DNA of 64,000 bases from Pocillopora damicornis. Its lineage: Eukaryota. A program made the position numbers and the translations under genes. This document shows, piece after piece, positions 1 to 64,000 of this stretch. Below the pieces are notes generated by a model. It worked only from the letters and a program-made list of their open reading frames with translations. It was not told the origin of the DNA and made no database searches. Each line of letters opens with the position of its first letter. The first letter of the stretch is position 1. The DNA is taken from NCBI RefSeq assembly GCF_003704095.1, contig NW_020844976.1:124001-188000 (forward strand), given 5' to 3'.

Positions 1-1087
1 TTAATTTCTGAAAAAGAGAGCAGGCTTTGTCTAATTTCAAACTGATTATGAATAATTAATGAAACAAGCTTTTTATTGTCAATTGTTCATCATTTATTTA
101 TTGAGTTGTCTTTCAAATACTTCTAAACTGCATCTTTATTGGTGGGTTCATTATGTTCTATGAAATAATGCCCCTTACCTAAATCAAACATTTAAAGTAG
201 AGTTTACTGTTCACAGCTCATTTTACAGAGTACAGATTTGTATGGTTTAAACCTTCTTAAATATGCACAACTAATATTTTTTATTATTATTTTTTTTTTA
301 AGGAAGGTAGAGTTTATTTTCAGATATTTTTTCACCTCAAACATAAACCACAATACACTTGAACCTTTTAATTATTCATTACAAATGACTGTGATGTATC
401 AGATGTTCTAAATGTTACAAGCATTACACAACTCCATGGAAACAGTTTGTGTATTTACAAGATATATGTACAATGATGATAACCTGCTAAAAGAGTATAT
501 AAAGTGATCTGTTGTGGATGATTGTGAAGATTGATTACAAAAGTCCGTGCTGTAGAAATGATTCTTTTACAACTGTCAGAAAAAGAACTCCTAACAGAAT
601 TGATTAGGGATCAGCAAAAGGTAACTACAACTTGGAGTGTTTCACTTCAGATGGATGGATCTAAACACATCACTTTGAAATAGATAGAATTTTAGTTTTA
701 ACATAAGGTGATATTATTTTATGGCTCTCAATCATGTGTTGGCATTTCAGAAACCTTGCTGCAGCTGATGACTTGAAGCCTTTGCTTTGATGTTATTCAC
801 CCTCATATAAGTTGAGCTTACTGAGGGGATATAATTTTTATATGATTTATCAGAGTCTAACAAATTTATCTCTGTTATTTTAGGTTGATTACCATTGTTA
901 TCTGATATTGCTAACACTTTCTATGGGGGCCTTAATTTACCAGTCTATCCTGATCTCTCATAAGAAATATCATCTTACATGTTGTATACAAATTCTTTTG
1001 CAAGATTCTTCAGTTAAGTTATATTTTATAAGCAAAACTTATTATGATGGGCATTCCATTCAGCTGACAAGGTGTTTTGTTTCCTAG

Positions 1088-2983
1088 GAAATAAACCGCT
1101 TGAATGAGGAAAATTCAAAACTCAGAGATCGCATCAAAGTTTTGGAAGGAAAGGTGTGACTATTAAATCTGAAATAATCTTCCATCATTACAATGGTTTT
1201 TCATTTGGTATTACTTAAAACGCTTTTTAAACAAGATTGATCCCATTTTTGTCTGGTCTTCATAATTTGACAACTTGTAGTCAAAAGCAAAGCAGACCTT
1301 TATGAAAAACTGATCCATGTTTTTCGTTTGCCTTTTTGTTTAGGCAACAAGTGCTATTGGTGAAAAAAGTAAACTTCAAGCTGATCTGGAAAGTACCCAA
1401 GCAGCTTTGAAAGCAAAAGGCAATGTTAAGGTTTGTCCAGTACCTGACATATCTTTAAGATTCGGTCAAATTGTTGAATCATACTCATTTATTTTTTATC
1501 CCTTTAACTCCCAAGATCTGATTGGTAATTCTCCCCTCTAGCTGCTACACATTAAAACTAGTTACAATAATGTGGTGTTAGATGAAGGTAACAACCTATA
1601 CCTGATGAGTCTGAGTAATCTCATTACCTTTTTGTTGGATAATGTATTAATATTATAGAGAGAAGTTACATGTTAATACAGGTTAAAGGAGGAACCTTTA
1701 ATTACAAGTAGCAACTGAAAGCTTCTTTAATTTTCTGATTCTTCTTCTTTCACAGGGACATGGCAAAGAACTTGCTGACCTGGAGGAACAGATGGCTGCT
1801 ACTAAATTAGATCTGAAAATGGTAATGACAAACATGATGATGGGTTTTTATAGAAGTCCATATCAAACAATTTTGTTTTACGTAATTTTCCCTTTTATTA
1901 CAGACAAAAGAAAAGGGCTCTACTCATGCTGCGTCATTGCATGATGAGTTAACAAACACCAAGGTGAGATATTCAAATTTGTTACTTAAACACTTATGTG
2001 ATCATAAAAAAAAAAGTTACTTAAGAGTCAATCTTTTTAATCCTTTTGTTCAGTGCATTATCTTCTAGGTAGAAGTGTGTGCATACCCTGTCTTACTCCT
2101 TACCAATTTCCACATATTGGTGTTAAAATATGACTGAAACTAATTTAAAAAAGTAATTGCTTGTGATTCTAGAGTTAGCAATTTTGTATGGTAATTAGAT
2201 TTTAAAATGATATGCCTAAATGTTTCTGTTTTAATTTTTAATTTCTCCTCTTGTGTAGCATGAGATTCTAAGGCTTCAACATGATTTAGAAGAAGCACAA
2301 AAGGTAAATAATCTCTTGTACAGTACACAGGGAATCTGGTTTATGTCACTGCTATGTTTTTTAGTCTTTCTCTTTGCTGGAAGAATGTTGCCTTAAAACT
2401 TTTCTTGTTTTTTCAGGATCTTGCCAAGAAATTTAATGAAACAACTCAATACAAGAACATGAAGCAGATGTTGACCTCAAAGAATGACCAGATTAAAGAT
2501 TTACGTAGTCGCTTACGCAAGTGAGTTTATGTGACTCCTCTTGCTTTGCTGCAACATGTTGTTACAAGTAATTACTTAATACCAGTGGCTGCTTTCTAGA
2601 TAGTCTCAGTAACTTTATACTTCCAAGATAAATCTTTAAGCCTGATTTTAAGAGTTACAGTGAGGGTCTTAGTTCTAAAACCAGTTCATTTTAAGGTCAT
2701 AAGAATAATGGAAATGATCACCTACTCATGAAGCTCTCAATTGGTAAACAAATTCTCCTTGTCAGCACCTTGGGAAATGTACAGAGAACAGTATGGAGAA
2801 TCTGCAAACTGATGTTAGGGTATAAAGGGACAAGTTATAAAATTCCAGACACTCAGTGTTGCCTCTTTGCTGGTGTGCCCTACATGCATGTATCATCTTT
2901 CTTAGAATAATGAAGATTCAATTGACTTAACTAAGTACTTAGGCCATGCTTTGTCATTTTCCAGATATGAACCTGACACCTGA
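1088..2983 (+). CDS. LZTFL1: Leucine zipper transcription factor-like 1 (BBS17), 3' exons only; the gene begins upstream of the window
   Basis: GT-AG exons at ~1088-1153 (EINRLNEENSKLRDRIKVLEGK), ~1344-1430 (ATSAIGEKSKLQADL...), ~1756-1821, ~1904-1963, ~2259-2303 (HEILRLQHDLEEAQK), ~2417-2520 (DLAKKFNETTQYKNMKQMLTSKNDQIKDLRSRLRK) and 2965-2983 (YEPDT*). This matches my recollection of the LZTFL1 C-terminus (KKFQQTAAYRNMKEILTKKNDQIKDLRKRLAQYEPED). Confidence 0.92.
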
Positions 2984-3643
2984 AGAAATGCTTTGTGAAT
3001 TGTGGCATCCAAAGAGAAGTCAATGAACTTATTCCATGTAATTTTGAGCTAGCTTTGCTACAAACACTTACTACTGACTTAGGCTCAAACTGTTGTGTAG
3101 TGTTCTGGCTGAGAAAAGTTCACTGAATAATTACTGAAGTTCTTTAACGCTGTAGAAAGAAGTATTTCAAGTGATCTTGTATTGATTTTTTTAAAAGTTA
3201 ATGTAAGTTATATTACTAGCCAAAACATTATATACATGAAGAGATGTTTAAAGGAAAAAAAAAAAAATGAAAATGGCAATTGAATGAAGCAAGTCAAGGA
3301 AGTGCAAAGCAATTAACAATTAAATGTTTGTCTCTTTATTATTTATTACATGTAGGTGTTTTGTCCTGTTATGCGTCGAATAATAAACCAGGCATAGTCT
3401 TGTGCACATGGATTTTATTGCGAAAAGGTTGTGTTTTAAATATAAACAGCAGCTCTGCATACTCAAATGACACCACCTAAAGAAATGTGACAAGTTCAAT
3501 TTTTAACTTGCAAACTGCCTTGTAAATTTTACAGGTCTGGCAATTTATATTGATCACAAAGCTGTCACATAAAGCAGTACACAAGCATCCCCTCTCTGAT
3601 TTCCCATTTATTTACAAACTTCAATCCTACTCTAAATGCCTTT

Positions 3644-5443
3644 TCAGTGTTTTGGTCTTTGATACAACCATACACTGTCAATTCCTTCCTCAATCATATC
3701 TGTTGGTTTCCAGTTTGGTAATGGAAAGCGACAAGCTAATATTTGAGCATCATCCTTCATTTCTTCCTGGAATTTATCTTGGAGCTTTGGCATCTACATA
3801 TTTCCAAGTAGAAAGAAACAATTATTACACAAGTTCAAAAAATAAATATTGATAACGGCATTAATTAAGAGCCACCATTAGCCCTTGTGAGTAATCAAGG
3901 ATAGTTTAATATATTACTATGTGGTTCAACTTTCCCTTTCAATCAGAGTATTTCAAACACAACATAGTTTTTCCCTGTGTCTCAGGTTATGGCCATTAGA
4001 GATCTGATACAAACCTTTTAGGGCTAATATAATGTAAAATGAAAATAAGACTGTTTTAAAAATTGTTTAACCAGCATAACATTACCATCTCTGAGACTCC
4101 AAATATTAGAATAGTGTCAAATGTTGACAGGTTAACCTGTGAATAAATGGAAGAAAACCCAGTCAGGGTCCAGATGATAAAGAAAAATCTGGTATCCTGT
4201 GCTACAAGCTGTGAACTTTTGGTTACCATGGTGAGAAGCAAAAGTTGTCAGCAAAAAGACCTCCAACTAGAGTTACAATATAAACGACAGAAACATATAA
4301 ATTAAAACACCTTCCACAAGTCAGCTCTTGAAAATGTAGCTTTGTGATGAAGTCCCTGTAACCTGGCCTGTAATCTTGAGTACCAAACCAGCCAGTGGTT
4401 TAGTTCATAACCATGAGCTTGGTAACCTTGTCTAGCTGCAGCAATTACCTATCAATTAAATAAAAGGATCCAAAATTTACATAGAATGATTTTCAACTTG
4501 TATGTTGTATATTTCTGTTCCACCTTGTTAATTGCCAGAGCAAGCACAATAGGGGACCCAGAGGGACCGTCCAAGAGGTCTGGACTCTTTCCTCAATCTG
4601 ACCTGTGAGATTTTTTTTTTATTGCTTTTAGTTTGACATCAATACCATAAAAAAACTAGGATTACTTATGAACCCCTTAAAAACCCTTGGAGTGACCAGC
4701 ATCTAATTTCTCCTGACATAAATGCAGCTGAATCATTCATTAAGATCATAGAAATAAAGGAAATGATCACCAATCTAAGAAGCGAATATTGAAGCGATCT
4801 TCACTGTAATGAACTCTATTTAGCAGTTACTTTAGTAAAAATAAGGCCTTAAAAAAAAAATTCAGTATGGGATTTGACCTTGAAACCTCTGCAATACCTG
4901 TGCAGTGTGTTACCAGCTAGTCATTGTGTTGGTTCGTACTCTAAGAAGCATTGAATGTTAAATGAATTCTCCTTGTTAGATGAGGAGTAAGGAGAAAATG
5001 GATACTGATGTTAAGGTGAAAAGGGCGAATACTCATCCGGCTATTTTTTTTCCGGTACACAACTGTTAATGAGGGGAGATGGGGGCAGGTGTGGGTTGGT
5101 GCTTAAAGTAATGTTAGCCCCTCCCCATCAAACATTCCTGGGTGACATTGAAAATGATACAAACCACTCTCCCGTCCCCACTCCCCAAGTCCACCAATGT
5201 TGATCCGTTATGCTTGGAAGCTTGTCCTATTCGTAATATGTTAGCAATTTGTCTCTCTGTGGCCGGTACGTATGGAAGACAAATTTTTCGTAAAGCTGGC
5301 GTTACAAATGGCGTGGTCACCAGAACAATTCCAACAGCTGCAGCGCCTGTAATTCCGAGGACTACTTTGCCTAGTTTAGATTTAGTTTTGGGATTTCTTG
5401 CGTCCTCTTGTAACTCGAATCCCAGCTGATTCTCAGGGCTCAT
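3644..5443 (-). CDS. FAM173B: FAM173-family mitochondrial protein-lysine methyltransferase (ATPSCKMT/ANTKMT-like), 4 exons
   Basis: Exons 5443-5165 (N-terminal TM segment, [17 protein letters not shown] motif [10 protein letters not shown]), 4448-4311 ([25 protein letters not shown]...DLWK), 4136-4086 ([17 protein letters not shown]) and 3793-3644 (MPKLQDKF...[11 protein letters not shown]...VWLY...*). An alternative in-frame ATG lies at 5515. FAM173A versus FAM173B orthology cannot be resolved by eye. Confidence 0.9.
4790..4925 (-). mobile_element. Degenerate SINE-like insertion nested in a MITE-like repeat
   Basis: gaagcgatcttcactgtaatgaactctattt...aataaggcc-polyA...gggatttga...ctctgcaatacctgtgcagtg interrupts the 4672-5025 repeat. 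A related fragment lies at ~54150-54225. Confidence 0.45.
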
Positions 5444-20675
<15,232 letters not shown>

Positions 20676-21362
20676 CATATTGACCGTTCCTGACAAACCG
20701 ATAAATTTCGACCGGTTCATTTTTCACTGAGCTTCGAAGTAATCCGAAGTTGCTTTTATTTGTTTTACTTCGCTTCATAGTTGGTCCAGAAAACTTGCAC
20801 GACTTTCTCAACTAATCAGACTCAAGACTGAAACCAATCGTGACTTAGAGACCTCCGTTTTCCGCACTATGAGCAGTTTGTTTTTATATTGAATTCTTAT
20901 TGGCTTGTTGTGATATATTCCTTCTCTCTGATCGGCTGTTTTGATTATTTTTGGTTTGTTTTACGACAGTCAATCCAAATGTGCTCTATGAGGGTGGGGG
21001 TGGGGAGTGTGAGTTAACATCAGTTTGGCCAGACGTCGAAAATCACACTTTGAACTTTGACAAATGGAACAACGCTTTCAGGATTCAACTGGACGTCCTA
21101 AAATTTTGCCAAAAATTTAGGCTCTAAAACAAAGGAAAAATTTTTGTAATACATAATTTAATTGCTAGCAAATTTGTGGCAAAATTACCTCTGTTTAAAA
21201 CACAAGGGTAAAAAGAAATCATTCTATTGAAATTAAATTAATAGCACATCAATTTTGGAGCTGAATATGCGTAACAGTACTTAGGCTTTACTGTGATCAA
21301 AATTTATTGTGTACTACAGTACTGATTGTCAGAATTTAAATTGCCAAATTAGTTTATTAGAA

Positions 21363-24300
21363 TTATTTTTGAAGGTGACATTCTATGATTCCATCATGCT
21401 CAAGAGTAGAAATCTCCTTGTTACTGTATTCAAGAAGATTTGTTAAAATTTCATGTGTATGTTGTCCTAACAAAGGAGGTGCCCTAGGGAGCCCCTGACA
21501 GGTTTGTCCGTTGTACTCCACAGCGGGTCCTGAAAGCAAAATAAAATAAAAAAACACACACTCATAAAAAATTATAAGAAAATTATAATAATTATTCGTC
21601 AAGAATATCAGCCAAATCTATTGAGCCGTTGTCACTCCATGACACTCTAAAGAGCTTGTTACTTGAGTGGTTAGGCAATAGTTTTTGGAGCACTGTGTAG
21701 TCACCCAAATAACCTCTGACTATAAAAATAAAATACTGAAAAAGCTTAGTAACCTGGTATCCGAATCTTTCCTGCCGTGGGATGTTCTAACTCTTGCACC
21801 ATTTTTTTGTATTTCACCTGAAAAAAATATACGTTTGACATGGTCACTTCCTCCAACTGAGTATTACACGCTTTTTACAGTTATTAAGAACCTTGCATAC
21901 CATTTCTTTACTGTACCTGTGGATCTTCAAACACTGCTTTTATATTATTAATTGGTCCGCAAGGAATGCCAGATCCTTCAAACGCCTTGGCCCATTCCTT
22001 TGTTCCTCGTTGCTGAAAACTTAACACAAACAAGTAACGTTGAATAATATCCTAAATTCCAATTGAGTGAAGGAGATAATACAGTTACTTCCTGTCATTG
22101 AATGACAACAGGATTGGTCTAGAAAATGCAAGACCTTTTCAACCAATCAGATGTAAAACCAATCGTGAATTGTTCACTTGCGTTTTCATGCATTAAATTA
22201 AGGGCAGTTAACTTGTATTGAGACTCAGAGTTTCCATTTCTTTATGGTGTTATTTAATGATACTTAATGGAAGAGCACTTGCCAGTTGTATGACAACAAC
22301 AGAACAATGTCAGTATCTGAGCAACTGCACACCCACCCTCCTCTAACCCATTATCAACCCTAACTTGATATCAGTCGACTGTTATTTGGTTAGGGGAGGG
22401 GTAGGTGCCAACAGATACCGACATTGATCAACGACAACTATTTAGTTAACAGAGGTCAGTAAGATCTTGGGCTCCAAACACAAGAATTTCCTCTTCCACA
22501 CCCTCCCCCTTAGGTCTGGCTATCACAACAAACTTACCATTCTTTTAGCAAGGGAAGCAACTTGTGACGATTTTCGACTCGGGCTGCATTTGTAGCATAT
22601 AATGGGTCATCAGCCAAGTTGTCTAAACCTAATAACTAAATCACCAAAAATGGAATCAGGAATTTTTTGAAATACCAATACAGATTAACACAGATTTTTC
22701 TGTTAGGAAGCATCTACATTTTTTAAAAAAGAATTTGCCACGAGTGTTTCTTTTTTAAGAGATAAATATCATTAGTCGTTAAAAAAGGTGAAAGCAAAAC
22801 ATTTAAATAGACAAACAAAACATTCAGCTTACTTTGCAAAGTTTCCTAAACAATCCATCATTTCCAGCTCCTACAAGGAAGTGTCCATCACAAGTTTTGA
22901 AAGCCTCAAGAGAATAAGGGAAGGTCAGTATTAATTAATTGGAGAAAAGCTAATAAAGTCAGGACATGAGAGAAGAGGCCGATACTCCTCACCCAACCCT
23001 ACAAGTGCCTCTATTCTCACTCTTGATACTGATCAAAGTTATTGCAGCTGCAGTTATAGACTTAAATGTCTCATCTTAAAAGCTAACATAATGCATATAT
23101 CATGAGCCTTTGCTACCTTCTATAATGGCATGAAAAATAACTCTCTGCAAGTGATGCATATTTATTTTCTTACCTGGTATGGGACAATACTGTGGTGGGC
23201 AGTCCCATAGCGTCCAGTCTCAAACCCAGCATTGAGGTAACTTGTCCCAACATGGCTAAGCATGGCTATCTACATCATGGGCAGAAATAAGATAAAGATA
23301 CTGTCAGTCACATAGATTTACAAAACACAATTTTATCACTTGTCACTGTGTACCTGTGATGCCAGCAAGGAGCAATCTATTTTTTGTCCCAGTCCAGTTG
23401 TTTGTTTCTGTAGAAGTGCAGCCATTATGGCTCCATGTGCATACAGTCCTGTAGTTATGTCTGTTACTGCAATGCCAACCTTACAAGGATCACTGTCCTA
23501 AAAGGAGAGTAAAAGTAAGGAAATTTTAAGCCATGTTTGCCAATGATGTTTAGTTGCCAATTTTTGCAAATAAAGAAAGAAAATAGTTATAATGCATTTA
23601 GTCTGAAGCATGAAGGCTGCAACACACTCAGGAAAAAGTCACAGTAACATGTATCTCCTAAAAAAACACTCCATACAAGACACAGTGACATGTTCCAGCC
23701 ATGGTCAATTTGTGTGGAAAAGGAAATTTTATTGTTCTGTTCTGATGATTTTCACTGAATCTTCCTTCTTCACATGAGATGACTCTGTGCTAAAATTTGA
23801 CTTAAAACTGGCACAGTGACTTTTTTCACAGCATGTCTCTGCCTTGAGTTTCACATGACCAGCTTTAGGGTGTTCAAGGTACCTCAGGGCCCGTTATGTG
23901 CATCAGTCCCCCAATACCTGACACCATGACGTCATATCCTGGCCTCTGATCATAAGGTCCCCCACGACCAAATCCTGTTATTGAACAATATATCAAGGAA
24001 GGTACTGATGTCTTCAGCTGATCATATCCTAAACCCACTTTGTCCAGTTTTCCAGGTAAGTAATTTTCTACCAGAACATCGCACTTTGAAGCAAGCTGTC
24101 AAGTAAATAAGATTTAATGTTATATTTTTTCAAACAGATAGCAGAGAGCATAACATGCTGGATAGTCAATTAATGAAAATCCTCCTCACATGCATAAGAT
24201 TTATGTACACTTAGGTGAGAGACAAAAAAGTTTGAAATAACACAAAAGGTGATTTCTGGAACCACTGGAAGACTGGAAGACCCTGTAAGCCCCTGAGCCT

Positions 24301-25930
24301 GACTCTTTGTCAACAGAGATTATTAAAAAAGTAAGTAAGGTGTAAGCAGCAAGGGTCTGGGTAGGAGTAACAAAAGTTTGCCAGTCTCCTTAGTCTCTCT
24401 CCTTCATTTTCTCACTCACTCCACTTTTTCTTTCATCCTTAGAAACTGATTGCCCACAAAAGGCTAAGCAAAGAAAAATAATCGCCCTCAAAATGCTCAC
24501 GGCATCTGTCGACAAGATGAGAAAGAACTTTAAATGTACACAGTCAGATTAAATGTTACTAAGCCTGAATCTGCATTAATTACCAGTCAATTTACTGAGT
24601 GACTGTATGCAGTTGAGTCTCTCTTTGTGTACCTTTCTGACAATTTCTGTACCTTTGGGATCCTTGATGTTTACAGCAATGCTCTGGAAGTTTAAATAAG
24701 AAAAAAGTGTTGCAATTTAGGAAGGCAAGTGCAAGAATCATTAAGTTTTCTTTTTTAATGCCCAATAGACCTGCACTATCATATCTTGGGTTGAGTGATG
24801 TGGGTTGCTTGAATACATCCCTTAGTGGCAGTCATTAATGAACAAGATAAGATTAGTCTTTGACCTAATGAAGTAATGTGAATAGAAAAAAAATTATTTC
24901 AAGTTCAGAAATAGCCCCATTCCTGATTTATTGTCTTTTTTATAGAAATAAGAAGTGAGATAGCTTGCAAATACCTTCTTGTTTCTGTTTATAGAGAGGA
25001 AATATGTGCTTTCATTCTCACAAAATGGAGGAGCCCATGATCTTGTGTCATCTCCAGACTCTAAAATAGAAACACAGCAATGTTAAAAAAAAAATAAATA
25101 CATCCAGCTAAAGTATGACTGCAATGTGGGCTTGACAACCATACACATTCAAACACATGTATTCTTGTAGAAATGCAATATTGTTCTACCATCACAGTAT
25201 TGCTTTGAACTTTCTCAATAAACCTTATATCAATTAATTCAAAAGTTGACATAAAAATAACAAAAACAATTGAAGACGCTATGTTTAGATTTATGAAACT
25301 ATTCCAAATAAACAAGGGAATGGCTCTTTGGAGTGTTACCCCCCTCCTCTTAAAAAAATTTTTTTAAAAAAATAGAAATTTCCAGAGGGGGAAGAGTGGG
25401 GGGGAAGGGGCAGACAACAATTGATCATCTTTTTCCTCAGTGTGTACTCTGTGAGAATTATATGCAGCATCCTTGCAAGATTTTGGAGTTTCCTTGCTTC
25501 ATTCTCTATGTTATGGCAAGAACCAAATAATTGTTTTATAAATTTCATAAATCCTGGAACGTTTAAATGCAACAGTTGGTTCATTGCATTTCTACAGAAG
25601 GAGACTCTAAATATAAGCTGATAACTGGAGTTCAGTGAACCAACCACCAATCAGAATACTAGAAATGCAATATTCAGAGTTATAAATTTGATAAATGATA
25701 TTACCTGGTTTTTCAATTTTTATTATTTCTGCTCCTAAATCTCCCAGAAGCATTGTCGTAAAAGGACCTGCAAGAATCCTTACCAAAAATAAACAATCAC
25801 TTTCTTCAAATTTTCTCAATGTCCATATTTATATGCCAATCAAGGTAAAAGAACCATATCTTAGAGTCTATAAGTGAATGAAATACCTTGTCATATCTAA
25901 AACTCTTACTCCTGATAGTGGACCCCTCAT
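21363..25930 (-). CDS. SUGCT: Succinate-hydroxymethylglutarate CoA-transferase (CaiB/BaiF CoA-transferase family III)
   Basis: Exons read [15 protein letters not shown] | [25 protein letters not shown] | [10 protein letters not shown]...[10 protein letters not shown] | ...[10 protein letters not shown]...[19 protein letters not shown] (family catalytic Asp) | ...GIPCGPINN...[12 protein letters not shown]...*. The true 5' end may lie further upstream (a donor-like site is near 26572). Confidence 0.9.
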
Positions 25931-26573
25931 TATTGATCTTCTTTCTGTGTTAAAAGGACATATGAGGAGGCCTAGGGATTACTGCACCAGACTCTACAGA
26001 AAAATTTCCAGGTTTTTAATAAATAATGGTTGATACTGGCTTATTAGATAACAATGACAATATTGTCAGTGCATGTATTGTCATTGCATGTATTGACTGA
26101 GTTCATTGTCAATATAATTACAACAATTACGATTTTCGTCATGTGCTGACAAGGGATCCAGAAACACATCCAGACAAAATTGCAGTAACTCAAGCATGTT
26201 TTTATTTTTTCCTATGCGTGTGCATGTAATTACTATATATGGTAAATGCACAGAGAAACCATTATGATAACAATAATAATAATAATGATAATGATGATGA
26301 TTACAATGATTGATGATTGGTAACAGTGAGGATAAGTGAACAATTGAAAGATAGATATATAGGCTATGATGGCCATAAATTGACTAGCCACAAATTTAAC
26401 TTAACCGGTGTCATTTTCTCCTCTGTTTATGCCATATTTTTGCAACAGGCATGCAAAACTTTGAATAAAATCTATTTAAAATCATTGCTAATCTACGACT
26501 TGTCTCTCAAGAATATAGCACCCTCTTTTATGGCATGATTAAGATATCTATGAAGTCAGTAAATATAGCTTAC

Positions 26574-26783
26574 CAGCTTGTACTACTCTTCTGCAGACAC
26601 GTCAATCAGCTGATCGACATGAGGAAATGATATAATTTAAAAGTAGTCATAGTTAAGACTCCATCAGCTGAGCGATAATAACAAAGTCTGTCGTGTAATT
26701 GTACTGTATTGCATCGAATATTTCATATATTTTTATTTGAATATCCGCTGACTTACAACCTCGTATTGCATTCTGAAAACAAA
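26574..26783. promoter_or_regulatory. Probable bidirectional promoter SUGCT/MOB4
   Basis: Head-to-head arrangement, locally CpG-richer, with two TCAGCTGA motifs (~26606 and ~26664). Confidence 0.5.
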
Positions 26784-29700
26784 ATGGCGACAGTAGATGT
26801 AATAACAACAATCATAAGAAGAAATAGGCCGGGAACCAAGGCTGCTGTAAGTTTTCGTATTATTTTTACTGATTAAAATAACTCAGATGACTCTATTTGC
26901 TTTGTTTCTTTTTTTCACCGAAGGGTTTTGAATTGCGAGTATACACAATATTAGATACACGAGACATGTAGTGACACGAGTTCTTTTGAAAAAAAACTTC
27001 TCTTTTTCAGTACTTCGGTGAATGATCATTTATTTTAGTAAGATTTACAGGCTAAGTTGAGCAAACTACTTTCGTTCCTAATTTGCATAGTGTGGTTGCG
27101 TCGCTTACCTTTTCATTTTGTCAATGGTTTTTGCCAAGGAGCTGCGTAGAGCTTCAATGGGCTACATGTTCTGTATATATCTGACCTAGCATCTGCGTTT
27201 TAATCCCAGGACATGTATGGCTGGCCTGATGAACCATTTGAAGAGATGGATAGTACGTTAGCAGTCCAGCAGGTACTGAAACATGGAAAGATGAGAAGCT
27301 GGATATCCCTATTCTTTGGGCCATAACTTTTGTAATATATAACATTTTATAACATATTTTATCAGAAAAGAGGCAAACCATCAATGAGTTGTGGAGGCAG
27401 TGTGGCCAATTAATTAGGGAGCCAAACTTGTTATCTGATGACATTTTAGTCCTCCACATTGATACCCATAAGCTGGCCCCTTGTATTTAAGTGACCTGTG
27501 TTTCTTTCCTGTGTGGACCACAATGAAAACTACTAAGTCATTAGTAATTTTTTCACCTCTTCCCCCCTAAAATCAGTATTGTATTCATCATAGTGAGAGT
27601 GGGGAAAATTCAAAATACCCATACAAAGAAAAGATGCCTATAGGAATAACTCCCGTAAAACAGAACTGAAAGAAATACTCTGGTACACCAAGAAAAAGAA
27701 TCCTAATACACTATGGGAAAAAAGCCGTCCCTTCCTTCCTTATCCTGCTATAAGGGACTATAAGAGAAACAGGCATTTTTTTTACCCTTTACACCCTAAC
27801 ATTAGTGTGCATGTTCTCCATAGTGTTTTCTATACCCTTCCTAATCAGTTGACAAGGAGAATTTGTTTAACCATCAAGAGCTTCTTTAGTTGTCTTGATA
27901 ATTTCCTTTATTCTTGTGACCTTAATAGGTGATTCAGGGATGATACTGTAAAGAGAAATTAGATGCTGGTCACTCTTAGGGTCAAGGGTTAAGTTGTTGA
28001 GAGGATTATGTTTAACTATCCTTTTATTACTGTGCTTAGTATATTCAGCAACAGATCCGAGCAGATTACACAAATATAGAAGCAATTCTAGAGTCCCCTG
28101 AGGGACAAGATGAAGGAGTGTGGAAATATGAACATCTGAGGCAGTTTTGTATGGAACTCAATGGATTGGCTGTCAGACTTCAGGTAACTTCAGCACTGGA
28201 GAATTAAATTCTCCTCAAATGATGAGTACAATATCAGGCCTATGAATTATGAGAGTCAAAGAGAAAGTATCAATGCTAAAAAGCTTTCTAAATTTGTAAA
28301 AATAAATTGAAATTCCCTATACCATTTTAATACAAAATGTTAATAAAGACCAGACAAGTTGAGATCATTTGTTTGTCAATGGTTTACTTGACATAGCCAT
28401 AATGAACTGTTCAAATGGACCAGGAGACAATTATCACCCAAAGAGTAAAACAGCTAAAAAAAAATAAAAGATATTTTCAAGCAAATCTGCAAAGCAAAAT
28501 GTTTGCTGACCTTTTTCACTGACTGTTGTTTACTTTAGTCCGACTGTACTCCTTCAACCTGCACACAAATGACTGCCACAGAGCAGTGGATATTCTTATG
28601 TGCTGCACACAAAACCCCCAGAGAGGTGAGACATTCTTAAAAGCTATTGAGGTTGTTGTTATTTTTTTTGTGATTGGTTCTCTTGATTTCCTGAGGAAAC
28701 TGGAATAGTCGGATAAGAACATCCACATTGTTACAAAAGATCCTGATAATGTAATCATTCATTGATTCATGGATTGACAGACTAACTGATTGATTGATTG
28801 ATTGGAAGATTGACTGACAGATTGATTGATTGACTGATTGACTCACTGACAGATTGAATGACTGATGCATTGATTGATTGACTCACTCGCTGACTCACTT
28901 AATGATTGCTTGATTGATTTTATTTGTTGATTTAAAACTGCGTTCTCCTCAACAGTGTCCAGCTATTGATTACACACGGCATACTCTGGATGGTGCAGCA
29001 TCTTTGCTGAACAGCAACAAGTACTTTCCAAGCAGGTATTGTCATTTTTTTCTCTCTTTTAATTATCATGCTTGTACACCAGTGGAACAAGAGAGAGGTC
29101 TTCAATCTGTTTTTGCACAGACAAAGTCTCATTTTTGGAGCTCTGTTTCTCTTACATGCAGCATCTGCCAAGCTGACAACTGTAAGCAAGCTAGTCAGGA
29201 AGCTACTCTTCATTTTTCTCTAATGGCATGTTTCGCTGTTATTTTTGCTTTTTTATTCTCCCATCACAAATGTACAAAGAGCTCTATTTACTGATTTGTT
29301 GTGCTGTTGATTGGGAGGTACTGTGGCCTAATGGATTCAAGATGGGACCCTTAGTTCAGAGTTGTGGGTTCAGGTTCAAGTTCAGGGCTGGTCTTTGTGC
29401 TGTGTTCTTGGGCAAGATACTTTACTTTGATAGTACCTACTTCTATCTAGGAGTAAATATGAGTACTGGTGACATGTCAGTGAAATTTGATGAGATGCTT
29501 AAGTGGGGAAGGGGATAGCAGTCCATCCTGAAGCAGACATTACCTCCTGTTGCCCATAATGAAGCAGCATCCCATCCCATTTTCTCTTTCCAGAGTGAGC
29601 ATCAAGGAATCTTCTGTGGCTAAACTGGGATCAGTTTGTCGTCGTGTCTACCGAATATTTTCACATGCTTACTTTCACCATAGGAGTATTTATGATGAGT

Positions 29701-40356: not shown

Positions 40357-40398
40357 GTACTACTATTGTGGTACTACTATTGTGGTACTACTATTGTG
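40357..40398. repeat. 3 x 14-bp tandem repeat GTACTACTATTGTG
   Basis: Directly visible. A similar 14-bp triplication (AAATCTAATTTTCC) lies at ~42887-42926. Confidence 0.85.
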
Positions 40399-41176
40399 TT
40401 CCCACTGTTAACGTGGGTTTGTCGTGAGTTTGCTGACTTATTTCATTCTTTATCGTGTTAAGAGGTAGATATTTCATAAATTACAGTCAAGAAAGCAGGA
40501 GGACAAATTTACGTGGAGAAATTATCTCAGTTCCGGGAAAAAAATATTGAACTACGTGCATTTAAACGCTTTACAATTTTTCGCGATCTCTATCTTAAAA
40601 AAAGTCATCAAATCAAATAGGTCAACATCCAAAGAAAACAGAGCGGTCCTTCAAAGCTTTCTCTCAGCGTTCTCAGTTGATTTCGCTACTAACAGTTTTG
40701 GTAATGTGAAGGTCACTCAAAAATTTTTTATCTTTGATCAGACAGCAACAACTACAACAACAAATTCATTGATCCTAAGACAGATTCTCTGTCTCTGTTA
40801 AGTTGAAATTTCGTATCGGTTGATCCTAAACTTCACAGATACAAAAATTTACACAAAGTGTTTATTTGTCTGCTAGACACCTAAGGATCCCAGCACTACA
40901 TACTGCACAACTGGGACATGCATTTCTGATGGACAGCTGACTATGCATTTTTAAGGGGTATCTGCTTTGCTCCTTTACGAGTGCACTCTTGACCTTTAGC
41001 CACCTTAAATTGATACAATGAACTTAACGCGTCATAGAATCTGTTAGCTCATTTACTTGTTTAAGCGACAGAAGTGTAAACGTGACTAGTGGCTTGAAGG
41101 AAGCATTTAGAGAAATGTGTTCAACGGCCATATTGGCACGACGTAGAGGTTAAATTTAACACTTGAACATCACAGC

Positions 41177-44100
41177 ATGATAGCGTATACATCGTTATTT
41201 GCTATGATTTTTGTCGGCGGTCTCATAGTTTCTGTTCTCGCTCAGATCCGGAAAAAACGTCGAAGCAAATTTCACACTGTACGGAGTTTACTGATCCACT
41301 ACTTTATCAATCGCTTTGTGTATCTCTTGGGAGCTAAAGCAAGAAGACGCCTGGAAAAAGACACAAAAAGTTTTCCTCAAGTTCAAGAAACATTTTTGTT
41401 GAACATTCTCAGGAAAAACTCAAAGACTAAATATGGCAGAGAATTCAAGTTTCAAGAAATAAGGAGCTGCCGGGATTTTACTGATGTTCATCCCATCACC
41501 AAGTATGATCACTACAAACCATTTGTGGGTAAGTGGAAAGATGAACGAAATATGAAGCCGGGTAAAAGAACAGTCTGCATGTGACGACTGTAATAGCTTA
41601 AGGCATATACAGGTTTGCGCTTATCGGTTAGTAATCACGAATTTGTCACTGACCACTCCCAAGTTAAAGAGGCAAGACCTTGAAGCTGATTTTATCCAGC
41701 AGTGATCATTCATAGAAAATAGATTCGCGTTATCTTGCTAGGCGTAATATTGAATAGAGTAATATATACGCAAAAAAAGAATGATTTGAAATATTCAAAT
41801 AATTTATTTTGGTGAAGAAATAAAAAAACAAACTGATGTTTTTGTCTGGTTACAGAAATAAATCAAACCTCTGGAGAACGTTCTTGGATAACTTAAACTC
41901 TGAAATACGGATAAGCCATTGATACTGGTCAATACAGAGATTAATATTTGTTTCATTCGTTGATCTGTTCCTTTCTGACGAGCATCTTGCGCCAAAAGTT
42001 TTTAATCATTTCACAACAGCAATTCATATTGATATTTTCTGAAAAAATGAAAAAGATAAGGATTGTTTTCTATTGTTTTTGTGGCTTCTTCCAGCTTTGA
42101 AGAGCACGGAAAAGATAGATAAGAAAACAGGAATTCTCTAACTTGTAAAATTTTCGATGAAACCTTACTTTATCCCTAAAAGCAGAATTTGAGATACAAT
42201 TTTAGGATAATTTGGTATTCGCGCTAGGACAATAAGATTTTATGCCTGAGAGTTCTTTATTGAATATCAAAAAACCTCTTCCGTAACTCATCAAAGTAAA
42301 TGTTTTAACCAAGTTTATAAATTTAATTTTCACCATAGATGAAATTTATCGAGGAAAGACGAATGTACTGACCAATCAAGATCCTTGGATGTTGGCGGTA
42401 ACATCCGGAACAACAGGAAGAAGCTGTCTTATTCCCAAGACACGAAACAATTCTCGAGTATTCGTGGAATACGGATTCTCCGTGGGACTTTACCACACTT
42501 TGTTTAACGTTCTACCCCTGGTGAGCAGAAGTAATCGTTAAATGAGATTAAAACATTGCCACACAGGATGGAAAGAATAACATAAAATCCTTCTTTTTGC
42601 GGTCCCTCAAGTGTTCCTGTGTTGCTTCAACGGAGTTTTTTTTACGTCAGGTTAAGAATTATCCTTTTTTGTGTGCTTAGCTTTCATGACCTCGATCTCC
42701 ATTTAGGAATCGCAACAGAAAGCAGTCATACGCCGCGTATGGCGATATTGGCAATAGATAGAGCTTTAGAACACGAGATTAGCACGAAAAGCTAAGGGTT
42801 ATGCAAGTGTGGGTAGTCATGTGAACCACAAGCAATTATGGTGCGGGTAGAAATTTCTAGAATTTTTATCTCTAATTTTACATTTAAAATCTAATTTTCC
42901 AAATCTAATTTTCCAAATCTAATTTCACAACTGACAACTGCATTATTAATGACTAATTTAATGGCATCTGAGCGATCAATACGCCAAGGGCACGCAATTT
43001 ATCAGCATGGCAGGCCGCACGGGCTTGAATTTCTGTACTCAGAATGTCCTGACCAAGTCAGGCGGCCGTGGCCGATTAATCTCTCTTTACCAGAAACCCT
43101 GTAACATGATTCATCTTTCCTTAGGCGGACAGCTTACAGAAGTCTCTTAAACTGTTTCACGCTCCTCAAGTAAGATGCTCAGAAGGAGGGATTCCAATAG
43201 GACCTTCAACTTTAGCGCCTTCATTACAGCTCCACGCCCTGTCCACTCCCCGAGTGCACCTTGACGTCCCGTCTGAGCCCGCTGGACTTTATATTCACGT
43301 CTTGTTTGCACTGAGAGATAGAGACCTGGGTGCGATTCTGGGCAATTTTGCGTTTTGGATTCACGGGGTTTTCGTCTTCCTTGAGAGAAACTGGAAATTA
43401 TTGGTGCAAGACTTGGAGAAAGGTGAAATCAATATGGATCTTGACATAACAGATGGAGTTCGAAAGTAAGTATTATGAATTCAACCCAAACGTTCCCTCA
43501 GAATATCAACTACTTTTTTGTTGTTGTGTGATCATAACTGATTGTATCTTCTTTGTCTGCCTCTTATTTCCAAGAGAGCTAAATAAGCTGCTAAAGCCAG
43601 ATAAACAACGAGCAAATGAACTAAGGGTGGAGTTTCAGAAGGGCTTTGATGGAATCGCCAGGAGAATTTGGCCACACCTTGCATATGTTCATGGAGTAGT
43701 GTCAGGTGAGTTCTCGTCACAATATTGTCGCATGTTTCGAAAATATCAGCTTAAATTACTTACGCTTGTCAAGTTTTAACCATATGAATGATATTTGTAT
43801 AAAAAAGAATCCTGCTATTGCAACCATCATTGGGCCATCAAAATTTGACACCATTAACGGAGTATCAGCTTTCCTCACATCTGTTATTTGTTAAGTCACA
43901 CAGCGCACTCCCCCCCCCCCCCTCCCCTCGGAAAAAGGTTTTTGAAGGAAGGGCTGGTGCCTAACATTACAAAGAACAACTACAATGGAGAGTAACGATG
44001 TGGTTTAGAGAGCAAAAGACTGGACTTATCCTGTTTGGGGCATAAAACTTGGACGCATGTAGGAGGGGGATGCAGTCGTAGGGCGTAAGGAAAGACTTGC

Positions 44101-46531
44101 AGCATGTTTTGCACATCAAAAAAAGAGAAAATTTCCATGCTGCATCTTCTTCCCTTTAAGGTTCTTCTGAACTTTATGCCACGCAGTTACGGGAGCGCTA
44201 TCTCAAGGGTGTGGCACTGTGTTCCACCATATATGGAGCAACTGAAGGATTGATTGGAGTGAACTTATGGCCACTGAACTCGGAACTTTGCTATCTCCTT
44301 GTACCTCGCTCAATGTTCTTTGAGTTCATACCACTGGAGCATACTCACGAAGAACAACCGAAGGTATTTGAAAGAGCTATCTTGTTTCTCACGTTCAAGC
44401 AACGAAATGTCACTTGATTTCAGAATAAACATAACCGCTCAAAAAGAACGTCCATGAACAAACGAACCCAGAGATCGCTAGCACTTCATATATTCTGACA
44501 AGTTAGGCAAGACAGGCCGGTTATTAAAACGTATTTGCTTCATCTTGCTTTGTGATTGGTCCAGAAAACTTGTGCCATCTTCTCAACCAATGAGACGCCA
44601 GACGAACATCACTTGTGACCTAATCACCAGTGTTTTCCCGCGCTTTTGGTTGTTTGCCCGACTGTTTTAGCTTTGAGTTCTTAATGGCTTATAATTATAT
44701 TTTTATTCGTTACAATTGGCCGCAGCGATTATTTTGGTTTCGGCTTTTTGACAGTCAATTTATAATTGCTCTTAAATTTTTCCAGTGTTAGTCAAAAGTC
44801 TACTTTCCAGCGTTCATAAAAGCCGACGTTTTGAAATGTTTGGCTAACTTTAGGACCATTAAGAATGTTTTTTTTTTAAATAAAGACTAGCTGGCAGCCA
44901 CGTGCTATAAAGACTGAACAATTTCCGTTACAGCCTTGTTAAAGTGGTTTTTTTTTTTTAAATGGGCATACTGTTGTGATATGATCCCATTTGTGAATGT
45001 ACTTCTCCCATGAAACGACAAAATTGTCATCTCTAGTGACAATTATTCCGGATCTCCTTTACTTAGGTCATTCTTTCTATCACTCATCCTTAAAGTTGAT
45101 GGGATATCACACACCGCCCCCTTCCCCTGAAAAGAAACGTTAGTTTATCCCTGGTGGTGTAATGCATGACATTCCAAACAACGGCTACGAAGAGACAGTT
45201 TAGCCATGCACATGTCATATTTTTTACAGACGCTGTTTGGTGATGAAATCGAACCCGGTTGCTTATACGAACTAGTGGTAACCACACTGAGCGGTTTGTA
45301 CCGTTACAGGATTGGAGATGTGGTGAAAGTTGTCCGTTTTTACAACAATTGCCCGGTGGTAGAGTTTCAGTACAGACAAGGTCAGCTATTAAACATGCGC
45401 TCGGAGAAAACGACTGAGACGATGATGTACGAGGCAATTACGAATGTGCTCCGAGGGAAAGGCGAGAAATTTAACCTCGTGGATTACACATGCGCAGAGA
45501 GCATTCTGTTGGATTTTATCCCAACGAAGATGGATTTCGTTAAGGAAAATATTGGCCAGGGTAAAAACAACAACCACAAATGCAAGGCTGACTTCGATGA
45601 TGTTAAGCCATTCTACATAATTTTCTTGGAGCTTAGTGCAACGCGAGACCCAGAAGAGAATAGGCTGCTTTCACAGGAGGTAAGAATCAAAGCTATCTCT
45701 TTGTCTCCTCACCTCTTCTGGTAGGAACTGTAGTTATAAAATTTGAACTGCTGAGGAAGATGCTACCACAGGGATAGGTAGATGAACGAGGTCCAGAGCT
45801 TTCAACACCATCATTATCGCTATGATCGTTATCGTTAGCACTCTCATTATAAATTTCTCCATTATTATTTTTACACCATTGTCATTACACTCTTATCATA
45901 GCGTCATCTTGACCGTTGTAAATAAAGCAAACTTCCGATGTTGTCAAAAAACTAAAAACCATAATAAACACAAAGGCCAATCAGAACAAAGCTTGCTTTC
46001 ATCATTAGCCAATGAGAACTCAGAGTAAAACCAGGTAAACTGCATAAGACGCAGGAAAACGTGGGTGACCAAATCGAGATTTATTTCAGTTTTACATCTG
46101 ACTTGTTGAGAAGATGGCACACGTTTTCTTGACCAATCACAGAGATAATTTCAGTAAAACAATCTGAATCCAGGATAACTATCGTCACCTAATTAGTTAC
46201 TACTCGAACACATAATCGCGTTTGTGTAATTCAGCCTCGCATTTATGTCTGTTGCCTTTTTAAAACTGTCACTGATTTTTCCTTTTAGTTGGACCACGCC
46301 CTTTGTGAGGTGAATCCATTTTATCTCATTCGTCGTGAAAATGGCGGCTGTATTGACAGACTCAAAGTTTGTTTGGTCCAACCAGGTACGTTCAAGAAAT
46401 TTCGCGACTTTCTACTCAAAGTCACACCAACAGCTGTCAACCAACTGAAGATTCCGCGGAAACTGACGTCGAAAGAACAACTGATGTTCTTTTGCGAGAA
46501 TTCTGGCCACAGAGCACGTTTAAATAATTAG
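41177..46531 (+). CDS. GHDC: GH3 domain-containing protein (adenylate-forming GH3 acyl-amido synthetase family), 7 exons, about 633 aa
   Basis: Exons 41177-41528, 42339-42520, 43125-43465, 43575-43705, 44161-44363, 45230-45679 and 46289-46531 join in frame. ATP-binding motifs TSGTTG, YGATEG and LYRYRIGD are present, as are a C-terminal QLKIPR and an N-terminal hydrophobic segment. Confidence 0.9.
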
Positions 46532-47176
46532 CAAACTTCGAGAAAAGCGCTATGATTAGAGCGCAGTTCAATTGAGTATCAAAATAGACCCCCCTGTTAT
46601 CGCTTCCGCTAATCAGAAGTGAGGAAGATATTGAAAGGAACCAATAAGAGTCCAAAGTAAACACGTTGCGGGTTTTCTAAACCAATCACAAAGCAAAAGA
46701 AAGCAAAACCTATGAAAACCTGGAATAATTTTGACACTCGGTTGAAAACCGTTCTATTTATAGCAAAACAAATCCAGAACGAAAAGAGTAAAGAGCCAAT
46801 ACTCTAACCAGTTTTCTCCACGGAGAACATACGAAAAACGAAGACTAAAGGGCAAATCAGTCACGGTGGAGAAAACACTATTTATTTCCGTGAGTAACTT
46901 CTATTATTGCAGCGACAATATAGTGTCCTATGGTATCATTAACAACATACCAATATTATTTAACATATCACAGGACATATCGCATCGTTCAGTATCTATC
47001 ATTTTACTATCCCATAGTTTTGGTTCCTCACTCAGGAGTTCATCACACTATATTAGTCACAAGGGTAAGATATTTGTTTAATTGCATACATTTTTTGGAT
47101 ATCATATCATCAAATTATTTTTTGGCGCTCGCTTGAGTAAAGCACCGTGTACAACTTAAAACGTATATTAATTACG

Positions 47177-47293
47177 TTTTATCAACTGAGTTGATACTGT
47201 AAATTGATCACCGTAAAGAGTTTCAAAGCTGATGTTTTGAGCGTTAGCCCTTCGTCAAAGCAGATTTTTTATTATCAACTCAGTTGATAAAAC
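47177..47293 (-). mobile_element. Degenerate Penelope-type terminal remnant with a decayed hammerhead motif
   Basis: The minus strand reads tTGACGAagggctaacgctcaAAAcatcagc...tttacggtgatcaattta, homologous to 32640-32720. It is flanked by inverted TATCAACTGAGTTGATA/TATCAACTCAGTTGATA. Confidence 0.65.
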
Positions 47294-47854
47294 CAAATCA
47301 TTTATAACATAGCTATTTATAATGCAGTTTCCATACCCAGAAAATTAAAATTGAACATGCTCCATGAGATAACACAGCTGACACAATATTTTCCTGCTAG
47401 AGATTCCCCTTTTCTCTGCAAATTATTATAAATTGTGCTGCTTGGGTGAAAAAATGCCTAACTGATTAAGTTAACAAGCTATTTTGTTATTTTCATAAAA
47501 ATTTAGAAATTTTTTATTTTAGGAAACTTCCCCAGAATTGAAAGGCTCTTAACAGAAAAATGCAATGTAGGCAAAATAATAATAATGATAATGATAATAA
47601 TAAGTTGATGTACGTAATAAATTATAATAAAAATAATTACCTGACAAAAAGAGTTTGATGGGTCCTTTCTGCTCAACCTTGCCTGTAATAAATACTTTCC
47701 CAATACAATAGTATGATGACAATGTCTTTAAAGTGATTTAATTCCTTAACTACAACATCTTTGCATGACAAGCTTGGATGATACCTTTTTGTCATTATCA
47801 GCATACTGACTGCATTACCAGCCAAGTACAATCACTAAATTGCTGCACCATTCA

Positions 47855-50800
47855 TCATTCCTGTAGCCCTGCATTCTTTTCTTCATCAATTTTTGCTTCA
47901 CTTTTCTCTTCTGGTGCTTTACCCTCCCCAGTCTCCTTTTCATTCTGCTCTGAAGATGATTGCGTCAACTCAGACAACCATGATGTCACAAATGAGCGTG
48001 CACTGTTAATAGCCCCACCTAAGAAAAAAAATAAAGAATCAAAATATCGTAACTTCCTAAACTCCTTTGATGTTTTCCTTAGTTCTGTCTCCCTGTCTCC
48101 CACTCATCCCCCAAGGACAACAAGGAGAGAACTCTGGGAACAAGTTTGTGCAATCCCTCTCCTCTAGAGGATCTAAAAACAAATACCTATCATACCTACG
48201 ACTTTGCTAGTTTCCACCACAGCATGACCAATCCTACGGCCTCTTTCTGTCTGCATAACACTACACAACAAACAGATACATATTGTACTTTAGAAAATTG
48301 GTAGACAACACTGTTTATAATTTCTGAACTTTAATTAAAAGCATTCCTTTGTGACACGCACTTGAAATAAAAATACAAACAACAACAACCAGTTTAAAAT
48401 GGATTTAATAGGCTAACATCTTACTTAGAGAGTCTGATTTTAATGTCTGCTAGTCCCATCTGTCCTTGAAAAGGATGTCTGTCAAGAAAATGGTGTTAAA
48501 CTGTTACTACAATTTAGGGTTTGCAATGAAAAGCAAACTTTGGAAATGCCATGTACTTTACCCAGCATGTACATCATCAATCCCTGTGTGTTCTTTTCCT
48601 CTCCACACTTGATAGTTTGTAGTTTGTTTCCAGGCCTCTATGAACTTCTCATTGTAGTTTGCCATCCCATCACCCCCTGCAAATAGTGGAGTATCAGACG
48701 AGTGCTCCCACATTAGAAGCAAAGCCATACACAGGATCACAAACCTGTGTGTTGAATGGTTGATAACAATGACAGAAGATACAATTTGAACTGGGCTCTG
48801 ATCCACTCATCACTACCATCCCAGCCTAAGGAATACAAGAAAAAAAAAATTAAAACTGGACTCTGATCAAGAAAAACAAAATTTCTTGGCAAGTTCCTGA
48901 CATTGTAATAAATCAACAAGATAGGTTACTCTCTGGGTAAGTTTCAACAATAAGTGAAATAGAAGCAAAAGTGTTTACTTCAGTTCCAAAGATGTAATGT
49001 AAAAGAAACTGACTGAAATGTCGTAAGTTTTCCTGGAAAATTTTTCAACTGAATCACACTGATGAAGGCTAAACGATTCTGTCAAAATATTTTCCAAAAA
49101 AAAACCAACCATGTTCCAGTCAGTTTCTCCTTAACTAAGTGAAACGATAATATTATTTGTCCAAATCTGAAGAGATAGTAACCTAATTCTGTGAGGGATT
49201 AACACTGTGCATATAGACGTAACAAATATTTATCCCACCAATAGTCATTAAAAAGCAAAAATGAGTTTCCTTGACAACATGTGAGGTTAGTGCTCATATT
49301 CCCCCCCTGTCGTCTTTCCTAGGGTTGCAAAGAGGCATCACCAATATTGAGGTGGCAACTGAGGAAGTTTCAGCTCCTAACTCTCTCCACTGGGTTTAAA
49401 TAAACCAACAAACGGAATGTTTATTCTGCTTGAAACATTTTTTAAGTGGAGTACAGTTCAAATGTATAAGAAATATGAGCACAAGTCAACTATTCAGATA
49501 GAAAAAATCCCTTTCATCAATTTTGTTAGAACCTTTTGTTCTGTTCCTTTCCTAAAAATATTTACCACATTGAGACAATTTTTCTCTCATTGTCAATGGT
49601 AGTGATGAATTATATATACACACAATCAAAACTAAAAATAAATTAATTCTATCAAGGTCAAAATCACTGCAATTAACCTGCTTCTTGTTGGCCTTTCTCA
49701 GCATAATCATCAACGTGATGAATTAGATAGTCTGCAAACCTCAGGTCAGCAGTTGATAATGACAACTGTTCATTTAGTTCAGGATCATGAATTTCAATTG
49801 TACTACTCTCCAGCTGTTGTCAAAAACAAACTTATAGATTAACAAACAAATGTAAATTCACTATTTTGTCCTTTTCCCTGCAATACACAAACATTTTCAG
49901 GTAACCCTGGAACTCCCAAGATCTGATTGTTAATCCTTCCCTCCAATTGCTAACCATTAATCTTATATATTGCTCGATCAAGAAAACAACCTCTACCTGA
50001 TACATTTGAATATTCTCATTACCTATTTGCTAGACAATGTATGGATATCATAGGGATAAGTTAAATGTTAATCCTTTTGGGAGTTAAAATAAACAGGAAG
50101 AACCATTTTGTAATCATCCATTGTAGAATGGACTGCAGATAGCCTTAAGCAATTCATATTGAAGTGTTTGTGATAGAAACTTAGTAGATTTATACTAATA
50201 TGTGATAGCTCCTTTGTACTCACATCCACCAAAACATCTGATAATCCTTTTTGCCGTTTGTACAAATAATTTGATGCCCCAACCACAAAACTTCTGACAT
50301 GAGAACTCTTCAACAGTTCCATTTGTTGCAAAGATAAATAGGGATGAAACAAAGAGTTCTATGAGGAAAATAAAATGAGTTGTAGAAATATCCACACCAC
50401 ATTGTAAGATGGTAATGCTGTTGTAACATAAAATGTTGTGTATTTTATGGGAGTTCATTTGTTCTTCACTGTCTCGAACTAAAAGAATAATATCTAAACC
50501 TTTTAGAGCAGTCAGGTGAAAATGAAGAAATGTCTTTTTTTAAGAAACAGTAGAAATCATCATCATTTTTTAAGGAATTAAATAACATTGAACAGTGAAT
50601 CCTTAGCGGGTGATACAATATTAAGCAGTATTTATTTGACTCACTTTTGTAAAGATTGCTAAAGGAAATCCAAATAAATCCACTGATAGCTGTTCATATT
50701 CATGGACATGAATATCCTGTTTCAGTGTAAAACAAAAATAAAAACTTACTTAACTTGAAATTACCTGGTCAGTTAATTACTGGGTCATACATTAGTAATA

Positions 50801-53800
50801 AAATTATTTCATGCATTCCTCTATGGATTCTTAAAACTCTTAGTTAACCATTATGCAGTGTACCCACACACCTGGAAATCTGTCATGAACTTCATTCCCA
50901 ACATATATTTTTAAATCTTTTTTTCATTACTTTCTGTTTAAGAACTCCAAACATACTTGCAGGTGTATAATATCTGCAACTTTTGAGCACCATTTTGCTG
51001 ATATGAGCAGATTATTGTAAGAACATTTTTCATAAATTTCCATATTTAAACAACATAAAAACAGGCAGGTTGCCCCCCTATGATCCTTTAAAAGAGGTAA
51101 CCATGAGAGAATGTTCTAAATAATGTGAATTAAAACATAGAGTTTAAAGGGAATCTCCAACATGAGACCAAAAGATGTAATAGCACAACAGAAATCTGGC
51201 TAGCCATCCTACTCTGACTGTTACAATTCAAAATGTTTATAATTTAATTATAAAACATACATACACTTTCTGACTTGTCCTCTTGAAAAATTTTTTCTCT
51301 GGTGACTGAATACACCAGACCACCCTGAATCATTCCTACAAAACACAAAAAACATGAATACTGACTTATGTTCTGTTCAGCATTGGAGGTTGAATGTGGG
51401 AGAAATAAGAATTATTGCCACAAAGTGCCTTGAATAAATAAGAAGTTTATCATTGAGTTGCAAGGGCAGCTTTCTTAGCCAAAAATAACCATCTAACATA
51501 CACTAAAGGTGGTAATTAAAACCACAATACCAACTTGCTATATCTTTATTATATTGAAATAGAAAAATAATCACTTCAGGCTTTTTCAGGCAACAGTTTC
51601 AGCACTTTATTATATTTATTGTACATGTCTGCCTGTGGTAAAGGTCAGATTCCTTTATGTAAAGTTCTAAAATGAGGCATCAAAAAGAAGAAAACATTTA
51701 AACTTTGAATATAGTTATGGTTTTCATAATTGAATACTAATTGAATGCTTACCTGGAAACAGAGAAACAAGTGAGAGAAGCTGTGAGCAAATGTTACTAA
51801 CTGGAAATCCATGAAAGATGACCTGTGATAAAGATGTGAAAAGTATACGTATGTTAACTTCAAATTACAATTGAAAAATCCTTATTAACAACATAATATC
51901 ACTGTGTCAAGTAGAAGAGAAGTATAGTGTATGTAATGAAAACATATAAATTTCTTTTAGAACTTCTTCAAGACATGGCATACAAAAGTTGTGCCTCACA
52001 TTGCTTGTAAATATTTTGTAATTTTCAGTCTGTTTCAGTTTGATACACTAAATACATCAAATATCACAGGACAATGCATGAGACAAAATTATATGAAAGT
52101 TAACCTCTCTAGTTTAAAACTTTGTGATCAATTATGCAAAAAACACACACCTTTCTTTCAAGGAGAAGCAGTTTAAAAAGAGCTAAAATCTGTAAAGTTG
52201 AAGAATATAATTTATTTTTTTAATTAAGTTTTTATGTTATATAAACTAATGAACCATTTTTTACTTCTTCTTTAGCTTAAGAATTCTGTTAATTAAACAT
52301 GTAAAGTAGTTTTTATGACAGAACTGCTTTTACTCACCCGATGTCTGAACTTTCTAACTAATTCTACAGCTGAAAAACCTAACAATAGGGAAAAAACAGT
52401 TACCAAAAAAACCCTGGAATTGTATAATCTATAACCTTGGCATGACACCATTACTTATGGTATGGTTTAATTGGGAAAATTTTATAACCACTATTCGTTA
52501 TTAATATAAAACCATGAAAAACTCACCAATGAATAGTAAAGATTCTTCTGATATCAGACTTGGTGAAACAGTCATGTTTAAATTTCTATATAGTTCCTGA
52601 AAACCCACACAATATAATTTTGAATTAAAAGAAACCGAGTTATTAGTGATAACAGGGAAAGATGTCAAAACAAAGCTTTCACAATTTGTTTCTAGTACAG
52701 TTGCGTCTGTGCGGATATCAAGTACCTCTAAAATTCCTGTTTGAGAGAAATCCTTTTCTTCAAAATAGAGTCTGGTAGCAACTTGCAGCTTTTCTCTTAG
52801 GTATCCATAAAGTGGCTGATAAAACAAGAAAAAATTATTTTAATAATTGTGGTTGTTTAATGTTTGTCTAGTTCTGTGATAAATTGTAAATTGAATTGTT
52901 ATTTTTCAATTATTGTCTTCATATTTCCAGTCTTTGTCAAGTAATGGAGTCTTACAATTGAATATCACCTTAAAAACAAAGATGATCTTCAAACAAATGA
53001 AAACTTTCAAGTTATTCTTCTAAGGATCTTTATCAATTAAGTTAGTGGCAGGAAGAAGATGATTATCAATTTTATGATAATCCTTACACTAGAACTACTT
53101 TTTGTAGGTTTATAAACTATCATTCTCATTAAATGTAAAATAAATGATTATAAATAATTATAAATAATTAGATATTAGTATAACCTAGAATATACTACCC
53201 CCTTCTTAAAAGGTTAAATATCTAATCTAACATATTTATTTTTTTCATTGTGTAGTGGTACATTTTGACCCCCACTGCTTGGTAATACTACATGTTCTGT
53301 ATTTGAGCTAGCCTACAAAGAATTTGCATTGTTGTGTTTTTTAGGCTACAAGTGGCAGGCACAAAGTGTTCTTGAGAGACAAGTTGCGTTTTGCATTCTC
53401 ACAGCACTTGTCTCTGCTTGCCTAGAAAAAGCAAAAATGACACTCAATCTGCAGGCTGAGTTGAAACAACAAGTTACCTTTCACTTAAGTAACTTGTGTA
53501 CTCACCAAGCAGGACAGGACACAAATACTCTTCTGTACAGTGCTTCTGGTCACATCCTCACTTTTAATTTTTAAGTCCTGTCAACATAAAATGAATTAGA
53601 AACCCTCATTCCAAATTCACAATAAACTCTGAAATGTCTCATTCCCATCTCTAATTTTTAGGAAGCAAAACATGGGCTGAACAAACACTTCATGTGTGCC
53701 CCCATCTGGCTAGGAAAAAAGTACAACAGCATTCTCTGTGAGTCTGAATATTCACTTTTATAACAATGCTTCCTCAAGTTATAATATTATTTGTGAAAAC

Positions 53801-54692
53801 TTCTGCTCATGTTGTTGGAACTCTGTTCTTGTCACCAAAGACAGCCCTTTTCAGATATATGCTAACATTGATAATAATATTTGTACATCATACCTATATA
53901 TGTACTTTGTTTATTCGCATAAGCCTTCCTTTAACTCATCATTATCTGAATTAGAGAAATGAATTATAACAACCTTACTATCAATCTGCTTGTAACAAGA
54001 AATTCCAAAAATAGTTGACTGTGGGTTCTGCCTATTGTCTGCTGTGCTGAGACTTGGTACATGGAAGAAAGTTGTGTCTACAAATTAATGAAAATCAGTA
54101 ACTTGATTAACAGAAGATTTTAGATATATGAAAATTCACATATTTGCACTGCGGTGGAAAGATGAAATTAGGAGATCCTCGCAGCTAAGAACACTACTGA
54201 AACGAGTAGTTGTAAATAGGACCTGATTGATTAACAGAGTTTTTAGGCTGCACATTTCTAGTATTGTAAATAAAACAGCCCGAGACTCAATGGATGGCTG
54301 TATAAGCGATGCTTGAAATGCGCGCTATAAATCACCACCAGACTAAATGAGGAGTTTTCTGGGATAATACCTTGCTCACAGTTATGGGCTCCATCTGGTA
54401 AAGCCAAAAACGGCAGAAATTTCCATTCACTCGGAAGTATTGAAGATTGAGAATTTCTTTGCTTTCCAAGCGGTGGATACAAAAACTCCACCTGCAATTT
54501 ATGGAAATATTAATCATAACGACGAAAACAGGGAAACAATGTCGTATTTTAGTACAGATTTTGGATGCTTCTCTTCAAAGCTGATACTTTCGAGCAAATA
54601 ATCGGGACCTATTTTACCTCGGATCCTCGCTGATGATGGAATCCGACCACCACGATATGCAGTATGGCCCTCTCTGGATCGTGGTCAGTCAT
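47855..54692 (-). CDS. AVL9: Late secretory pathway protein AVL9 homologue (DENN-related), many exons
   Basis: Exons read MTDHDPERAILHIVVVGFHHQRGSE | VEFLYPPL...LPSEWKFLPFLALPDGAHN | ...IFGISCYKQI | VTRSTVQKSICV | PLYGYLREKL...YFEEKDFSQ | ILALFKLLLLERK | FGFPLAIFTK | HPYLSLQQMELL | LSTADLRFADYL | WDGSDEWIRAQF ... stop at 47855. Confidence 0.93.
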
Positions 54693-54698
54693 GTTTAC

Positions 54699-54776
54699 AT
54701 TTCAGCTGATTCCCAGCTGTTGTTTATTGCGAGACAAGCTGTTTAAGAAGACCATCTTCATAAAGCCGCCATCTTG
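54699..54776 (-). promoter_or_regulatory. AVL9 core promoter/5' leader motifs (YY1-type plus TCAGCTGA)
   Basis: GCCGCCATCTTG at 54765-54776 (CAAGATGGCGGC on the minus strand) and ATTTCAGCTGATTCC at 54699-54713, just upstream of the ATG at 54692. Confidence 0.5.
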
Positions 54777-55470
54777 AATAAGAGAGCGTGTAGCATGGGG
54801 AAGAGCATTATTTCTAGTACCCAGATTTCTCGTTTCACTAAATCTAAACTATGCACGAAACACCTACTCCACTCCATGAGCAAACCTTTTTCTACCAGAA
54901 GCTCCCTATCCCCCTCTCACAACAACAATGGAAATACAAGTTTGCTTCATGGTTGGAACTGTCTTGAGTCACCCTCCTTTTGACATTGATTTTACAACAG
55001 CGGTGTCTCAGTGAACCCTGTCACTCCCAAGATCTTTTCTATCTGTCATACAATTCATATGATGTTATTTAAGAAAATTTGGTATTGGATTGACTAGCAA
55101 TCCCTAAATTGATATTTTTCTTTATTTTCATCACTTATCTGCCCTATGCTGCATTAATCTTGCTAAGAGAAATTCTGTCTTGGTCCTTTAAGGGAGGTTA
55201 AGGGTTAACAATGTAAAGAAAAGAATTTTAAAAGTAAAAACATGTTTTCAATACAAGTATAGTTATCACAATTATAAATAGCAAGACTCAGATAAGAATG
55301 ATAAAGTTTACTTTAATGGTTTGCCTTACTGTTTTCAACACAGGTGGTAATTGACAGTTTATTTATCATAACCAACAATGTGTATTCATCCATGTTTAAT
55401 TTAAAAAATTAAAAGTTTGTGTTTTTTCATGTTGTGTTGAGTTTGAGAGCCTCAGCATAAGATCTACTGA

Positions 55471-57099
55471 TTATTTCTTTGGATCTTCTTTTCCAACTTT
55501 GGCAAAAGGACACCCTGAATCAGAGGCTGGACACTTCCTTTTTGCACCAGCTGGCAACACTGAATCAGCTGGCTCCACAAGAGGCTTTCCTTCACTCTCA
55601 ACAGCTTTAAATGGACAACCATCTTTCTGAAGTACAGGACACTCCTCAGCTTTCTCATGGCCAACACTGTGAATGACTTTCACGGTCTTCATCAGAGCTT
55701 CTTTATGGTGGCAGTCCTTGTCACTGCTTGGCATCTGCGACAGCTTACTGTGGATTTCTTCAATTGTTTTGGCATCCTTGAAGGCACATCCTTCTTCAAA
55801 CTCCGGGCATTTCTTAATTTCTCCCAAAAGAGCTTCATTCTCCGTGTTGGCAAATGGACACCCTTCCTTGAAAGCAGGACACTTCTCCTTCAGTTTACTG
55901 ACATCAGAGGTAGTAAAACCTTCTAACACAGCTGCTGGTGGCTCTATCAAAGGTTTTCCTTCCTTGTTGGCATCTTTAAAAGGACAGCCTTCCTCTGTCT
56001 TAAACACAGGACATTCTCCAACCTTCTCTTCCAACTTTTTGGACTCAGAATGAACAGCCTTCAGCATGCTGAGTAGCTGCTCATGTGCCTCTCCCGTGTG
56101 GTGCTTTGATTCTGGCATCTTGGACAATTCTTCAACCACTTCCTTGACATTTTTAGCATCTTTAAAGGGGCATCCTATCTGGAACTCGGGGCATTTTTTG
56201 AGTTCTTCCATGAAAAGATCTTTTGTCAGATTGGAATAAGGGCAGCCTTCTTTAAATGCAGGACAGTTGTCCTTCAATGTTTCATTATCATGCTGAAGGA
56301 AGTGAAAAAGAAGTTTATTTGTGTTTGTTTTGTTTTCTTTTTTTTCATGTAAATTGTTTATCAAACTTACGCGTAGATAGTTTACTACAGGGTTATACAG
56401 AAATCATTCCACTTTTATGAACATGTAGGGTTTTTAAGAGATGTTTTTAGAGCAAATTAGGAATTTCTTGCAAGGTTATTGCATCGATTTTTGCGATTCA
56501 AATTTCTGGGCTTAACATTGCGTGATTAATTGTTGTCACACTTCACAATCAGATGGAGAGTCACGTGGCTAAACACTTGACCGGAATTTTCCGACTTCCC
56601 TGATCTTCAATGAAACTGAAGCCCAAAACTCATTAGAAAAAGGAGATTTGATACCACTACTCACTTAACAACTATTTATAGCGTTCGAGAAAGTAAGCTG
56701 ATGGTTCTGATGATAAATTTATCCTTGAAATACAAACAAAAAAATAAGTTTAATTTACTTATCAATGACTGGCGAGAAAGAAACCATCGGTCGTCGAAAT
56801 CGGATTTGCAATTCGCTGGCTTTTGACTGAGAGATTAGATCACGGACTTGAGCTTGGATCGGTCCTTAAAAACTTGAAAAAGACATGACGATTCTTTGAC
56901 TAAATAAAGGAACAATGCTGAACAGCACAAACAACAATGGTCCCCTGATCTGTTGAAATCTTGACTTACACCTGTAGGGTGTCACACAGTGATCACTGAA
57001 AAACAGTCATGGTACCTTTAGGAAATACTGTAATCGCCTTATCAAATCTAGAAGACTTAGAAAAAACGGGATGAGCTTGCTTACCTCAGTTCCTGCCAT
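55471..57099 (-). CDS. Stand-alone Cys-Pro repeat protein, paralogue of the heme oxygenase N-terminal array; no HO domain and no TM; about 278 aa
   Basis: Main exon 56292-55471 is preceded by the acceptor CTTCCTTCAG and encodes HDNETLKDNCPAFKEGCPY...GCPFAKVGKEDPKK*, collinear with the start of the HO protein. The inferred 15-nt first exon 57099-57085 (ATG GCA GGA ACT GAG|GTAAG) splices in phase 0. Confidence 0.8.
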
Positions 57100-57139
57100 G
57101 ACTGCAAACGACGCTAAACAGAGCAAAAGAAGAAATGAG

Positions 57140-57170
57140 CCATAAATAACACGTGATGGTTTACGTCACA
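57140..57170 (-). promoter_or_regulatory. Candidate core promoter of the Cys-Pro repeat gene
   Basis: On the minus strand TGACGTAA (57168-57161), CACGTG (57155-57150) and TATA-like TATTTAT (57148-57142) lie 45-70 nt upstream of the inferred ATG at 57099. Confidence 0.45.
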
Positions 57171-60100
57171 GCTGTTATGTGCAGGAAAGTCACGAACACG
57201 GAAAGATCGAAACCACTTGAAAGAACAACACGAAGACTGAAATAGTAATTGTCGGTTTGTTGATGAATATTGTTTATACTCTTTACGCCAACCTTGTCAT
57301 GAAGGAATCGGGAAAGGTTTTCATGTGACCCCATTCTATTCTAAAACAAAAAACTTGTCCCAAAGGCAAGACTATTGTGAACACCACTGTCTCTCTGTTA
57401 TCAATTAATTGTACGCGTAATGAAGTACTGAGTTGTACGGAAATCTTGTCGAAACTCGTTTTGCACAAGATTTCATGAAACCTACGCCATGACTCTGAGG
57501 AAATATTGACGTTAGTAAGGTCTAAGTTCCGTTTCAGTCACTAGCACTAAACTTCAAAGCCTTGCTGAGTTTATTCACAGTTTGCTTTTCTCACAAGTCT
57601 TTTAGTATGCTGCTATTGAATTTTCATTTTTTGTGCCCACTGCTCCGATTCTGGAATATTGCGCAGGCTATCGGTACTTTCAAGGTTTTTTTTATATAAA
57701 AAAATAAATTAAAAAAAAAAAGAGGGAGAGCTCGGCACAGATGGAATGTGAGACTAAAGCTCACTATAGAAGTAGCTTGTCCAAGAAACGTTTTGCGTTC
57801 AAGAGCTACTTTGATCCTGTGTTTTAAAAATGAAAATTATAATTAAAAGAAGCGCTGCACCTTAGAATGTCGAGACTTTACGACTTGAACATCGATGACA
57901 GTGAAGGACTGACGAACCAGAGGGGGGGGGAGGGGTTTTCAGAATCTTTCAATGAAACATCAAAACAAAAGAACAGCAAACCATCTTAAGGACAATTGGC
58001 CCTTTGGAGTTCCTTAGAATTTTTCGTTTGATTGGCAAGCTCCACACCTCTTGATTAATTATAGCAAGGAAGCCTGGAGAGAGTTGCTCTCCCCAGACTT
58101 TCCTCGGATTTCACTATCGCGGTTTGTGGTAACTATCGTCTTAAAAAAGTGCGACATGACTGAAGAGGCTACGTTTCCTGCGAAGAGACTACGTCTGGTC
58201 TAAACAAACAGAACGTCGCTTTTCAAAGGAACAACTGGTATGTGTTTTTAAGATTTTTAAGGTAAGGTGCATGCTAGAAACTGCCCCTGTCTGATCGTTC
58301 TAGCTGGACGCAGTCCGTGTATAATTCTAATGAAAACGCTTTATTGATAAATTATGTAATGTTAAATGTATGTACTCCTATCGATTCCGATTGTCTTAAA
58401 TTCTAGTTTCAAATTCATAGTTCATGTTTAGAATTTAGTTTTATTTCGGTCAGGTTTTTTGAAATTTTAACTCCATGGATATGCTGAATGGCTGGTCACT
58501 TAATTCTGAGGTTAAGCTATACACAATCTTAATCAGTGTCTGCCACCTTAATTAAGTCATAAAAAAGTTAATGATTAAAATGAATTTTCACTGAATTTAA
58601 AGAAGTTGTCACAGCAGAATCTGAAACCAGGTAACAAAAACTTTAGTTACTAACTTAGTGAAAGTGAGAATACTGGACGACAGAACAGGCTCCAAAGCGA
58701 AATAACAAATGATCCCCGGATCACGAAATGGTTTGTACCTCTGGCGCTTGTGCTCTGGCGCGGTGCTCGTTTCAATACCCCCTCCCCCCTCTCCCCTCCC
58801 CCTCCCCCCTCCCCTCCAGTGACAAACTCTTTGTTTCGGTTTGGCATCTCCGTCAGATTTTGAGCGATTCTATTCGTTTTCGGACTCATCCGTTTCATCG
58901 ACGACGCTTAGGTCCTGTTAGACAGTTCCATCCGACTTTGATTTTGGAAGGGTCTACCTTTACGAAACTTGTTCAATCCCTCAACTACGTGATCGCTTTT
59001 TACTGACGAGGGAAAACAAGCGGATTCTTGGAATAACTTCTTATGTTTTCAGCAAACAAACAAAATAACGAAACAAAATCAAAATAAGCCGGTAATATTT
59101 TGCTTACAACCGCAGTTAGTTAAGTGTAAAGTTGTGCTAGGAAAGATATATCATTTAAATCATTTAATTTTTCATCAAAATAATAATAGTGCAGGGTCAT
59201 GTGTAAAACCAGCTTATGGCGAAAAAGATACATCCTGTTTACAATGTTACGAATGAAATAATTTTAAAACATGTAAGAAACATCGCGATTTACTGCCGGC
59301 TTAAGGACTAGTTAGTGTCATTATGTGAAACATCTGGAAGTGGGATCATAATCCTTTAATTGGAACAGGACCAACCATTGATAAGTTAAGATTAAAGATA
59401 TCAATTAAAATGATATTTGAATAAAGTGTGAGCTTCTAAATCGAGTGTTTACGATGGAGAAGAGTTGTCGAAGTCGTTACTTGTTTGCAGGGAAAACAAA
59501 AATTAGACGAGGAGTTTTCATTTCAAATTTTACAAATACCTGTTACTACGACAAATGGTTTTCTTTCATCCCGTTAATCCAAACTTTTTGCGAAAATTTA
59601 AGATTATAACTTGCATGTGGGTTAAAAATTGACTTCCAAGCACAATTTACGAGTGAAACAGAAGAATATGCACCACATAGATCCAGCAATGTTTTAGAAT
59701 ATGTTTGCATTATCATGAGTAGTAAATAAGTTGTACAGTTTATCTAAACATGAGATGGCTCACAGATTGACTTAAATACTTATCTAAATATTTATCCGGT
59801 AGTTTCAATTTTCAATTCACGCTAAGTGAATCCGTTCACTCTGGGAGAGTTTCGTTTCATTTCATCCACTGACTCGGCCATACTTGGTTGAGGGAAACAA
59901 TCCAGCGCTCTACGAGTCAGGTGATAAAGCAAGTAACTTTAATTCTACAGGGCAATCATAGACACTATCCAAACGGTATGTAAGTAACTGCTGAAATATT
60001 TACATTTTGGTGATAGATTTGGAGTCTCTTTGTTTGTAAATCTGTAGATTGGAGTTTGGGTGTTAAAGAAAACTAAACTATTTTTAAATAGGCGCTTAGT

Positions 60101-63100
60101 AGCCGACTGATGTAAAGTTTACCCCGACATTCTATGATCTGACCCACATGATTTCACGGGAGAAAAGGAATTTGTTGAGCATTTGAAACATTCATTTAGT
60201 TGCATGCATGTGTCTCCTTAAGTGTTTGTGGTATTCCACTAAACAACAATGTCGAGCCACCGCAAGGAAACGGCACTGTATAAGATATAATTTTGTAAGC
60301 TAATTAATACAAGACCCGACTTAATGGTTGCTACTGGTTCCGTCTTTGATTAGCTCATCCTGTGATGCTCCTTGATCGCGTTTCTGGTTTTGTTCCATCT
60401 TTCTGTGAGTGGCCGTTTCTTTCACTTCATCGACGGAAACTGGACAATTTCATTCACAACGACTGACTCTATAGATGTCCCACTTGTAAATCGTTGTACT
60501 CTTCTAAGGTTCTCGTAAATTCAGGTATTGTACCAATTAAGATATAATTGGCTTAATGCACTGACCAAGGCAACGAATACGATTCAGTAACACAAGTTGG
60601 CAAAGGACCTTTCTTTTTTGACCTGACCTTGACCAATCCTGTTTATGTTAGCTTAGAGTGAGAATACCCTTTTAAATTAAGGGTGTCCTTGTGTGAAGTT
60701 GATCGGGGGGATTCTTGATTTTACTCAAGAGCTGTGTTATTCAGTGATTTCAGGTGCCATTTGTTAAAAGATTCCGTGATTAAACAATGACCCTGTTAAG
60801 CTTACTGAGTGAAAGCAGCTCTCTGTTTCATTAATACGATTAAAAGGATCTCTTATTAGCTACCAGTCCAAAAATACAACCCATTTAGAAATAATGAACC
60901 AATACATCACCCACAACGACTGTAACTGATCGAGTCAACAGAGCCCCCTTAATTCATGAAAGTAACTTCCGGTCCTTCCGTATGTCTGACTAAACGCGTC
61001 GGACTATTTTAGGCCATTGAAAAAGTAAAAAACGGACATTAGGGGGAGACTGCTGAATGAACCAAATGATTAGAGAAGTGATAGGGATTATTTTCCTTCC
61101 TTAAGATTTCCGGCGTCCTAAAAACCCTCAGTCTGAGCTGATATGATGATTTCCTGTCAAGTCTCCGTGCACAAGCTTAAAAATGTTTTTTTTTCTGATT
61201 CAACAAAATAGAGGCGCCCTTTTAAAGAGGCCAACGATGGACTTGCCACCCCCCTTCTGAGTTAAATGCGATTTGGAAGTCTTCAGGTTCAGAGTGCATT
61301 TATTTTTTATTCCATTTCCCAAAAGACGCCGGGTTAGTGTCTGTCGGTAAGGAACAGCTAACGTAGGTACATTATGATTTTTTATAAGAAAATGCCCTTA
61401 AATACGCGAGACCAAGGAGGGTAAATGTACGGAGTCGACGAAAACCAAAGGGGGCACAATATACGAAAAAAAGGAAATTGAAGATTATTGATGGTGAAGA
61501 TTGCGCCGATTGCAGAGAGTTGACTTGTAAAACAACCATGCGACTAATCCACTAGATCCGTGTTCTGTTAATCGCTTCGTCATCAAACTACAGCCTTGAA
61601 GATTGCTAAACTGACCTGGACGGCATAAATATGATTAAAATATGTCGTCCAAAGAAAGCTGAGTACCGATTGTACTGAAATAAAGTAGCCGTATTTGCTT
61701 CATCACCTGGAATGGATTGAGGTCATTAACTTTAAACTGATAGAGCGTCAAACTGAGTTATGTTAAATGGACAGTTCAAAGAGAGATTGTTCACAAAGTG
61801 GCTAGCGCAACACCAAACCCAAATTTGGTTCTGTTATTTTGTTTTAAAAAAATGTTGCTATTTTGTTAGGGTAACGTGAAACTAAGGATTTGAGGTGGAA
61901 TGTGACTTTCTATGTAAGCCACAAACCTGATGAAAATTTGCACTTCAGCCTGCGTTGGCCTCCTTAATGGTATTTAAAAAACACTGACTGATAAACTGCC
62001 TTGTTGGTTTCTAAAGACGCACATTATCTCCCAGCCAATTTTCTCCTGGTGTTCCTACAGTAGTATAATTTGTTTCATCTTTTTACTACGGTAAAAGTGG
62101 TTTTTTAATGAAATAGAGAGCTCAATCGATTCCGTTGATTTAAAGAAAACATACACCGGCTGAACATTCGGGCCAAGACAAGGCCTCAGGGCTGTAATAA
62201 TTCATGTCGAAAAACTCAACGTCTGAATACGTGTCAACGATAATAATTAAATGTTTTTAATTAAATTGCATATAGCACGCCTGTTTATTGCATTACCGAC
62301 GAATTGAGCTGCGGATACTTTTCGCTTCCACTCACGAATGGCTGGTATACTCTCGACTATTACAAGGAATGAATGTGCAGTGATTGACCTGAAGCGCATG
62401 TAATTAGTCTGAATGACGTAATCATTGCCTATTTCCTTATAGAGTGTTTGTGAGGGGGTAGAGGTGGGGAGAAATTTTTTGTAATTTTGAATAACTCTCT
62501 GACGAGGGGCGGGGAGACGGGGTAAGGAATGATCTGAGGCGCGCCTTAGGGTTCGTGATTTCAGACCAGGACGACTCCATATTCAAAGCAACCGTTGGCG
62601 TTTCTTGTGTTTTCAAACAGTTCATCAGACAGATATTTTTTTCCGAACCCCGAGTGACTGATTCACGATCTGCTTGCGCCACTCTTTGTCTTGACAACAG
62701 TTACAGTCGGCGGCGGCTTGGGTCCTTCTGATCTTGTTTGCTGAAACGCACGGTGAACGAAGCAAGACCATTGCAGCAGTTAATAATACCTTGGAAAAAG
62801 TTGTTTCCTCAAAAGTGATTTGGATCAAAGGCCTGAGGGCCGAAGCTCTGGAAAAGCCATCATTATTATAATTTAATCGCAGCTCTTTTGAGTTCAGGTT
62901 ATCAGTTAAGTTCATCTGCTATTTTCAGAGTGAGCCGACAAAAAAATTTGTTGTAACGATTTCTTTGCTAGTCTAGATATCTTGAGTAAACAAATAAACA
63001 CTGTAAGGTAGATAAGCATTTTTGTAATTGAAACAAGTTGTGGGTAACGCTTTATCGAAAGCAGTTAATTGCGACAACATGTGTATCCAGATAAGAGAAC

Positions 63101-64000
63101 ATATCAAGTATTTAGCAATTCATTTGGGGTTTAGCGAGTTAAATCGACGATTCTTGAATCAATTCGCCACAAATTTAAGGAAATTGTTATGTCTTAGAGG
63201 TGTCGGTGATGATTGTTCCCGCTAAAACGATCAGAGCCCATTTTGAACAGTGTCACTAACCTTCTTAACGTTATCAGAAAAATCACGTGAGTACACATGA
63301 TCGATTAACTGTGAAAAATTGCCGACACAAGTTACATTGCACTTGCTATATACGTTTAAGTAACGCACACGGGTTGGGCTTCAGCTCGTAAAACTCTGAA
63401 CTTTTAAAAAATTGTCTTGGCAGTTTGAAAACAGGGAGGTATTAACAGTTATGTTGAGTTCTTGGTACGGTTATATAACAACTGAATATCCTCTGGGGGG
63501 AATTGAAAGCGTTTTTTCCTCCAGTTGGTGGCCAATAATTCAAATACTTAGGCTTGACCTTACCTTTCTTTTTTCTTTTTTCCTATACCGTAATACTTTG
63601 GAACCAACTCAGACCCAAACCAGCTCTTCCAAGACTTACGTTACGGTATGAGCAGCCAAATGATGAGGAACTAAAAAGAATTAAAAGCCACACATGGATA
63701 AAAAGCGCAGAGGCGCATGGACAATGTCATATAACGTTATTTCCTTCTCTTCTTCTTCCTTTTTGCTTCAGTTATTGGCTGAAAAACAAACGTCTCCCTT
63801 GTTTAATCGATAACATATTTCATTTCTATCTCGGTCCTTTGTGAGTAGATAACCTGGACAACTACCGGGTCTCAATTGAGATGATTGTCTGCGCAATATT
63901 TGATAGAAACGGTGGCTTTTAGATCTTTAGCGGAAAAATCACCTCTTTCAAATTGTGGGAGATTTTCCGTTGCGCTGTGCCAAATGTTTATTTCTACCGC

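What the first reader, a model, noticed from the sequence alone, without database searches (positions are those of the whole stretch)
55471..57099. Intact stand-alone gene encoding only the Cys-Pro array (candidate soluble partner, decoy or heme buffer)
Seen: an uninterrupted ORF with two full super-repeats plus one extra motif (7 twin motifs, 13 Cys-Pro). All motif Cys and the conserved His are retained despite many substitutions, including synonymous ones in the first unit. It has its own acceptor, a plausible 15-nt ATG exon and promoter-like motifs. The acidic linker of the HO copy (SESESEEPSTHFVNLKDLKET) is replaced by AGAKRK, and the protein stops just after the seventh motif, so there is no catalytic domain, signal peptide or anchor. 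Inference: a partial duplicate kept by selection, so the locus would encode both a membrane-anchored array-HO enzyme and a soluble array-only protein. This could be an undescribed heme storage, chaperone or redox-buffer pair.
Basis: partly seen in the sequence, partly recalled or inferred. Interest (0 to 1): 0.82.

Follow-up and report, generated by a model that had tools for sequence, protein, structure and literature searches.

The report
Expressed Cys-Pro array-only paralogue of coral heme oxygenase
This is a real, transcribed and evolutionarily conserved coral gene that encodes only the cysteine-proline repeat array normally attached to the animal's single heme oxygenase, so corals probably make a free soluble version of that enzyme's accessory module, whose ligand (most likely heme) is still untested.

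Summary
Window 55471-57099 (-) is a two-exon gene: exon 1 at 57099-57085 (MAGTE), a GT..AG intron, exon 2 at 56292-55471, and a polyA site near 55293.

- **Product:** about 278 aa, hydrophilic, with no heme oxygenase (HO) domain, signal peptide or anchor. It has two super-repeats of three twin-Cys motifs plus a seventh motif and a basic KRK tail.
- **Expression:** polyA-RNA contigs from four studies cover it. One carries the exon 1/exon 2 junction and one a polyA tail.
- **Orthology:** it is the syntenic orthologue of Stylophora pistillata LOC111327423 ("uncharacterized protein"), which has an identical exon 1.
- **Spread:** array-only proteins with the same truncation point occur in 17 coral sequences. 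Octocorals also have array-only genes.
- **Selection:** omega against Stylophora is 0.27 (p 5e-8).
- **New here:** the body is a mosaic of gene-conversion tracts shared with the HO gene's array, in three lineages. Only the tail is uniformly old.
motif 7 is not conserved (C/G/Y/S, polymorphic here), and the duplicate is old rather than recent.
- **Function:** unshown. HRM-like, redox-dependent heme binding in trans is the best guess, at about 0.45. A Cys4 metal-binding fold is the main rival.
- **Database and literature searches:** no Pfam, PDB or literature match. AF2 confidence was low.

The scan noted this same stretch and the HO gene on this same window only.

The parts
57144..57173 (-). 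Conserved proximal promoter/5' leader block AGCTGTGACGTAAACCATCACGTGTTATTT. It contains the CRE-like TGACGTAA at 57168-57161 and the E-box CACGTG at 57155-57150.
   Evidence: 29 of 30 bases are identical to Stylophora, while the 200 nt upstream of the ATG are 78% identical overall. Calling it a promoter is inference.
57085..57099 (-). Exon 1 coding part, ATGGCAGGAACTGAG (MAGTE), followed by the donor GTAAGC
   Evidence: Identical in Stylophora LOC111327423. The homologous mini-exon MAVAQ is seen in spliced mRNA contigs L013-L016. The loose end of X6 contig 20 matches it.
56293..57084 (-). Intron (792 nt, GT..AG) with an A-rich tract at about 56316-56352
   Evidence: 79% identical to the Stylophora intron, against 91% for exon 2. 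Word depth in run X6 is 1-5 in the intron and about 500 in the exon. Intron-containing contigs occur in X1, X10 and X11.
55921..56292 (-). Exon 2, super-repeat 1 (three twin-Cys motifs plus a His-bearing helix)
   Evidence: HMM envelope and alignment A2
55552..55908 (-). Exon 2, super-repeat 2 (three twin-Cys motifs, the second of them CPEF..GCAF)
   Evidence: Residues 121-160 carry a very recent conversion tract shared with the HO gene (pS 0.04).
55471..55551 (-). Tail: AGAKRK, the degenerate seventh twin motif, KEDPKK and the stop codon (55473-55471)
   Evidence: The tail is specific to the array-only genes and is at saturated synonymous distance from the HO copy (pS 0.67-0.95). The C254G variant lies at 55533.
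55293..55470 (-). 3' UTR, with ATTAAA at 55317-55312 and the polyA site at about 55293-55297
   Evidence: X11 contig 14 starts at 55293 and is preceded by 23 T on the + strand, which is a polyA tail. Contigs of the other three runs end at 55297 (X1, X10) or 55325 (X6). The last 100 nt are highly conserved with Stylophora.
36384..37763 (+). Paralogous source: exon 1 of the only HO gene of this genome. It holds three super-repeats and the start of the HO domain. The conversion partner is 36414-37132.
38334..39014 (+). The open reading frame that holds the second HO exon: the rest of the HO domain, a C-terminal GVCPF motif and the membrane anchor. The exact acceptor was not determined.
   Evidence: Pfam PF01126, E 7e-52

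Best explanation
**Shown (about 0.95).** A two-exon, polyadenylated gene on the minus strand makes a soluble protein of about 278 aa. The protein is two copies of a super-repeat of about 120 aa (three CPxFxxGCP[F/Y] twin-Cys motifs and a His-bearing helix), then a decaying seventh motif and a KRK-containing tail. It is an old partial duplicate of the N-terminal array of the coral's single, membrane-anchored heme oxygenase. It is under purifying selection of its own. Its body is repeatedly overwritten by, or overwrites, the HO array through gene conversion, so the two arrays stay alike.

**Inferred (about 0.45).** The array binds ferric heme through Cys thiolates, with nearby His. This would resemble the Cys-Pro heme regulatory motifs of mammalian HO-2, and the C-x6-C pairs may open and close as thiol/disulfide switches. 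The free protein would then act in trans as a cytosolic heme buffer or carrier. It would either feed the anchored HO or compete with the enzyme's tethered array.
For: **Gene and expression**
- Splice junction, polyA tail and exon coverage in polyA-RNA contigs of four studies.
- Spliced mRNA contigs of the orthologue in four runs of another coral.
- Identical exon 1 and a collinear locus in Stylophora.

**Selection**
- Omega is 0.27 against Stylophora (p 5e-8).
- Omega is 0.25 (p 9e-5) in the segments that show no conversion since the split.
- dS is saturated while dN is 0.14-0.18 against more distant orthologues.
- The 3-nt indel variant is in frame.

**Conversion**
- Segment-wise pS.
- A tree that groups array-only and HO arrays by lineage.

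**Link to heme**
- The same module sits N-terminal to HO in cnidarians, Mucoromycota and protists.
- There are 13 Cys-Pro dipeptides, seven of them followed directly by Phe, Tyr or Val and four by Phe two residues later (CPxF).
- HRMs bind heme through the Cys of a Cys-Pro and often a distal His. HO-2's HRMs help load heme into the catalytic site and form a redox switch (PMC8808069, PMC2742820).
Against: - No heme-binding data exist for this module.
- One motif is a conserved Cys-Ala in every coral, so the Cys matters without the Pro.
- Four Cys (C10, C17, C34, C41) have invariant spacing from fungi to corals. That looks more like a folded metal site than like scattered HRMs.
- Some distant relatives carry signal peptides.
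- In HEK293 cells HO-2's HRMs were not needed for heme buffering (PMC8808069).
- The AF2 models were of low confidence (pLDDT 54 and 62).
Confidence: 0.5

Rival explanations
1. The super-repeat is a folded Cys4 (plus Cys/His) metal-binding domain, holding Zn or an Fe-S cluster. It would serve protein-protein contact or redox sensing rather than heme capture. The free protein would then be a regulator or decoy for whatever docks on the HO's N-terminal array, for example the reductase.
For: - Invariant C10, C17, C34 and C41 with fixed spacing, a near-invariant C103 and one conserved His.
- The same four-Cys core is found in fungal HOs.
- The conserved GCAF shows that the Pro is dispensable.
- Faint, sub-threshold zinc-finger, Fer4 and glutaredoxin-like matches.
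Against: - No significant match to any metal-binding family or structure.
- AF2 does not converge on a compact fold.
- The Pro after three of the four core Cys and a Phe two residues on are invariant, as in HRM-like CP-hydrophobic motifs.
Confidence: 0.3
2. It is a transcribed but functionless duplicate whose open frame is kept only because gene conversion keeps copying the selected HO array into it.
For: - Conversion tracts cover much of the body in three lineages.
- Motif 7 and the Cys of DKDCHH are decaying.
- Six of the ten variants seen in the RNA runs are nonsynonymous.
Against: - Omega is 0.25 in segments with no conversion since the Pocillopora-Stylophora split.
- The private mini-exon, splice sites, promoter block, polyA region and private tail cannot be supplied by the HO gene, yet they are conserved.
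- None of the 17 array-only sequences compared has an internal frameshift or stop. Only P0030 ends early and lacks the tail.
Confidence: 0.05
3. It is not a separate gene: either an exon of a longer transcript (spliced to HO or AVL9 exons) or an assembly artefact.
For: In two distant corals the array-only ORF lies 1.5-1.6 kb upstream of the HO exons on the same strand. There, read-through or alternative splicing cannot be excluded.
Against: - In this window the HO gene lies 18 kb away on the other strand, with two genes in between.
- RNA contigs end in a polyA tail at 55293, and no joint leaves exon 2.
- AVL9 contigs start at about 54768.
- The locus is collinear in an independent Stylophora assembly, and many runs hold it.
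Confidence: 0.02

Closest known systems
Stylophora pistillata LOC111327423 (RefSeq 'uncharacterized protein', 278 aa, P0008)
   Same: Syntenic orthologue with 87% identity. It has the same two-exon structure with an identical exon 1, the same tail and stop, and the same neighbours AVL9 and GH3.
   Different: In Stylophora the first Cys of motif 7 is Tyr and the second motif reads GCPL. It has no functional annotation, so it adds no mechanism.
Heme regulatory motifs (Cys-Pro) of mammalian heme oxygenase-2
   Same: Both are Cys-Pro-hydrophobic motifs attached to an ER-anchored HO. In HO-2 they are paired Cys that can form a disulfide, bind Fe(III) heme with a nearby His, and help load the catalytic site (PMC8808069, PMC2742820). 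The coral HO also has one C-terminal GVCPF before its anchor.
   Different: HO-2 has two C-terminal HRMs in a disordered tail. Here there are 12-13 motifs in a strictly spaced, N-terminal, repeated module. That module is also encoded as a separate soluble protein. One position is a conserved Cys-Ala. Heme binding is not shown.
N-terminal twin-Cys module of Mucoromycota and protist heme oxygenases (e.g. P0077, P0080, P0085, P0067, P0069)
   Same: The same core, CPAFxxGCP[Y/F], about 16-20 residues, then CPAFKEGCPF followed by an ..IP..H segment, directly upstream of PF01126.
   Different: There it is a single copy and always fused to HO. No free-standing version was seen in those hits.
Xenia sp. 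LOC124439953 and other anthozoan array-only genes (P0033, L026)
   Same: They carry two or three super-repeats and no HO domain within 10 kb.
   Different: Each super-repeat is a separate exon, identity is 43%, and the tail is different. They may have a separate origin.

Membership tests
Heme oxygenase (Pfam PF01126) | The HO catalytic helical domain | tested here: not met
   The 273-aa product has no PF01126 hit, while the paralogue's two exons hit at 2e-11 and 7e-52. The genome has only that one HO gene.
HRM (Cys-Pro heme regulatory motif) proteins | A Cys-Pro dipeptide followed by a hydrophobic residue | tested here: met
   There are 13 Cys-Pro. Seven are followed directly by Phe, Tyr or Val (GCPF, GCPY, CPVF, CPVL) and four by Phe two residues later (CPAF, CPEF). 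One conserved site is Cys-Ala.
HRM (Cys-Pro heme regulatory motif) proteins | Reversible binding of Fe(III) heme through the Cys thiolate | not testable with these tools
   This needs spectroscopy on recombinant protein.
HRM (Cys-Pro heme regulatory motif) proteins | Motifs lie in flexible, poorly ordered segments | tested here: inconclusive
   AF2 pLDDT is 54 for the whole protein and 62 for one repeat, with short helices around the motifs. The strictly conserved spacing argues for order.
Cys4-type structural metal site (zinc-finger-like or Fe-S) | Four or more invariant Cys/His ligands at fixed spacing | tested here: met
   C10, C17, C34 and C41 are invariant in 44 repeats. C103 is near-invariant and one His is conserved.
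Cys4-type structural metal site (zinc-finger-like or Fe-S) | A significant match to a described metal-binding family or fold | tested here: not met
   Only sub-threshold Pfam and NCBIfam hits; no PDB sequence, PDB profile or Foldseek match.
Unprocessed pseudogene / dead duplicate | A disabled frame, omega near 1, and no processed transcript | tested here: not met
   The frame is open in 17 orthologues. Omega is 0.25-0.27. Spliced, polyadenylated RNA is present.

The most novel reading that the evidence does not exclude
The twin-Cys super-repeat is an undescribed, ancient eukaryotic ligand-handling module for heme or a metal. It accompanies heme oxygenase in cnidarians, Mucoromycota and protists. 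Anthozoans have turned it into a two-component system: a tethered array on the enzyme and a free soluble array. The two are kept matched by gene conversion and together buffer heme and deliver it for degradation.
Probability: 0.3. Interest if true: 0.75.

Novelty: new variant of a known kind. Interest (0 to 1): 0.6.

Why it matters
Heme and its breakdown products (iron, CO, biliverdin) are central to oxidative stress, and corals that host photosynthetic symbionts face strong light- and heat-driven oxidative stress.

This genome has a single HO gene. That gene carries an unusually long Cys-Pro array, and the array also exists as a separate, conserved, transcribed protein. If the array binds heme, corals would have a soluble high-capacity heme buffer paired with their only heme-degrading enzyme. 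That is testable with a simple recombinant protein.

The module has no Pfam family, no solved structure and no paper in the library searched, yet it recurs on HOs of fungi and protists. Characterising it would annotate a whole family.

The locus is also a clean example of mosaic concerted evolution between a full gene and its truncated copy.

Tried and rejected
**Searches that found nothing significant**
- Pfam and NCBIfam scans of the product: only sub-threshold noise.
- PDB by sequence and by a profile of 44 repeats: nothing.
- ESM Atlas: no usable hit.
- Rfam on the two high-depth bins beside the gene: nothing.

**Structure prediction**
- AF2 on the whole exon-2 product gave pLDDT 53.7, and on one super-repeat with a 44-row alignment 62.3.
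- Foldseek on the better model returned nothing below E = 5.
- I therefore draw no conclusion about the fold.

**Literature**
- Coral HO with Cys-Pro, HRM with cnidarian, Mucorales HO, the LOC number, and the motif strings CPAFK and CPEFK: no paper on this module.

**Steps not run or not informative**
- The sigma-70 promoter scan does not apply to an animal gene.

**Readings rejected**
- A simple two-clade (array-only versus HO) phylogeny is rejected by the tree. Gene conversion explains this.
- A recent duplication is rejected by the saturated pS of the flanks and tail.

Full report
**What the genome is.** The assembly has 4393 contigs and 234.35 Mb. That fits the Pocillopora damicornis assembly tabulated in PMC10236652 (4393 scaffolds, 234.3 Mb). 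The nearest named relative of the protein is from Stylophora pistillata. I take the window to be a pocilloporid stony coral. Nothing here looked human, and no N stretches were touched.

**The observation.**
- The minus strand of 55471-56292 is an uninterrupted frame of 273 codons.
- It contains seven twin motifs of the form C-P-x-F-x-x-G-C-P-F/Y. That makes 13 Cys-Pro dipeptides and one Cys-Ala.
- It is an inverted copy of the first 719 nt of the array exon of a heme oxygenase (HO) gene at 36384-37763 plus 38334-39014 (+).
- The two copies are 85% identical in DNA and 72% in protein.
- The product has no PF01126 domain and no hydrophobic stretch. GRAVY is -0.70 and the pI of the exon-2 product is 5.7.

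**The gene model.** Three independent lines confirm it.
- The RefSeq protein of Stylophora, LOC111327423 (P0008, 278 aa, 87% identical), begins MAGTEHDNE. In its genomic locus exon 1 is letter-for-letter ATGGCAGGAACTGAG followed by GTAAG, and the acceptor is cttccttcag|CAT.
- In four RNA runs of another coral, contigs of 1.0-1.3 kb carry a 5' leader, then ATG GCG GTA GCA CAG joined directly to CAT GCT (MAVAQ|HAF), the whole array, a stop, and a 3' UTR with AATAAA.
- I laid contigs of four polyA/oligo-dT RNA libraries from four studies on 53000-58500.
  - They cover 55293/55297 to about 56294.
  - X6 contig 20 ends at 56294 with nine extra letters whose reverse complement, CAGGAACTG, is the end of exon 1. 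The AG is shared by the exon end and the intron end.
  - X11 contig 14 starts at 55293 behind 23 T, which is a polyA tail on the minus strand, about 20 nt after ATTAAA at 55317.
  - No joint leaves exon 2.
  - The next gene's contigs begin at about 54768, with GT..AG introns on the same strand.
  - Contigs that run through the intron also exist (X1, X10, X11). Unspliced or intron-retaining RNA is therefore present, but contigs cannot quantify it.
  - Word depths over the exon are 188-1596, against 14-62 for the neighbouring gene's contigs in the same runs. The tool warns that this is only indicative.

I searched and folded the exon-2 product only, by reference.

**Orthology and synteny.**
- The Stylophora locus is collinear with window 64000-46000 over its whole 21.6 kb. 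This span includes the array-only gene, the AVL9 gene just downstream and the GH3-domain gene.
- A third coral shows array-only followed by Avl9.
- A fourth shows HO followed by GH3, as in the window.
- Against Stylophora, exon 2 is 91% identical, while the intron, upstream region and 3' UTR are 78-79% identical.
- Two non-coding islands stand out. One is a 30-nt block 45-75 nt upstream of the ATG (TGACGTAA plus CACGTG; 29 of 30 identical). The other is the last 100 nt before the polyA site.

**Spread.**
- The word search returned array-only proteins of 250-310 aa from many coral assemblies and transcriptomes.
- I compared 17 of them. Sixteen end in the same private tail, ..VLP-AG-x-KRK-x-P-A-x-x-x-G-x-P-F-x-K-.., and stop shortly after. 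P0030 ends early and lacks it.
- The group includes a deeply separated clade (P0032, P0035) whose tail is still closer to the HO linker.
- In that clade the array-only ORF lies 1.5-1.6 kb upstream of the HO exons on the same strand.
  - The original event was therefore probably a tandem partial duplication.
  - In those species read-through into HO cannot be excluded.
- Octocorals (Xenia LOC124439953) and another anthozoan have array-only genes with one super-repeat per exon and no HO within 10 kb.

**Selection.**
- Nei-Gojobori estimates against the Stylophora orthologue give dS 0.256, dN 0.061 and omega about 0.24-0.27. There are 36 synonymous and 38 nonsynonymous changes on 166 and 653 sites (binomial p 4.6e-8).
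- Against more distant orthologues dS is saturated (above 1.5), while dN is 0.14-0.18.
- A 3-nt deletion variant in two RNA runs is in frame.

**Concerted evolution (new here).**
- A maximum-likelihood tree of 17 array-only and 12 HO arrays does not give two clades. Array-only and HO arrays pair up by lineage, for example P0023 with P0011 from one contig (support 100/98).
- Segment-wise synonymous differences explain this.
  - In the window, paralogue pS is 0.59-0.63 for residues 1-80, 0.32 for 81-120, 0.04 for 121-160, about 0.24 for 161-240 and 0.67 for the tail. The orthologous Pocillopora-Stylophora pS is a flat 0.12-0.29.
  - In a second species residues 81-240 are nearly identical between the paralogues (pS 0-0.08).
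  - In a third the whole first super-repeat is identical (pS 0), while the second is at 0.5-0.7.
  - The tail is old everywhere (0.67-0.95).
- This is mosaic gene conversion in three lineages on an old duplicate.
- Conversion could in principle keep a dead copy open. I therefore repeated the selection test on residues 1-80 and 241-273 only, where no conversion has happened since the Pocillopora-Stylophora split. Omega there is 0.25 (p 9e-5).
- The private exon 1, splice sites, promoter block and tail cannot come from the HO gene, and they are conserved.

**What is and is not conserved in the protein.**
- Across 44 super-repeats the invariant residues are C10, P11, F13, C17, P18, C34, P35, F37 and C41. 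This set includes distant paralogues of this genome. G40, C103-P104-F105 and one His of the long helix are nearly invariant.
- The fifth motif is GCAF in every coral, in both genes.
- In the array-only genes the first Cys of motif 7 is C, G, Y or S, and its second Cys is C, F or S. In the window species position 55533 is Gly in three of four RNA runs.
- The Cys of DKDCHH is fixed in HO arrays but varies in array-only genes.
- The functional unit is therefore two super-repeats, not seven motifs.

**What it may do.**
- No family, structure or paper describes the module, and the AF2 models are unreliable.
- The strongest clue is association. The same four-Cys core lies directly N-terminal to PF01126 in Mucoromycota fungi and in protist transcripts, as well as in cnidarians.
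- The motifs look like HRMs, which bind Fe(III) heme by the Cys of a Cys-Pro and often a distal His. In HO-2 they form a thiol/disulfide switch and help load heme into the catalytic site (PMC8808069, PMC2742820).
- I therefore favour redox-dependent heme binding by a soluble array acting in trans, at about 0.45.
- Against this stand the rigid four-Cys spacing, the conserved Cys-Ala and some secreted relatives. These keep a Cys4 metal-site domain alive, at about 0.3.
- A functionless copy sustained by conversion (0.05) and a mis-modelled exon (0.02) are unlikely.

**Novelty.**
- The gene model exists in RefSeq for Stylophora as an uncharacterized protein, so its existence is not new.
- What is new is the demonstration that it is expressed, selected and old, and that it evolves in concert with the HO array.
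- Also new is the finding that its module is an unnamed companion of heme oxygenases across eukaryotes.
- I rate it a new variant of a known kind (HRM-type accessory of HO), with interest 0.6.

Noticed in passing
G000 contigs C3172 (about 229-290 kb), C2425 (about 96-102 kb) and C3714 (about 255 kb); loci L004-L012: A second, distant family (31-38% identical) of genes built from the same super-repeat. Each copy has two repeat exons about 300 nt apart, and the copies lie in tandem clusters. Some copies have in-frame stops. No HO domain lies anywhere else in the genome, so these are not HO genes.
   Followed up: partly
window 55024-55207 and 54104-54287: Two short stretches have summed RNA-contig word depth of 2000-15000 in all four runs, with many loose ends. 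The first lies between the array-only gene and AVL9. The second lies inside an AVL9 intron. They are probably dispersed repeats expressed elsewhere. There was no Rfam match.
   Followed up: partly
L020:9932-14153 and L021:3598-8750: In two distant corals the array-only ORF lies 1.5-1.6 kb upstream of the HO exons on the same strand. In L020 the HO gene keeps only one super-repeat, and its array exon starts at an acceptor (ccctcag|GTG). Read-through or alternative splicing between the two is therefore possible there.
   Followed up: partly
window 38334-39014 (+): The HO's second exon ends with a single GVCPFAVM motif just before the hydrophobic anchor. This is the same position as the HRMs of mammalian HO-2.
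   Followed up: no
window 55706 and 55533: RNA runs X10 and X11 carry an in-frame 3-nt deletion that removes one His of the HH pair in super-repeat 2. Runs X6, X10 and X11 carry C254G in motif 7. These may be alleles or sister Pocillopora species.
   Followed up: partly
window 41177-45724 (+): A GH3-domain gene lies between the HO gene and AVL9. The order HO-GH3-AVL9-array-only is conserved in Stylophora and partly in two other corals.
   Followed up: partly
P0015, P0018, P0030 (other corals): Some array-only genes start with the HO-type N-terminus (ME.Y...ES.CPAF) instead of the mini-exon type. Conversion tracts can therefore run through the start codon.
   Followed up: no
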